A DNA stretch of 40,000 nucleotides, taken from the NCBI GenBank assembly GCA_023268615.1, contig JALQUC010000026.1, positions 1 to 40,000 on the forward strand, in the 5' to 3' direction. How positions within the stretch are numbered: position 1 is the stretch's first letter; each line of letters starts with the position of its first letter. The stretch is from Candidatus Altimarinota bacterium (GTDB taxonomy: Bacteria; Patescibacteriota; Gracilibacteria; BD1-5; JAGOOR01). Shown here in pieces: positions 1-40,000 of the stretch. Under the pieces are notes generated by a model. It was not told where the DNA came from. It worked only from the letters and a program-made list of their open reading frames with translations, and did not search any database. Position numbers and translations under genes: made by a program.

Positions 1-364
1 CTTCTTCCTCGGACAGCTCAACAGTATCTGTAGGTTTTTCTGGATTTGTTTTCTTTTTTGGTGATAGAATATTTAAAACGAATTCCTCAAAAGTATTGGT
101 AAGTCTCTGAATAGAAGCTGGGGTTCTTTTGAGAACAGTAGCCCTTGGTCGGCGAAATCAACGAGACAACATACCTTCTTTGTCTCCAAGTATTCTATCG
201 ATAATTTCCCCTGGCTTTAACTTAGAATGAGAATTTTTAAGTGCATTTTCGATAGCTAAATTAACATCTACACCAGCTCCTCGTAAAAATGATAATAACT
301 GAGGCCCATCCATGATGGTCTTGGTTTCTATTTCAATAGGTTTATGTTGAGAATCCTCATTCAT
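1..364 (-). CDS. hypothetical protein (3' end cut by window edge)
   Basis: ATG at 364. Track ORF 158..364 ends only at TGA (158-160). With TGA as sense the frame stays open to position 2 (...LSR-G-FRRPRATVLKRTPASIQRL...TDTVELSEEE). No family recognised. Confidence 0.4.
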
Positions 365-412
365 AATAATATATCGTATAAATATATATTATGTCGAAAT
401 AATTTTTATCAA

Positions 413-946
413 CTAAAGAAATGTAAAATTGCTCACATCCTCCCCTCTCTGTATCATCTCACGAATCCGCGTCCCTGAGATATCTATCTCGTAGGAATCA
501 ATCCACTCGGTCTGGATACCATGGCGTGCACAAATATCCCTCACCCATTCGTTGCCGGTAATAAGAGTAAGTGATGTGATTCCCTGTCATTGCGAACCTG
601 AGCTTGTCGAAGGCGAAGCAATCCATTCCCTGGATCGCGTCGTCATTTCATTTCTCGCGATGACGGGAGAAGTAAGTGCTTTCAAATTCTCGCACCAGAT
701 ATCATCGTCTGGGACATCATCCAGTCAGACGATATCCATCCGCTCTTGGAGCTCGAGAGGGATACTCGCGCGGATGATTTCTTCGCGTTCCTGGAGTGTC
801 CAGGGATTCTCATCAGTACCAGATTTTTCTGCAGAACCGATGACGAGCATGAGTCGTTTGTATTCTGTGAGAATTTTTTCCACGATGGAATAATGCCCAA
901 TATGAAATGGCTGGAATCGTCACAAAAAAATCGCTGTTTTTATCAT
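413..946 (-). CDS. nicotinamide-nucleotide adenylyltransferase-like (archaeal NadM-type cytidylyltransferase family)
   Basis: Manual translation: MIKTAIFLGRFQPFHIGHYSIVEKIL...LVIGSAEKS...NPWTLQEREEII...ISGTRIREMI. The (T/H)xGH motif is GRFQPFHIGH. Two in-frame TGA (725-727, 587-589). TAG stop at 413-415. Carries a 35-codon insertion (see 574-670). Confidence 0.75.
574..670. mobile_element. 97-bp MITE-like palindromic element inserted in frame, flanked by 8-bp direct repeat AGTAAGTG (566-573 and 671-678)
   Basis: Terminal inverted repeats TCCCTGTCATTGCGA / TCGCGATGACGGGAGA and a central palindrome GCAATCCA-ttccc-TGGATCGC. Identical 8-mers flank it. Element + duplication = 105 bp = 35 codons. 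Confidence 0.65.
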
Positions 947-1047
947 ATTTTTACAATAGATTTTTTTGAGTAAAAGTAAAAGAAAAAGTAAAAGGATGGA
1001 TGTGGGCTATATTCTAACAATTCCTCTGTTTTTCTTTTTCTAGAATC

Positions 1048-2013
1048 TTAGAGAGTAAACAATACCACCTCTGGATCCGCATTCATACGGAAATCAAATC
1101 CAGGACTATTACCCATACCGGTTGAGACATAGAGCTTCCAGTTGCCGGTCTCAGCATATTTTCCTTCTGGCCAATACCATCATTTGTATCTCGTAAATGC
1201 TGTACGAGAAGCCATAAGTCCTATCTTGCGGAGCAAAGGAAGGTCGACCATACCTCCGTGCGTGTGTCCAGCGAGAAAGAGTGTCGGAGTCGTGAGAGAT
1301 TGATTGGTTGCGCGAAGCCGAGCGAGGAGAAACTCGAGGCCGTCAGGATTGTGCAGGAGGACGATATTCATGTCGTTGTGCGTGTGATTGAGCGTGTAGA
1401 TATACTGATCGAGGATCATATTTCTCTCTTTTTTTGGCATGCGATGGAGGTGTCGAGAGAGTGTATGCATACCATGAATACAGAGACTCTTGTCGTTGAT
1501 AAAAATTTTCTTGGCATGACGAGGCTCAGAGAGAAAATGTACCTGCATCTGGTCCTCGAGCCATGCTCGTGTGTAGCCAAAATCAGCATTATCATCATCG
1601 TGATTGCCGATAACAGCAAAGTGTCTGAATGACTCGAGTCCGTGAAAGAGTTTCTTTGCCACCTCCACGAAGTGCTCAAATGAGAGAGATTTCTCGGTGC
1701 CATGAGCAGAGACAAAATCCCCACCATGGAGGACGATAGTTGTTTCTTTATTGGTACTCGCGAGGAGGGTCTGAATGCCGTGTGCTGTTTGCGCGGCGAT
1801 GGCATCAATACTTCATCCTATGTGTGGATCCGTGAGGAAGAGGAGAGAGACACCAGAAAATTCGTGTATTCAGAAAAATCTCACTGGCTCACGACGAAAA
1901 TGAATGTGAGACGCACGCTGGCGATATTTTTTACCAAGTCCTGGAATCATCGCAAAAACTCGCAGTCATACGAGGAGAGTAATGGATTTGATTTTGCGGA
2001 GAAATCGTTTCAT
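1048..2013 (-). CDS. membrane-anchored metallophosphoesterase (calcineurin-like, YkuE/YaeI-type)
   Basis: Motifs LTDPHIG, HGGDF, VIGNHD, LLHNP, AGHTHGG. N-terminal hydrophobic segment. Four in-frame TGA. TAA stop at 1048-1050. Confidence 0.8.
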
Positions 2014-2020
2014 GAGCGTA

Positions 2021-2605
2021 TTATACAAATCTACTGCAAAAGAAAAATCATCTATCTAGTTCCAGTGCCTGCTCGAGGGTCTTTCAGCTAAATTGTGCCA
2101 CAGGATCACCAATATTCTGCCAATCTGTCTTCATGGCACCTCAGAGAGCAAGAAACCGCTGGAATGTTGAACTATCAAGTTGAATACTGTGTTGTCATGG
2201 GACTCTTTGTTCTGTGGAAATTATTGCACTGCACCGTTCTCTTGCATTCACGATTGTGATGACAGCTGAGAGTTGTGATGGTCTCGTGAGCATGATAATA
2301 CCATTACTTCGTTCGGATGGTCTCCAGAGAGTTTCACCGACTTCTATTTCAGGAAATCTCGGTGTGCCCTGAGCAGCAATCGTCGAAATAGCAGCACCTG
2401 TATTCAAACTATATCATCATTCACCAGTTCTGGTACGAAGCTCAATACCTGCGTGTGCTATATGGTGTCCGCTCTCTGTTCACTCACAATTAAGCTCGAG
2501 CACAGCATCGTACAGAGAGAATATTTTTGCATACATCCAGGTTCGTCCTCACACAGGAAGATTTCTAACATCTTCTATAGGAGGAATTTCAAGTATGCGC
2601 TCCAT
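2021..2605 (-). CDS. hypothetical protein
   Basis: Frame open from ATG 2605 to TAA 2021 once TGA is read through (MERILEIPPIEDVRNLPVGGRTW...ELNCEGTESGHHIAHAGIELRTRTGEGG...). Packed tightly between trpS (stop 2609) and the phosphoesterase (start 2013). Family not recognised. Confidence 0.5.
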
Positions 2606-2608
2606 ATG

Positions 2609-3745
2609 TTAGACGCCGATATATTTTTTCATACGCTTCATGACTTCATCGAGTCGAGCCTGCATCTTGGCATTTCCGCGTCGGACTGGCTCGAAGAGTT
2701 CGTCGTCGGAGAGCTTGTTGAGCTCAGCATAGGCATCACGATATGGTGCGATAAATCGGTCGAGGATGATGTGAAGGTCTCATTTGGCATGTCCGTATCC
2801 GTAACCACCTTTTTTGTATTTTGTGCGAATTTCCTCGACTTCATTTTTCTCGCCAAAAGTTTTGATAAGAGCAAAAACATTACAAGTATCAGGATTTTTG
2901 GGATCATCGAGTCCGAGAGAATCCGTCGGAATTGTTGCAATTTTTTTCTTCAAATCGGCCGTACTCTCAAACATACTGATATAGTTGTTGTACGACTTGC
3001 TCATCTTGCGACCATCGAGACCAGGGATGACAGCAATCGCATCGTCGATAATTGCTTTTGGTTCCCGGAGAATGTCAGCCTGGTAGTGATGATTCACATA
3101 TCTAGCAATATCGCGCGCCATTTCGAGGTGCTGGAGCTGATCTTTCCCAACAGGCACTACATCACAATCATAGCCAATAATATCCGCTGCCATAAGAATT
3201 GGATAATTAAAGGTTCACATATTCAAATCATCGTAGTACTCTTTTTTAGTTTCGCCAAGCTTATATGATAAATCTTGTAATTCTTTTTCTGCTCATTTAA
3301 GGTCATTAACAGTAACAACATTTGAACCATCTGGTCCTAACTCTTTTAAAACATCAATGCGTCACTTAGCCCATGCTATTTTATATTCATAATCTTCTTT
3401 TTTGGATTCAAAATCCTTGAAGGTGTGCGCTCTGAGCATCAACGAATACGGCGTGAAGCAACTCAAAATCCATTCAAGTTTATTTAACCCTACAATATCT
3501 GATTGTCGGAAAATCGTCACCTCAGTATCGCGACCGAGGACCGCGAGATAGGAGATGAGACCGTTGCGGATATTTTCGTTCAGGATTTTTCCATCGCGGA
3601 TACTCGTGAGTGCGTGGAGGTCTGGGATAAATATCGCTGTGTCGTATTTTTTGGCATTTTCACGGAGGGGCAACATGGCGCCCATGAGGTTACCAATATG
3701 CGGAAATGTCCCTGTGGGCTTGATGCCCGTAATCATTCGTTTCAT
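2609..3745 (-). CDS. trpS: tryptophan--tRNA ligase
   Basis: ITGIKPTGTFPHIGNLMGA (HIGH-like), YPILMAADII, VPVGKDQLQHLEMARDIA, GRKMSKS. Track fragments 3362..3745 and 2780..3193 are joined in one frame through TGA codons. TAA stop at 2609-2611. Confidence 0.9.
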
Positions 3746-3828
3746 AGAAATATTTGCAGAGAGTATACGGAGTATGGAGCTATGAGCAAGACAGGATAGA
3801 ATTTTTATAAAAAACTATAATAGAACAA

Positions 3829-4647
3829 CTAAACGAGCTTCTTAGTGGACGATGTGATGGTCCAGACATGGTCACTCGGAGAAACTGTTATCATACTCAT
3901 CATAAGTGGAACAATATAGCCATATTTGAGAGTCCTCAAAACACCTCAACTCTGCAGTACCCTATCAATCCATATTTCCAACTCAGCTCACATGCCCATA
4001 TCTACTAACTGTTTCATTCATTTGAGGATTCTGATTTGTGTTATGATGTAATCTCTGAGATCTGGTTTTACTGCATAAAAAAATGCATCCGTAATGACAT
4101 CAACATCTGGGTAAGCAAGGAGCGATAGAAATAAATCTTCATTGATAATATTATTTGGCATTTTTCAGTAACTATGTTTCTCGAGTAATTCTAAAATTGT
4201 TTTCTGTATGCAGTAGAGTCATCCTGAGGGTGTGCAAAGCTTGCATGGTCGAATTCTATTGCGACTTGGTACAGGAAATATCGACCCACCTACTATATTA
4301 TTTGTAGATGCTCGTGTATGCTGCACTAAGGTGGACAGCGTTTTAGGTCCACCAAAACTAATATCCCCGTCACAAAAAACCATCACATCCTCAAATGTTC
4401 CATCAGAAACCGCTGTCTGGACTATGGTATTCCAAGCGTTTGCTTTTCAGGGTGATGAGGTAAGTGGAATTACTTGTCTGCATTGCTGGGAAATTTCATA
4501 CACGATTTCTCCTGTTCTATCACTCGAACCATTGACGCAAACATAGATATTTTCTGGAGGGTTCTCCTGCTCGAGAACTGATATGATAAGTGGCTCAATA
4601 GTTGCTTCTTCGTTTCTGACAGGGATTCAAAGTGAATATGGTTTCAT
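3829..4647 (-). CDS. family 2 glycosyltransferase
   Basis: MKPYSL-G-IPVRNEEATIEPLI...VCVNGSSDRT...VFCDGDISF (GT-A fold with DxD). Several in-frame TGA. TAG stop at 3829-3831. Confidence 0.7.
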
Positions 4648-4713
4648 ATTATTTCATATAAAATATATATAAAATATATTTGTCAATTTTTGAGAAACTT
4701 TATACTAGTAACT

Positions 4714-5499
4714 ATGTACTCCTCTCCTCGCATCATATCCGCGCCCATTTCCAACAATCGTCTCAACTGGGATGAGCGAGAGAATCACACTATCATAGTA
4801 CCGAGTCTCATAGAGTGAGCTCTGGATGATGTCATCATAGGAACAGAAACAGTGATAGAGTGAGAGGTACATGGGAAGATAACAGCAGGCAAATGATTGA
4901 AGCATTTTGTTTTCCTGAGAAGTTCGCGTGTCCCCACATGGATCATTGATAATCACAATCACGCCTTCGCATTCTGGCACGAAGCATATTGGAAATGATA
5001 TATCCAGAAGTGAGCTCTCCTCGTGCATATCGATCAACACACTGATCTCGCCACACCGGGCAATTTCCCTGCCTGGAAACACCCTGAAGAAAGTCATGAA
5101 GGTATCGTCGAAGAATACACAAATACGGATCTGACTATCGCAGACTTCATCGTCCCCGCTCTCGCAACGGGCCTCATCTCTGAAGCGGTCATGGTGACGG
5201 GTGAAGATATGCACACCTCACGAAGCTTCGTTTGGGAAGATAAAAAAGAAGAAATAAAAAAGAAGAAAGACGGATTCTCTATAAATTCCCCCTCCACTTC
5301 TACGCCTACTTCTCTCATCCTGGATATTGATCTCGATTATTTCTCACAGGGATTCGACGAATTGAAATGCTTCGAAAATGTTCGATACTGGATAGAAAAA
5401 GCAGATATCATCACGATAGCGACAAGCCCTCTCTTTATCGACCAAGAGAAAGCTATTAGCGTGCTAAAAAGCTTGCAAAAGTCACTCGTGACTCTATAA
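4714..5499 (+). CDS. UPF0489-like (arginase/deacetylase-fold-like) protein
   Basis: Extending track ORF 5023..5499 upstream through four TGA gives ATG 4714. Motifs WIIDNHNHAFAFW, LVHIDQHTDL, LDIDLDYF. TAA stop. Confidence 0.6.
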
Positions 5500-5534
5500 T
5501 CGCCTCACCGTTACGGAGAAGTAAATCCTTTGTG

Positions 5535-5559
5535 TTTTCTGTTACTTTTTACTTTTTCT
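5535..5559 (+). repeat. pyrimidine-rich motif TTTTCTGTTACTTTTTACTTTTTCT (copy 1)
   Basis: Near-identical to 38126-38150. Lies 20-45 nt upstream of tRNA-Cys. Confidence 0.8.
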
Positions 5560-7594
5560 ATTCGCTTTCAGCGAATCTGGCGCCTTGGTAGAACGGTCAT
5601 ACAGGAGCCTGCAAAGCTCTGGAAGCCGGTTCGACTCCGGCAGGTGCCTCCAATACTGCATTTTCTCCAAAAAGTACCTGTCTCACAGGTCATAAAAGCT
5701 CTATTTCAAGGGCTTTTTTCTTTTTAATTTTGAGTTCGAAAGTCGTCAGCATGATCAATTCATAAATATCTTCTCTCAAAATTCTATTTTCACCATTTGT
5801 AAGCAATTTTTCAGAGAGTTCGAAAGTTTTTCTGAGGATATTGGGTATTCTCTCTAGAAATATCTGAGAATCTTTTTGATTCATCAAGTTCTCAATTTTG
5901 TTATTTATTTCTGCAATTCTCTTTTTTCCTTCTTCTATTTGTTCTTTTATAACATCTTCCATTCCTTCAATACTTCCTGATTTAAGAAAATTGGTCATCA
6001 TTAGTTTACTCTGTTCTTCTATTTTGTGCTTCTGAGATTCCAAGTCTTTTAGTAAAGCTTCCTGCCCTTTTCGAACATCTTGAGTGCTTGTCATAAAAAT
6101 TTTTGTAATGTTCTCCTGCAGAAGACCAATCATGCTGACAAAATTTCTTCAAATCCATCACACCAATGTGTACCAATCGCTAATTTGTTTCTCTAAATCA
6201 TCATCATTACTGCACTTGGCACCTAAAAATAATACTCATTTTTCTTTTACGGGATCTAATCATTCAAAATCTAAAGTAGATCATTCAAAGAGTCTTTCTA
6301 GAATTCATGAAATATCGTCAGGATTTTTTATATCTATTTTTAATTCATTTTTCTCAAAAGGTAGTCTAAACGCCACTTCAATTCCTGAAGATGTAGCATG
6401 ATTAAAAAGAAGTTTTTCAATTGCTAATATAAATTTAGAGCCTTTCAACCCCCGATCTGCAAAAAGCTCATTTACTTTAATTCAGATAATTTTTTTAACT
6501 ATTGCACCTCTTAAGAAACTCATAAATTCTTCAATAAGCCATTTCTCAGAGACATGAATCCCCTCTACTGTATTCTTATATTGGGATGTTCATTTTTGTG
6601 TATATCATGACAGTCTTCGACCATTCTCGGTCCGTAGAACACTTCTTAAGTGATATTTTTCCTGTTGGAGACCGTAGCTACCTTTTTTCTTACCCTTATT
6701 ATTCTGTACTCACTGCCAAAGAGCCATAGGAATTGGTGTTTCACACTCAAAAAATTGGAGATTTGAAAAAGATATTCATGTATTTTTTTCTGTATATTCA
6801 CCAATATAAACCTTGTTACTAAAAAGCCGATCATTCAATTCTCGTTCTCATAGTTTTATACCCCCAACCTCCTGTAAGTACTTTGATATTTCTTTGTGTG
6901 TGATCCCCACCATCTTCATCTCAAAAGCTTTAATGATAAAAGGCATTTTATTGTTTTGTTTTAGGATTCTTCTACCTTCATGAATAATATGCCCAAGACC
7001 TTTTGGTGCTGCATACGGAAATTCTCAATTTTCAAGCTTTAAAAGAATTCATCCGATTGATTTTCTCCTAGTATCTAAACTATCATAGTATCCGGCAGAA
7101 AATTTCTTATGTACTTCTTCCTTGTCTGTCTCTTTTGTAATCTCTTCTGTCCCCTCCATGTTAATATAAATGATCTTTTCGATAGTTTGTCTTTGCTTAT
7201 TGTCTCAATAAAGCATATTCATTATGGTCTGTGTATCTGTTGGATTCCTTGAGAGACGGGAAAGATCTCTTGTAAGCAAAATACAGGGGCTTTTTTCTTT
7301 ATTTATTTCTTCTATCATCTTTGTCCATTCTTTTCGTTTTTTATTCTCAAATCCACTAAAAGTCTCACCAAAGACCCTGACTTTCTCTTTTTCAAATTTT
7401 AAGCGTTTTACTATACTGCCTATTCCATCTTCTTGTTGTATAAGGGATTCGCGTTGTTCCTCTTTGTTAGTACTTCTTCTGAGATAAGCAAAAATAGAGG
7501 TATCCTTTGATAAGCTCTTATTCTGTTGGCCGCCATGGGAAGGAGGTCCTTGATATACAATAACTTTATTAAATATACTTTGTGACGATTGCAT
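5558..7594 (-). CDS. large serine recombinase (integrase/transposase type)
   Basis: One continuous frame (checked codon by codon) from ATG 7594. It has the catalytic region IFAYLRRSTNKEEQ, LLTRDLSRLSRN, a recombinase domain (GYYDSLDTRRKSIGGILLKLENGEFPYAAPKGLG) and a Lys/Glu-rich coiled-coil C-terminus. About 20 in-frame TGA. After TGA 5690-5692 the frame runs antisense through tRNA-Cys to TAG 5558-5560. Confidence 0.85.
5579..5652 (+). tRNA. tRNA-Cys (anticodon GCA)
   Basis: Cloverleaf by hand: acceptor GGCGCCT/AGGTGCC, anticodon stem GGAGC/GCTCT with loop CTGCAAA, T-arm GCCGG-TTCGACT-CCGGC, discriminator T, encoded CCA. Close to the E. coli tRNA-Cys layout. Confidence 0.9.
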
Positions 7595-7595
7595 A

Positions 7596-7673
7596 GTGGC
7601 GATTATTATTTAGTGGTAAATTATTCTCAACTCTTCCCCCGCTTCCAATCGCCACGAAAGAAAGGGGGAGAAG
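7596..7673 (-). promoter_or_regulatory. 5' leader hairpin abutting the recombinase start codon
   Basis: In mRNA sense: CTTCTCCCCC...GTGGCGATT-(42 nt)-AATCGCCAC-T-ATG. The 9-bp stem ends 1 nt before the ATG. An upstream C-tract can alternatively pair with the loop segment GGGGGAAGAG. Confidence 0.4.
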
Positions 7674-7770
7674 AATAGAGGATAAAATATCAACTTCTTC
7701 CATTCAACAATTCCAAAGTAATAAATTAGCTTTTATATTCAAGTTTTATTTTGTACAAGCGGTTTTTGGT

Positions 7771-7798
7771 GTTTGTGTTTTCTTAAGAAAACACAAAC
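7771..7798. repeat. perfect 28-bp palindrome GTTTGTGTTTTC-TTAA-GAAAACACAAAC
   Basis: Self-complementary over all 28 nt. Sits between the nuclease gene end (7970) and the recombinase start (7594). Confidence 0.9.
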
Positions 7799-7969
7799 TA
7801 TCCAAAACTATATAAAAGTAGTCTTTAGATGTATTGTGTACCAGTCCTGAAGATAAAATTAAAACACTCACTAATCCAATTCTAAAAAGGGAATAGTGGT
7901 CTTTAGAAAATCTTTTATATTTTAGTCTCTGCCCCACTTTCTGTTCAAAAATTTCTATTTGTCCAGCAT

Positions 7970-9190
7970 TTAATTACAAATTGATTCACAAGGTATGCCA
8001 TCTGAATCAGAATCGAGCCGAGTAAGACCGCAAGAGTTAAGATAGTATTTTGCCTCTTCGCAGGTTATCATTTGTGTGCAATAAGTCTTGGCTCCGCAAG
8101 TGTAGGAAGATGAGGGAGGAGGTGTAGTAGGAGGCGTATAGATTGGGGTTGTTATAGGTGTGCTGATTTTTACTTCATCTTTGGTCCCTTTTTTCCTGTC
8201 GCCTGCACATGTCGAAGCAGACCAAAGTCCGAGTTGAGCGTTTTTAGCCATCAGCTCTGCCTCTTTATTCTCTTTCTGATAGGTGTACGCGGTGTTATAG
8301 GTGTATTCGAAGGCGTAACCATCCAAAATCATTTTCGTATTGATATTGGTCCCGTTATAGAAGATATAGGCGAGTGTACGGCCATATTTGTCTGTTTCTC
8401 CTTGGGTTGAATCCTTCTCAATAGTGAGTTCCTTTGCATCTTTTAAGAGCATTTTTAAGTGTTCTGATGCTTCTTTGCCGAAACATTCTACATAACCATA
8501 ACGGGATGTTGTAGATTCAGGTGCATCTAAGCCGATCATTCGTATTTTGAGGTTGCCATAATTGACTGTGTCACCATCAACAACAGTAATGAGATTAGTA
8601 CCGCTCAACGAAACAATTTGTCGAGCAAAACCAAACACTTCTGCACGAGTGGCAAAACGATTTGGAAAGAATTTGTAGTAAGTATCAGAAATATACTGAA
8701 CTCACGGTATTTCAATATCAGAATTACGAATTTTTACAAAAAGGTCCTTTTGCCACTCAGTCACATCTTTATCAGCTGGAACAAGAGCATCATATTCCTT
8801 TGTAGGTGAGAGGTTGGATGCTTTATAGAGTATAGAGAACGCTTCTGCTCGTGTGATAGAGTCTTGAGGTCGTGCTTTTGTGTTGCTTCTAGAGATAAGT
8901 TCATTATCACTTGCTAATTCTATGGCACGGCAAACCCAATCTTGTTTTACAGTATCAGAGAAGTATTTTTTGCAGTTATAGCCCTCAGGAAGACTTACGC
9001 CTTTGATTTTAAGGGCTATTCCTATGACTTCTGCCCGTGTAATCCTATCATCTAATCTATACCCTGTTTCTGATGACTGTAATGTTATGATGCCTTTTTC
9101 TCCAAGAAAGACTGCATTTGATAAATCTGAACTAGTGTAGGCAATACCTAAAAAGGGAATCAACAGGGTCAAAAAGAACACTTTTTTCAT
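7970..9190 (-). CDS. secreted SLH-repeat / staphylococcal-nuclease (SNase) / Excalibur-domain nuclease
   Basis: Track ORFs 8702..9190 and 7970..8638 share a frame across TGA 8702-8704. Signal peptide MKKVFFLTLLIPFLGIAYT. Three SLH-like repeats (ITRAEVIGIA, ITRAEAFSIL, ATRAEVFGFA). SNase core VVDGDTV..IRMIGLDAPE..GRTLAYI. Pro/Thr linker, then a C-terminal DSDSDGIPCE motif. Confidence 0.8.
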
Positions 9191-9222
9191 AATAGAAAAA
9201 TAATGATAAACCTTTTGCTTTT

Positions 9223-9251
9223 AAAAAAAAGCACGCTCGGAAAGTGCGTGC
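9223..9251 (-). terminator. rho-independent terminator (minus strand)
   Basis: Minus-strand read: GCACGC-actttccga-GCGTGC followed by T8. Confidence 0.7.
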
Positions 9252-9260
9252 CAAAATATA

Positions 9261-9427
9261 TTTAGTGTTTTGCTGGCGAAACAAAAAGGGAGGATCAATC
9301 CCCTTCGATTCGCCAGAATCTTACTCATTTAGTGTCATAGACAATAAAAGAGGCAGGGATATAATCCCCCCTTTCGATTGTCTATAAATAACACTAAAAA
9401 AGTAAGTAAAATAAATAAGATTCTGGC
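9261..9427 (-). ncRNA. candidate structured RNA: two related hairpin units nested in longer inverted repeats
   Basis: Unit 1: CTGGCGAA(9273-9280)/TTCGCCAG(9309-9316). Unit 2: ATAGACAAT(9337-9345)/ATTGTCTAT(9377-9385). The stems differ but the loops are similar (..AAAAG.GG.AGGGAT..AATCCCC..TTCGA). Outer pairs are TTTAGTGT/ACACTAAA and GCCAGAATCTTA/TAAGATTCTGGC. Strand inferred from the adjacent minus-strand terminator. Confidence 0.4.
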
Positions 9428-9500
9428 TACAATAGCTTATTCAAAAAACTACTTTTACAAGGAAGTCGAATAATCTAATGAATTGTCTTGGACAGAGTAA

Positions 9501-9968
9501 CTACTTCATAACCTTCAATAAAGAGGAAAATGGTGTGAAATTCTTAGGAATACTCTGCAAATCTGGGAAAAAGCGATGATATGTTGCGGGGTTGTTTAGT
9601 CTCGTTTTTCATAGTTTTTTAGCCAACTGGCTCTTTATTGAGACATGTTTAGGTTTCTCTCCGAGAAATTTAAGAAAGTCGGATTCAAAATTCGGAGAAT
9701 TAGAAATGACTATGATTCATTTCGCTTTGGCCAATTTCAAAGCAGCAGTGGTTTCAGGTCTATCTGAATCAATCCAAACATAAATTTCATCATATCATTC
9801 ACCATTTACTATGGCTTTTCGAACAATTTCCAATGGAGATCAGCCATATCAGTTTTTAATATAAATCTTCTTACCACATCATCTTCAACAAAGTGACCTA
9901 AAATGCTTAGCACATTCGCACTCATCATCTCATTCACAATAAAGAAGTGTGGTTGTGTTTTTCCCCAT
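9501..9968 (-). CDS. RloB-like TOPRIM-type protein
   Basis: MGKNTTTLLYCEGDDECECAKHF...YDEIYVWIDSDRPETTAALKLAKAKGIIVISNSPNFESDFLKFLG matches the RloB pattern (CEGxxxE, YDEvw.v.D.D, SNPcFE). Eight in-frame TGA. Starts 6 nt after the ATPase stop. TAG stop at 9501-9503. Confidence 0.8.
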
Positions 9969-9973
9969 AAATA

Positions 9974-11152
9974 CTAATCAAAAACAGGTTTAGCACCATA
10001 TACCCCTGCCATATATTTTGCATAGTAATTATCATCAGATCTGACAGTAACCCCCTCGATCTGATCTAATCTATCTAGTGACGAAACTCAATTTTTATCT
10101 TTTTCAACAAAGAAGATTTGATATTTATTCAATCGGTTAAGTACTCTTGGATTTTGTGTAGTAAAAATAAGTTGAGCATTATCAGGATTATTTTTTTTAC
10201 TTTGATAGTAGTCCATGATTTTATCAACAAATTCAGGATGAAAATTTGAATCCAACTCATCAAAGACCAGAACACCTCATTTTTTGAGTGTTTCAGCCAT
10301 CATATAGGCATAATCAATCAGCTTAAGACTTCCATCTGAATAATAAGGTACAATGTGTGTTTTCCCATCAATATGTACCTCTCCCTTTGCCTCCATTTGT
10401 TTCTCGCCATTAGGACTAATAGATTCTTCAACTTTCAAATGTAAACCAGTTGGATCAAATTGATGCAAAATATCATTCAAGAAATCTAAATCTTCCTTAT
10501 TTTGAACATATCTAGTTAATGCAGTTACTCTATTCATATCAAAACTCGACTGATTTAGGCCACCCATTGGCAAGATCCGGGTATAAACAGTCGCCCAAAA
10601 ATCAATAATATCTAGTGCATTCACATCCATCAACCTACTTTTCACAAACAAAATACTCGCATTTGATCGTAAAAATGGTAATTCGCTCGAGGTCAAATCG
10701 GATAGACTAAAGAGTTTTTTCCAGGTTACTCTTTCTTCAGTTTTTGATCGAATAAAAATCGCTTCTGAGACTGCAAATCATTTTTTCAGCTTTAATTCGA
10801 TTTTATAGACAGACTTTTTTGTCTCAAAAACACATTCAAAATGCTGATCTGCATTATCTGCAAATGTGTATGGTATACATCTGTACTTTATTGAACTATC
10901 AGATACTGGGGTTTCTGGTGCTAATCTCCATGCATCAACTATCCAATACTGTAAAAATGCAATGCCCCGTAGTAAATTTGATTTCCCTGAGGCATTTGGG
11001 CCTATTATTGTTGCAACTTTGGAAACCTTTACATTAGGAAGCTTCGAATTAGCGAGTGTGTCATCGCTATTATCCTTTCTGGCCCAAGTAAGATCAAAGT
11101 TATTATCCTTTTTGAAAGAGGCTATGTTGGAAAATTTGAATGAGTGTATCAT
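9974..11152 (-). CDS. AAA_21/ABC-type ATPase (abortive-infection-type)
   Basis: Walker A IIGPNASGKSNLL, signature-like YYSDGSLKL, Walker B GVLVFDELDSNFHPEF, then LIFTTQNP and a C-terminal YGAKP. Track fragments 10778..11152 and 10277..10696 join through TGA. TAG stop at 9974-9976. Confidence 0.85.
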
Positions 11153-11532
11153 GTTTATATTTATAGAAGTGCTGTCATCTTATTCATTTTTCTCTATGTG
11201 TCAATAATAAAGCAATATATTATTACTTTTGTAGATTTTCTGTGAAAATACGACATGTAGGTGTATATTTAATATACTCCATTCGAAAAATTGTTTTGCA
11301 AAAAAAATTCTTCATATATAATAACTGTACTACTTCCTAACAAAGCTCCTATGTGCTTCTGATGAAAATAAAAAACTCTAGGTCAAACAAATCGTTTAGA
11401 TCTGCTATTCCAAGAGTTTTCGAGTAACAAAAACCGGACAGGCTTTGTTACCAACAAATATATTAGTTTTAGGAAGAATAGCAAATTATTATACAACACT
11501 CTTCGTGTTGTCTACTTCCTAACCCTTCTCGT

Positions 11533-11637
11533 ATGGCATACCGCTATCGTGATTCTGGGTCTGGTCAATTCATCAGCAAACCATCTGCTGATCGTAGGAA
11601 CCCAGATACCGTTGAACGCGAACGAATAAAGAAATAA
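11533..11637 (+). CDS. small conserved-looking peptide (34 aa)
   Basis: MAYRYRDSGSGQFISKPSADRRNPDTVERERIKK. TAA stop, followed about 20 nt later by a strong terminator. The pattern YR-x3-SG-x-F-x-S...P-x-T-V recalls a widespread family of small uncharacterised proteins (from memory, not searched). Confidence 0.5.
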   Translation: MAYRYRDSGSGQFISKPSADRRNPDTVERERIKK

Positions 11638-11659
11638 TCTCTTCTGAAATTTCTTTTTC

Positions 11660-11690
11660 ACCGACAGTACTCTTGCTGTCGGTTTTTATT
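11660..11690 (+). terminator. rho-independent terminator
   Basis: ACCGACAG-tactcttg-CTGTCGGT followed by TTTTTATTT. Confidence 0.75.
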
Positions 11691-11957
11691 TACTTTCTGC
11701 TCAACTCGAAACCTCTCTTGGAGATATACCTAACCCTGTTGTGCCTATAGTGAAAGGGAAACATCGGGGACACGGCTGAATATGATGTTAACCAAAAACA
11801 TTTTTCTGCCTCTCTTTGAAAATCCTCTTCTGCCTTGAAATAAATACTTTTTCACTATTCTCTACATAAGTTCGAAGATTGGTACCCCTTAAGACCTCCA
11901 TTTGACAATTATTATAAAACACTATATTGCTAGTGTTTTATTTTAAAAATTAGATTT

Positions 11958-12683
11958 ATGAATTTTCCTGAAGATATAAGCCTAAAATCAAAATCTATTG
12001 TTCGAAAAGTTGACGGAAAACCTGTAACAATAGAAGTAAAAATACATCCAAGTACTCACAGAAAAGTGGTTGTAATAAATTATCCTGGGGTTTATGGAGA
12101 TATAGATGGCTTTAACAGTAAATACACCAAAATTGCTGGTCTAGTTGCTGAAAAGATAGGAACAACTCTTCGTATCTCGTGAGCAGAAGAAACACTCTGA
12201 GAAGAATTTGAGAGCGGTGTATCTAAAAAACTTGAAGCTGTGATTAAGGATGCTCTGCAAAATTCACAAGAACTAGCTGAATGCGAACCCAATGAACTAG
12301 AAATATATTTGATGGGGTTTTCAACCTGAGCATCTTGAGTTGCTGCTGTTTGTGGTAAATACCCCCAAATTAAAAAAATACTTCTTATTGCACCATCTTG
12401 AGATGCTTGAGAAGAAGCATGTGAAAGTTCTTTGGGCTCTTTTACTTGAGAAGTGCATGTTTTAGTTGGCGAAAATGATGAAGTAGTTGGATGAAAAGCA
12501 GCTCATATTTTTGCTCAAATGGCTAAGTCAGCAAAAAGAGTGAAAGAACTGACAATTCCCAATTGTGACCATCAATTCAGATGAAGCAAGAATGGTCAAC
12601 TGATGAGCGCTGCACCAATATGGGCTTTTTTGAAGAATGGCGAAGGAGAATTAGATCCCAATGATGGTATTATAATCTACTAG
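11958..12683 (+). CDS. alpha/beta-fold hydrolase
   Basis: Frame open 11958-12683 through nine TGA. Nucleophile elbow G-F-S-T-(TGA)-A with TGA 12327-12329 at the second Gly of GxSxG. Later ..NCDHQF (His). TAG stop. Confidence 0.7.
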
Positions 12684-12857
12684 ATCATCTCTCATCCAAA
12701 AAAATCGCTTAAGCTGAGAAATTTTTATCTGTTTTTCCACTATTAATGAATATTCCTCGAATTCAACGGAATTTAAAAAATGCCATCTTAAAATCTTTTG
12801 TATTGCAATAAATACCTTTTCGCTATGCTCTCCTTGTATCATTAAATTAAAAGAATT

Positions 12858-13334
12858 ATGCCCAATCCTACCGTCACACTCCACACCAATCATGGTGATA
12901 TCACGCTCGAGGTCTTCGCGGACAAAGTCCCAAAGACAGCAAAAAATTTCGTAGAGCTCGCAAAGAAGGGCTACTACGATGGGACAATATTTCACCGCGT
13001 TATTCAGGACTTCATGATCCAGGGTGGTGATCCTACTGGCACAGGTCGTGGTGGTGAGAGTATCTATGGTGAAAAATTTGAAGATGAATTTCATCCTGAA
13101 CTGTCACACAAAAAAGGCTATATCTCTATGGCAAATGCTGGACCAAATACCAATGGGAGTCAGTTTTTCATCGTCCACGCTGAGGAAACAACTTGGCTCG
13201 ATGGCAAGCATAGCGTCTTCTGACAGGTCGTCACAGGCATGGAAGTCATCGAAACAATAGCGACAGTCCCGACTGATAGTGGTGATAAACCGTTTAAAAA
13301 AGTAGAGATTACCCGGACAACAATTGTTGAATAA
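12858..13334 (+). CDS. ppiB: cyclophilin-type peptidyl-prolyl cis-trans isomerase
   Basis: [49 protein letters not shown]-(TGA 13221-13223)-QVV where cyclophilins have ..VFG.V. TAA stop at 13332-13334. Confidence 0.9.
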
Positions 13335-13358
13335 AAAAGAGCCACACGGCTCTTTTTT
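13333..13358. terminator. bidirectional rho-independent terminator between convergent genes
   Basis: AAAAA-AGAGCC-acac-GGCTCT-TTTTT, with A-run and T-run flanks. Confidence 0.7.
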
Positions 13359-13378
13359 AATTGAGAAAAATCTTGAGA

Positions 13379-13888
13379 TTATGCCTGGACTTTGTCACTC
13401 GGTGTCTGTGCTGACTGCTTGATGAGACCATCGAGACGGAATATCACATGATCGAGAATAGCATTGATGATATCCTGTTTGAGTGGTTCGAGATCCTTCA
13501 TACCTGAGACGAGTGTTTTCTTTTCTGACATACGATCACGGAGATCGGTGAGTGCAGCGCGTTGTTCTGAGACAGAAGCAGTACCGAGACGATTGGTCAT
13601 GCGACCAATGACATCATCGAGACGAACCTGATATTTCTGAACGAGTTTGTCCTTGATAAGCGTCTGTGCATCAGCAACGAGTGTCGCTGCAGGGACTTTA
13701 TCGACTTTTTGTTCTGTTTTTACTTCGACTTTCGTTTCCACGACAGGCTTTACTTCTACCTTGGTCTCTACGACTGGAGTCGTGACAGAGAATTCAAAGA
13801 GTTCCTTGTCCTTTGCAGTGTCCTGACCAAATGCAGGAGCGAGTGCGAGGAGACAGAGAGCAGTGAGGAGTATTTTTGAGAGTTTCAT
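13379..13888 (-). CDS. secreted hypothetical protein with tandem PVVETKVEVK repeat
   Basis: MKLSKILLTALCLLALAPAFG signal peptide (start moved to ATG 13888). A 10-aa repeat occurs twice. TAA stop. Confidence 0.55.
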   Translation of the reverse strand: MKLSKILLTALCLLALAPAFGQDTAKDKELFEFSVTTPVVETKVEVKPVVETKVEVKTEQKVDKVPAATLVADAQTLIKDKLVQKYQVRLDDVIGRMTNRLGTASVSEQRAALTDLRDRMSEKKTLVSGMKDLEPLKQDIINAILDHVIFRLDGLIKQSAQTPSDKVQA

Positions 13889-14019
13889 ATTTTCCACTAT
13901 ATACAAAAAGGGGGTCTTGACTAGAGGGGATTTGTGAGGATTGTGTGAAGAAAGTAGAAAATGAAATCATCTCAGACTAAAAATTAATACTTTGTAAAAT
14001 AAATATATATTATTATTCT

Positions 14020-14047
14020 TTGACAAAGAGAAAAGAGAGAATATAAA
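14020..14047 (+). promoter_or_regulatory. sigma70-like promoter candidate for the purM-purL-purC block
   Basis: TTGACA (14020-14025), 16-nt spacer, TATAAA (14042-14047). Lies 24 nt upstream of ATG 14071. Confidence 0.35.
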
Positions 14048-14070
14048 TATGTAATATATTAATTTTTCTT

Positions 14071-15339
14071 ATGAATAGCTTTTACGATGCATCCAAAGAA
14101 GATGCCTCTGCCTTTGCAGGACGAGTCTGTCGAGAAAGCTGGAATAATTCTCGTTTTGTACAAGTAAACTCCGACTCAGAACACTTCCGTTCCAAGAGAA
14201 GGTGGACCTATCAAAACCTCCCGCTGTCTCTCTACCCAGATGATATTCGTGCAATAATTCAGAAGCATGGGTGAGCCTACTTCTGAAAGAGTGCTTACTC
14301 ACAAACAGGTGGACCAGATGGAATAGGCACAGCCGTAGAATTTGCCAATGTGCTCCAGGAATATCGTACTATGGCATTCAATCTCATAGCTATGTCAGCA
14401 GATGATGTCGCAGCTGGATGAGATTTACCCCTAGTGTACACCGATGTTATTGATTACAAACAACTGAAAAGCAAAAAACAAAAAACTGCTTACGCACACC
14501 TCTTTGAAGGTCTAGGCAAAGCAGCCAGAGAAAATGACTTTATTATCCTCACAGGAGAAAGTGCGGGACTGAGTCATTGTGTCAGCAGTTCTAATCCTGA
14601 TGCACTCTTCCCATTTAATTGGTCAGGAACCATGAATGGAGTATCTCACCCCAGCCTTCAAATCAATGGCGAAAATATAGCTGCGGGGGACTATATTATT
14701 GCACTCGAACAGCCGTGATTTGCGACCAATGGTATCAGCAAGGTACGGGAAGCGTTCGCACGCAAGTATGGACCTATGTGGTTTCGTGATGCACCTCGAG
14801 AAGAAGTAGAACAGGCTATGGCGGCACCTATCATCTATGCGCGGGCATTATCGGAAGTAAATGGATGGTATTCAGATTGAGAAAAAAGGGTGGAAATGGG
14901 CAGTATCAGTCACCTCTCTGGAGGCAGCATGAAATCAAAATTTCTCGATGATCTCTTAGCTCCCCGTGGTCTTTCAGCAAGACTCAATAATCTCTTTGTC
15001 ATACCCGAAATCACCCGAAAAGCTGTTGAATGGCTCACACTTCACTTTGATAGTTTGGAAACTGCACAGATATATGGTCAAGACAAGAGAGATGGAACCC
15101 CTATGAGCATGCAGGAATTATTCACGACATGGTGTTGTGGTCAGAGAATGTTTATCACGGTAAAGACAGAAAAGGAAGCTCACAGATTAGTAGCGGAATT
15201 CTCTCGTTTGAAAATAGGTTCTCAGTTAGCAGGAGAAATCATTACTACATCCAAGAGTGATACACCTCATCTGGAAGTCACTGCGAGATTTGAATGATGA
15301 AAAGGGAAAGTGGTCCGAGTAGAATCAGGGAATAATTAA
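14071..15339 (+). CDS. purM: phosphoribosylformylglycinamidine cyclo-ligase (AIR synthase)-like
   Basis: Three track ORFs (14071.., 14434.., 14890..) share one frame, joined by TGA. GGPDGIGTAVEFA, NLIAMSADDVAAGGDLPL, ILTGESAG, TNGISKVRE, HLSGGS. TAA stop at 15337-15339. Confidence 0.7.
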
Positions 15340-15356
15340 ATACTTAACTTCTGAGT

Positions 15357-18300
15357 ATGTCTCTTACTTCACCATCTTCTGCAACCGAAACTCTGTGAGA
15401 ACGAGCCAAACTCCGTGAAGTATACATCCAGAAAAAGTGAAGGCATGATCATGTATCACATGGTCTCACAAAAATCATCCAAGAAGAACTCCAGATCTCA
15501 TGAGTCATAGCAGAGGTGTATGATAAATATTATGTGCAGGGTAATGAAGAAAATGGTCTCAGTGATGCGGAGTATGAACTGGCAAGAAAAACAATTTTCG
15601 CCGAGTTACCACTCGAAAACACCTACGAAAAGAATGATTTTTATGGAAGGGTCTGAGATGTAGAAATGATTGACATTGCTGATGTAGCAGGACAGTTTAG
15701 TGCACGGACTGACTCTGTCGAGAAGAGTCTCCTCGCTCAGACCGGGAGAGATTTCACCGGGAAAGCGAAGAGTAATCATGTGATTGTCCTCAGAGGAGAT
15801 GTGACACCTGCAGTGAGACAAAAAATTCATGACTGGATGATCAATCCTGTCGAAAAAGTCGAACAAAAGAGAGATGATATACTCTTTCCTGATCCAGAGA
15901 AGAGTCCAGAGAATTATCGAATATTGGATCGATGTGCCGCAGAATTGGACGACAAAGGTAATCCAACACGATACGAAGAATTCAACAAGCTCTCTCAAGA
16001 TGAGTACAGAGTTTTTGCGAAACACGGTGGCATCTCTCTCGAGGTCGATGATTTTCTCGAGGTCCAGAAATACTTCAGAGGAGAATGACGCAATCCGACA
16101 TTTACCGAACTCAAACTCATCGAGACCTACTGGTCCGATCACTGTCGACATACGACATTTCATACGGCTATCAAGTCTGTAGCTATTGAGGGAAACTCCC
16201 CGGCAATAGTAAAAGATATCAAACAGACAGAAAGACTCTTCGAAAAGACCCTGGGAGATCAAGAAAAAACTCTGATGAATCTGGCACAGGCAGGTTTGAA
16301 AAAAATAAAAAAAGATGCAAAATTGTGAAAGAAAAGAAAAGAATACGAATCTCTCGAAAACAATGCGTGCTCCTATGAAACAGAAATAGAAAATGAAAAA
16401 GGCGAAAAGGAAACATGGGTCATCATGTTCAAAAATGAGACTCACAATAGTCCCACAGAGACCGAACCATTCGGATGAGCAGCTACCTGTATCGGAGGAT
16501 GTATCCGTGATCCACTGAGCTGATGAACATACACTTTTCAAGCGATGCGCATTTCCGGTTCTGGCAATCCAACAGAACCTATCAGTGAGACCATGGCCGG
16601 TAAACTCTCACAGAAATTTATATCCCTCGTGAGTGCTCTGGGATATTCGAGTTATGGGAATCAGATAGGTCTTGCAACGGGTATGGTGCGTGAATTTTTC
16701 CATCCTGGATACAGAGCAAAGCATCTTGAACTCGGCTATGTCGTCGCCGCTGCACCCAAGTGACACAATAAGCGATCAAAACCAAAAAAGGGCAATATAG
16801 TTCTGATGATTGGTGGGAGAACCGGCCGTGACGGAGAAGGAGGAGCGACAGTATCATCCAATCTGCAAGGTGCACATCATAATAAAAAACAGATGTGAGC
16901 TCATGTGCAGAAATGAAATGCCCCAGAAGAAAGAAAACTCCAACGACTCCTCTTGAATCCAGGGTTTGCTGGGAAAATCATCAAATGTAATGATTTTGGA
17001 GCTGGTGGTGTGTCAGTTGCTGTAGGAGAACTTTCCCGAGGTCTCGATATCGATCTTGATAGAGTAAAAACAAAATATAGTGGCCTCAGCGATACCAGTC
17101 TCGCACACTCTGAATCCCAAGAACGCATGGCAGTCGTCATAAACCCCGATGACTATGAAGAAGCTATGAAGATGATCGAAGCAGAGAATCTCGAAGCAGA
17201 GCAGGTAGCGCGGATTACTGATGAAGAAGAGCCTCAGACAGACCGCCTCAAAATGAACTGGAAAGGTAATACTGTAGTCGATATTTCTCGTGATCTCCTC
17301 GACAGTATGGGTGCGAAAAAAAATCAAGAAAGAGCACTTATCACGGGGAATAAGACCGATTTTTTCAAAACACCAGGAGCATGGCACAAAGAAGACACTT
17401 CTGATAGACTGCTGAGTCATCTCAGACATCTCTGAGTCGCTAGTCAGAAACGACTGGGTTCTCTCTTTGATTCCTCTGTTGGTGCCAGCACTATACTCGC
17501 TCCATATGGAGGAAAATACCAGAATTCCCCGCAGATCGGTATGGCTGCCAAAATTCCTTCTCTGCACAATAATGATGGTCTCGATTTCAAGACAGCAATT
17601 ATCTCAGCATTTGGCGGACATCCACGCCTCTCGGATTCGAATCCATATCTCGCTGGTATGTATGCCGTTATTGATGCGATTTCTCGAACGGTAGCAATGG
17701 GCTGAGATGTGAATCGTGTCTGGCTCACGGCACAAGAATACTTCTGAAAACTGGGCAAAGACGATACTCGTTGGGGCGAAATCTATAGTATCATGCTCGG
17801 ATTTTTCCGAGCACAGATAGAGTTAAAAACTCCTGCAATCGGAGGCAAAGATTCTGCATCAGGAACATATAAAAAAGAACATGGCACTCTGATGCATGTA
17901 CCGACTACACTTTTTTCAATAGCAAATAGTCCAGAGGATAGTGGGCGGATTGTCTCGGCTGAATTTCAGAAGAGTAATAGCCGTGTGCTCTACTTTCGTT
18001 TCCCAAAAGATATGCATGGATTACCAGACTGGGTTTCTTATCGTCGTGTCTTGCGAGATGTCCGGTGACTGCATGACGGTGGTCGTGTGCTCTCATCCAG
18101 TATCGTAGAAGAAGGAGGTGTGGCAGCATCGGTTTCTCGTATGTGTATTGGGAATCGTATATGATTTAGTTGTTATGAAGAGCTGCAATTATCTCATGAT
18201 ATAGGTGGTATTATTCTGGAGGTACCTGAGGACACCGAAATACCCTGGAGTGCCCGTGAGATAGGGAAAACAACAGATAACCAATTCATTACCCTGAAAA

Positions 18301-19313
18301 ACTGAAATCCAGTATTTCTGAATAACATAGATCAGGCACTCTCAGGCACTCTCGATACCGTCTATCCTCCGGATTCAGCTGGTGGGACTGTCGAAGAAAT
18401 CAAACCACATACTCCTCGGGGTGATCCTGATCGCAAACCAATTATTTTTGGTCCCGATGGAACTATAGTGTCTGGTGGTCCTGTAGAAAAAGTAAATATT
18501 CTGACCAAGAAACCAAAAGTTGTGATTCCTGTCTTCCCAGGGACAAACTCAGAACTCGATACCCGCCATGCTCTTCATAAATCAGGATTTACCGATGTAG
18601 AAATATTTGTCTTCAAGACAAAAACTCCAGAAGAACTGACCGCATCCTTCACACAATTTGCACAGCTGATCTGAGAAGCTCAGATGGTCGTCTTACCAGG
18701 GGGATTCTCTGGTGCAGATGAGCCAGGATGATCTGCAAAGTTTGCCAATACTATTCTTCGAAGTCCTAAAGTGCGTGACGCTATGAATGCATTTCTGCAG
18801 AAAGCGGGCACTCTCACTCTGGGTATCTGCAATGGATTTCAGATGCTCATGAAGCTCGGCGTCTTTGAAAAATGAGAAATCTCCGACTTCCAAACTGAGA
18901 CAGATATGACTCTCGCACACAATACCAATGGTCGACATATGACCGATCTGGTGGGACTCAGAGTGACCTCTGTTCTCTCTCCATTTTTCAATACTATTGA
19001 TATTGGAGACACCTTTGTCGTTCCTATTTCTCACGGAGAATGACGAGTGACTTTCAATAATAAGAAACAATTCATGGACCTCCTCGCCAAGTGACAAATT
19101 ATCCTCCAGTATCTCGACGCAGATGGAAGTCCAACCAATGCGTACAACGGTTCAGAGCATGGTGTCGCTGGTATCTGCTCACCTGATGGTCGAATACTGG
19201 GACTCATGCCACACCCTGAGCGATCAGGTCTGAATGTCTTCAAGAATGTCCCGGGCAATAAATATTTCCCAATTTTTGATGGAGCCGCAGAAGCATTTGG
19301 TATAAAAAAGTAA
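15357..19313 (+). CDS. purL: phosphoribosylformylglycinamidine synthase, single-chain large form (PurS-like + PurL + PurQ domains)
   Basis: Six track ORFs all lie in the frame of ATG 15357. TYWSDHCRHTTF, NETHNSPTETEPFG-(TGA 16476-16478)-AATCIGGCIRD, GRDGEGGAT, C-terminal GATase LPGGFSGADE..LGICNGFQ..MPHPER. 1318 codons. TAA stop. Confidence 0.9.
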
Positions 19314-19339
19314 TTTTATTTTTCTCACCTTTCTATGTT

Positions 19340-20461
19340 ATGGGTTACTCTATTTTGGATGCTGACGGTCGTGCGTTCGAATGATCTCTAGAAGGGGCAG
19401 AACAGAAAAATTTTGGAAAAACAAAAAGAATATTTCACTTGCCTAATGGTAATTTTGGTATTTCTCATGAAGATGTTTTAACGGCTTTTGATAATCCGGA
19501 CTTTACAGCTCAAGCACTCGGGAAGTGAACTGTAAGTGCTTACTCTTCTGCAATACTCTTTCGCAGGATTGAGGAGGCCGGGGTCAGAACAACTCACCGA
19601 GGCTTTATCAATAGCAATACAACGGAAGAGTCACCTCTTGAGATGCTTCCATTCGAGATTATCTGGAGACGCTATAATGTCGAGGGAAATAGTTGGGAGC
19701 AGCGAAATCCAAAACAAGTGCCTATTGGACAAAAATATCATTCTATAAAATATGAAGTAGGTCTGAAATGGTCTGTGATAGATGAACAGACGGGCGAAGA
19801 ATGTACTGATCCTTTTATGATGTTGGATGAAAATTTCCAACCCCTGCTTACCTCTCAAGGTCTACCTCGTCTTGTTCACCAAAAAAAAGGCTATGAGATA
19901 ACATATTCTAACATTGTTCATCCAAATAAAAAAGAAAATATTTCACCCGATACACTCCGCACCACTATCGAGCAATACAAACAATATGCTTCCCAAATCC
20001 GTACAATGGCAGAAAAGGTTCAAGAAGTAACTTTTGATACCTACGCTCGGGTCGGCCGACTCAATGCTGATGGGAAAATCGAAGTCGGATTTGATCAGGA
20101 AGGCAACCTAACGCTTGGCGATGAACTTGAGCTTGATGCACTCAGAAATGTATCTCTCTCAAAATTTGAAATAGATGGTCAAGAATATGAATTCGACGAG
20201 GATGCTCTCGGTCATAATCTCCATAATATTCTTAAGAGAAATGCATGAGATATAGACCGTATCATACTGGCTCGACATTCTGGGAAACAAGCATACAGAG
20301 ATTTAGTGAAACCCTGGGGGAATTTCCCAATGTCAGAGACGAGAAAAGCTGCTAATAATCTCGCAGGATATGAGGTCACAAATGGTATTTATTTACCGAC
20401 TGCTCAGGCACTTTCTCGGAGATTTGGTCAAGAGGTGGGGTATATACTTCGGGCGGCTTAA
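19340..20461 (+). CDS. purC: SAICAR synthase-like protein (long, divergent)
   Basis: Frame extended upstream of track ORF 19643..20248 to ATG 19340 and downstream through TGA to TAA 20459-20461. LPFEIIWRRYNVEGNSW and NADGKIEVGFD..LTLGDEL resemble PurC motifs. Follows purL directly. Confidence 0.55.
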
Positions 20462-20584
20462 TCTCACTCTATTCACAGGAACAAAAGAAAATACGGGAAA
20501 GATATTCTGGAGGATTTCCATTGATTTCACCTCAAAAAAGACTATACTGACCTCTAGTTTGTATTTTTGTTATCCCGATTTTCT

Positions 20585-21934
20585 ATGGAAGTCCCTCAAC
20601 GCGTCCGCGGAACACAAGACTGGTTCGGCGAACAACAGCGGTATTATACCTTTATCAAGAAGGTTGCTCGACATATTTTTCGTCACTACGGATTCACTCG
20701 TATCTCGACTCCGATGATGGAAATGCGTGATCTCATCGTGCGTTCCGTCGGTGAACATACTGATGTCGTGAGCAAGGAACTCTACGAATTCCAGGATAAA
20801 AAAGGACGCGATCTCGTCCTCAAACCAGAATCAACCGCAGGCGTGATGCGTGCATATTTGGAAAACTTTACTCAGGACCCTCAGCCTGTATATCTATATT
20901 ATGTTGAGCCACATTTTCGCTACGATAGACCGCAAAAAGGGCGATACCGCCAGTTTCACCAGATAGGTGCTGAGATAATCGGTGAGCGTGATCCTGTGCT
21001 CGATGCAGAAAATATTCACATGGCAGTCAAAATCCTCTCTGACTGTGGACTCGCTGGGAAATTCACTACCAAAATCAACACTCTCTGAAATGCCCGTGAA
21101 CGCGAAGCCTATGTTGCTGAACTCCAGGCGTTTTTTCGTGGAAAATCACATCTCCTCGATGAGATAGACAAGGCACGAGTAGAACAAAATCCGCTCCGCA
21201 TACTTGATTCGAAAAATCCAGATGTCCGTGAGATTCTCCCCTTCGCTCCCAAACTTCGTGACTTCATGAAAAAGGATTCAGTCGCCTACTACGAAGCAAC
21301 CAAAGAATACCTCACCATCCTCGGTATAGATTTCGTGGAAGATGATACGCTCGTCCGTGGACTTGATTATTATTCTGATATCGTTTTTGAATGTGTGGAT
21401 AATTCTGGCCGTTCACAGGATTCCTATTGTGGTGGTGGTCGATATGATGACCTCGCGACCAATCTCGGAAGCAAAAATCCTGTCCCTGCTGCTGGATTTG
21501 CTATCGGGGTCGAGCGACTCATTGATTCTATGGTCGAATCAGGACTCACAGTCCGCAACAAAGACACTATCGATCTCTACTTCATCCAGGTCGGCGAAGA
21601 AGCAAAGAAACTCGCGCTCCCACTCAGTATCCAGGCTCGTGATATGGGACTGAATATCCTCGCATCATTTGGTTCTCCGAGCATGAAGACTCAGCTCAAG
21701 AAAGCAAACCAACTCAAGGCAAAATATGTGGCTATCATCGGTATAATGGAGGCTCGTCGAGGTGTCTGTCAGCTCAAAAATATGGAAAAATGAACACAGA
21801 AAGAAATCAAGCTCGATGAACTCCTCGATTACATGGTCGAAATTATTGGTGAGAAAAATCTCGATTTTTACGACCCAACAAAAGAGCTGATACAAGGCAA
21901 AAAACCAGATACTGCAACAGACTCTTTCAAATAG
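20585..21934 (+). CDS. hisS: histidine--tRNA ligase
   Basis: VRGTQDW, HFRYDRPQKGRYRQFHQIG (motif 2), GGGRYDDL and AAGFAIGVERL (motif 3). KINTL-(TGA 21086-21088)-NA where HisS has ..LG... TAG stop at 21932-21934. Confidence 0.9.
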
Positions 21935-22005
21935 ATTGACTTTGTTCTTTTTTCTATACAATCCTCATATTCTTTCACAGAACTAATTCCCTCTAATTCT
22001 CTTCT

Positions 22006-22206
22006 ATGCTCGGAAAACTCAAGAAACGCAAACGACTCCGCAAACACGGATTCCTCTCTCGTGGCATCACAGCAAATGGCCGCAATGTACTCAAGCGCCG
22101 TCGACAAAAAGGTCGTCATGAACTCGCTCCGAGCTACCCTATTCGTCTCAAATCTCCAAAAGGAAATCCAAAATTTCATATTGTTGCTAAAAAGAAGGCG
22201 AAGTAG
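22006..22206 (+). CDS. rpmH: 50S ribosomal protein L34 with C-terminal extension
   Basis: [34 protein letters not shown] matches the L34 core. An extra ~20 residues ([25 protein letters not shown]) precede the TAG stop. Confidence 0.85.
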
Positions 22207-22267
22207 TCGTAAAAAGACATAGGAGATAGACATAGAGATAGAGCGAAATTCCCAGATAACCATCCTT

Positions 22268-22294
22268 TCTATTTCTATTTCTACATCTACTTCT
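22268..22294 (+). repeat. 27-nt exact direct repeat TCTATTTCTATTTCTACATCTACTTCT (copy 1, upstream of rnpA)
   Basis: Identical to 22790-22816. Ends 6 nt before the rnpA ATG. Hexamer periodicity (ATTTCT ATTTCT ACATCT ACTTCT). Confidence 0.9.
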
Positions 22295-22300
22295 AAATAT

Positions 22301-22717
22301 ATGATTGCCAAAAAATACAGATTACGAGAATACGAAGTAAGTAGGGTCTTCAAAAAAGGGAGACCCTTTTTTTGAACATACTGGACCATGAATTGTCTGG
22401 AGGCACGGAACGCAACATCTCACAAAATGGCGGTCAGCATCTCGCGCAAGCATGATAAGAGAGCTGTTCAGCGCAATCGCTATCGTCGTGGTCTCTATGA
22501 TGGACTTTTACCGAGTTTAAAGTTTTCAGTTTCTAGTTGAAAGCATAATGACACAAATGAAACAACTCAAAACTCAAAACTCAAAACTCAAAACTTTTTC
22601 CACTGTGTCTTTACACTCAAGAAAGGTCTCAAAATCCCTGAGAAAAAAATACCAACAGAATGGGTAGAGGATGCTCGGAAGCTCCTCGAAAAGATAAGTC
22701 CTGGAATTATGAATTAA
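22301..22717 (+). CDS. rnpA: ribonuclease P protein component
   Basis: MIAKKYRLREYEVSRVFKKGRPFF..., RNR motif KRAVQRNRYRRGL, ...FFHCVFTLKKG. Position after rpmH and before yidC. Two in-frame TGA. TAA stop at 22715-22717. Contains a 25-codon repeat insertion. Confidence 0.8.
22521..22595. repeat. 75-bp palindromic/tandem-repeat insertion inside rnpA
   Basis: Left arm AGTTTTCAGTTTCTAGTTG. Right arm CAACTCAAAACTCAAAACT, extended as a 7-mer (ACTCAAA) x4. 75 nt = 25 codons (KFSVSSGKHNDTNETTQNSKLKTQN). Confidence 0.6.
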
Positions 22718-22789
22718 GAATTATGAATTAAGAGAAAAAAGTATACAATGCCGAACAAGAATATGAGATTATCATAAATAAAAATCCAC

Positions 22790-22816
22790 TCTATTTCTAT
22801 TTCTACATCTACTTCT
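22790..22816 (+). repeat. 27-nt exact direct repeat (copy 2, upstream of yidC)
   Basis: Identical to 22268-22294. Ends 23 nt before the yidC ATG. Confidence 0.9.
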
Positions 22817-22839
22817 CAGAAATAACTCTTAATTTTAGT

Positions 22840-24072
22840 ATGAATCCTTCTCGCAAAACCCTCATCATCATCTATCTCGTCTTTCTCGTTGCATTTTTCT
22901 GGCAAAGTGCTAATAAAAAAGCAGCACCCGTGCCTGCGCCAGTGAGAATCGTCGCAGATGCACGAGGATATACACTTCCTCGGACACCAGTTGTTTCACT
23001 CACAAATGACACAGAAGCAGCTATCAGTGTCGATACCTGTCGTGATATCGGTGTCATGGCAAATGGTGTCCAGAAGACAACACTTCCAGAAGCATTTTGT
23101 CGGACCGTCTCAGTAGAACCACGCACGACGACTCCTCTCTTTGGTCATACAAAAGAAGATATCCTCGAATTTCAAACGAGCTTTGCCAATATTCCTGAGG
23201 TCGCACTTTCCTTTATCTATACCCAGCCTGGCGTCGAGACTCCTTCGGAGGTCATGCTCACAATAGGTCATGCTGGCGCATTCCGACTCTTTTTTAGGAC
23301 TTTCTTCTACGATCCTGTGTACAACCTCTTTGTCGCACTCACACTCATCCTGCCAGGATACAGTCTCGGAGGTGCCATCGTCGCCATCACACTCATCATC
23401 CGTCTCGGTCTCCTCATTCCTCAGCAGAAGATGCTCGTCTCTCAGCGACGCATGCAGGTCATACAGCCAAAAATAAAGGCAATTCAGGAAGAACACAAAG
23501 GCGACCAGGCAACCATAGGTATGAAGATGATGGAGCTCTATAAAAAAGAAGGAGTAAATCCTCTCGGCTCATGTCTCCCGATTCTCATACAAATCCCAAT
23601 TCTCATCGTCCTCTATCAGGTTATTTTGAATATCAGCAATCCGAGTAATTTTGCCCATCTCTATGACTTTGCATGGCTTCAAAATTTCCGCAATGTGACC
23701 CTCGAGACATATTTCTTTGGGCTTCACCTCGAGCGCAGTGGTGGTCTCGTCGGTGTCATCCTCGGTCTCCTCACGGGTGGTCTCCAGTTCGGTCAGATGT
23801 GGCTCTCTCAGAAAAAGATAAAAGCAGCTCAATCAGAAAAAACAGAAGAACCAAAAAATCCAAATATGCCTGATATGCAGCAAATGCAAAAGATGATGCT
23901 CTACATCTTCCCTGCTATGGCAGCGCTTTTCGCATTTCAATTTCCAGCTGGAGTCGGTCTCTACTGGCTCATTGGTACACTCTTTATGATCGTCCAACAA
24001 TTCTTCGCAAATAGAACTGCCGAAGATAAGAAAATGGTTATCCGAGATAAGGCGGGGAATGTCCTCAATTAA
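22840..24072 (+). CDS. yidC: membrane protein insertase YidC
   Basis: Uninterrupted 410-aa ORF. N-terminal TM, then the Oxa1/YidC core (IITLIIRLGLLIPQQKM..Q..MQVIQPKIKAIQEEHKGD..MMELYKKEGVNPLGSCLPILIQIPILIVLYQV...GVGLYWLIGTLFMIVQQF). Follows rnpA. Confidence 0.9.
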   Translation: MNPSRKTLIIIYLVFLVAFFWQSANKKAAPVPAPVRIVADARGYTLPRTPVVSLTNDTEAAISVDTCRDIGVMANGVQKTTLPEAFCRTVSVEPRTTTPLFGHTKEDILEFQTSFANIPEVALSFIYTQPGVETPSEVMLTIGHAGAFRLFFRTFFYDPVYNLFVALTLILPGYSLGGAIVAITLIIRLGLLIPQQKMLVSQRRMQVIQPKIKAIQEEHKGDQATIGMKMMELYKKEGVNPLGSCLPILIQIPILIVLYQVILNISNPSNFAHLYDFAWLQNFRNVTLETYFFGLHLERSGGLVGVILGLLTGGLQFGQMWLSQKKIKAAQSEKTEEPKNPNMPDMQQMQKMMLYIFPAMAALFAFQFPAGVGLYWLIGTLFMIVQQFFANRTAEDKKMVIRDKAGNVLN

Positions 24073-24075
24073 AAA

Positions 24076-24234
24076 ATGTCTACAGAAACACCCCACGAAG
24101 TATCTGATGAACCTCATGATATCGATATTTTTATTGAGGAGCTTTGTGGTCGTTTTTTATTATTGTGAGAAAGTGTTGATGAAGCTATCCAGAAAGTTGA
24201 TGAAGCTATTGCACGAATTCACGAAGAGAAATAA
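24076..24234 (+). CDS. small hypothetical protein (52 aa)
   Basis: ATG 4 nt after the yidC stop. MSTETPHEVSDEPHDIDIFIEELCGRFLLL-G-ESVDEAIQKVDEAIARIHEEK. One TGA. TAA stop. Position is where jag usually sits, but no KH/R3H domain. Confidence 0.35.
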
Positions 24235-24311
24235 ATAAAAATCAGTCCTAAAATATTTGCATTATCCAGAAATGTCTGGTAGGATGATGAGGTAATCCCT
24301 TATTTTATCTT

Positions 24312-25040
24312 ATGGTAGCCATTTCTTCGTCACAGAAAAAAACAGTGTTTGCTGTTATACTCTTTGTACTTCTAGGTACAGGATGAGGCTTTTTGGCTGT
24401 ACAAAAATATATTGATTATGCTCCTGGACTCCGCCCATCTCCCATTGTTATGACAAAAAATAATCAACTGGCTTCAAGTGCTCTCGGAGAAGTTGGTACG
24501 GAAGGGTCACAGATTAATAGTGAAGAATATTATATCAAAAATTCTGAACAGATCGATGCAGACCTCCTTACTATGCAGGCTGAATTCCAAGAAATAATCC
24601 GAACACGCTATCCTCTTATTACACAGAACTGTGACATTATACAGATTCAAGAAAATTTCGATGGCAATGAAAAAATCGCTCGAACTGTTTGTAAACCAAA
24701 TCGTATCGCTGGCGTTATAGCAAACCGATTTCTCGATACTCTCTTTGCTCATCCAGATGTTGATCGTCCTGTGATGGAGGAGATTATTGCTATAAAATGG
24801 GCTCTTGTGAGTGCCGATAATGCCAATAATTCCGAACTTCAGTCAATAAAGGAGGATCTATACGAATATCAGCTATTCCTCGATGACTTCACTACTACAC
24901 AATATACAAATCTCCAAAAGAAGAGAGAAACAATAAATTTTAACAATAGTTTCTCAAAAGGGAAACATCTCGGTCTGGAGATAGTATTTCTCTTTGCAGA
25001 ACAACAAAAACTAATTGTAGATTATATTCTGGGAGAATAA
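24312..25040 (+). CDS. membrane-anchored hypothetical protein
   Basis: Track ORF 24393..25040 extended through TGA to ATG 24312, which adds a TM helix (KKTVFAVILFVLLGTGGGFLAV). TAA stop, followed by a terminator. Confidence 0.5.
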
Positions 25041-25063
25041 AGGCACACAGTTAGGTAGTAAAT

Positions 25064-25087
25064 TACCCCAGAAATGGGGTATTTTTT
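25064..25087 (+). terminator. rho-independent terminator
   Basis: TACCCCA-gaaa-TGGGGTA followed by TTTTTT. Confidence 0.75.
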
Positions 25088-25096
25088 AATTTTCTT

Positions 25097-25124
25097 TTGA
25101 CTTTCTTTTCTCTCTTTGTATCAT
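25097..25124 (+). promoter_or_regulatory. sigma70-like promoter candidate
   Basis: TTGACT (25097-25102), 16-nt spacer, TATCAT (25119-25124). Lies 27 nt upstream of ATG 25151. Confidence 0.35.
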
Positions 25125-25150
25125 CGTAGTAATACAAGCTAACAAAAAGT

Positions 25151-25411
25151 ATGCCATATCAGGCGACTCTCCGCAAGAACATTATCGCTGAATTAAAGCG
25201 TCACAAAGACGATCTGGATGGATTCATCGAGGATATTTTGACCCCTCAAGAAATCGAAACTATTGATGAAAGAATCAAACTCATGCATGCTCTCGTCGCT
25301 GGTAAAACACAGCGAGAAATAGCCGAAGAGCTCGGCATATCTATCACAACAGTCAGTCGCGGATCACGGATTCTCCAATACGGACGACTCCAGGGAAGTT
25401 GGCGTAAGTAA
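25151..25411 (+). CDS. TrpR-like DNA-binding protein (YerC/YecD family)
   Basis: LTPQEIETIDERIKLMHALVAGKTQREIAEELGISITTVSRGSRIL matches the Trp-repressor-fold YerC/YecD signature. Confidence 0.75.
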   Translation: MPYQATLRKNIIAELKRHKDDLDGFIEDILTPQEIETIDERIKLMHALVAGKTQREIAEELGISITTVSRGSRILQYGRLQGSWRK

Positions 25412-25435
25412 TGTATTGAGTACACCCGTACTCCT

Positions 25436-25460
25436 GAGACTTTTTTTAAGTCTCTTTTTT
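25436..25460 (+). terminator. rho-independent terminator
   Basis: GAGACTT-ttttt-AAGTCTC followed by TTTTTT. Confidence 0.55.
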
Positions 25461-25513
25461 GTGAACTTTTTTGTCACAAAAACCAATACATTATTTATTT
25501 TATCATTCAACTT

Positions 25514-27355
25514 ATGAAACAGAACACACTTCCCTCCTCACTCAGAGGAGAAAACTACGCCATCATTGCCCAGGGCAATCATGCGCGCATCTATCCCGGC
25601 GAGCTCGTCCGAGCTGCTACACTCGAGGAAATGAAATCCCTCCAAACTCCCTGAAAAGTCGTCACTTTTCTCACGCCTTCGAGCAGTATGCGAGAAGCAG
25701 GCCGAGAAGCCATCGGCGATGAACCAATACTCGCTATCGTCTCAAAAACACAGGATATCCAATATGTCACCCGTGACCGCCTCCAGCAAATACTCACCAC
25801 TCACGGTGATGATACTTTTTCACTCGGAGATTTTATCCCAGATATCTGAGATGAGCTCTACCGTGAAAAAGTCATACAAGCCCAGGAACATATCAGAAAT
25901 GGCGATATATGTCAGGTTGTTCTAGCCAGAAATTTCTCTGCACCAATAACAGGACTCTCGGAGAGGACACCGCTCGCGATATTCTCCCTCCTCCTCCAGA
26001 TACGGTGAACCTACATGACCGCGCTCTTCCGGACGCCAGAGCATGCGTACGCTTATGCAAGTCCTGAGAGACATCTCACTATCAGAAATAATCGCGCCAC
26101 TATCAACCCGATTGCTGGGACGATGAAAATCGGGGATCAAGAATCTTTTGACGAACGATTGACAGAATTCCTGATGAAGGATAAAAAGGAACGCCAAGAG
26201 CTGACCATGCTCCTCGATGAATGAACCAAGATGATTGCGAGATTTTGCCCACATGGCCATATCGATTGACCATTTCTCCGGGAAACGGGTGCTGTCATTC
26301 ATACCGAGTATATCATTGCAGGGAAAGTCGTCTCTGGAACACATGCTATCGATGCTCTGAGAAGGACCCTGAATGCCCCAACACTCACTGGAAGTCCGAT
26401 AAATGAAGCAGCAAAAATCATAGCTCGACTCGAGGAAATCACTCGAGGATACTATGGCTGAGTTTTTGGTGTCTATCGGAATCATGGAAATCTCGACAGT
26501 GCCATCGCTATTCGTGGCGTGCACCTAGATTTTGGCGAAGAAACTGCAACCGTCACAGCTGGTGCATGAATCACACAATGATCACAGCCACAGAGTGAAG
26601 CAGATGAAACCAGAAATAAAGCACGATGAAATATCTCAGTTCTTTCTGGCAATTTTCACAAGCGTCCCGCCATACTCCATCCGATGCAAAAAAAGAGACA
26701 TGAACGAGCGATGCAGCTCGCGAGAAATGAATTTCTCTCTCGATTCCACTTCTGAGAACAGCATGAGCTCGAACCCATTCCAGAACTTATAGGAAAAGAA
26801 ATAACCATTATCAACTTTGAGGATGATTTCGCCTACATACTCTGAGTTATGATGGAATCTCTCGGTGCAACAGTCACAGTAGAGGATTATCAGAATATAG
26901 GAGACTCCGAACTGGATACTATTCGCCTGAATAACGACATTCTCGTCTTCGGTGGTGGGCCAGGTGATATCAATGACTTTGCGAATCCAAAGATGAACCG
27001 ACTCAGAGAGATACTCGCCGAGAGATGAGATACTCCACTGCTGGGTATCTGTCTCGGTTGTCAGGCTATTTGTCAGCATCTCGGACTGGAGGTGAAGAAA
27101 CTCAGAAGGTCTCTTCAAGGCATTCAAGAAGCCGTACAGCTCCCCTCTTGTGAAGAAAAAGTCGGACACTACAATTCTTTTGCAGGATTTGGCGAAAGAA
27201 AATGATGTGAAATAATCACAAAATCTGATGGAAGTATTGATATGATCCATTGCCCAGAACAAAAAATGCTCGGTGTCCAATTCCATCCAGAATCGGTGAT
27301 GACGCAAAACGGTCGTGAAATACTCAAAAATCTTCTTCTGAAGCTCATAAAATAA
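25514..27355 (+). CDS. fused chorismate-utilising enzyme (TrpE/PabB-like) + class-I glutamine amidotransferase (TrpG/PabA-like)
   Basis: One frame from ATG 25514. GDICQVVLAR, ERQELTMLLDE-G-TKM, PTLTGSPINEAAKIIARLEEITRGYYGG, TAGAGITQGSQPQSEADETRNK. Then the GATase part: LLGICLGCQ...GVQFHPES. About 13 in-frame TGA. TAA stop at 27353-27355. Confidence 0.8.
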
Positions 27356-27371
27356 AGAATCCAGAATTTTT

Positions 27372-27401
27372 ACTCTCCTATGAAATTAGGAGAGTTTTTT
27401 T
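27372..27401 (+). terminator. rho-independent terminator
   Basis: ACTCTCCTA-tgaaat-TAGGAGAGT followed by TTTTTT. Confidence 0.8.
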
Positions 27402-27487
27402 CGTAAGTCTCTTTTGCAAAATGTGACTTTTTTCGTATCCTATTCGCGGTGATGTTCGTTTTTCCGAGCGGATACCAACTTGTATAT

Positions 27488-27571
27488 GGCTCCGTGGTGG
27501 AATGGTAGACACGATGGACTCAAAATCCATTGGGGCAACTCGTGTCGGTTCGAGTCCGACCGGAGCTACCA
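27488..27571 (+). tRNA. tRNA-Leu (anticodon CAA), class II with long variable arm
   Basis: Acceptor GGCTCCG/CGGAGCT (G1-U72), D-region TGGTGGAATGGTAGAC, anticodon stem ATGGA/TCCAT with loop CTCAAAA (CAA at 27521-27523), variable arm TGGGGCAACTCGTG, T-arm GTCGG-TTCGAGT-CCGAC, A73, CCA. Confidence 0.85.
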
Positions 27572-27625
27572 GTTCGCGTTGAGCGAATTGGTAAGAGGTA
27601 AGAGTAACAGGTAATACGATGGATT

Positions 27626-27982
27626 ATGACTTTTTATTTTGAAAGTCTGGAAGTATGGAAAAAAGCGTTTTGAATCACAGAACGAATTTATCCGCTTCTC
27701 AAATTATTTCCAGAAGATGAAAAATTTGCTCTTACATCTCAAATACGCAGATCCGCACTTTCAGTTGTTTCTAATATCGCTGAAGGTAACGGCCGATGAA
27801 ATGACTCTGAATATGCGTATTTTCTGAGGATTGCAAAATGATCTTGTGCAGAATTAGCAACACAAATTTTATTATCAGAAAAATTTGGTTATATTAGTGA
27901 CAAAGAATCAAGAGAAATACTGGATGTGTTAGAAGAAATCAATAAAATGCTCTTCTCGATGATTCAGAATAATAAAAAATAA
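27626..27982 (+). CDS. four-helix-bundle protein (23S rRNA intervening-sequence protein family)
   Basis: [75 protein letters not shown]. This is the typical family signature. Three TGA. TAA stop. Confidence 0.8.
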
Positions 27983-28020
27983 CCCTCGTCTTCCCTTTTA
28001 CCTTTTTGCTCTTCCCTCCA

Positions 28021-29136
28021 ATGCACATAGAACTCGACTCCGATACGCTCTTCACCGCCATAAAAACGGTCGCTCATGCTGTCATAAATAGCCCTACAAC
28101 GCCAATACTCGAAAATGTCCTCCTCCGTGCGACTAATGAGAAGCTCACGGTCGTGGCGAATAATCTCGAGATGGCTATCGAGTATACGATTGAACATGAT
28201 ATCGAGATAAAAGAACCTGGCGATATCACTGTTTCGTTTCGTTTTCTCGCGTCGTATCTGAATCTCCTGGATCCGACTCGTCTCAAGATAAAAACTGACA
28301 CTGGGCACACACTCAATTTCACAGCAAATAAACAAAAAACGAGATTCAAGGGACTCTGAGCAGACGAATTCCCGATGATTCCAGCAACTCGGAGAGATAC
28401 GAAATTTCGCATGAGCTCAGATGTTCTGAAACGAGCTTTTAGCAAGACACTCTTCTCCTGTGCCAGCGGAAATATCCGTCCGACTCTCGCTGGTGTCTAT
28501 ATCCAGCTCCATACTGATCATATCACTTTTGCCTCAACGGACAGCTTCCGCCTCTCTGAATATCGATACAATTGTGACACGGGTGTAGACAAGAAAATCG
28601 CCATTATCCTCCCTGCGAGAAGTGCCAGCGAGATGATGAAGACTCTCCCTGATGGCGTCGATGTTGAGGTCTATTTCGCAGACAATCAAATCCTGCTCGT
28701 GTACGAAAGTGTTCTCTTCTACTCTCGTCTCCTCAATGGTCACTTCCCAGACTACGCCAATTTCTTCCCAAAAACAACAAGCATCAACGCGCTCACCAAT
28801 AGATCAAAACTCATACAATCTCTCAGGCAAGTGAGTCTCATCGCTCGAGAAAATAATTTTAATGTCAAAATGGCTCTCGATAGTAGCGGTGTTATCCGTC
28901 TCGACTCTGGAGATACAGAGCTTGGTGCGAGTGAGACAGAAGTCCCCGCAGAAATCGAGGGAAATGACCAAGTCGGGCTCAATGCGACTTATTTTATCGA
29001 TGCCCTCCAAGTCGTCGAGGGTGACGATGTCCGTGTAGGATTTGAGACCAGCCTCTCGCCTATCCTCATCCAGGGAACGAATTTGAATACCGCAGAAGAG
29101 GACTTCCGACACATTATCATGCCACTCAAGATTTAA
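28021..29136 (+). CDS. dnaN: DNA polymerase III beta sliding clamp
   Basis: Fragments 28006..28359 and 28375..29136 share a frame across one TGA. TPILENVLL, TLAGVYIQ..ITFASTDSFRLSE, SRLLNGHFPDY, C-terminal IIMPLKI. Start set to ATG 28021. Confidence 0.9.
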
Positions 29137-29216
29137 TTATAAATTAAATCTTCAATACAAAATTAAAAGTGCAAAGAGCAAAATGGAGGATTTTTATTGA
29201 TAAACAGAAACAGTTT

Positions 29217-29351
29217 TTAGGGGTAGAGATATGCCTTGAATGGCATATCGTAACTGTCTGAGCGGGATGAATACAGATATAGAGATGAACCTGGTCTATA
29301 GCGAGTTTGAGTTCCCCTAAATGCTTTTGGTACTTTTGGCAACAAAAGTAC
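29217..29351 (+). ncRNA. candidate structured RNA / leader in the dnaN-recF spacer
   Basis: Closing helix TTAGGGG(29217-23)/CCCCTAA(29314-20) encloses GATATGCC-ttgaat-GGCATATC (8 bp) and TATAGA-N11-TCTATA. It is followed by a perfect 9-bp hairpin GTACTTTTG-GCAA-CAAAAGTAC (29330-29351, GNRA loop) 25 nt before the recF ATG. Strand uncertain. Confidence 0.3.
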
Positions 29352-29376
29352 AATAGAAACAGAAAAAATATCACGA

Positions 29377-30675
29377 ATGAAACTCTCCCTCTACCAATTC
29401 AAACATTATTTGGATAAGTCTCTCGAAATATCCGAGGACCTTCAAGTCGTCGTCGGTAATAACGGTTCTGGTAAATCCACTCTCTGTGAAGCACTGAGTA
29501 TTCTCGTGAATGCGAGTAATCCCCATCACACGAGTTGGGAAGAGAAAAACTCCTTTGCAAAGGAGCTGTTCGAGCTTGTCGAGGACTGAGGATTTTCTGA
29601 TACAAAATCCCCCTCTTTGAATTCTGCTCCTTCATCCCCCTTTACAAAGGGGGTTTGGGCTCTACGACTCGAACTGAGTGAAGTACTCTTTCAGTCGATT
29701 TTTGACGGTCAGAATTGTTCACCAAAATGGCATATGGATGAGTCATCGTGTTCAAAGCCAAAGTACGAAGACAAGATGCCGTATCGGGCTTTTTGGATAC
29801 AGAGTGATCATCTGCGTGTCATCTCAGGTGAACCAAGTGAACGGAGAAATTTCCTCGATGATATGCTCACATTTGCCAGTCCTGGATATGAGAAAATTCT
29901 ACGAAATTATCGTACAGCACTCACCTCTCGCAATCGTGTGATTCAGTCAATTCTGGACAAGGAAGCACGAAAGGAAGACCTCTCTTCCTGGAATACGCTT
30001 CTCGCAGAATACGCTGTGCAGGTCATCCGAGAACGAAGAACATTCTTCACATGGTTCAATTCTCCGTCATCCTCGGGCGACTGAGTGCAAGCGAAGCGTC
30101 GCGAAGAAGACCCGGGGATCCAGGTGAATAATTTACCATGAAATGGTTCTTATAATGTATCAGAGATGGATTCCACCTCGCGTCATTCGACAAGCTCATG
30201 ACTTGGCTGGAATGACGGGCAACAACTTTGAACTTTCCTACATCTCCCAGGTCCGGTCAGAATAGAGCTCTCGGAGCGACATACACTGGAAGAAGTAACC
30301 AAAGAAGCATTTCTGAAACTCCTCGCCGACTACACCGAACGAGACCTCGTGGTGGGTCGTACGACCGTAGGCCCTCATCTCGATGAGATTAGTTTTTCTG
30401 TGGAGATGTATAATGTCTGGCAATCAACCAAATATATCCTCTCTCGAGGAGAAAATAAAATTCTCCTCCTCGCCTTTATCCGACTCCTGGGGAAATATGT
30501 GGAGGAAAATTCCTGAAAAAAACCCTTCTTCCTGCTCGATGATGTCCTCTCCGAACTTGATGAAGATCACACACATATCCTCTGCCAGCTCTTCGCGGAT
30601 ACGACGACAATCATGACCACTCAGCCCAATCATACAGCGGGCCTACCCACTGATATTACCATGACGAAGTTGTAA
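29377..30675 (+). CDS. recF: DNA replication and repair protein RecF
   Basis: Walker A GNNGSGKSTL, SGEPSERRNFLDDML, GPHLDEISF, signature SRGENKILLLAF, Walker B FFLLDDVLSELD. One frame from 29377 to TAA 30673-30675 through seven TGA. 432 aa, longer than I expect for a RecF because of two repeat-derived segments. Confidence 0.85.
29568..29674. repeat. palindromic segment inside recF (CCCCCTTT-aca-AAGGGGG core, GTTCGAG/CTCGAAC ends)
   Basis: Outer inverted repeat GTTCGAG(29568-74)/CTCGAAC(29668-74), inner GTCG/CGAC, core hairpin CCCCCTTTACAAAGGGGG. Encodes ..GGFSDTKSPSLNSAPSSPFTKGVWAL.. just after the Walker A region. Confidence 0.4.
30064..30219. mobile_element. 156-bp composite palindromic element in frame inside recF
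   Basis: CCGTCATCC...GGGGATCCA, an AT-rich centre, then TGGATTCC..CGTCATTC..GGAATGACGG. Same GTCAT...ATCCA / TGGAT...ATGAC building blocks as 574-670 and 32431-32496. 52 codons, three TGA, no TAA/TAG. Confidence 0.55.
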
Positions 30676-30734
30676 TCATTGACAGGCATTATAAATGATT
30701 ATTATAACATGAAGATTATTTTGTAATATTTTCT

Positions 30735-31589
30735 ATGTCAGAAAGCCCCTCATCTGAAGTATTTAATGATGGTGTTGTCTTTTTGAAAAAAAGAGGCCGC
30801 AAGAATGTTACTTTTGAAGAAGTTTCATATGAAGAGGCTCTGGCTCATAATCCTCTAAGCAAAAGATCTCAGAAAAACTGGGAAAAAATGCAACAAAATA
30901 CAAAAGAAGTGAAAGAGTTAGAGTCTGAAATTGCTAGAAGAATCAGTTTTTTAAGCAAAGAAGGTGTTGAAGGCGAAGATATAACCATTGACCTTGAAGG
31001 CGTTGAAGATCCTTTCAGGAATAAAAGATTTGCAGCAGCATTCTGAACTATACATGCGACTGTAGACCTCCTAGATATGGTAGACCCCCAAAATGAACTG
31101 AACTATTGAACGATCTATGCCTGAAGTAATTACGGAATAGTAGCCCCAGAATATGTAGAATGACTCTCGGGAGATCCTAAAAAACTCTGGGAAAGTGCGA
31201 CACTGGAACAGTTCAAAGAAAATGGAAAATACAATCAGATAAGCCTGTTGGATGATGGAAGATTCTTCCTCACGATTATCAAGCCTGGTGCAGTAGAGAG
31301 TATACCATTACAGGTCGATCCACAATTTGTGGAGCCCATTCGAGAATATCTGAAAAAAAATCCACTTAACTGGGATAGCGCAAATGAAGGCTGGAAAAAT
31401 GGCTATAGTGAAATAGGTGGTGTCTATGAATTTTTCCGAGTTATTCCTTTGCTTCGAACCAGAGAAATATGGATAGATCTTAAGTGGCGCGGGCAACATA
31501 CCAATCCCGTTATTGAATGAGGTCCTTTTGGTATCAATGATAGTGCTGAGATATCAGTACAGCCAGTCTCCTACACTGAGACGGAATAA
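30735..31589 (+). CDS. hypothetical protein
   Basis: Track ORFs 30735..31046 and 31248..31520 share a frame joined by TGA. TAA stop at 31587-31589. No family recognised. Confidence 0.5.
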
Positions 31590-31598
31590 GAAATTATT

Positions 31599-31802
31599 AT
31601 GGAAAGTAATGAATCGTCTGAAATCTTGCCAGATGCAAATGGCTCAAAAAAACACATACCTTTCTTGCAGGGGCAGCTAGACAATTATTCTCTACTTCTC
31701 TGATGAGAAGTATCGGAGGAGGAGCGAAAAATTATTCAGGGCCGAAAGAATGCTGTCGATGCCCTCTTAAGATACCACCAAGAAGACACCAGATCTTGGT
31801 AA
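31599..31802 (+). CDS. small hypothetical protein (67 aa)
   Basis: ATG 31599, two adjacent TGA, TAA stop at 31800-31802. Tightly spaced after the preceding gene. Confidence 0.35.
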
Positions 31803-31845
31803 TTAAAAATAATTGTATCACAAGAAAAATCTCTACACTGATTTC

Positions 31846-32418
31846 ATGCACTCCCTCATTATCACCGCTCATCCGAGCTCTCACGGATTCACTCATGCTA
31901 TAGCACAGAGGTATAGAGAAACAAAGAAAAAAAACGGTCATACTGTCGAAATTCTTGATCTCTACAGGACAGATCTCAAAATGGGTTATCTCTCCTTTGA
32001 AGAAAAATCAGATATGAAAAAACCTGATGCAACGCGTGATGCAATTCAGGCAAAAATCACAGCAGCAGATGAGCTCGTGTTTGTCTTCCCTATCTGGCAT
32101 GTGAATATGCCCGCTATTTTGAAAAATTTCTTTGATACTATTTTTACTGGTGGATTTGCGTACCAATATACCAAGTGAACCTTTATTTTCCCCCTGAAGC
32201 TCCTCACAGGCAAAACAGCACGAGTTTTCTGTACCTGTGATGCATTTAGTTTTCTCTATTGGTTTTTAGGCAATCCTCTCTTTATGATACTGCGTTTTGG
32301 TGTACTGGGCTGGTGTGGAATCAAACTCAAGAGCTATACCAATTTTGGTCGGATGAGAAAACAAACACCAGAAACCTGTGAAAAAATGCTCCAGAAAGTC
32401 GCACGGATGGCTGGATAA
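31846..32418 (+). CDS. flavodoxin-like NAD(P)H dehydrogenase (quinone) / FMN reductase family
   Basis: MHSLIITAHPSSHGFTHAIA..., ADELVFVFPIWHVNMPAILKNFFD (Flavodoxin_2 signature). One TGA. TAA stop at 32416-32418. Confidence 0.7.
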
Positions 32419-32430
32419 TTTTTTATTGCA

Positions 32431-32496
32431 TGGATTGCTTCGTGCCTCGCAATGACGGAAGCCTGTCATTCCGAGAAGGTGCGACGAAGGAATCCA
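32431..32496. repeat. 66-bp intergenic palindromic element of the same family as 574-670
   Basis: TGGATTGCTTCGTGCCTCGCAATGACGG-aagc-CTGTCATTCCGAGAAGGTGCGACGAAGGAATCCA. Imperfect hairpin with ~30-nt arms, between the reductase stop and marR. Confidence 0.8.
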
Positions 32497-32575
32497 AGAA
32501 ATGAACACCCAAAAAAAGAGTAACAACCTCTTGCAAATAGTATTTTATGTCTAAACTATTCAGTAATAAAGTATT

Positions 32576-33046
32576 ATGATTTTTAATAAAAAAGCTAGGA
32601 TAACAGAGACACATGTGATGGATTTTTTTAAGTCCCTCATGGAAGCAAGTCATGCTGTTCATGTGTTTGTTGAAAAGGTATTTTTTGCACAGAGTGATAT
32701 CACGATGCTCCAGTTTGGTATCATCAAACAGCTCATCGCCAAGTGAGGAACCGTGGAGACAATGACAGATCTCTGGTGTGATCAGCACACCACGCGTGGG
32801 AATCTCTCAGGTATGATAGATCGCATGATCGATGCTGGTCTCGTGTCGAGAAAAGAAGATACAGCCGATCGAAGAAAAAAACATATCACACTGACCAAGC
32901 TTGGTCAGAAAAAACACGATGAAATAGAGGCTCTCATGCGAAAACATATCCCTGATTTTATCGACCATATCAAGGATATACCTCTCGTAGAGATGACAAA
33001 TTCTCTCCAGATGATTCGTGATATCCATATCAACGCTCTCAAATAA
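32576..33046 (+). CDS. MarR-family transcriptional regulator
   Basis: Winged-helix region ..ITMLQFGIIKQLIAK-G-GTVETMTDLWCDQHTTRGNLSGMIDRMIDAGLVSRKEDTADRRKKHITLTKLG. Alternative start at 32618. Immediately upstream of the efflux genes. Confidence 0.75.
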
Positions 33047-33055
33047 TTATTTTTT

Positions 33056-34879
33056 ATGAAATCTCGTACTATTGTCACCGTCGGGGCTATCATACTCGCC
33101 CTCATCATCGTCAGAAATATCCTGACGGGAAAAGAAACTCCGGCTCCAACAGAGTCAGTCAGGACCCCAAAAGTCGTCGAAACACAGCTCATCGGTCTCG
33201 GTGATTTCTCTGAACAAGTCTCTGTGATTGGTCGTGTCGCACCAATACGAGAGACAACTATTAGTACTCAGGCAACAGGATTTATCGGTTCAGTGCCCGT
33301 CGAGGCTGGAGACAGGGTCGTCGCTGGACAGATCCTGGCAACTATTGCAGATTCATACGGTCTCTCTGGGTATGCACTCGAGGAAGCAGAGATAGGGGTG
33401 ACAAGTGCTGGACTCACTCGAGACAACACTATCATATCTCTCGAACAGTCGCTCGAGAGTGCACGAATCAATCTCGAACGAGCACAGAAGGACTATGACT
33501 CTACGAAACTGTCTGGAGAAGAAGATACTGTACTCTCAAAGGCAGAACTCGACCTCCAAAATTACATCACGACACAAGAAAAAACACTTGCTGGATACGA
33601 AATCACCTATCAAAATCAACTCCAAAATTTCCAATCACTCATTGCCAATGTCATTGATACAACCGATATATTGGTGGGTGTTTCGGAGATAAATAAAAGT
33701 AGAAATGATACATTTGAGATGTTTCTCGGTGTCCGTGATTCTGCCCAAAAAACCCAAGCAGAACTCTCAATTCAGAGGCTTATTCCCTACAAAACATGGA
33801 CGCCAGATCCGACAAAGTCACTCACTGAACGAGTCCAGGAAATGCAAAAAGTCTATTTCATCGTCAATGATGTGCTCACGCAAGTAGAAACCATGCTCAT
33901 CAACACCATTACTGATTCAGCCAGATTTACTGATAGTGACCTGGCAGCCTATCGGTCAACTATAGATGGCTACCAGACTCAGTACAGTACGGTCTCTGGT
34001 GGTCTCGTCAGCTATCTCAATACAGCACAATCATTCCTCGCTACCTATGAGAAAGAGAGACTCTCTCGCGAGCAATGAGTCGCGATAACAGCAGAAAACA
34101 ATCGTAATGCTCTTGAACTCGCGAAGAAGGCCTACGAAGCAGCAAAAAAAGCACGAGACATCGGGGTCGCTCAAGCCGAACAGTCTGTAAATAGTGCCTC
34201 TCTGAGACTCCTCAATGCCTCAGGCAATGCTGCAAAACTGACTGTCACGGCACCATTTTCGGGCGTCATCATCGCACGAGGTGCTGAAGTGGGCAATCTC
34301 GCAAGTCCTGGAGCAAATCTCTTTACACTCGGAGATACCTCACAGCTCATCGTCACGGTCGACATCAGTGTCGAACAACAGAAATATCTGATTCTCGGTG
34401 ATGATATACCACTCTATTTCCGTGGTAAAAATATCATGGGTAAGCTCTCAAGTCTCTCAGCAGGACCAGATCCACAAACGCGTCTCTACCGTGCTGAGAT
34501 AGCTCTGACCTCATCACAGGGGCTCTCACTCGGTGACATAGTTGAAGTTGTTTTGCCATGAAAAACACTCACCATTGCCAATGAAAACTGACAAATTGTA
34601 CTCCCATTTTCGGTCATCAAAAATCTGGGTCAAGAAACATATGCAGTCTTTGTCTTTGTCCCTGATGAGACAAAAAAAGGTACCGGAACAGTCAGAGAGA
34701 GAATAGTCAAACTCGGTGAAACAAATGAAAATAGTGTGACAATAGCCGAATGACTCTCGCTCGGTGAGAGAGTCGTCAGAGTGGGCATGCTCGGTATCGA
34801 TGATGGCGATTATGTCCAGGACCCGGCGCTCGATGAAACTGAGGAAACAGCAGTGCCTGATGTCGAAGTTCGACAATAA
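33056..34879 (+). CDS. efflux periplasmic adaptor (HlyD/MFP family), unusually long coiled-coil
   Basis: N-terminal TM, lipoyl-like motif ..VEAGDRVVAGQILATI.., long helical region, then LTVTAPFSGVIIARGAEVGNLASPGANLFTLGD. Four TGA. TAA stop at 34877-34879. 607 aa. Confidence 0.75.
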
Positions 34880-34909
34880 TGAGTATTTTAATTGTGAATC
34901 TCTCCCCTC

Positions 34910-37900
34910 ATGTCCTCTGATAATAAATATCTCGAACAACTTACCTACAATCCGGAACTCGACAAATCGTGGTTCACCTTTTTCACGGACAAATTTCGAA
35001 TTATATTCCTACTCATCATCGTCATGGTGGTGGCTGGTATTATAGCGCTCCGTGGACTCCCTCTCGAGAGCACGCCAGAGGTCGATCTCGGCATCATCTC
35101 TATCGGTGTTTCCTTGCCTGGTGCGAGTCCAGCGAGTGTCGAGGACCTCATAATCAAAAAAATAGAAAAAGAGGTCAGCAAGGTACCAGATATAGACACG
35201 ATGACTTCGACATCTCAGAATAGTTTTGGTACTGTGGTGATCCAGTTCAAAAACGGTGTCGGTATAAATACAGCACTCCAGGAAGTAAAAGAAAAAGTCG
35301 ACATAGCAAAGAGGGATTTTCCCGAAGGAACCAAGGAGCCAACCGTGAGTGAAGTGAATTTTAGCGATACGCCTATCTGGATATTTTCTCTCTCTGGGAA
35401 CAAGACACCACTGGAACTCAATGAAATAGCGAAGGATATCCGTGAAGAACTCGAACGAATCCCCAATGTCTCATCTGTGAATATATCTGGTGGCGATACT
35501 GTCGAATATCGTGTCGACTATGACCCTGGAAAACTCGAATTTTATGGGATTTCTGCCGAGAAAGCAAACCAGGCAATTCAGGGCACAAATTTCACACTGC
35601 CTGTCGGAGACTATACCGTTGATTGATACAAACACACGATGAATATCGACAATCGATATTATAGCCTCTGAAGTCTCCAGAATATACCGGTAGAAAATGT
35701 CGGTGATCCAGGCATTCTCTTCCTCCGAGATATCGCTACTGTCACAGAATCTCCTATCAAGAGAGAGACAGAGTCTCGACTCTCGCTCGCAGGAGGAGAA
35801 CCAGTCCCAGCCGTGACACTCTCTGTTATCAAAAAATCAGGATGATCTATTATCGACCTTGTCGATAGTGGACAGGAGACTCTCCGGGCTATGCAAGAAT
35901 CAGGTGCTATACCTCCTGATGTCGTCGTACAGACAACGACAGACTTTTCTGAACAGATTCGTTCAGATCTCTCTGGATTGACGCGTGATTTTATCATTAC
36001 TCTCTTTCTCGTCTGTGGTACACTCCTGCTCTTCGTCGGACTCAAGCAGGCTATTGTCCCTACTCTGACTATACCGCTGGTATTTCTGCTCACTTTTGTC
36101 GTGCTCAAGCTCGCAGGACAGACACTCAATTTCCTGTCGATGTTCTCACTCGTCTTGTCTCTCGGACTCCTCGTCGATGATGCCATTCTCATTGTCACCG
36201 GATTTGACCAGTATTATAAATCCAACAAATTCACTCCGAGACAAGCCATGCTCCTCGCTCTCCGTGACCTCAAGTGGCCAGATGTTTCTACGACGATGAC
36301 AACGGCGTGGATATTTGCAGCTATGCTCTTCATGACTGGTATTATTGGTAAATTCATCTTTTCTATTCCATTTGTCATCCTCACGACGCTCCTCATATCG
36401 CTCGTCCTGTCGCTCACTATCGTCCCCTCTCTGATTATGTTTTTTCAGGGGAAAAATGTCCAAAAACACAAAAAAAATGAAAAGATAACCTTCTGGAATA
36501 AGAGCTTTATATCGTTTGCGCCTGCGATAAAAAAATATGACGAGGTCCTGAGTCACATACTCGAAACGAGAAAAAGACTCTGGAAAATACTGCTTCTCAT
36601 CATTGGTGTATTTATCGCTTCTATCATGCTACCCGTGACGGGACTCCTCAGAAGTGAATTCTTCCCAGCAGACAATCAGGATATCGTCTATGTAAATCTC
36701 ACGGCTGAGCCATGACAGAAACTCTCAACCACAAATGATCAGATAGTCGTCGTCGAAGATTTGCTTCGCAAGGAACCACCAGAGATAGTTGCCAGTTTCA
36801 CCACTACTGTTGGGCAAAAAATGTCGATGGACGACATGTGAGGCTCGTGAAATAGCTCGACCAATGTCGCGAGTATCACTATCAATCTCAAGAAAAAAGC
36901 TGACGGACGAGAAGAAACTTCTGTCGAATTTTCCGAACGACTCAGAAGTGCATTGAGGGAAATTCAGTTCCCAGGAGTGACTCTCGAGGTTGTCGAGCTC
37001 CAATGAGGACCTCCTGCAGGTGCAGATCTCGAGGTCAGAATTACGGGTGAAGATTTTGGCAAGCTCAACAAAATCCTCCGAGACATGAAGAAAATAGCCG
37101 AAACAATCCCTGGCACTATCAATGTGACAACCTCTGTCCAGCCAACTCCTCTCGAATTCTCATACAAGTTCGACACTCAGAAACTCGCCATACATGGTCT
37201 CTCACTCGCTCAGGTAGCCTCATTTTTAAAGCTCGCCGTCGATGGAGTCGAGGTGACGAAGATATTTCGTGGAACAGAGGAAATCACTGTCCGTGCACAA
37301 TATCTGCCTGAGACGATCGACACACTGTCAAAGATTCAAGGTCTCAAAATCATGAATAACCGCGGAGAATACATATTCCTCTGAGATATCATGGACAATA
37401 ATCTCGCTTCTTCTGTCGAATCTATCACTCGCATTGATCAAAAAAGATCCGTCACTCTCAAGGTCGGAGCTGATCAGACAACCAACGCTGCAGGTCTGTT
37501 AAAAGAATTCAATGCCCGTAGTGCCGAATATCAGAAAAACCTCAGAGAGACAAATCCGGGCTATGAATTTATCATCGGAGGAGTCAATGAAGAAAATGCC
37601 AAATCAGTCACATCCCTCCTCGTCGCTATGGTCTTTGGTATGATATTTGTGGTTGGAACTATCGTGTTGCAATTCAATTCGTACAAGCAGGCACTCTTTG
37701 TGCTCGCACCTATTCCGCTCTCTCTGATTGGTGTATTCTTCGGACTGACACTGAGTGGTTCAGTGCTGTCATTTCCATCGCTCATAGGTCTCGTCGCGTT
37801 GTTTGGTATGGTGATCAATAATTCTATCGTCCTCATTGATAAAATGAATGTAAATCGTGCCACCTGAATGAATATGCGAGAGGCTATTATTGATGCTGGT

Positions 37901-38089
37901 AAATCGAGATTTGAACCAATATTTCTCACATCATTTACCACGATTATGGGAAATATCCCTCTCGCTCTCATTCCTGGTACATGGCAACCTCTGGCCATCA
38001 CCCTCGTCGCAGGTCTGACCACCTCAGGCATACTCAGTCTCATAGTCGTCCCTGTTCTCTATGCTTTGTTTGTGAAGGAAACAAAGTAG
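34910..38089 (+). CDS. RND-family efflux permease (AcrB/HAE-like)
   Basis: Five track ORFs in one frame joined by TGA. 12-TM architecture with two large loops. LSLGLLVDDAILIV and ALFGMVINNSIVLID motifs. 1059 codons. TAG stop. Confidence 0.9.
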
Positions 38090-38125
38090 TCTCAATCGAA
38101 AATATATCATATCACAAGTCCGCTG

Positions 38126-38150
38126 TTTTTCTGTTACTTTTACTTTTTCT
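38126..38150 (+). repeat. pyrimidine-rich motif TTTTTCTGTTACTTTTACTTTTTCT (copy 2)
   Basis: Near-identical to 5535-5559. Lies 27-50 nt upstream of the HIT gene ATG. Confidence 0.8.
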
Positions 38151-38176
38151 CAAGAAAATAAGTCTATAATAGATGC

Positions 38177-38575
38177 ATGGTCTCTATTTTCACAAAAATT
38201 GTCCAAGGAGAAATACCCTCGTACAAGATCTACGAAGATGCCTATATCTACGCGTTTCTCTCAATTGAACCTTTTCGCATAGGTCATACTCTCGTGGTAC
38301 CAAAAGAGGAAATCTGAGATATACTCGACCTCCCCTCTGAGCTCTACCTGCACCTGATGGAAGTATCAAAAAATATCATCGCTCCTGCTATAAAAAAGGC
38401 AACTCTCGCGACTCGTATCGGATTTATGATAGAGTGATTCGGGATTACTGACCACGCTCATCTCCATCTCGTACCACTCTTCGCATCTGGAGATATGAAT
38501 CCTGCTCTCGCTCACCGAGAAAGTGAAGAAAATATGACCATGATATCCGCAAAAATTCAGTCCTATCTCCTCTAG
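38177..38575 (+). CDS. HIT-family nucleotide hydrolase/transferase
   Basis: [26 protein letters not shown], histidine triad DHAHLHLVP. Two TGA. TAG stop. Confidence 0.85.
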
Positions 38576-38596
38576 ATTTATTTACCATATTGTTCC

Positions 38597-39244
38597 ATGA
38601 AAAAATTCATCCTCATCTGTCTCTCTCTGGTCCTAATAGCCACAACAATGCACCTCTCTCTGCCAGCTTATGATGGACTACCGGGTGTAGCCTATAGGAT
38701 ACAGGGAAGAGTCGTCAGTGCCTATGCAAAGATAGTGCGCGATCCGGGTGCATGTGCACTGATACGATGACACTGGTGACGGTCAACTCGCAATAAACTC
38801 CGAGACCGTTGTGTCGAAGAATATATACAGCATGTTGTTCAAAAAAAATCTGACTGCCACATAGACGGTCTCGTCGCAGACATGAGTACACTTTCACGCT
38901 TTTGGCTCAGAGAAGAATATCGTTCTGTTTGTCTACTTCGACACTATCAGGCAATGCTTGGAAATTCCCTAACCGCTCAATGGCTCCCCCCTGTCTGTCT
39001 CGAGGCCCGCGACGGTCTCGTCGTCATGTCCCACTATCTCCAGGATATACGACGCTCTCGACTCAATAATGAAAAAACTACAATAACCCCACCTCTATCC
39101 CAACAGGATATTTCGGTGATAGATCAGTGTGAGTGATTCCTCGATACACCACAGATATATGCGTTTCTCCGTGATGATGCCTATACAGAGAGTGAGGCTA
39201 CCTACATAGAATCACAGAAATCAAGGGTATTCAAGTTTAGATAA
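38597..39244 (+). CDS. secreted Cys-rich hypothetical protein
   Basis: Signal-like N-terminus MKKFILICLSLVLIATT. Frame continuous with track ORF 38882..39136 through TGA. TAA stop at 39242-39244. Confidence 0.45.
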
Positions 39245-39839
39245 TTCCTCCAGCCTTGTTAAACTGAACATTGTCAGCCGTGAGCTGACTCATACGGTCA
39301 TAATTACTGGTCGCTATATCGACTTTGCTGGTTCATTTTCCTTCAAATGCTCACCCAGTATCCACGACTCGAAAAGGAATGCCTGGATAAGCAGGACTCG
39401 TCAGATTGGTACCATAGGAGTAGGCACCAGAATCCATCGCCACGGCGACATAATCATCAGGTCAGAGACGACCAGATTTCATCTTTTGTTCAACAGCATC
39501 AATAGTATGATCTGGCCATATGAGATTCCCTTCACGATCTTTGTCCCCACCTTCCATCTTGGCTGCAGTTTCTCACTTTTGTGCTTTTGCTTGATCCTCA
39601 GGTGCTGGCCAGTATCCTGTCGTTTTGGTCGTGAAAGAATTTGGACCAGATTCGCCGAGATTTCCAGGGAAAACACCTGGTCATAGATTGATGTTGAGCT
39701 CTTTTTCTGCTGCAGACCGGTCAATTCTGCCGTTTCCTACCTGATGAGGCGGTCTCCATTCAGGCGTATTGGAAGAATTGTCTGCATTATGTGTGTTTGA
39801 CGACTCTGGAAGTCCTGGATTTTCGTGATTGCGTACCAT
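39237..39839 (-). CDS. 3D-domain (MltA/RlpA-like) cell-wall-active protein
   Basis: Minus frame ATG 39839 to TAA 39237-39239 through five TGA. C-terminal ..DYVAVAMD..PGIPFRVVDTG-G-AFEGK-G-TSKVDIA resembles the 3D-domain signature (D.GGAI.G..IDI). Confidence 0.6.
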
Positions 39840-39846
39840 AAAGAAA

Positions 39847-39882
39847 AAAGTTAAGCCGCCATTTAAAGTTAAGCCGCCATTT
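39847..39882. repeat. 18-bp tandem duplication AAAGTTAAGCCGCCATTT x2
   Basis: Two identical adjacent copies. The inner copy contains the stop codon region of the upstream minus-strand gene. Confidence 0.9.
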
Positions 39883-40000
39883 GTTGTCCAGGATTTGCAC
39901 CAACCTCTATATGTCTATATTCAGCACCACCTGGAATTGGTTTTTCCGCGACTTTATTACCTGTATTTCCAGAGATATATTTACCTGGTCCGCTGCAAAT
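39869..40000 (-). CDS. hypothetical protein, 3' end only (5' part beyond window)
   Basis: Minus frame open from 40000 to TAA 39869-39871 (...ICSGPGKYISGNTGNKVAEKPIPGGAEYRHIEVGANPGQQMAA). Confidence 0.3.
   Translation of the reverse strand: MCSGPGKYISGNTGNKVAEKPIPGGAEYRHIEVGANPGQQMAA

What the first reader, a model, noticed from the sequence alone, without database searches (positions are those of the whole stretch)
566..678. MITE-like palindromic element with clean 8-bp target-site duplication inserted in frame into the nadM-like gene
A 97-bp element (574-670) has inverted termini TCCCTGTCATTGCGA / TCGCGATGACGGGAGA and a central palindrome. It is bracketed by identical AGTAAGTG octamers (566-573, 671-678). 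Element plus duplication is 105 bp, exactly 35 codons. It adds ..SP-VIARNEMTTRSREWIASPSTSSGSQGQGIT-SL.. between residues that are adjacent in the archaeal-type NMNAT sequence as I recall it (..SLTPPFDIVYSGNP.. versus ..ALT[insert]LTLITGNEW..). The inserted frame has one TGA and no TAA/TAG, so the gene stays open only because UGA is sense. This recalls the Rickettsia palindromic elements that insert into protein-coding genes. I am not aware of it being described for table-25 lineages.
Basis: partly seen in the sequence, partly recalled or inferred. Interest (0 to 1): 0.78.

Follow-up and report, generated by a model that had tools for sequence, protein, structure and literature searches.

The report
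Palindromic repeat inserted in NMNAT gene
An 87-base palindromic repeat, of a kind scattered through many bacterial genomes, sits in frame inside a surface loop of the NAD-synthesis enzyme NMNAT of a bacterium that reads UGA as glycine, and related copies decorate other housekeeping genes of this lineage, much as in Rickettsia.

Summary
The sequence facts hold. AGTAAGTG lies at 566-573 and 671-678, the inverted termini are there, the insert is in frame, and it has one TGA and no TAA/TAG. About 100 orthologues lack the insert.

The boundaries and the "clean TSD" do not hold. The real element is 581-668. It is a tail-to-tail doublet of two CGTC/TGTC-tagged REP units (583-627 +, 629-667 -; E 5e-6 and 8e-8). 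It replaces one Asn codon, a net gain of 28 codons. Both Leu-Thr codon pairs that make up the "TSD" already exist in uninserted close orthologues. In 121 family copies, flanking repeats are no commoner than in shuffled controls.

The units belong to a repeat family found in more than 120 loci across many phyla. It resembles the CGTC-tagged REP/RPE superfamily (Di Nocera 2013).

The window holds two more doublets: one in frame in recF (30062-30222) and one intergenic (32429-32498). A related unit lies inside PGI, Mfd, RsmB/F, a glycosyltransferase and riboflavin kinase on other UGA-sense contigs.

Verdict: a Rickettsia-RPE-like in-frame REP insertion, not a TSD-making MITE. It is a new member of a known kind, in a lineage where I found no published description.

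The parts
413..946 (-). nadM-like NMNAT gene (177 aa in table 25; three TGA=Gly codons), host of the insert
   Evidence: Translation. PF01467 and orthologues. PDB NMNAT hits (1f9a, 4yp7). All invariant family residues are kept.
581..668 (.). REP doublet (REPIN-like long hairpin): two inverted CGTC-type units, heads outward and tails meeting. It encodes Pro94-Gly122.
   Evidence: The terminal stem TCCC..GGGA and the central stem appear in the folds. Both halves match the family HMM and covariance model. AlphaFold puts these residues in a low-confidence excursion.
583..627 (+). Unit L: TGTC tag (585-588), 5-bp stem ATTGC/GCAAT, 27-nt loop, CCA tail
   Evidence: Covariance model R1: 29.4 bits, E 4.8e-6. 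nhmmer: E 8.8e-7. The loop shares TGAGCTTGTCGAA with recF unit B.
629..667 (-). Unit R: CGTC tag (GACG on the + strand, 662-665), 5-bp stem ATCGC/GCGAT (a compensated T-A to C-G change), CCAGG tail
   Evidence: Covariance model R1: 36 bits, E 7.7e-8. In the family, CGC in the 5' arm goes with GCG in the 3' arm in 9 of 15 units, against 2 of about 250 units with TGC.
587..589 (-). The single in-frame TGA (codon 120, read as Gly), formed by the conserved head motif ATGACA
   Evidence: In the standard code this frame of the element would be closed.
566..573 (.). Left copy of AGTAAGTG (gene strand CACTTACT: the last two bases of the Ser125 codon plus the Leu126 and Thr127 codons). Ancestral loop sequence, not shown to be a TSD.
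671..678 (.). Right copy of AGTAAGTG (gene strand: the last two bases of the Ala90 codon plus the Leu91 and Thr92 codons)
30062..30222 (+). Second intragenic REP doublet, in recF (29377-30675). Unit A is about 30063-30124 (9-bp stem ATCCTCGGG/CCCGGGGAT). Unit B is about 30165-30219 (stem ATTCCA/TGGAAT). A 41-nt spacer separates them. The 53 extra residues include three TGA codons.
   Evidence: The insertion is seen against solved RecF structures and 350-aa orthologues. It is nearly invariant against L142.
32429..32498 (.). Intergenic REP doublet, heads inward: units 32429-32459 (-) and 32462-32498 (+, stem ATTCC/GGAAT). It starts 11 nt after the stop of the flavodoxin-like gene 31813-32418.
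   Evidence: Covariance model R1: 39.7 and 30.5 bits, E 7.9e-9 and 2.4e-6. Sequence. Pfam match of the upstream gene.

Best explanation
The insert is an in-frame copy of a non-autonomous palindromic repeat. It is a doublet of two inverted REP units, each built as a CGTC (or TGTC) tag, a short stem beginning A-T, a loop, the returning stem and a CCA tail. Together the two units can fold into one long hairpin.

It landed in the helix-to-strand connection of the Rossmann-like NMNAT fold, replacing one Asn codon of a loop that tolerates insertions of many kinds in this gene family.

It persists as a passenger for three reasons. Its net length is a multiple of three. It carries no TAA/TAG in any frame. 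Its one TGA, made by the conserved ATGAC head, is read as glycine in this UGA=Gly lineage.

Shown:
- family membership;
- insertion relative to orthologues;
- other copies, both intragenic and intergenic;
- no regular TSD;
- loop position and low model confidence.

Inferred:
- the copy arrived by the same unknown trans-acting mechanism that spreads CGTC-type REPs, probably acting on the hairpin and without a staggered cut;
- the protein keeps its activity with a disordered surface excursion.
For: - Family membership: the two halves score E 4.8e-6 and 7.7e-8 against a covariance model built from 60 units of other bacteria, searched with filters off over 40 kb. nhmmer agrees.
- The family is real and widespread: a two-terminus pattern expected about 0.7 times by chance (my estimate) hit more than 120 loci, all alignable as one hairpin family. 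It also hit 11 IMG/VR contigs.
- Architecture matches the CGTC-tagged REP superfamily described in PMC3733652: tag with a TGTC variant, stems starting AT, CCA tail, inverted dimers, intragenic dimers encoding 20-30 aa, Rickettsia RPE-4/-6 included, no transposase known.
- The insert is absent from about 100 orthologues. The closest ones carry the uninterrupted 13-residue loop.
- Other copies: the recF and intergenic doublets in the window. recF unit B is 100% identical over 51 nt to an intergenic copy in another genome, L007.
- 18 metagenome contigs carry the unit. Copies lie deep inside PGI, Mfd, RsmB/F, glycosyltransferase and riboflavin-kinase ORFs that are long only in table 25.
- Structure: core pLDDT is about 90; residues 101-120 average about 49 and 108-117 are below 50; the insert lies between helix 81-92 and strand 123-130.
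Against: - No mobilising enzyme was identified. The window ORFs tested show no Y1 or other transposase next to a copy.
- The nadM copy is diverged from the family consensus, and no second genome carries it, so the time and source of insertion are unknown.
- The 8-nt flanking repeat is nominally unlikely by chance (1.6%), so a one-off duplication at insertion cannot be excluded.
- Units here have 5-bp stems and 12-27-nt loops. The four described CGTC families have 8-9-bp stems and 4-5-nt loops.
- Expression and activity of the decorated enzyme are untested.
Confidence: 0.8

Rival explanations
1. It is a classical MITE: a deletion derivative of a DDE-transposase IS whose terminal inverted repeats were cut and pasted with a staggered 8-bp cut, leaving the AGTAAGTG target-site duplication.
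For: A perfect 8-nt direct repeat lies close to both ends. The chance frequency is 1.6%. One CPR copy (L046) has an 11-nt flanking repeat.
Against: - In 121 family copies, the longest flanking repeats are distributed as in shuffled flank pairs.
- The recF and intergenic copies have none.
- The repeat lies 7-8 nt from one end of the hairpin and 2 nt from the other, so it does not abut the ends.
- Both Leu-Thr pairs pre-exist in uninserted orthologues.
- The termini are REP heads with unit-level stems, and no parent IS is known.
Confidence: 0.07
2. It is a local, non-mobile loop expansion made by slippage or duplication in a hypervariable loop, and only resembles a repeat family by chance.
For: The same loop carries heptanucleotide tandem repeats and other unrelated inserts in orthologues.
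Against: Both halves match an independently built family model at E 1e-6 to 1e-8. Further copies exist elsewhere in the window and in other genomes.
Confidence: 0.03
3. The element is not a mere passenger. Its nucleotide sequence is under selection, for example as an mRNA or DNA hairpin bound by a protein, or it is kept uniform by gene conversion or homing, and it modulates expression or stability of the host gene.
For: The recF doublet differs at 1 of 161 nt between two genomes whose flanking recF differs at 54 of 581 nt. Third codon positions differ at 0 of 54 inside and 44 of 193 outside (Fisher 2.4e-5). A 51-nt unit is identical at a different locus in a third genome. Stems show compensating changes.
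Against: There is no comparison for the nadM copy itself, which is diverged and has mismatched arms. The identity tract in recF runs a little beyond the insert (10 and 26 nt), which fits a recent recombination tract as well as selection. Covariation in the sample is limited by how the units were collected.
Confidence: 0.1

Closest known systems
CGTC-tagged REPs (Di Nocera, De Gregorio & Rocco 2013, BMC Genomics 14:522; PMC3733652)
   Same: An unpaired CGTC tag (TGTC variant noted there too), a stem beginning A-T/T-A, a CCA tail and inverted dimers that can fold into one large hairpin. Mostly intergenic just 3' of genes, but also intragenic, where dimers encode 20-30 residues. Often found in DNA repair genes (here recF and Mfd). 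No associated transposase.
   Different: The four described families have 8-9-bp stems and 4-5-nt loops. The nadM units have 5-bp stems and 12-27-nt, often purine-rich, loops (GAG...CGAAG). The paper lists five host phyla, none of them CPR or a UGA=Gly lineage. The figure with the consensus sequences could not be read, so identity with a described family was not tested.
Rickettsia palindromic elements (RPE; Ogata et al. 2000, own knowledge). PMC3733652 equates the intragenic R. conorii CGTC repeats (its CGTC-1 and CGTC-4 families) with RPE-4 and RPE-6.
   Same: Palindromic repeats inserted in frame into housekeeping genes, tolerated in surface regions and adding 20-50 residues. The same families also occur between genes.
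   Different: The sequences differ: there are no VIPAKAGI or SFPRKRES-type peptides. The host is a free-standing CPR-like lineage with a reassigned stop codon, not an alphaproteobacterial endosymbiont.
REPINs (REP doublets forming hairpins; Bertels & Rainey 2011, own knowledge)
   Same: The unit of the insert is a doublet of two inverted REPs with a short spacer, folding into a long imperfect hairpin.
   Different: REPINs are GTAG-type and are linked to RAYT (Y1) transposases. Here the tag is CGTC and no RAYT was seen.
Bacterial MITEs such as Correia or Nezha elements (own knowledge)
   Same: Small size, terminal inverted symmetry, multiple copies, occasional in-frame insertion.
   Different: MITEs have transposase-type TIRs and fixed-length TSDs. 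This family shows no regular TSD.

Membership tests
CGTC-tagged REP superfamily | Unpaired terminal CGTC (variants TGTC, CCTC) at one end of each unit | tested here: met
   Unit R has CGTC (GACG at 662-665 on the + strand) and unit L has TGTC (585-588). The tag is conserved in 60 aligned family units.
CGTC-tagged REP superfamily | Stem of 8-9 bp starting with A-T and T-A pairs | tested here: inconclusive
   Stems start AT, but are only 5 bp in the nadM units (ATTGC/GCAAT, ATCGC/GCGAT). recF unit A has a 9-bp stem ATCCTCGGG/CCCGGGGAT.
CGTC-tagged REP superfamily | Loop of 4-5 nt | tested here: not met
   Loops are 12-33 nt, often with an inner hairpin. The paper notes that unusual members may have escaped it.
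CGTC-tagged REP superfamily | Three-nt tail, consensus CCA | tested here: met
   GCAAT-CCA and GCGAT-CCAGG in the nadM units. The consensus of the 60 aligned units ends ...GCAATCCA.
CGTC-tagged REP superfamily | Many dispersed copies per genome, frequent inverted dimers | tested here: inconclusive
   Three doublets lie in 40 kb, and 8 contigs of one metagenome sample carry the related unit. The rest of this genome could not be read.
Rickettsia RPE families | Sequence match to an RPE consensus | not tested
   No RPE sequences were available. The encoded peptides differ from those listed for the R. conorii CGTC-1 and CGTC-4 repeats.
MITE | Fixed-length target-site duplication abutting the ends | tested here: not met
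   No excess of flanking repeats in 121 copies. None at the recF or intergenic copies. The nadM repeat does not abut the hairpin and pre-exists in orthologues.
MITE | Termini shared with an autonomous IS | not testable with these tools
   No IS database was at hand, and no transposase lies next to any copy examined.
REPIN/RAYT system | Association with a RAYT (Y1 transposase) gene flanked by the repeats | tested here: inconclusive
   None was found among the ten window ORFs scanned. The rest of the genome was not seen.
Archaeal-type NMNAT (host gene) | PF01467 fold with the GRFQPFH nucleotidyl-transferase motif and the C-terminal ISGT(R/K)IR motif | tested here: met

The most novel reading that the evidence does not exclude
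In UGA=Gly (table 25) bacteria, CGTC-type REP doublets may colonise essential genes unusually freely, because the reassignment leaves all six frames of the element open. On this reading the embedded copies are not neutral: their nucleotide sequence is held constant well beyond coding constraint (recF: 0 of 54 synonymous-site differences against 44 of 193 in the flanks). That would point to a sequence-specific partner protein, or a homing or gene-conversion mechanism, acting inside coding regions. With genomes of about 1 Mb, these lineages could then be the place to identify the long-missing enzyme that moves CGTC REPs and RPEs.
Probability: 0.2. Interest if true: 0.75.

Novelty: new member of a known kind. 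Interest (0 to 1): 0.55.

Why it matters
Intragenic palindromic repeats are a textbook oddity of Rickettsia, and nobody knows how CGTC-type elements move.

This work shows the same phenomenon in a Gracilibacteria-like, UGA=Gly lineage. At least seven housekeeping genes are affected across related contigs: nadM, recF, PGI, Mfd, RsmB/F, a glycosyltransferase and riboflavin kinase.

That extends the phenomenon to a very different group with tiny genomes. It also links it to a genetic-code change that removes the element's only stop codon.

There are practical consequences. Such inserts inflate and confuse protein annotation in CPR genomes, and the repeat translations generate spurious small ORFs.

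The near-invariance of the recF copy hints at constraint or ongoing homogenisation, which could be tested.

Tried and rejected
- blastn of the element against the window found only short seeds. These missed the other copies until a family profile was built.
- Rfam: nothing for the region at E up to 10, and nothing for canonical family copies at gathering thresholds.
- A six-frame peptide query of the element against 5.8 billion proteins returned only the protein itself. No near-identical in-frame copy is on record.
- Gapless inverted-repeat search over the window did not list the element, because its arms differ by an indel.
- Literature searches by DNA string found only unrelated primers. No paper links Gracilibacteria to such repeats.
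- Among the 24 low-GC family loci from the genome and viral-contig scans, none lay deep inside an ORF. Mid-gene copies are therefore not the rule outside these lineages.
- P0006, a candidate nadM of the closest relative, turned out to come from another sample. The empty site in the nearest genome was not obtained.
- Considered and rejected: an intron, intein or excised intervening sequence (no supporting feature), and an assembly artefact (an ENA contig is identical over the 1141 bases shared with the window).

Full report
**What is in the sequence**

The finding lies in a minus-strand gene (946..413). In table 25 it translates to a 177-residue NMNAT. It has three in-frame TGA codons, one of which is the glycine of the GRFQPFH motif.

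The protein carries PF01467 and matches solved archaeal-type NMNATs (1f9a, E 2.5e-13).

AGTAAGTG is present at 566-573 and 671-678. The imperfect inverted termini and a central ATCCA/TGGAT palindrome are there as well. The segment folds into one long imperfect hairpin, but its energy is only mildly unusual (z -1.8 as RNA, -2.2 as DNA). Inside the element no TAA or TAG occurs in any of the six frames, and the reading frame used contains one TGA.

**Is it an insertion?**

Yes. Of about 100 orthologues for which the loop could be extracted, 75 have an 11-residue loop (K-x-L-L-P-S-E-V-x-L-F). Seven, including several of the closest relatives, have a 13-residue loop (K-x-L-T-x-N-I-x-x-x-T-L-F). Only this genome has the 41-residue version. 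P0001 and contig L001 are the same sequence from other records.

Codon-level comparison with L003, L004 and L005 shows that the window reads K-A-L-T-S-[29 residues]-I-T-S-L-T-L-I. The insert therefore replaces the Asn codon of the 13-residue form, for a net gain of 28 codons.

The two AGTAAGTG copies are the Leu-Thr codon pairs that flank the site. Uninserted relatives already have both, for example RLTSNIETLTLF and RLTFNIQPLTLF.

**What the insert is**

A pattern made from both termini (TCCC-GTCATYGCGA ... TCGCRATGAC) should occur less than once by chance in 596 Gb, by my estimate. The hosts include:
- Alphaproteobacteria, which dominate (Bradyrhizobium, Rhodopseudomonas, Bosea, Sphingomonadales);
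- Beta-, Gamma- and Deltaproteobacteria;
- Bacteroidota, Chloroflexi, Elusimicrobia, Margulisiibacteriota and Clostridia;
- the CPR groups Saccharibacteria and Moraniibacteriota.

All hits are one family of 75-100-nt hairpins, with the consensus CCGTCATTGCGAG(GAG)CGAAGCG(AC)GAAGCAATCCAG - variable spacer - CTGGATTGCTTCG...CTCGCAATGACGG. The same pattern also hit 11 viral contigs.

Each half is a unit: a CGTC tag, a stem ATTGC, a loop, the returning stem GCAAT, and a CCA tail. The third stem pair covaries. CGC in the 5' arm goes with GCG in the 3' arm in 9 of 15 units, against 2 of about 250 units with TGC.

A profile HMM and a covariance model built only from other bacteria find four significant units in the window:

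| Position | Strand | E-value | Locus |
|---|---|---|---|
| 583-627 | + | 4.8e-6 | nadM insert |
| 629-667 | - | 7.7e-8 | nadM insert |
| 32429-32459 | - | 7.9e-9 | intergenic |
| 32462-32498 | + | 2.4e-6 | intergenic |

The nadM insert is therefore a tail-to-tail doublet of two such units, one of them with the compensated stem ATCGC/GCGAT. Its TGA codon is made by the conserved head (ATGACA).

**What is known**

Rfam has no family for it. The architecture fits the CGTC-tagged REP superfamily of Di Nocera et al. 2013 (PMC3733652) on these points:
- an unpaired CGTC tag, with TGTC variants;
- stems starting A-T;
- a CCA tail;
- inverted dimers that can fold as one large hairpin;
- positions just 3' of genes;
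- intragenic dimers that add 20-30 residues, often in replication and repair genes.

The paper equates the intragenic R. conorii CGTC repeats with RPE-4 and RPE-6 and reports no dedicated transposase. The described families have 8-9-bp stems and 4-5-nt loops. The units here have 5-bp stems and long loops, so I file the insert as superfamily-like and not as one of the four families.

**Target-site duplication**

I compared the 30-nt flanks of 121 family copies. The distribution of the longest direct repeat matches that of shuffled flank pairs: 3 copies reach 8 nt or more, against 1.5 expected.

In the window only the nadM copy has a flanking repeat. The recF and intergenic copies have none. The chance frequency of an 8-nt repeat in such flanks is 1.6%.

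The Leu-Thr pairs also pre-exist in uninserted orthologues. The TSD reading is therefore not supported, although a one-off duplication cannot be excluded.

**More copies, and the wider pattern**

A fifth and sixth unit, weaker against the model (E 0.06 and 1.4), form a doublet at 30062-30222 inside recF. It is in frame, has three TGA codons and adds 53 residues. These residues are missing from solved RecF structures and from the 350-residue orthologues.

Unit B of the recF doublet shares TGAGCTTGTCGAA with nadM unit L. It is also 100% identical over 51 nt to an intergenic copy in another genome (L007), with a variant in L004.

A pattern from the ends of this unit found 18 metagenome contigs, eight of them from one sample. 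The inner hairpins differ by compensating changes. Several copies lie deep inside ORFs that are long only when TGA is read through. Pfam identifies these as PGI, Mfd/TRCF, RsmB/F, a glycosyltransferase and riboflavin kinase.

By contrast, none of the 24 low-GC copies of the pan-bacterial family lay deep inside a gene. In-frame REP decoration thus appears to be a feature of these UGA=Gly lineages.

**Position in the protein**

AlphaFold, run with 56 homologues, gives a confident Rossmann-like core (pLDDT about 90). The insert is an excursion between helix 81-92 and strand 123-130. Residues 101-120 average a pLDDT of about 49, and 108-117 are below 50.

In Rossmann-like nucleotidyltransferases the substrates bind at the C-terminal ends of the strands. 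A helix-to-strand connection therefore lies on the opposite face. This last step is an inference from the known fold.

All invariant residues of the family are kept.

The same loop is a hot spot in orthologues. It carries a different palindromic insert in L002 and L009, other inserts in P0036, P0046, P0091 and P0101, and heptanucleotide tandem repeats in L005 and L010. I read this as tolerance of the loop, not as targeting, but that was not tested.

**An unexplained point**

Between the window and the related genome L142, the recF doublet differs at 1 of 161 nt, while the surrounding recF differs at 54 of 581 nt. At third codon positions the counts are 0 of 54 inside and 44 of 193 outside (Fisher 2.4e-5).

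This means one of three things: constraint on the nucleotide sequence, recent homogenisation, or a recent recombination tract. The mismatch-free stretch runs 10 and 26 nt beyond the doublet. No such comparison is possible for nadM.

**Verdict**

The insert is an RPE-like, in-frame doublet of CGTC-type REP units from a very widespread family. It is most likely a tolerated passenger, kept open by the UGA=Gly code. It is not a MITE with a clean TSD.

It is a new member of a known kind, in a lineage for which I found no published description.

Noticed in passing
window 29377-30675 (recF), insert 30062-30222; L142 10806-10966: recF carries its own in-frame REP doublet (53 residues, three TGA codons), shared with one related genome. 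It is almost invariant there: 1 of 161 nt differ, against 54 of 581 in the flanks, and no third-position changes.
   Followed up: yes
window about 29560-29656 (recF residues about 62-93); hairpin CCCCCTTTACAAAGGGGG at 29636-29653: A second, unrelated insert in recF is built around a C5/G5 hairpin. Similar C/G-run hairpins form the nadM-loop inserts of L002 and L009 and one recF insert of P0122 (IIPPDKG...GG). They also occur as terminator-like intergenic hairpins in L004 and L007 (CCCCCCTGAATTCAGGGGGG). This looks like a second family of palindromes that enters genes.
   Followed up: partly
window 32429-32498: A head-to-head REP doublet starts 11 nt after the stop of a flavodoxin-like gene. 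An unsupported 201-codon minus-strand ORF (32423-33028) reads through it and ends in the typical repeat-derived peptide ...APSRNDRLPSLRGTKQSMQ.
   Followed up: partly
L010 2001-2489, L005 168-647, L004 2943-3443; L155; protein P0091: There are in-frame heptanucleotide tandem repeats in coding regions of these lineages: (GATTACA)x4 and (CATTKAA)x5 in the NMNAT loop, and a 14-nt tandem copy in L004. Repeated IQNTKYK-type peptides occur in a glycosyltransferase (L155) and in the NMNAT loop of P0091. An (ATACAAA)n repeat would encode them; I inferred this by back-translation and did not read the DNA.
   Followed up: no
window about 5500-12000: A low-GC stretch (0.33-0.34 against about 0.43) encodes a large serine recombinase (5558-7594), an RloB-like protein (below Pfam's cut-off) with an AAA_21 ATPase (9501-11152), and a secreted SNase/Excalibur nuclease (7970-9190). 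It is possibly an integrated element with a defence module.
   Followed up: partly
window 27626-27982: Gene for a 23S rRNA intervening-sequence protein / bAvd-like four-helix protein, syntenic in L142.
   Followed up: no
L131-L141 (IMG/VR contigs): The pan-bacterial hairpin family also occurs on 11 contigs classed as viral, a possible route of spread between phyla.
   Followed up: no
L046 2022-2115 (Moraniibacteriota): One CPR copy of the family is flanked by an 11-nt direct repeat (TTATTACTTTA), 10 and 6 nt from its ends. It is the only other TSD-like case among the 121 copies.
   Followed up: no

Follow-up and report, generated by a model that had tools for sequence, protein, structure and literature searches.

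A probable integrative element at the 3' end of tRNA-Cys in a UGA-recoded gracilibacterium, with its attachment site inside the serine integrase gene

The stretch of DNA analysed here (the window) comprises 40,000 nucleotides of contig JALQUC010000026.1, from Candidatus Altimarinota bacterium (GenBank assembly GCA_023268615.1). The genome belongs to the Gracilibacteria and reads UGA as glycine (genetic code 25). This assignment fits the presence of a tRNA(UCA) gene adjoining tRNA-Gly(GCC), and in the alignment of recombinase homologues TGA (W in table-4 translations) interchanges with GGN glycine codons at conserved Gly columns. The locus contains the following genes and features:

5558-7594, minus strand: ORF of the integrated form of a large serine integrase (int), 678 aa
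5579-5652, plus strand: tRNA-Cys(GCA), encoding its own CCA (ARAGORN, Rfam)
5647-5652: attL copy of the core CCTCCA (made up of the final two acceptor bases, the discriminator and CCA)
5676-5690: hairpin ACCTGT-CTC-ACAGGT at the int 3' end (P arm)
7746-7937, minus strand: 63-aa ORF upstream of int, no family match
7970-9190, minus strand: surface-anchored nuclease with a weak SLH-like N-terminus, an SNase core and an Excalibur Ca-binding tail
9191-9500, minus strand: hairpin-rich intergenic region
9501-9968, minus strand: RloB-like (TOPRIM) protein, weak match
9974-11152, minus strand: AAA_21 ATPase, AbiLi-like
11269-11499, minus strand: 76-aa ORF, no family match
11533-11637, plus strand: ORF of a 34-aa basic peptide, followed by a terminator-like hairpin at 11661-11690
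11788-11898, minus strand: orphaned native int 3' end, 36 codons and TAA; also the P' arm of attP, with TTCGAAC
11895-11900: attR copy of the core CCTCCA
11901-11944, plus strand: displaced 3' flank of tRNA-Cys with its terminator hairpin (B' arm)
11958-12683, plus strand: alpha/beta hydrolase gene outside the element, AT-rich, absent at the locus in relatives
12794-12848, minus strand: degenerate second copy of int-tail DNA
12858-13334, plus strand: cyclophilin PPIase, first conserved host gene of the right flank

The tRNA-Cys gene is the only one in the genome and is 100% identical to that of relatives of the same genus; it is also the only match in an Rfam scan of 5400-13000. The recombinase ORF runs antisense through all of it. 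Translated with table 25, the ORF has 17 in-frame TGA codons and stops at TAG 5558-5560, in agreement with the first-pass annotation, which had described a large serine recombinase of 678 codons ending beside tRNA-Cys. The same annotation took everything past the TGA at 5690-5692 (codon G635) to be a 44-codon tail antisense to the tRNA. The frame does read on to the TAG, but only its last 31 codons (5558-5652, the antisense tRNA plus 21 nt upstream) are host-derived, while the 13 codons directly after this TGA are element-borne and conserved in the family. Within the antisense tRNA there is a further TGA, G666. The element-borne part (5653-7594) holds 647 codons, 16 of them TGA read as Gly, and contains no TAA or TAG. 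The hairpin at 5676-5690 overlaps the first base of the G635 codon, and in a related element (L002) its pairing is retained through a compensatory change.

The catalytic domain of a resolvase is recognisable at residues 35-130 (PF00239, E 3.7e-11), and Y37, R39, S41 and Q47, which belong to a motif of the Y-x-R-x-S-x(5)-Q type, do not vary among 18 homologues. When AF2 models were compared with known structures using Foldseek, the best matches were the full-length integrases of SPbeta, PhiC31 and Bxb1 (E 2e-10 to 2e-7), and a VIA structural alignment gave Z 13.0 and rmsd 20.1 over 434 aligned residues (model 22-616 against chain 8-537). The models also contain long paired helices at residues 464-600, a coiled coil embedded in the C-terminal part. 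On the strength of these models the protein is a large serine recombinase (LSR) that includes the C-terminal recombinase and zinc-ribbon domains with their coiled coil. Pfam profiles for the recombinase domain and the zinc-ribbon domain gave no match in it, and a search of the P0001 sequence alone for the Cys4 site of a zinc ribbon found zero cysteines in regions 300-350 and 600-640. The fold match, which covers model residues 22-616, stops just short of the attP junction described below.

The borders of the inserted DNA follow from comparison with relatives. Five genomes of the same genus (G013, G008, G007, G004 and G017) have the identical tRNA and its terminator and lack the recombinase, providing the empty tRNA-Cys locus that the first-pass annotation had proposed to look for. 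In all five the order is UPF0489, tRNA-Cys, terminator hairpin, 2.4-4.4 kb of differing DNA, cyclophilin. At the occupied sites (the window, G014, L002 and G038) divergence starts right past ...CCTCCA. The sequence that immediately follows tRNA-Cys at G007's empty site (L026) reappears in the window at 11901-11944, with a single base different. The element accordingly spans 5653-11900 (6,248 bp), with the 6-bp core CCTCCA at 5647-5652 and again at 11895-11900. By sequence comparison attL and attR are hybrids of the empty site and the attP of free forms, and tRNA-Cys serves as the B arm of attB and attL. TGGAGG (int sense) is common to every att site examined in the tRNA-Cys elements. Crossover would fall within the CCTCCA core. 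No att repeats had been seen by eye, which had been put down to a very short crossover core; the sites do exist, as the 6-bp core and the displaced terminator. No displaced tRNA-Cys fragment or long direct repeat is present at the far end, where only 6 bp of the tRNA are repeated, and no longer tRNA-Cys fragment occurs anywhere in the genome. A TTCGAAC motif is common to the tRNA arm and the phage-type arm, with spacing that differs by 7 bp. The reconstructed attP also contains a GGTAC/GTACC dyad, which was rejected as a candidate symmetry axis since its centre lies outside the core and other subfamilies do not conserve it. Neither IMG/VR nor JGI metagenome contigs contained a match to the reconstructed attP junction, and the reconstructed empty attB had no match in JGI metagenome contigs. 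Such null searches for junctions in contigs speak neither for nor against mobility.

The composition of the segment agrees with these borders. It had been noted that the DNA from the tRNA to about 11.7 kb is AT-rich; the contrast is real (GC 0.3475 against a genome mean of 0.414, sd 0.019), but the right end lies at 11900. Of 1,452 equally long windows across the genome, not one is as GC-poor, making 5653-11900 the most AT-rich stretch of about 6.25 kb in the genome. Past attR, the 0.96 kb of 11901-12857 is also AT-rich and has not been found in relatives at this locus, which makes the accessory region composite; the alpha/beta hydrolase gene is older accessory DNA. The degenerate int-tail copy at 12794-12848 is possibly a fossil attR from an earlier insertion. 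It is worth noting that G007 carries a tail-like remnant 2.5 kb from its tRNA-Cys, with no recombinase. A minus-strand ORF at 12651-13211 ('orf186'), once considered as a host marker, was dropped as an antisense shadow of the cyclophilin gene.

The orphaned tail at 11788-11898 suggests what the integrase gene would look like outside the chromosome. Joining 11900 to 5653 keeps int in frame and adds 36 codons, for a form of 684 aa with the native tail. Along its first 26 residues the joined tail shares 65% identity with the C-terminus of the homologue P0008 (tblastn E 5e-9). Free forms are also found: homologues on contigs L033, L034 and L035 have a contiguous native tail and no tRNA. Two of these contigs, L034 and L035 (3.6 and 8.5 kb), have 30-nt terminal overlaps and, going by the overlaps, are apparently circular; overlaps of this length are expected for circular contigs of an assembly at k=31, which we take to be the Logan setting. 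The native tail is predicted to be a helix (AF2 pLDDT about 80-85), compared with a pLDDT below 30 for the tRNA-derived tail.

The layout is not restricted to this genome. Four other integrated copies (L029, L031, L036 and L038) all lie antisense over tRNA-Cys, with an orphan tail on the same strand 5-10 kb upstream of each, and a 97%-identical copy in another sample is arranged in the same way. Gracilibacteria relatives are arranged in this way at genes for tRNA-Thr, tRNA-Val and tRNA-Arg. Of the family proteins whose C-terminus is covered, 30 end in a clear antisense-tRNA tail and at least 7 in the native one. These sequence comparisons indicate that an integrase gene spanning attP is a family-wide trait and no local accident. 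Within the searches made, the integrase family was found in code-25 Gracilibacteria only; a scan of IMG/VR for relatives gave two, both distant.

The cargo between int and the orphan tail is different in every genome. In the window it consists, as had been claimed, of a nuclease, an ATPase/TOPRIM pair and a small peptide gene. For the ATPase the best PADLOC match is AbiLi (PDLC02335, E 4.9e-61), with Pfam AAA_21 at E 2.8e-24. The RloB-like protein reaches 25.4 bits against Pfam RloB, under the cut-off of 31.5. As in AbiL/RloA-RloB modules, an AbiLi-type ATPase is followed in the same operon by a small RloB-like gene, making the pair a candidate module of this kind; unlike in those modules, the RloB match is below cut-off and there is no PADLOC match to AbiLii. 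Part of the intergenic region (9274-9479) shares 89% identity with a region in L002, an element that has diverged elsewhere. No directionality factor, replication, packaging or transfer genes are recognisable in the element, and no conserved accessory gene that might be a directionality factor matches the window's small ORFs across elements. The element is adapted to code 25, because its genes use in-frame TGA, and on this point the earlier reading holds.

Taken together, 5653-11900 is very probably an integrative element that its own LSR inserted at the CCTCCA 3' end of tRNA-Cys, using an attP that lies inside int. This attP would directly follow the final element of the canonical LSR fold. 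In the free circle, the int ORF would cross attP and end 36 codons further on, in the conserved and predicted-helical tail. With attB made up of the tRNA 3' end and its terminator, recombination between attP and attB would regenerate an intact tRNA, carry the terminator and the native tail of 36 codons over to attR at the element's far end, and join what remains of int to the tRNA's antisense strand. UGA encodes glycine and neither TAA nor TAG occurs in the antisense frame, so the fused ORF passes the entire tRNA without a stop and closes at TAG 5558-5560. The antisense-tRNA tail would therefore be a by-product of integration, and the native C-terminus would be left at the other end of the element, both because the attachment site is inside the int ORF. 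According to the models, the catalytic and DNA-binding fold remains complete in the integrated isoform. This isoform is probably still active, and we infer that the copy in the window can still move and that the free and integrated isoforms differ in activity.

Other explanations have to be weighed against this one. The element may have been inserted by its integrase once and since become fixed, with int and its tRNA-fused tail a non-functional remnant. For this speak the lack of replication, packaging, transfer and directionality-factor genes, the failure to find a circle junction or a same-strain empty site in the viral and JGI metagenome collections, and the persistence of remnants in the degenerate copy at 12794-12848 and in the recombinase-free G007 locus. 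It nevertheless seems rather unlikely: int is intact over its 647 element-borne codons, the orphan tail is intact, in frame and has its own stop, the 97%-identical copy in another sample keeps the layout, and the apparently circular relatives of 3.6-8.5 kb indicate that elements so small exist free. Another explanation is that the exchange of tails is functional, the two tails altering the activity or stability of the integrase so that the free or integrated state sets the direction of recombination. In the ENYDRV part of the native tail the amino acids are kept despite synonymous changes, across subfamilies with different target tRNAs, and the two tails differ in predicted order as given above. 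There is also a precedent in Mx8, where, as related in PMC6070905, int acquires a new 3' end on integration and the altered integrase is active with modified specificity. However, all 15 copies of the native tail use CGA as the Arg codon, which creates TTCGAAC, so conservation of the tail is partly at the DNA level, as expected of an attP arm, and the canonical LSR fold does not need the tail to be complete. A functional swap is unlikely. Its widest version is likewise unlikely: a superfamily of tRNA-end LSRs in Gracilibacteria that would recognise the CCA/acceptor/T-loop end of tRNA genes, and in which rewriting of the C-terminus (helical when free, disordered when integrated) would control direction without a separate directionality factor. 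Finally, the recurrence of the recombinase-tRNA overlap in many Gracilibacteria genomes could suggest a conserved host arrangement, such as a recombinase domesticated for some function at the tRNA locus, but this is highly improbable given the five same-genus genomes with an identical tRNA and no recombinase, the changing cargo, the free forms without tRNA and the atypical composition.

Unidirectional insertion of DNA relies mainly on serine integrases as tools, and the free and integrated isoforms of this integrase form a natural pair in which control of direction is directly testable. For annotation under code 25, an ORF running antisense through a tRNA can be an integration scar and is not necessarily an error or a new gene. 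Mobile DNA in Gracilibacteria is barely charted, and here integrative elements of 3.6-10 kb move defence and surface-enzyme genes among ultra-small, UGA-recoded members of the group.

Several known systems share parts of this arrangement. The integrase resembles the large serine integrases of temperate phages and integrative elements (PhiC31, Bxb1, A118/LI and SPbeta) in its resolvase-type domain, its Y-x-R-x-S serine motif and its full-length fold match to SPbeta, PhiC31 and Bxb1, long coiled coil included, and as with known LSRs there is a very short common core and no long direct repeat shared by attL and attR. Unlike them, it targets the CCA end of a tRNA gene and has attP within its own ORF; Pfam finds no recombinase or zinc-ribbon domain in it, and its zinc-ribbon region is cysteine-free. 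In tRNA islands of the Islander type, the signature is a tyrosine-family integrase together with an intact tRNA gene at one end and a displaced tRNA fragment at the other; the element has a serine recombinase instead, and just 6 bp of the tRNA at attR. The Islander authors state that serine integrases are not known to target tRNA genes (PMC4383910); against this description, the present family targets the CCA end of at least 5 different tRNA genes. Another case among serine recombinases is the filamentous phage phiRSM, which likewise uses a tRNA gene (tRNA-Ser) as attB. Its Int is a small enzyme of the resolvase/invertase type, however, and its attP, with a 13-base match to the tRNA-Ser gene, lies between two genes, outside the integrase ORF (PMC4471427), whereas here an LSR has attP within its ORF. 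No precedent was found in the literature for attP inside a serine-integrase gene, nor for LSRs that target tRNA genes. Among tyrosine recombinases, the 'suicidal' integrases of the SSV type, found in archaeal viruses and plasmids and described as exclusive to archaea, have their gene split into inactive halves (PMC8371274). They share with the present element the attachment site inside the integrase gene, the tRNA gene target and the compact int-att module, but here the fold and motif are those of a serine recombinase, and displacement affects just the final 36 codons, which lie past the canonical fold. In myxophage Mx8, as PMC6070905 recounts it (citing Tojo 1996 and Magrini 1999), the tyrosine integrase IntP has attP within the 3' part of int, and integration yields a recombinant int with a new C-terminus that does not inactivate the integrase. 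The present element is alike in both respects, the difference being that its enzyme is a serine recombinase and that the new tail is an antisense reading of a tRNA. An attP inside int is thus already known for tyrosine integrases (Mx8, SSV), and is here extended to the serine integrases of bacteria.

Only some relatives of this genome, which totals 966 kb over 44 contigs (C24:1-40000 being the window) and has a single tRNA-Cys gene, were found to carry the recombinase. In five same-genus genomes without it the gene order is UPF0489, tRNA-Cys, a terminator hairpin, 2.4-4.4 kb of differing DNA and cyclophilin, with HisRS next in four of the five. The tRNA gene is 100% identical over 76 nt in these five genomes, and the hairpin stands directly 3' of CCA. 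At occupied sites divergence starts right after ...GGTGCCTCCA; in the window a second CCTCCA is found at 11895-11900, and next to it come TTTGACA... and the hairpin AAAACACTA/TAGTGTTTT. Save for one base, this flank and hairpin are those that G007, one of the five, has directly 3' of tRNA-Cys at its empty site. The recurrence of CCTCCA and the displaced empty-site flank therefore delimit an element at 5653-11900, 6,248 bp long, with a 6-bp common core at each end; no duplicated tRNA fragment longer than this core was found across the genome.

tRNA-Cys(GCA): 5579-5652, + strand; ARAGORN and Rfam; CCA encoded in the gene
Integrase (int) ORF: 5558-7594, - strand; table 25; 678 aa, 17 in-frame TGA, ends at TAG 5558-5560
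Cargo: nuclease, 406 aa; SNase core, Excalibur tail, weak SLH-like N-terminus
Cargo: AAA_21 ATPase; PADLOC AbiLi match 5e-61
Cargo: RloB-like gene, weak match, following the ATPase
Cargo: ORFs of 63 and 76 aa, without family match
Cargo: 34-aa peptide ORF with terminator-like hairpin

The first-pass annotation had described an AT-rich island beside tRNA-Cys. The insertion site and the composition are borne out, but the right end, put at about 11.7 kb, is at 11900; the core is very short as anticipated (6 bp, CCTCCA), and the att sites, said not to be visible, could nonetheless be located at both ends. The element has a GC content of 0.3475; the genome averages 0.414 (sd 0.019), and 0 of 1,452 same-length genome windows are as low. 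Values of about 0.33-0.35 extend across 5.6-12.8 kb, interrupted by a rise at the nuclease gene. The segment is not syntenic in all relatives, five being empty, and it shows a clear drop in GC. Integration has displaced the tRNA-Cys terminator, and read-through from the tRNA promoter would give RNA complementary to the 3' end of int.

Under table 25 the proposed 678-codon frame does pass TGA 5690-5692 (int codon 635) and run antisense through tRNA-Cys to TAG 5558-5560, with another in-frame TGA within the antisense tRNA. Reading TGA as Gly is justified, since TGA (W in table-4 translations) interchanges with Gly at conserved Gly columns of the homologue alignment, and tRNA(UCA) adjoins tRNA-Gly(GCC) in the genome. 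The only Pfam domain in int is a resolvase catalytic domain (residues 35-130, E 3.7e-11). Its AF2 model, made from 18 homologues, has Foldseek matches to the full-length SPbeta, PhiC31 and Bxb1 integrases (E 2e-10 to 2e-7), and residues 22-616 of a free-form homologue model (mean pLDDT 75) align to SPbeta integrase (VIA Z 13.0, rmsd 20.1, 434 aligned). By these predicted structures int is a divergent large serine recombinase (LSR) with a long coiled coil; its zinc-ribbon region has zero cysteines. Near the 3' end of int a hairpin (ACCTGT-CTC-ACAGGT, 5676-5690) shares the first base of the TGA codon 5690-5692. Its pairing is preserved by a compensatory change in L002, a contig with a related integrated element, and, read in the direction of int, a T-run comes after it, some 20 nt ahead of the core.

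Close int homologues, all from TGA-recoded organisms, end in LEAP[S/A]GVEP..., the antisense reading of tRNA CCA, acceptor stem and T-arm, at a constant distance from a conserved KKELKIKLF strand. Two of them (P0003 and P0004) have nearly identical bodies and tails that diverge from the acceptor stem onward, which shows that the tRNA-derived portion belongs to the host and places the junction at the tRNA 3' end. In three others (P0008, P0012, P0016) the tail is not tRNA-derived but follows the pattern E[VA]L...RTF[IV]EN.... Their contigs lack a tRNA; among the products encoded there are a weak match to gp3-like DNA-packaging proteins, Bro-N, DUF5681, helicase, DNA methylase and S8 peptidase. 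When position 11900 is joined to 5653, as in an excised circle, int stays in frame for 36 codons further, to TAA 11788-11790, giving 684 aa with the tail EVLRGTNLRTYVENSEKVF..., which is 65% identical to the P0008 C-terminus over the first 26 residues (tblastn E 5e-9). These comparisons place attP, the site of the free element, within the integrase ORF. In four other integrated elements (L029, L031, L036, L038) int is antisense over tRNA-Cys in every case, an orphan tail is found 5-10 kb upstream on the same strand, and the host flanks at attR, the right junction, are terminator hairpins resembling those of empty sites. TGGAGG (int sense) is common to every att site examined in tRNA-Cys elements. 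In two of the three contigs bearing P0008, P0012 and P0016, the Logan contigs L034 (8,520 nt) and L035 (3,670 nt), the two ends overlap directly by 30 nt, which is what a circle would give in an assembly with k=31, the value for Logan. L034 carries a free-form integrase with helicase, Bro-N, DUF5681 and DNA methylase, and L035 one with a gp3-like packaging protein. The circle junction of the window copy had no match in IMG/VR or JGI metagenome contigs, its same-strain empty site had none in JGI metagenome contigs, and no directionality factor was recognisable in the element. At attR (11899-11901 region) an ATG is formed directly ahead of the orphan 36-codon tail, with ATG or TTG at the equivalent position in other elements; translation of the orphan tail as a separate 37-aa peptide is conceivable.

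The Arg codon of N-L-R-T-F in the native tail is CGA in 15 of 15 copies, compared with 23% of Arg codons in window genes. This invariant CGA yields TTCGAAC, the motif of the antisense T-loop. Counted from the core, the motif occupies positions 26-31 of the P' arm (the orphan-tail side of attP) and 19-24 of the tRNA arm. It looks like a DNA recognition motif spaced differently in attP and attB, the empty tRNA-Cys site, matching what the LSR model would lead one to expect. In the ENYDR[VI] that follows, codons vary synonymously and the amino acids stay the same, a pattern that suggests selection at the protein level. AF2 predicts a helix at 629-646 in the native tail of P0016 (pLDDT about 80-85) and disorder in the tRNA-derived tail of the window int (pLDDT below 30). 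Known LSR structures align only as far as about residue 616, so the tail swap takes away an extra, predicted C-terminal helix, and the core fold stays intact.

An exhaustive HMMER search found only 171 relatives among 1.84 billion cluster representatives. Among the family proteins that include a C-terminus, 30 have clear antisense-tRNA tails and at least seven the native tail; about nine further C-termini resemble, by eye, antisense readings of other tRNAs. In MAGs titled Candidatus Gracilibacteria, and in a few titled Peribacteria, the same geometry recurs at tRNA-Thr(GGT), Val(TAC), Arg(GCG) and Arg(CCT); in most of these Thr/Val/Arg-site relatives an orphan piece reading ...RTFIENYDR... is found a few kb upstream. 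Related large serine recombinases on contigs L030, L032 and L050-L055 have their ends inside tRNA-Thr, Val and Arg genes, read antisense.

The cargo agrees with what had been proposed (a nuclease, an ATPase/TOPRIM pair and a small peptide gene), these being the SNase gene, the AbiLi-like ATPase, the weak RloB-like gene and the 34-aa ORF. The N-terminal module of the nuclease is common to many host proteins. Cargo is different in each relative: type I restriction-modification accompanied by a Schlafen-like gene, S8 peptidases, a UvrD helicase alongside an RHS giant protein, or genes resembling those of phages; an SNase-domain gene is also present in the L052 element, so nuclease cargo recurs. 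Between the nuclease and RloB genes, a hairpin-rich stretch (9274-9479) without an Rfam match has a counterpart of 89% identity in the L002 element; elsewhere the two elements reach at most 66% identity.

The 0.96 kb from attR to cyclophilin, which contains a hydrolase gene, is likewise AT-rich and was not found at the locus in relatives. Just upstream of cyclophilin, 12794-12848 is a degenerate second copy of int-tail DNA, partly common to the recombinase-free genome G013, with 82% identity over 38 nt to 11826-11863 and weak peptide similarity. The locus has therefore probably been used before, and this copy is possibly a relic attR left by a previous insertion. In G007, which has no recombinase at the locus, a native-tail-like fragment (..NVRNFAENYDRIMVSR..; L026 7408-7491) lies 2.5 kb from tRNA-Cys and suggests a decayed element that has lost int. 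A 186-aa ORF at 12651-13211 (-) was rejected as a gene, being an antisense shadow of the cyclophilin PPIase at 12858-13334 (+; Pfam E 5e-58); as its code has only two stop codons, the genome commonly shows long antisense ORFs that are spurious. A purine-synthesis cluster (AIRS-like, purL-like, purC-like; 14071-20461) stands between an ORF at 13.4-14.0 kb and HisRS, and in G013, G008, G007 and G017 the equivalent of this ORF adjoins HisRS, the pur genes being absent from this place.

An arrangement with attP in int at a tRNA gene goes unmentioned in a survey of prophages from Gracilibacteria and Absconditabacteria (PMC10746230). In Mx8, attP is within int, and the integrated int gains a new 3' end, the enzyme staying active with modified specificity (PMC6070905). 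Archaeal SSV-type 'suicidal' integrases likewise have attP within int, and are described as exclusive to archaea (PMC8371274). Both are tyrosine recombinases, whereas the window int is a serine recombinase. According to the Islander authors, no serine integrase was known to have a tRNA gene as its target (PMC4383910). The phiRSM integrase, a small serine recombinase, does target tRNA-Ser (PMC4471427), but there attP lies between genes, while that of the window element is placed inside the int ORF.

What the first reader, a model, noticed from the sequence alone, without database searches (positions are those of the whole stretch)
9261..9427. Family of covarying hairpins forming a terminator-capped structured RNA between the RloB gene and the nuclease gene
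Two adjacent units have different stems (CTGGCGAA/TTCGCCAG versus ATAGACAAT/ATTGTCTAT). Their loop content is alike: A-rich, then an inner GGGA..TCCC mini-hairpin, then CCCC(CC)TT(T)CGA adjoining the 3' stem. Stem covariation with a conserved loop is the classic signature of a functional RNA motif. Unit 2 is further wrapped by TTTAGTGT/ACACTAAA and by a perfect 12-bp pair GCCAGAATCTTA/TAAGATTCTGGC. That pair overlaps the unit-1 stem, so the two folds are mutually exclusive (switch-like). On the minus strand the whole array ends in a strong intrinsic terminator (9223-9251) just before the nuclease gene. A third related hairpin sits before the recombinase gene (7596-7655). I cannot match it to any RNA class I know.
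Basis: seen in the sequence. Interest (0 to 1): 0.7.

Follow-up and report, generated by a model that had tools for sequence, protein, structure and literature searches.

The report
New two-state RNA heading defence genes
The hairpins are real and are parts of one RNA of about 205 nt, conserved in a group of uncultured Gracilibacteria and absent from RNA databases. It has its own promoter and terminator, can fold in two mutually exclusive ways, and always sits directly in front of swappable nuclease or anti-phage genes. It probably gates transcription into those genes, but that is not shown.

Summary

The two "units" are domains of one RNA gene on the minus strand (9427 to about 9223, roughly 205 nt). 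I found 14 distinct copies, all in Gracilibacteria-type contigs that read TGA as Gly. Each has a sigma-70-like promoter ending 6 nt before an invariant 5' GCCAGAA, and each has its own terminator.

- **Structure:** 97% of cells pair; 13 pairs show double-sided changes, against 5.5±1.4 in shuffles.
- **Strand:** 109 G·U cells against 3 A·C cells fix the transcribed strand.
- **Two folds:** two alternative pairings are both conserved.
- **Databases:** no Rfam family matches.

The RNA is not tied to AbiL/RloB. Upstream neighbours are at least eight different defence systems or LexA. The downstream gene is always co-oriented and starts 0-37 nt after the U-tract. It is a nuclease, a type III R-M, GmrSD or a small membrane protein.

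Best reading (inferred): a promoter-proximal leader that gates read-through into promoter-less cargo. Main rival: a stand-alone small RNA at an island hotspot. The "third hairpin" is a separate element of the neighbouring serine-recombinase gene.

The parts
9434..9460 (-). Putative sigma-70-type promoter of the RNA: TTGTAA (9460-9455), 15-nt spacer, TAAGCT (9439-9434), 6 nt, then +1 G at 9427
   Evidence: Every copy has a promoter at the same distance from +1: TTGATA or TTGCCA, 15-16 nt, TAnnnT, 6 nt, G. These score 7-10 of 12. The window and L068 share the weakest version. This is a prediction; no transcript data were available.
9410..9427 (-). 5' end of the RNA. Segment 'a' is the invariant GCCAGAA. 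With its extension it forms the 5' strand of helix P1.
   Evidence: Alignment A3 columns 1-18 pair with columns 103-120. Five pairs show double-sided changes.
9390..9408 (-). Alternative 5' strand (ACUUACUUUUUUAGUGU). It is unpaired in fold A. In fold B it pairs with the same 3' strand that P1 uses.
   Evidence: Duplex energy is -11 to -20 kcal/mol in 5 divergent copies, against -4 to -6.6 for shuffles (p<=0.0015). There are compensatory changes.
9337..9385 (-). A long irregular hairpin with a conserved apical AGGGNGGAU-YRU-AUYC.
   Evidence: Seven pairs have double-sided changes. The outer stem is ATAGACAAT in the window, CTAAACGA in L003, CCATAAGC in clade 3 and TCAACGA in L067.
9312..9329 (-). 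3' strand of P1 / P1-alt, ending in segment 'b' (UUCUGGC). Segment b overlaps the 5' arm of unit 1.
9273..9316 (-). UUCGCCAG, with an inner GGGG/CUCC hairpin followed by the U5GU3 tract. It is the most conserved block in the family (only 2 varying positions in its last 22 nt, both in L067). Segment 'c' is its 3' arm.
   Evidence: AUCCUCCCUUUUUGUUUCGCCAG is identical in the 11 alignment-A2 copies plus L068 and has two substitutions in L067; the window reads G in place of the first A. One compensatory C-G to U-A change occurs in L067. The mosaic breakpoint lies just 3' of it.
9250..9257 (-). Segment 'd' (AUUUUGGC). It can pair with 'a' or 'c', and it overlaps the first 2-3 nt of the terminator stem.
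   Evidence: Kept (with one substitution in L067) in 13 of 14 copies although the linker before it varies from 10 to 30 nt. With a:d formed, the terminator stem shortens from 6-9 bp to 4-6 bp.
9223..9251 (-). Intrinsic terminator: GCACGC-N9-GCGUGC plus U8. Predicted RNA 3' end at about 9223-9226.
   Evidence: Five non-homologous terminator types occupy this position across lineages.
7970..9190 (-). Downstream cargo gene: a secreted nuclease (signal peptide, SLH, SNase, Excalibur) with one in-frame TGA. Its ATG lies about 32 nt after the U-tract.
   Evidence: Pfam. Orthologues at 65-96% identity in L003, L004, L060 and L067 also follow the RNA.
7596..7655 (-). A separate element: an inverted repeat enclosing a promoter-like TTGAGA-17-AATAAT, directly before the recombinase ATG at 7594.
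   Evidence: Arms change in a compensatory way in L067 (GTGGTGA/TCACCAC) and L070 (TGGCGTTAG/CTAACGCCA). It is absent in L060, L068 and L071.
5558..7594 (-). Large serine recombinase (LSR1). Its last ~30 codons are the antisense of tRNA-Cys (5579-5652, + strand). It marks an island boundary.
   Evidence: Pfam Resolvase. The same overlap occurs in L060, L067, L068, L070 and L071.
9501..11152 (-). Upstream neighbour: the AbiL system (AbiLi ATPase 9974-11152, AbiLii/RloB 9501-9968). It is not part of the RNA family's conserved context.
   Evidence: PADLOC AbiLi 4.9e-61. RloB is weak: Pfam RloB 25.4 bits, below its 31.5-bit cutoff, and PADLOC AbiLii E 0.0038. No other copy has AbiL upstream.

Best explanation
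The region encodes one structured RNA of about 205 nt. It is transcribed from the minus strand, starting at its own sigma-70-type promoter (+1 G at 9427) and ending at an intrinsic terminator (about 9223).

The RNA has three parts:
- a short segment 'd' that abuts the terminator.

Four short complementary segments can pair in two ways: a (GCCAGAA), b (UUCUGGC), c (GCCAG) and d (UUUUGGY). A duplicated 5' strand adds a second register.
- **Fold A:** a pairs with b, and the terminator is intact.
- **Fold B:** a pairs with d and b pairs with c. This removes 2-3 bp from the terminator stem.

I propose that the RNA is the promoter-proximal leader, an 'expression head', of a variable cargo slot in a Gracilibacteria defence or mobile island. 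Transcription that starts at its promoter either stops at the terminator, releasing the ~200-nt RNA, or reads through into the next gene. That gene has no promoter of its own. The balance would be set by which fold forms, or by the nascent RNA acting on RNA polymerase as the put, EAR and canT RNAs do.

The near-invariant unit-1 block also serves as the crossover point where cargo, together with its terminator, is exchanged between genomes.

**Shown:** the RNA's conservation, strand, helices and alternative pairings; promoter and terminator signals; the co-oriented promoter-less cargo; the mosaic breakpoint.

**Inferred:** that read-through is regulated, and by what.
For: **Conservation.** There are 14 distinct copies: the window; L003, L004 and L067 via nuclease homologues; seven Gracilibacteria/'Peribacteria' genomes and three metagenome contigs via a conserved 18-21-mer; and L068 via a recombinase homologue. 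Each locus has one copy.

**Structure.** 97% of cells pair. 13 pairs show double-sided changes, against 5.5±1.4 in shuffles (0 of 500 reach 13) and 1-4 in slid controls.

**Strand.** 109 G·U cells against 3 A·C cells. The complement strand would pair in only 82% of cells.

**Promoter.** A promoter sits at a fixed distance from +1 in all copies. RNA length is 194-211 nt in the ten copies where the script located the terminator.

**Terminators.** They differ in sequence between lineages but always occupy the same place.

**Cargo.**
- The next gene is co-oriented in all 5 different junction types.
- Its ATG lies 0-4 nt after the U-tract for type III Mod and GmrSD, about 32 nt for the nuclease, and 14 nt for a 68-aa membrane protein.
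- In L004 and L060 the terminator is weak, so there the RNA is effectively a 5' UTR.

**Two states.**
- Fold B is 0.3-5 kcal/mol below fold A in all 7 full-length copies with a strong terminator that were folded. Fold A keeps the full terminator; fold B truncates it.
- The alternative 5' strand pairs with the same 3' strand in 5 divergent copies, at -11 to -20 kcal/mol against -4 to -6.6 for shuffles, with compensatory changes.
- Column 8 covaries with column 113, which belongs to fold A.

**Mosaic.** The window's 5' part is 89-100% identical to L068/L008. Its 3' tail plus nuclease is 90-94% identical to L003.

**Precedent.** Cis-acting antiterminator RNAs paired with insulating terminators are known in mobile elements: Tn916 canT (PMC11658703) and HK022 put (PMC9378689).
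Against: - No transcript data exist. The promoter, 3' end and read-through are all predictions.
- The a:d pairing removes only 2-3 bp of the terminator, so it would be a weak antiterminator by itself.
- Segments a, b and c are invariant and d nearly so. Covariation therefore cannot show that b:c or a:d ever form.
- The largest internal loop varies between clades, unlike a ligand-binding riboswitch core.
- No trigger has been identified.
- Strong canonical terminators of unrelated sequence, maintained in several lineages, are equally what a discrete stand-alone small RNA would show.
- The RNA is far more conserved than its neighbours: about 97% identity where the adjacent LexA proteins are 62% identical. 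That is typical of trans-acting or housekeeping RNAs.
- A weak promoter-like TATCAT lies between the terminator and the nuclease ATG in the window, so own-promoter expression of the nuclease is not excluded.
- Only 5 independent junction types support the orientation argument (chance about 1 in 16-32).
Confidence: 0.45

Rival explanations
1. It is a stand-alone, stable small RNA that acts in trans, for example by binding a protein through the two related GGGRGGAUU...AUCCUCC hairpins. It could be a lineage-specific housekeeping RNA or an island-encoded RNA. Its near-invariant sequence merely makes it an anchor or hotspot next to which defence islands insert and recombine. Read-through into cargo is incidental.
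For: - It has its own promoter and strong terminators of non-homologous sequence in every lineage.
- It is single-copy in each of 7 genomes.
- It is about 97% identical where neighbouring LexA is 62% identical.
- Both flanks are variable.
- The breakpoint lies at the conserved block.
- Fold B pairs the 5' and 3' ends, as stable small RNAs often do.
Against: - The downstream gene is co-oriented in all five junction types, and its ATG is 0-4 nt after the U-tract in clade 3. That leaves no room for a promoter, so at least those genes depend on transcription through the RNA.
- In L004 and L060 the terminator is weak.
- It is absent from relatives with a nuclease orthologue: L006 and L062-66.
- No 6S, SRP, tmRNA or RNase P signal was found.
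Confidence: 0.3
2. It works at the DNA level as a recombination site. The 44-bp imperfect palindrome of unit 1, and the hairpin before the recombinase gene, would be att-like or cassette sites used by the neighbouring large serine recombinases. This would resemble integron attI/attC logic.
For: - Serine recombinases lie within 1-4 kb in the window, L003, L027, L060, L067 and L068.
- Cargo plus tail is exchanged exactly at the 3' edge of unit 1.
- Unit 1 and U3 share TGGCGA arms.
- Cargo lacks promoters, as integron cassettes do.
Against: - The strong G·U over A·C asymmetry (109 against 3) points to selection on RNA of one strand.
- Unit 1 and U3 are each self-symmetric, not hybrid attL/attR sites.
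- Family-1 recombinases are always joined to tRNA-Cys, which is their likely target.
- U3 is missing in L060, L068 and L071.
- No recombinase is seen within the (often short) flanks held for the clade-3 copies.
- No repeat of unit 1 bounds the far end of the cargo in most loci.
Confidence: 0.07
3. One reading: a family of covarying hairpin motifs that belongs to the ATPase/RloB (AbiL) defence system, for instance as its regulatory or antitoxin RNA.
For: It lies directly downstream of AbiLii/RloB, on the same strand, in the window.
Against: None of the other 13 copies has AbiL next to it. The window's upstream flank is lineage-specific.
Confidence: 0.02
4. The region is an ordinary set of terminators, or a REP/MITE-type dispersed repeat, or it encodes a small peptide (the ATGAGTA... 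ORF that runs through unit 1, e.g. a type I toxin).
For: - A terminator-like inner hairpin with a U-tract is present.
- An ORF (MSKILANRRGLILPFCFA...) is open in the window (own translation of the sequence).
Against: - One copy per locus and per genome; none elsewhere in the 40 kb.
- 170 nt are conserved with covariation, far beyond what a terminator needs.
- The ORF is frame-shifted by an indel in clade 2. It has no wobble-type variation and no transmembrane-length hydrophobic stretch.
Confidence: 0.03

Closest known systems
Cis-acting processive antiterminator RNAs of mobile elements and operons: HK022 put, B. subtilis EAR, pLS20 conAn2, Tn916 canT
   Same: They lie promoter-proximal, fold into stem-loops, sit upstream of terminators, and belong to a mobile element. 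They let only transcripts that start at the element's own promoter reach downstream genes. Tn916 pairs canT with an insulating terminator (PMC11658703). put acts alone on RNA polymerase (PMC9378689).
   Different: There is no sequence or structure match; Rfam, which I recall includes an EAR model, returned no such hit. put is about 70 nt with two hairpins, and canT needs about 340-450 nt. Antitermination activity is untested here. The conserved two-register switch is not a known feature of those RNAs.
Transcription attenuators and riboswitch expression platforms (mutually exclusive helices ahead of an intrinsic terminator)
   Same: Four complementary segments with competing pairings, an intrinsic terminator, a co-oriented downstream gene, and invariance of the switching segments.
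   Different: No conserved ligand-type junction, no leader peptide and no T-box features. The proposed antiterminator overlaps the terminator by only 2-3 nt. The regulated genes are unrelated to each other, whereas a riboswitch class normally controls one pathway.
tRNA and tmRNA genes as anchors of genomic or defence islands
   Same: A short, highly conserved RNA gene with variable defence cargo and recombinase genes beside it, and recombination breakpoints at its edge.
   Different: It is not a tRNA or tmRNA (ARAGORN). The recombinase family here is joined to tRNA-Cys, not to this RNA. Both flanks vary.
6S RNA
   Same: Length of about 200 nt, own promoter, and a long irregular hairpin with a large internal loop.
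   Different: No hit to any Rfam 6S model, even at E<=10. The loop is strongly asymmetric (about 20 nt against 5 nt) and variable. There is an extra 3' domain. It is patchy among relatives.
Integron platform (Pc promoter plus attI, followed by promoter-less cassettes)
   Same: A conserved promoter-bearing module followed by exchangeable genes that lack promoters, with a site-specific recombinase gene nearby.
   Different: The recombinases are serine, not IntI tyrosine. There are no attC sites and only a single cargo slot. The conserved module is under RNA-level selection.

Membership tests
Any Rfam 15 family | Score at or above the family's gathering threshold | tested here: not met
   Only two tRNAs pass in the 40-kb window. 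Permissive scans of 7400-9700, 9200-9440 and L011 4200-4440 return only sub-threshold chance hits such as miRNA precursors and rpsL_ricks at 29.5 bits against a threshold of 60.
Intrinsic (Rho-independent) terminator | G+C-rich stem-loop followed directly by a U-tract on the transcribed strand | tested here: met
   GCACGC-N9-GCGUGC plus U8 at 9251-9223, about -8.6 kcal/mol. Equivalent hairpins of about -8 to -12 kcal/mol plus U-tracts occur in the other lineages.
Independent small-RNA gene | Own promoter at a fixed distance, and a defined 3' end conserved across homologues | tested here: met
   A -35/-10 pair sits 6 nt before G+1 in all 14 copies, and a terminator follows in all. These are sequence predictions only.
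Independent small-RNA gene | A discrete transcript observed | not testable with these tools
   No expression data were available.
Attenuator / riboswitch-type switch | Two mutually exclusive, evolutionarily conserved pairings | tested here: met
   P1 and P1-alt share one 3' strand, and each shows compensatory changes. The a:b/c:d and b:c/a:d pairings are all possible in every copy.
Attenuator / riboswitch-type switch | The alternative fold disrupts the terminator | tested here: inconclusive
   a:d removes 2-3 of the 6-9 terminator base pairs. Whether that abolishes termination is unknown.
Riboswitch | A conserved unpaired ligand-binding core, and association with one metabolic pathway | tested here: not met
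   The largest loop (A3 columns 19-41) varies between clades. The downstream genes are unrelated: nuclease, type III R-M, GmrSD, membrane proteins.
Processive antiterminator RNA (put / EAR / canT type) | Promoter-proximal, cis, upstream of terminators in an operon or mobile element | tested here: met
   The position and context fit. Similarity in sequence or structure to put or EAR is absent.
Processive antiterminator RNA (put / EAR / canT type) | Makes RNA polymerase read through heterologous terminators | not testable with these tools
   This needs reporter or in vitro transcription assays.
6S RNA | A rod with a central bubble closed by paired 5' and 3' ends, and a match to 6S covariance models | tested here: not met
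   No 6S hit at E<=10. The consensus fold has an additional 3' domain.
REP / MITE dispersed repeat | Many copies per genome | tested here: not met
   The 18-mer occurs in one stretch in each of the 7 genomes that carry the element. The covariance model finds one hit per locus and none elsewhere in the window.
AbiL (AbiLi/AbiLii) system component | Co-occurrence with AbiLi/AbiLii genes | tested here: not met
   AbiL is adjacent only in the window.
Serine-recombinase att site | A 40-50-bp imperfect inverted repeat. Integrated elements are bounded by hybrid attL and attR sites. | tested here: inconclusive
   Unit 1 is a 44-bp imperfect palindrome, and cargo is exchanged at its edge. However, unit 1 and U3 are each self-symmetric, and the G·U bias points to RNA-level selection.
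Type I toxin / small protein | A conserved reading frame with synonymous variation and a hydrophobic peptide | tested here: not met
   An indel shifts the frame in clade 2. The block is invariant at all codon positions.

The most novel reading that the evidence does not exclude
This is a previously unknown kind of gene-capture platform in candidate-phyla bacteria. A conserved two-state leader RNA, with its own promoter and terminator, acts as the single 'expression head' of a defence island. It gates, or makes RNA polymerase competent for, transcription into promoter-less defence cassettes. Those cassettes are swapped, terminator included, at the RNA's near-invariant 3' hairpin, possibly with help from the neighbouring serine recombinases. 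In function it would be an RNA-gated analogue of the integron Pc/attI module.
Probability: 0.15. Interest if true: 0.85.

Novelty: new variant of a known kind. Interest (0 to 1): 0.66.

Why it matters
Almost nothing is known about regulatory RNA in Gracilibacteria and other candidate-phyla bacteria. These organisms are uncultured, have roughly 1-Mb genomes, read TGA as glycine and largely lack Shine-Dalgarno sites.

This is a well-supported new RNA class. It is conserved across several species-level genomes, and both of its alternative folds are under selection.

Its position matters. It heads a slot into which nuclease, type III R-M, GmrSD and membrane-protein genes are swapped without promoters of their own. 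That suggests a way for small genomes to express and exchange defence genes from one controlled entry point.

If it gates or antiterminates transcription, it adds a new family to the handful of cis-acting antiterminator RNAs (put, EAR, conAn2, canT). It would also be a compact, portable expression switch.

If instead it is a trans-acting RNA, it is a new conserved small RNA whose gene anchors a defence-island hotspot.

Tried and rejected
- **Table-11 ORFs.** They were uninformative. The window uses a TGA-recoded code. TGA aligns with Gly in orthologues.
- **Recombinase search.** Searching genome contigs with the recombinase protein found nothing.
- **Viral contigs.** Two conserved DNA patterns gave no match.
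- **Chance 18-mer matches.** 45 of the 52 genome hits to the 18-mer were chance matches lacking the 5' arm.
- **tRNA-derived repeat or att duplication.** No repeat of the tRNA-Cys region occurs elsewhere in the window.
- **SD/anti-SD mimicry.** I considered whether the GGGAGGA...CCUCC strands mimic Shine-Dalgarno pairing. This organism's genes have no SD and the motif is not conserved as an anti-SD.
- **Plus-strand promoter.** The near-consensus TAGACA-16-TATAAT inside unit 2 is not conserved in other copies.
- **Small ORF or type I toxin through unit 1.** Rejected because of a frame shift in clade 2.
- **LexA linkage.** lexA is the upstream neighbour only in part of clade 3, and the window has none.
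- **U3 as a decayed copy of the RNA.** The local similarity to unit 1 is real in the window. But U3 is an independent element conserved with the recombinase.
- **L070 weak hit.** The 21.5-bit covariance-model hit is a converging terminator hairpin, not a homologue.
- **Literature.** Searches found no prior description of the RNA.
Full report
**1. The sequence and its setting**

- Unit 1: CTGGCGAA 9273-9280 / TTCGCCAG 9309-9316.
- Unit 2: ATAGACAAT 9337-9345 / ATTGTCTAT 9377-9385.
- TTTAGTGT / ACACTAAA.
- The 12-bp pair 9312-9323 / 9416-9427, which overlaps unit 1.
- A canonical minus-strand terminator: GCACGC-N9-GCGUGC plus U8, 9251-9223.
- A hairpin at 7596-7655.

The 286-nt intergenic region folds far better than shuffles. 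The minus strand gives -89.5 kcal/mol (z -7.7) and the plus strand -79.3 (z -5.8).

The window does not use the standard code. Table-11 ORFs are short, and long ORFs appear only when TGA is read through. TGA aligns with Gly in orthologues. This is code 25, as in Gracilibacteria and Absconditabacteria.

With that code, the neighbouring genes, all on the minus strand, are:
- AbiLi ATPase, 9974-11152;
- AbiLii/RloB, 9501-9968;
- a secreted SLH-SNase-Excalibur nuclease, 7970-9190;
- a large serine recombinase, 5558-7594, whose 3' end overlaps tRNA-Cys on the other strand.

The stretch from about 5.7 to 12 kb has 33% G+C, against about 43% elsewhere.

**2. It is one conserved RNA gene**

Nuclease orthologues at 96%, 68% and 65% identity carry the same ~200-nt element upstream. 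Yet their upstream genes differ: DUF4411/M78, HATPase_c_3 and SMODS.

A conserved 18-mer from unit 1 found seven more complete copies in Gracilibacteria/'Peribacteria' genomes. A 21-mer found three in metagenome contigs. There the downstream gene is not the nuclease. A recombinase homologue led to one more copy, L068.

In total there are 14 distinct sequences, with one copy per locus or genome. None occurs in viral contigs.

Similarity begins exactly at an invariant GCCAGAA. Directly before it, every copy has a sigma-70-like promoter: TTGATA or TTGCCA, 15-16 nt, TAnnnT, 6 nt, then G. The window and L068 have the weakest version, TTGTAA-15-TAAGCT. After a conserved AUUUUGGY, each lineage has an intrinsic terminator. 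There are five unrelated terminator sequences. Predicted length is 194-211 nt in the ten copies where the terminator was located automatically, and 205 nt in the window (9427 to about 9223).

No Rfam family matches, even at E<=10.

**3. Structure, strand and covariation**

RNAalifold on 13 sequences gives these helices:
- P1, in which the 5' GCCAGAAYC... pairs with ...GRUUCUGGC;
- a large 5'-side internal loop;
- a short hairpin inside unit 1;
- a c:d hairpin.

On that structure 97% of cells are standard pairs. 13 pairs have changes on both sides, against 5.5±1.4 in column shuffles (0 of 500 reach 13) and 1-4 when partners are slid by 1-3 columns.

Examples of compensatory sets:
- P1: AAUCUUA/UAAGAUU, AACCAUA/UAUGGUU and AACUACA/UGUAGUU.
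- Unit-2 outer stem: AUAGACAAU, CUAAACGA, CCAUAAGC and UCAACGA, each with a matching 3' arm.

The helices hold 109 G·U cells and only 3 A·C cells. The complementary strand would pair in 82% of cells instead of 97%. Selection therefore acts on RNA made from the window's minus strand, not on a DNA cruciform.

**4. Two folds are conserved**

Four short segments allow two pairing schemes: a (GCCAGAA), b (UUCUGGC, which continues into the unit-1 5' arm), c (GCCAG, the unit-1 3' arm) and d (UUUUGGY, which abuts the terminator). The schemes are a:b plus c:d, or b:c plus a:d.

I folded 7 full-length copies with a strong terminator under constraints.
- Fold A (a:b) keeps the full terminator.
It shortens the terminator stem by 2-3 bp.

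The 5' strand of P1 is also duplicated. A second strand (positions 20-38) pairs with the same 3' strand. Its duplex energy is -11 to -20 kcal/mol in five divergent copies, against -4 to -6.6 for shuffles (p<=0.0015). Its compensatory changes parallel those of P1: CUUAC, CAUAU and UUGCAC opposite GUAAG, GUAUG and GUGUAG.

Column 8 covaries with its P1 partner, not with its a:d partner. Segments a, b and c are invariant and d nearly so, so covariation is silent on the b:c and a:d pairings.

What flips the switch is unknown.

**5. Context**

The RNA is not an AbiL accessory. Its upstream neighbours are:

| Locus | Upstream neighbour |
|---|---|
| window | AbiL |
| L003 | DUF4411 + M78 |
| L004 | SMODS |
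| L060 | Shedu + GmrSD_N-HNH |
| L067 | HATPase_c_3 |
| L027 | OLD ATPase-TOPRIM |
| L011 | SNF2-like helicase (by eye; no Pfam scan run) |
| L068 | UvrD-like helicase |
| L008 | Fic/Bro-N |
| L012, L016, L018, L059 | LexA |

The downstream gene differs too, but it is always co-oriented and immediately adjacent:

| Downstream gene | Distance of ATG from U-tract |
|---|---|
| nuclease | about 32 nt |
| type III Mod/Res | 0 nt |
| GmrSD | 4 nt |
| 126-aa membrane protein | about 20 nt |
| 68-aa membrane protein | 14 nt |

In clade 3 there is no room for a separate promoter. In L004 and L060 the terminator is weak, so the RNA is effectively the nuclease 5' UTR there. Genes of this organism lack Shine-Dalgarno sites.

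The window's copy is a mosaic. Its promoter region, 5' arm, P2 and unit 1 resemble L068 and clade 3 (73-100% identity). Its tail, terminator and nuclease resemble L003 (90-94%). The breakpoint falls right after the near-invariant unit 1. In clade 3 the tail sequence tracks the cargo type. Cargo therefore travels together with its terminator and is exchanged at unit 1.

Family-1 serine recombinases (window, L060, L067, L068, L070, L071; 40-46% identical) always end inside antisense tRNA-Cys. The gene beyond the tRNA is 82% identical between the window and L068. So the recombinase-bearing segment is itself exchangeable. Four of these six loci have the RNA 1-4 kb upstream. L070 and L071 do not within the 10 kb held.

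**6. The third hairpin**

The element at 7596-7655 is a separate thing. It encloses a promoter-like TTGAGA-17-AATAAT and ends 1 nt before the recombinase ATG, so the recombinase mRNA is predicted to be leaderless.

The same arrangement occurs upstream of recombinase homologues, after a CTTTC motif, with compensating arm changes:
- GTGGCGATT/AATCGCCAC in the window;
- GTGGTGA/TCACCAC in L067;
- TGGCGTTAG/CTAACGCCA in L070.

It is absent in L060, L068 and L071. Its local similarity to unit 1 in the window is weaker in L067. The RNA model does not detect it.

**7. Interpretation**

Shown:
- a conserved, single-copy structured RNA of about 200 nt from the minus strand;
- promoter and terminator signals;
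- two conserved alternative pairings;
- a position at the head of exchangeable, promoter-less cargo inside defence or mobile islands.

Inferred, at confidence about 0.45: it is a cis-acting leader that determines how much transcription from its own promoter passes its terminator into the cargo. This would work either by the a:b versus a:d/b:c choice or by acting on RNA polymerase. The closest functional precedents are put, EAR, conAn2 and Tn916 canT with its insulating terminator (PMC9378689, PMC11658703).

The main rival, at about 0.3, is a stand-alone trans-acting small RNA whose conserved gene is merely a recombination anchor. In its favour are the strong terminators and the fact that the RNA is much more conserved than adjacent proteins (about 97% against 62% for LexA).

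A DNA-level att or cassette site is unlikely given the G·U asymmetry. The same goes for a dispersed repeat, a small ORF, or an AbiL component, for the reasons in the rivals list.

**8. Novelty and limits**

No database family or paper describes this RNA. As a kind it belongs with leader, attenuator or antiterminator RNAs, or with island-anchoring RNA genes. As a family and an architecture (a duplicated-strand two-state fold heading a cargo slot in code-25 bacteria) it is new.

Limits:
- only 14 sequences from about four clades;
- no expression data;
- collection scans were capped, so the true distribution is unknown;
- the alignment of the variable loop is poor, so the P1-alt statistics come from per-sequence folding rather than from an alignment-based test.

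Noticed in passing
window 1-40000: The whole window uses a TGA-recoded genetic code. Long ORFs such as purL (1318 aa, 15357-19313) appear only when TGA is read through. At the nuclease's TGA codon, orthologues have Gly. This is code 25, as in Gracilibacteria/Absconditabacteria. Tools using table 11 fragment every gene.
   Followed up: yes
window 5558-5652; L060, L067, L068, L070, L071: The last ~30 codons of the large serine recombinase (…LEAPxGVEP…ALQAP…) are encoded by the antisense strand of tRNA-Cys(GCA). The overlap is kept in six lineages whose recombinases are only 40-46% identical. This suggests the recombinase's attachment site lies inside tRNA-Cys and its own 3' end.
   Followed up: partly
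window 7596-7655; L067 about 5800-5868; L070 about 9925-10003: A 60-80-bp inverted repeat follows a CTTTC motif, has a purine-rich loop, encloses a promoter-like site and ends 1-4 nt before the recombinase ATG. The recombinase mRNA is predicted to be leaderless. The arms change in a compensatory way between lineages. It may be an operator or an autoregulatory hairpin of the recombinase gene.
   Followed up: partly
window 9200-9430 compared with L003, L008, L068: The window's RNA gene is a recombinant. The 5' two-thirds match L068 and clade 3. The 3' tail, terminator and nuclease match L003. The breakpoint lies at the 3' edge of the near-invariant unit-1 block.
   Followed up: yes
window 9501-11152: A complete AbiL-type system is present (AbiLi ATPase, PADLOC 4.9e-61, plus a short RloB/AbiLii with 8 in-frame TGA codons). 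Other copies of the locus hold at least eight other defence systems in the same position, so this is a defence-gene hotspot.
   Followed up: partly
window 9338-9365 (+ strand): A near-consensus sigma-70 promoter (TAGACA-16-TATAAT, 11 of 12) lies inside unit 2 and points antisense to the RNA and towards RloB. The unit-2 stem differs in other copies, so it is not conserved. It is probably fortuitous.
   Followed up: partly
window 7771-7798: A perfect 14+14-bp palindrome (GTTTGTGTTTTCTT/AAGAAAACACAAAC) lies 170 nt after the nuclease stop. No U-tract follows it on the gene strand. Its function is unknown.
   Followed up: no
L067 about 4008-4165: In L067 the conserved nuclease 5' region and ATG are followed by an inserted ORF of about 50 codons (MEVTDYKMVTALSGWGLQ...). 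The real nuclease start comes after it. A small gene has been captured between the leader and the nuclease.
   Followed up: no
window 9261-9269, 9327-9335, 7609-7617, 9391-9399: The box ATTTAGTG(T/G) precedes units 1 and 2 at a 66-nt spacing. It recurs inside the U3 loop and, inverted, after unit 2. In the RNA it forms part of the alternative 5'/3' strands. It is present in the window, L068 and clade 3 but replaced in clade 2.
   Followed up: partly
L012, L016, L018, L059/L061: In part of clade 3 the RNA is transcribed divergently from a lexA-like gene (LexA_DNA_bind + Peptidase_S24), with only about 110 bp between them. The RNA promoter might therefore be under SOS control there. No LexA box was searched for.
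   Followed up: no
window 5000-13000: Genes in this organism have no Shine-Dalgarno sequence. Their starts are preceded by U-rich tracts such as TTTTTCT(A/T)T-ATG. Several genes, including the recombinase and possibly type III Mod in relatives, look leaderless or nearly so.
   Followed up: partly

Follow-up and report, generated by a model that had tools for sequence, protein, structure and literature searches.

Introduction

Rickettsia palindromic elements (RPE) were reportedly found by Ogata and colleagues in 2000 to lie in frame in protein-coding genes. RPE insertions affect housekeeping genes of a small-genome, host-dependent bacterium, are absent from the orthologues, and sit surface-exposed on proteins whose fold stays intact. 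In the REPIN-RAYT system, which Bertels and Rainey are said to have described in 2011, the repeated unit is an inverted doublet of REP hairpins. MITEs are short, non-coding, multi-copy elements with terminal inverted repeats, and they too are sometimes found in frame in genes.

CGTC-tagged REPs (Di Nocera, De Gregorio & Rocco 2013, BMC Genomics 14:522, PMC3733652) are hairpins that carry an unpaired CGTC (or TGTC or CCTC) at one end and have a stem of 8-9 bp in which the first two pairs are complementary A-T residues, a loop of 4-5 nt (some families have other loop lengths) and a short unpaired 3' tail with the consensus CCA. They are dispersed and occur mostly as HH dimers, with spacers of 1-100 nt that sometimes contain small stem-loops; heterodimers occur, and no transposase is linked to them (PMC3733652). 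Some lie inside ORFs, notably of replication and repair genes, a bias that was left unexplained, and in Xanthomonas recB related species carry different REPs at one and the same position (PMC3733652). The hosts, mostly Alphaproteobacteria, come from five phyla and Gracilibacteria are not mentioned among them; the same study equates RPE-4 and RPE-6 with CGTC-4 and CGTC-1 and leaves the present-day mobility of these repeats open (PMC3733652). In the searchable literature we found no report of in-frame REP/RPE-type insertions in the Candidate Phyla Radiation.

Here we analyse an insertion in recF within a 40,000-nt stretch of DNA (the window) from an uncultured Candidatus Gracilibacteria, represented by a MAG of ~1 Mb that uses code 25 (TGA = Gly). 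The inserted segment is a CGTC REP dimer, absent from most orthologues, with which the frame and the predicted fold of RecF stay intact. An in-frame palindromic repeat in a gene is an already known kind of phenomenon (CGTC REP, RPE), and this locus adds the Candidate Phyla Radiation to the hosts of such "selfish DNA in proteins". Most probably, the element is a non-autonomous, selfish, RPE-like repeat that is carried in frame by recF and translated as a tolerated loop, where translation, tolerance and mode of spread are what we infer.

Results and discussion

A heterodimer of CGTC-tagged REP units lies in frame in recF

The original prediction had placed a 52-codon in-frame segment with three TGA and neither TAA nor TAG in recF, and the sequence is as it described:

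29377-30675, plus strand: recF coding sequence, 432 codons under code 25; 173 bits against TIGR00611, with matches to RecF structures in the PDB
30064-30219, plus strand: 156-nt heterodimer of CGTC-tagged REP units with the tags outside (HH), coding for P230-G281; absent from 14 orthologues
30064-30122, plus strand: L-type unit (left arm), CCGTCATCCTCGGGC...CCCGGGGATCCA, from unit scans and copies across the genus
30123-30166, plus strand: AT-rich spacer (centre), 44 nt, GC 0.30
30167-30219, minus strand (head-first): R-type unit (right arm), on the plus strand TGGATTCCACCTCGCGTCATTCG...CTTGGCTGGAATGACGG, from unit scans

The L unit starts with the head CGTC (30065-30068), ends with the tail CCA (30120-30122) and has a 9-bp stem, ATCCTCGGG / CCCGGGGAT, which includes one T.G pair and encloses a structured interior of 33 nt. 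On the minus strand the R unit reads CGTC ATTCCAGCC ... GGTGGAAT CCA, with its head at 30217-30214 and its tail seen as TGG at 30167-30169 of the plus strand; its 8-bp stem (ATTCCA-CC/GG-TGGAAT) contains one G.G mismatch, and its 35-nt interior has a hairpin of its own, GTCAT/ATGAC. Between the arms, the spacer holds the small hairpin ACCAT-GAA-ATGGT (30135-30147) that had been proposed for the AT-rich centre of a composite palindrome, and at its 3' end it carries TATCAGAG, a lead-in that is conserved in other R-type copies as well. The sequence continues to 30226 with GCAACAA (TTGTTGC on the other strand), an extension specific to the family. The two ends of the element form a terminal inverted repeat, CCGTCAT(C)C / GGAATGACGG. 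The 156 nt are in phase with recF, with TGA codons at 30082, 30139 and 30199, and the encoded peptide includes VQAKR and REEDPGIQVNNLPGNGSYNVSEMDSTSR.

The CGTC head, the A-T/T-A start of the stem, the stem length and the CCA tail agree with CGTC REPs, as do the dispersed HH dimers, the heterodimeric make-up, the hairpin in the spacer and the lack of a repeat-flanked transposase gene. The loops differ, however: the interiors of both recF units are long, conserved and contain hairpins, in place of 4-5 nt. The inverted REP doublet also recalls REPIN-RAYT and the BIMEs of E. coli, as do sequence populations that are similar within and between related genomes, but the tag here is CGTC and not GTAG, and many copies are intragenic.

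Given the strong self-complementarity of the element and the pairing of its ends (CCGTCAT/ATGACGG), one could propose that it is removed before translation, either in an intron-like or RNA processing-and-ligation step or by programmed DNA excision, and that RecF is made without the 52 residues. We regard this as highly improbable, as all three inserts found at the recF site and the other intragenic copies checked are in frame and free of TAA and TAG, which would be needless if they were removed, and the intragenic L units show a frame bias (see below). Moreover, there was no intron or ribozyme family match: Rfam gave none at the gathering threshold in the whole window and none at E <= 1 in 29100-30300. 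An intein and a group I or II intron were rejected as candidates, the former because 52 residues beginning with Pro show no intein features and the latter because 156 nt are too small and the Rfam search was empty.

Both arms belong to a dispersed repeat family that enters genes in frame

A scan of the genome with the unit pattern gave 27 matches, compared with 3 in the reversed and 9 in the shuffled sequence, and the units are scattered, about two dozen of them in 1 Mb. All 22 genome units have a C/TGTC head and A-T/T-A at stem positions 1-2, while at each of positions 3-6 20-22 of the 22 form a pair, with 3 pair types; the scan required the ATCCA ending, so that the other units have it by design. 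In the window, a repeat search with seed 10 did not pick up the family, whose copies have only short invariant ends in common. Both arms represent families present in 13 of the 19 genomes of the genus (74-96% identity; 74-93% for L-unit copies), but the long L and R subfamilies were found in just one of the 38 genera that were sampled from the order. In this small size and narrow range, and in its host, a member of the Candidate Phyla Radiation with code 25, the family is unlike the published CGTC REPs. Short canonical units are found in the same genome (C2:16908 with loop GTAG and C2:19487 with loop GAAA). Two further dimers lie in the window:

582-668, minus strand: sister HH dimer, 87 nt, in frame in an NMN adenylyltransferase (nadM-like) gene, 413-946
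32428-32497, strand not assigned: intergenic TT dimer (tags inside) built of the same type of unit, with a flavodoxin-like gene on one side and a MarR gene on the other

The nadM units, CTGTCAT TGCGAA...GAAGCA ATCCAT and CCTGGAT CGCG...CGCG ATGACGG, have the NGTC head, the AT-first stem and the ATCCA tail, in line with the claim that the recF and nadM insertions are built from the same modules. HH dimers were found in recF, nadM, pepF, an oxidoreductase gene, C36:1094-1274 and C12:26523-26702. Apart from recF, this genome has in-frame dimers in nadM, pepF, mfd, a GT4 glycosyltransferase gene and the gamma-alpha linker of a ferredoxin oxidoreductase, and relatives have them in mutY-like, mfd and methyltransferase genes; the intragenic dimers checked always lie between Pfam domains. 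In-frame dimer insertion is thus a general habit of this lineage. With copies in recF, mfd and a mutY-like gene, the family shows the preference of intragenic REPs for DNA-repair genes that had been published without an explanation, and different REPs at one site in relatives are likewise a feature shared with CGTC REPs.

Of seven independent intragenic sense L units, six are read in one and the same frame although three are open (P ~0.02 by our own estimate), a bias that may be counted towards translation. On the other hand, variable columns among L-unit copies fall on the three codon positions 5, 1 and 4 times; variation is not concentrated at third positions, and therefore the peptide is not what is conserved. 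The insert peptide is probably functionless.

The hairpin structure was assessed by energy and by covariation. Folding of the element as RNA or DNA, which had been suggested as a check, favoured a hairpin in the right unit as DNA (z = -3.3), but not in the left unit (z = +0.4) or in the whole element as RNA (z = -1.1, not significant against shuffles). As these last two energies are no better than those of shuffled sequences, the claim of structure rests on covariation in the family. RNAalifold on 15 L copies gave 18 pairs with compensatory changes in 5, the T.G pair of the stem being present in 14 of the 15, and in an alignment of 13 long-form R copies the inner stem covaries (GTCAT/ATGAC, GCCAT/ATGGC, GTCTT/AAGAC), with double changes in 4 pairs.

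RecF is intact around two unrelated insertions

Across an alignment of 106 RecF sequences there is no variation in Walker A, the signature motif or Walker B, and an AlphaFold2 model based on this alignment reached a pLDDT of 81.9 and a pTM of 0.79 (a model from only 10 same-genus sequences, with pLDDT 34, was useless and was replaced). The top 11 PDB fold matches of the model are RecF structures, with TM scores of 0.66-0.76 normalised to the target. Low confidence is confined to residues 70-89, where pLDDT is below 50, and 233-282; the former segment lies in a second insertion:

29557-29655, plus strand: second recF insertion, A61-V93 in place of 4 orthologue residues, from the alignment

This insertion belongs to an unrelated repeat family of ~108 nt, with ~10 copies in the genome at 69-89% identity. 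In the model, both inserts are predicted to be disordered loops on a confident RecF fold. The view that recF tolerates a repeat insertion is upheld by the intact gene and predicted fold, and extended by the second insertion at residues 61-93. Upstream of recF there is a 240-nt spacer that bears repeats.

Two repeat insertions in a 1.3-kb gene, together with this spacer, might suggest that recF is a pseudogene decaying in a reduced genome, with repeats marking its decay. A pseudogene had been named as a finding that would overturn the tolerance claim, and we consider it very remote: frameshifts, TAA and TAG are absent, the motifs are invariant and the fold is confidently predicted. In addition, 66 of the 78 flank substitutions that separate this recF from that of a close JGI relative are at third codon positions, and therefore the RecF protein is under purifying selection.

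Under the preferred reading, two CGTC-tagged REP hairpin units and their spacer, heads out, would have landed in or recombined into recF at a variable surface loop at the end of a long helix in RecF domain II. This copy would have survived because it added a whole number of codons and kept the frame free of TAA and TAG. The insert would be co-transcribed and translated with recF, so that ~52 disordered, hydrophilic residues protrude from an otherwise normal RecF ATPase. In being in frame, lacking in orthologues and compatible with the predicted host fold, the recF insert is like RPE as described; the two are linked only via the equation of RPE-4 and RPE-6 with CGTC REPs (PMC3733652).

The site is empty in most orthologues and occupied in three genomes

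The element is missing from 14 of the 17 same-genus RecF orthologues that cover the site, and it matches repeats dispersed in the genome, so that the segment is indeed foreign to RecF, as first proposed. The stretch from ERRKFF to LPGP measures 66 nt in these 14 and 225 nt here (net +159 nt); the orthologue gap falls between S229 and Q282, as the alignment check had called for, and the remaining 3 nt are an extra TGA codon at 30229-30231. Comparison of genomic copies, proposed for finding the true termini and any target duplication, defined the units, but the junction can be fixed to ~2 codons at best because the loop flanks have diverged. No direct repeat flanks the insert in any of the three occupied genomes, where these flanks are diverged.

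Occupied sites were found in this genome (G000, +159 nt) and in two other species, G001 (+114 nt) and G017 (+99 nt), all multiples of 3. The G001 insert is of the same family but inverted and with a much shorter interior, and that of G017 consists of the L unit and spacer only. On the RecF tree each occupied genome sits among empty ones, with three changes in 200 of 200 bootstrap trees; the branches that separate the carriers have moderate support (82-88%). The same insert was found in three JGI samples (independent assemblies), and comparison with the orthologous recF of the JGI relative revealed a further feature:

30052-30248, plus strand: near-identity block, 1 mismatch in 197 nt, with flanks ~10% different

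In the flanks 9.9% of positions mismatch overall and 25% of third codon positions, whereas in the block 0 of 65 third positions have changed (binomial P ~3e-8). Identity extends beyond the repeat by 12 nt on the left and 29 nt on the right, for which the chance at 10% divergence is ~0.013. Such flanking identity would be explained if the occupied recF segment spreads between related lineages as an allele cassette by homologous recombination and not by transposition into the site. Derived flank residues, among them the extra TGA codon, are common to G000 and G001 although the tree of RecF separates the two, and occupied alleles have flank changes in common (W-F/L-N-S before the insert, L-TGA-T/D after it). 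Furthermore, the content at the site of the second insertion (site 1) is wholly different in G000 and the JGI relative, and recF is therefore a mosaic. However, the inverted and shorter G001 element is not simply the same cassette, the support for separating the carriers is only moderate, and no donor was found; we hold exchange as a cassette to be possible but somewhat unlikely.

The element is more conserved than its surroundings

Conservation of the element, and of its orthologous copies, is far above that of synonymous sites nearby, a pattern not expected of an insert that is purely passive and decays. The oxidoreductase gene provides a second case, its orthologous L unit being nearly invariant in three species with flanking DNA 68-85% identical. 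These observations could mean that a cis function of the sequence or structure retains the element, either as an RNA hairpin acting on processing, stability or translation rate of the recF mRNA or as a DNA hairpin or cruciform to which a host protein binds, with the peptide as by-product. Compensatory changes in the stems and variation without third-position bias agree with such a role, and the kept T.G pair fits RNA or one particular strand. Nevertheless, most orthologous recF genes work without the element, in G001 the mRNA would carry its complement, and at the pepF site close relatives have quite different dimers that blastn could not align. The recF region has no Rfam match at E <= 1, and high identity may equally result from recent spread, gene conversion or ascertainment, given that copies were found by similarity. 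A cis function thus appears unlikely to us; in part it overlaps with the preferred reading of a selfish, translated repeat.

Under that preferred reading it is the hairpin plan, in DNA or RNA, that is conserved, which points to its recognition by an activity that mobilises or recombines the copies, or to continuing gene conversion or lateral exchange between them. Conservation above flanking synonymous sites distinguishes these copies from RPE and suggests recent or continuing activity, and the identity island of 197 nt gives a starting point for asking if CGTC REPs still move today. A bolder proposal, which we think doubtful, is that the dimers of this genus are an active replicator. It would target specific loops in recF, mfd and mutY, all DNA-repair genes, and in a few housekeeping genes, or be exchanged between such loops, and its nucleotide sequence would be preserved from species to species. 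The UGA-to-Gly change, by opening most of its reading frames, would have made it viable. Repeated occupation of one codon position in recF and in pepF, in either orientation, would under this proposal be the work of an undiscovered enzyme that inserts at specific sites or recombines cassettes, and not a matter of mere tolerance.

No transposase could be linked to the repeats

Screening of the genome and of the 19 genomes of the genus for Y1_Tnp gave no transposase that could be linked to the repeats. The one PF01797 (Y1, HUH) transposase gene of this genome, at C14:262-700, is of the IS200 type: its protein scores 109 bits with the IS200 model and 27 bits, against a cut-off of 80, with the REP-associated transposase model NF047646. 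We rejected this IS200-like tnpA as mobiliser, since the hairpins flanking it are not CGTC units and Y1_Tnp genes do not co-occur with the repeats (4 of 19 genomes versus 13 of 19). Unlike REPIN-RAYT systems, this genome has no RAYT gene flanked by REPs, its best Y1 protein being below the model cut-off. The terminal inverted repeat, short length and multiple copies make the element resemble MITEs, but no target-site duplication is visible next to its diverged loop flanks and no IS with the same ends turned up as a possible parent. A blastn search against a phage collection gave no match.

Glycine decoding of TGA keeps inserted frames open

The recF ORF is open only if TGA is recoded, with six in-frame TGA read as Gly, and the frame through the insert at 30064-30219 is closed under code 11. 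This dependence on UGA = Gly sets the recF insert apart from RPE. The three TGA of the insert would be harmless, with UGA decoded as glycine in this host. Over 12 dimers, code 25 leaves 48 of 72 frames open and code 11 leaves 20 of 72, which, judged from the sequences, suggests that TGA-to-Gly reassignment helps dimers to stay translatable inside genes. Together with the three TGA in the recF frame, this rise shows how stop-codon reassignment relaxes a barrier to such insertions. For annotators, inserts combined with code 25 make genes seem broken or over-long, and a pseudogene label is unwarranted. The glycine assignment itself is seen at TGA codon 380 of recF, which aligns with GGN-Gly codons in the orthologues, and a tRNA with the anticodon UCA adjoins tRNA-Gly(GCC) at C34:11371-11449 of this genome.

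An in-frame palindromic insertion in recF

The analysis concerns the following features:

29377-30675, recF
29557-29655, second in-frame recF insertion (site 1; residues 61-93), replacing 4 residues of orthologues
30064-30219, recF element (site 2)
30064-30122 (+), L unit, the left long-interior hairpin
30167-30219 (-), R unit, the right long-interior hairpin

The original prediction described site 2 as a palindromic element embedded in frame in recF, and its anatomy was confirmed. The element comprises 156 nt, a multiple of three, or 52 codons in recF phase encoding P230-G281, with in-frame TGA at 30082, 30139 and 30199 and no TAA or TAG. Its arms (GC 0.64 left, 0.55 right) surround an AT-rich centre (GC 0.30) carrying the small ACCAT-GAA-ATGGT hairpin. 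The segment had also been judged unlike RecF, with orthologue alignment as the proposed check. For that, we aligned the recF genes of 18 further genomes of the genus; the site is covered in 17 of them, the gene of G012 being left out of the count because its contig ends just before the site. Fourteen of the 17 lack the insert: the stretch from ERRKFF to LPGP measures exactly 66 nt in these genomes versus 225 nt in the source genome, G000. The alignment gap falls between S229 and Q282; with one additional TGA codon at 30229-30231, the stretch gains 159 nt net. Alignments to RecF structures in the PDB showed the same excess, query residues 226-307 corresponding to 205-240 in chain 5z67. The first interpretation, that recF appears to tolerate a repeat insertion, holds.

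The recF units form a long-interior subfamily of CGTC REPs

When the recF element was used for BLAST against the genome, its two halves retrieved separate copy sets. Comparison with these copies, suggested earlier as a way to find the true termini, defined a unit common to both halves, C/T-GTC-AT[stem...stem]AT-CCA. Among 22 units of G000, the stem opens with A-T and T-A without exception; pairing holds at positions 3-6 in 20-22 units, with three different pair types, and at positions 7-8 in 14-16. A scan with the unit pattern yielded 27 hits in the genome, compared with 3 in the reversed and 9 in the shuffled genome.

CGTC-tagged REPs (CGTC REPs; Di Nocera 2013, PMC3733652) have four defining features: an unpaired CGTC (or TGTC) end, an 8-9-bp stem opening with two A-T pairs, 4-5-nt loops and a CCA tail. 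They are found chiefly as dimers whose tags lie at the outer ends (HH), and they lack a linked transposase. Short units of G000 match this definition on every count, as in the canonical unit at C2:16908 (CGTC ATTCCCGC GTAG GCGGGAAT CCA). The recF units match CGTC REPs in head, stem and tail but differ in that the small loop is replaced by a conserved interior with structure of its own, 33 nt long in one unit and 35 nt in the other. The long L and R forms, whose inner stems carry compensatory changes, each occur in 13 of the 19 genomes of the genus (74-96% identity) and were found in none of the 37 further genera of the order that were sampled. The recF element is an HH heterodimer of L unit, 44-nt spacer and R unit, and this composite also exists elsewhere, for example on contig C30 of G001 (76% identity over 156 nt). 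It represents a known phenomenon, in-frame insertion of the kind described for CGTC REPs and Rickettsia palindromic elements (RPE); new are the host lineage and the long-interior subfamily.

RecF is maintained and its reading frame depends on TGA as sense

We built an AlphaFold2 model of RecF on a 106-sequence alignment (pLDDT 81.9, pTM 0.79), in which confidence was low only at residues 70-89 and 233-282, the two insertions. The top 11 PDB fold matches were RecF structures, with TM scores of 0.66-0.76 normalised to the target. The site-2 insert comes after domain II's long helix (residues 199-228), which would place it at the tip of the arm, distant from the ATPase head. All 106 sequences share an unchanged Walker A, signature motif (S-R-G-E) and Walker B/D-loop. 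That recF might be a pseudogene was ruled out by the flank substitutions relative to the closest relative: 66 of 78 fall at third codon positions, an excess indicating purifying selection. We infer that the 52-residue insert is translated with recF.

The source genome comprises 966 kb in 44 contigs (92% complete; the window is bases 1-40000 of contig C24), and MAGs assigned to Candidatus Gracilibacteria are its closest public relatives, although some of them wrongly bear the label Peribacteria. The recF ORF is open only with TGA as sense. Its codon 380, a TGA within a conserved S-G-K-K-P stretch, corresponds to Gly in PDB RecF proteins and in several orthologues, which use ordinary GGN codons. 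A tRNA with a UCA anticodon (C34:11371-11449), called SeC by ARAGORN, is the immediate upstream neighbour of tRNA-Gly(GCC); this is consistent with the suppressor-type tRNA that reads UGA as Gly in code-25 lineages. Because of the openness of recF, the Gly at codon 380 in homologues and the UCA tRNA, the sequence evidence identifies code 25 (TGA=Gly) as the right table. Across 12 dimers, 48 of 72 frames lack TAA and TAG, versus 20 of 72 that also lack TGA; an insertion is thus about twice as likely to keep a gene open when UGA is read as Gly. The invariant unit end ATGACG contributes a TGA in one frame, and the recF frame of the element contains three. The dependence of this insert on UGA=Gly is a point of some interest.

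The same codon positions are re-used

At the same recF codon position, two other genomes of the genus carry an element of the same family. In G001 it adds 114 nt and is inverted, the R unit preceding the L unit; in G017 it adds 99 nt, an L unit plus a spacer that terminates in TATCAGAG, the lead-in of R units, but no R unit follows. In a RecF tree computed without the insert columns, G000 grouped with the empty G006 and G016 (support 85/85), and G001 and G017 fell in another clade among empty genomes. All 200 bootstrap trees required three state changes at the site, although strongly supported branches taken by themselves force at most one. A close JGI relative, whose RecF protein P0003 is encoded on 4 contigs (loci fetched from three samples), has an insert almost identical to that of G000.

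The site-1 insert belongs to a different palindromic repeat family of ~108 nt with ~10 genome copies; G004 has the same insert, and the inserts that occupy this site in G001, G010 and the JGI relative are unrelated to it. A third insertion hot spot follows the ...ISFSV(E/N) strand (~30400), where G002, P0003 and P0014 have 30-45 extra residues of differing sequence and G000 is empty.

The modules shared with a nadM insertion, as originally proposed, were recovered in our list of in-frame CGTC REP dimers of G000, given here with intragenic copies in relatives:

nadM, G000, 582-668, dimer of 87 nt
pepF, G000, dimer, net +189 to +192 nt versus empty G008/G014
mfd, G000, intragenic copy
GT4 glycosyltransferase, G000, intragenic copy
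2-oxoacid:ferredoxin oxidoreductase, G000, linker between gamma and alpha domains
mfd, G006 (L064), site as in G000, different dimer (R unit + L-spacer-short unit dimer, two in all)
MutY-like glycosylase, G001 (L065) and G008 (L069), one site in two species, different frames
methyltransferase, G006 (L076), in-frame CGTC REP dimer

In each intragenic case Pfam domains flank the insert on both sides and none overlaps it. That different elements, in either orientation, have settled repeatedly at one codon position in recF and one in pepF is of some interest. Six of seven independent sense-oriented L units use one frame (PSSSG[ND]GVQA...PGIQ), though all three sense frames are open (estimated chance ~0.02); this bias fits selection on the translated product and speaks against removal before translation. 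Repair genes account for two of the six G000 hosts (recF, mfd), with mutY in relatives, numbers too small to test; this occupancy echoes the report of many intragenic CGTC REPs in replication and repair genes (PMC3733652).

At the pepF codon position holding REP dimers in G000, G006 and G013, G002 has a 504-nt in-frame insertion (L097:1009-1551) bounded by G/C-rich palindromes, GCCCCCCTGTCAAGGGGGG ... CCCCCCTTGACAGGGGGGC, which we take to resemble a DUF559/Vsr-type endonuclease domain.

An island of sequence identity surrounds the recF element

Between G000 and the JGI relative, 9.9% of sites and 25% of third codon positions differ in the recF flanks; block 30052-30248 contains 1 mismatch in 197 nt and 0 in 65 third positions (binomial P ~3e-8). 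Only one other perfect run of at least 60 nt, 71 nt in dnaN, exists in the 6 kb aligned neighbourhood. The site-1 inserts of the two genomes are unrelated and the relative alone has a third-site insert, so that over this span of time recF is a mosaic gene. Likewise, in the ferredoxin-oxidoreductase gene G000, G017 and G002 have a nearly invariant orthologous L unit and first spacer half, while the DNA flanking the element is 68-85% identical; in G017 the stem of the partner unit differs but is fully compensated. The pepF site behaves otherwise: the dimer of G000 is quite unlike those of G006/G013. Variable columns among L copies number 5, 1 and 4 by codon position: conservation acts on the nucleotide sequence and not on the peptide; as dispersed copies were found by similarity, ascertainment inflates their apparent conservation. 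We attribute the island, itself a point of some interest, and the L-unit conservation either to gene conversion, lateral exchange or recent spread, or to constraint on the hairpins.

Candidate mobiliser and neighbouring repeats

The single Y1 (HUH) transposase gene of the genome, an IS200/IS605-family tnpA at C14:262-700 with two in-frame TGA, encodes a protein scoring 109 bits with the IS200 model (NF033573) and 27 bits with the REP-associated transposase model (cut-off 80). It was rejected as mobiliser of the repeats: its flanks have no CGTC units, only hairpins of another type (CCCCG...CGGGG, one followed by GTAG), and Y1 genes occur in 4 of 19 genomes and are absent from G001, the richest in repeat copies. 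A target duplication, which the original prediction had proposed seeking at the termini, is not visible at the recF site. The 2013 paper arrived at no mechanism for the spread of CGTC REPs (PMC3733652).

The dnaN-recF spacer (29137-29376) contains a ~150-nt repeat without an Rfam match, consisting of a GGTACTTTT..AAAAGTACC hairpin and conserved flanks, with at least 12 genome copies at 70-94% identity. The IS200-like tnpA is directly followed by one copy (C14:782-941), and several others adjoin R-type CGTC units.
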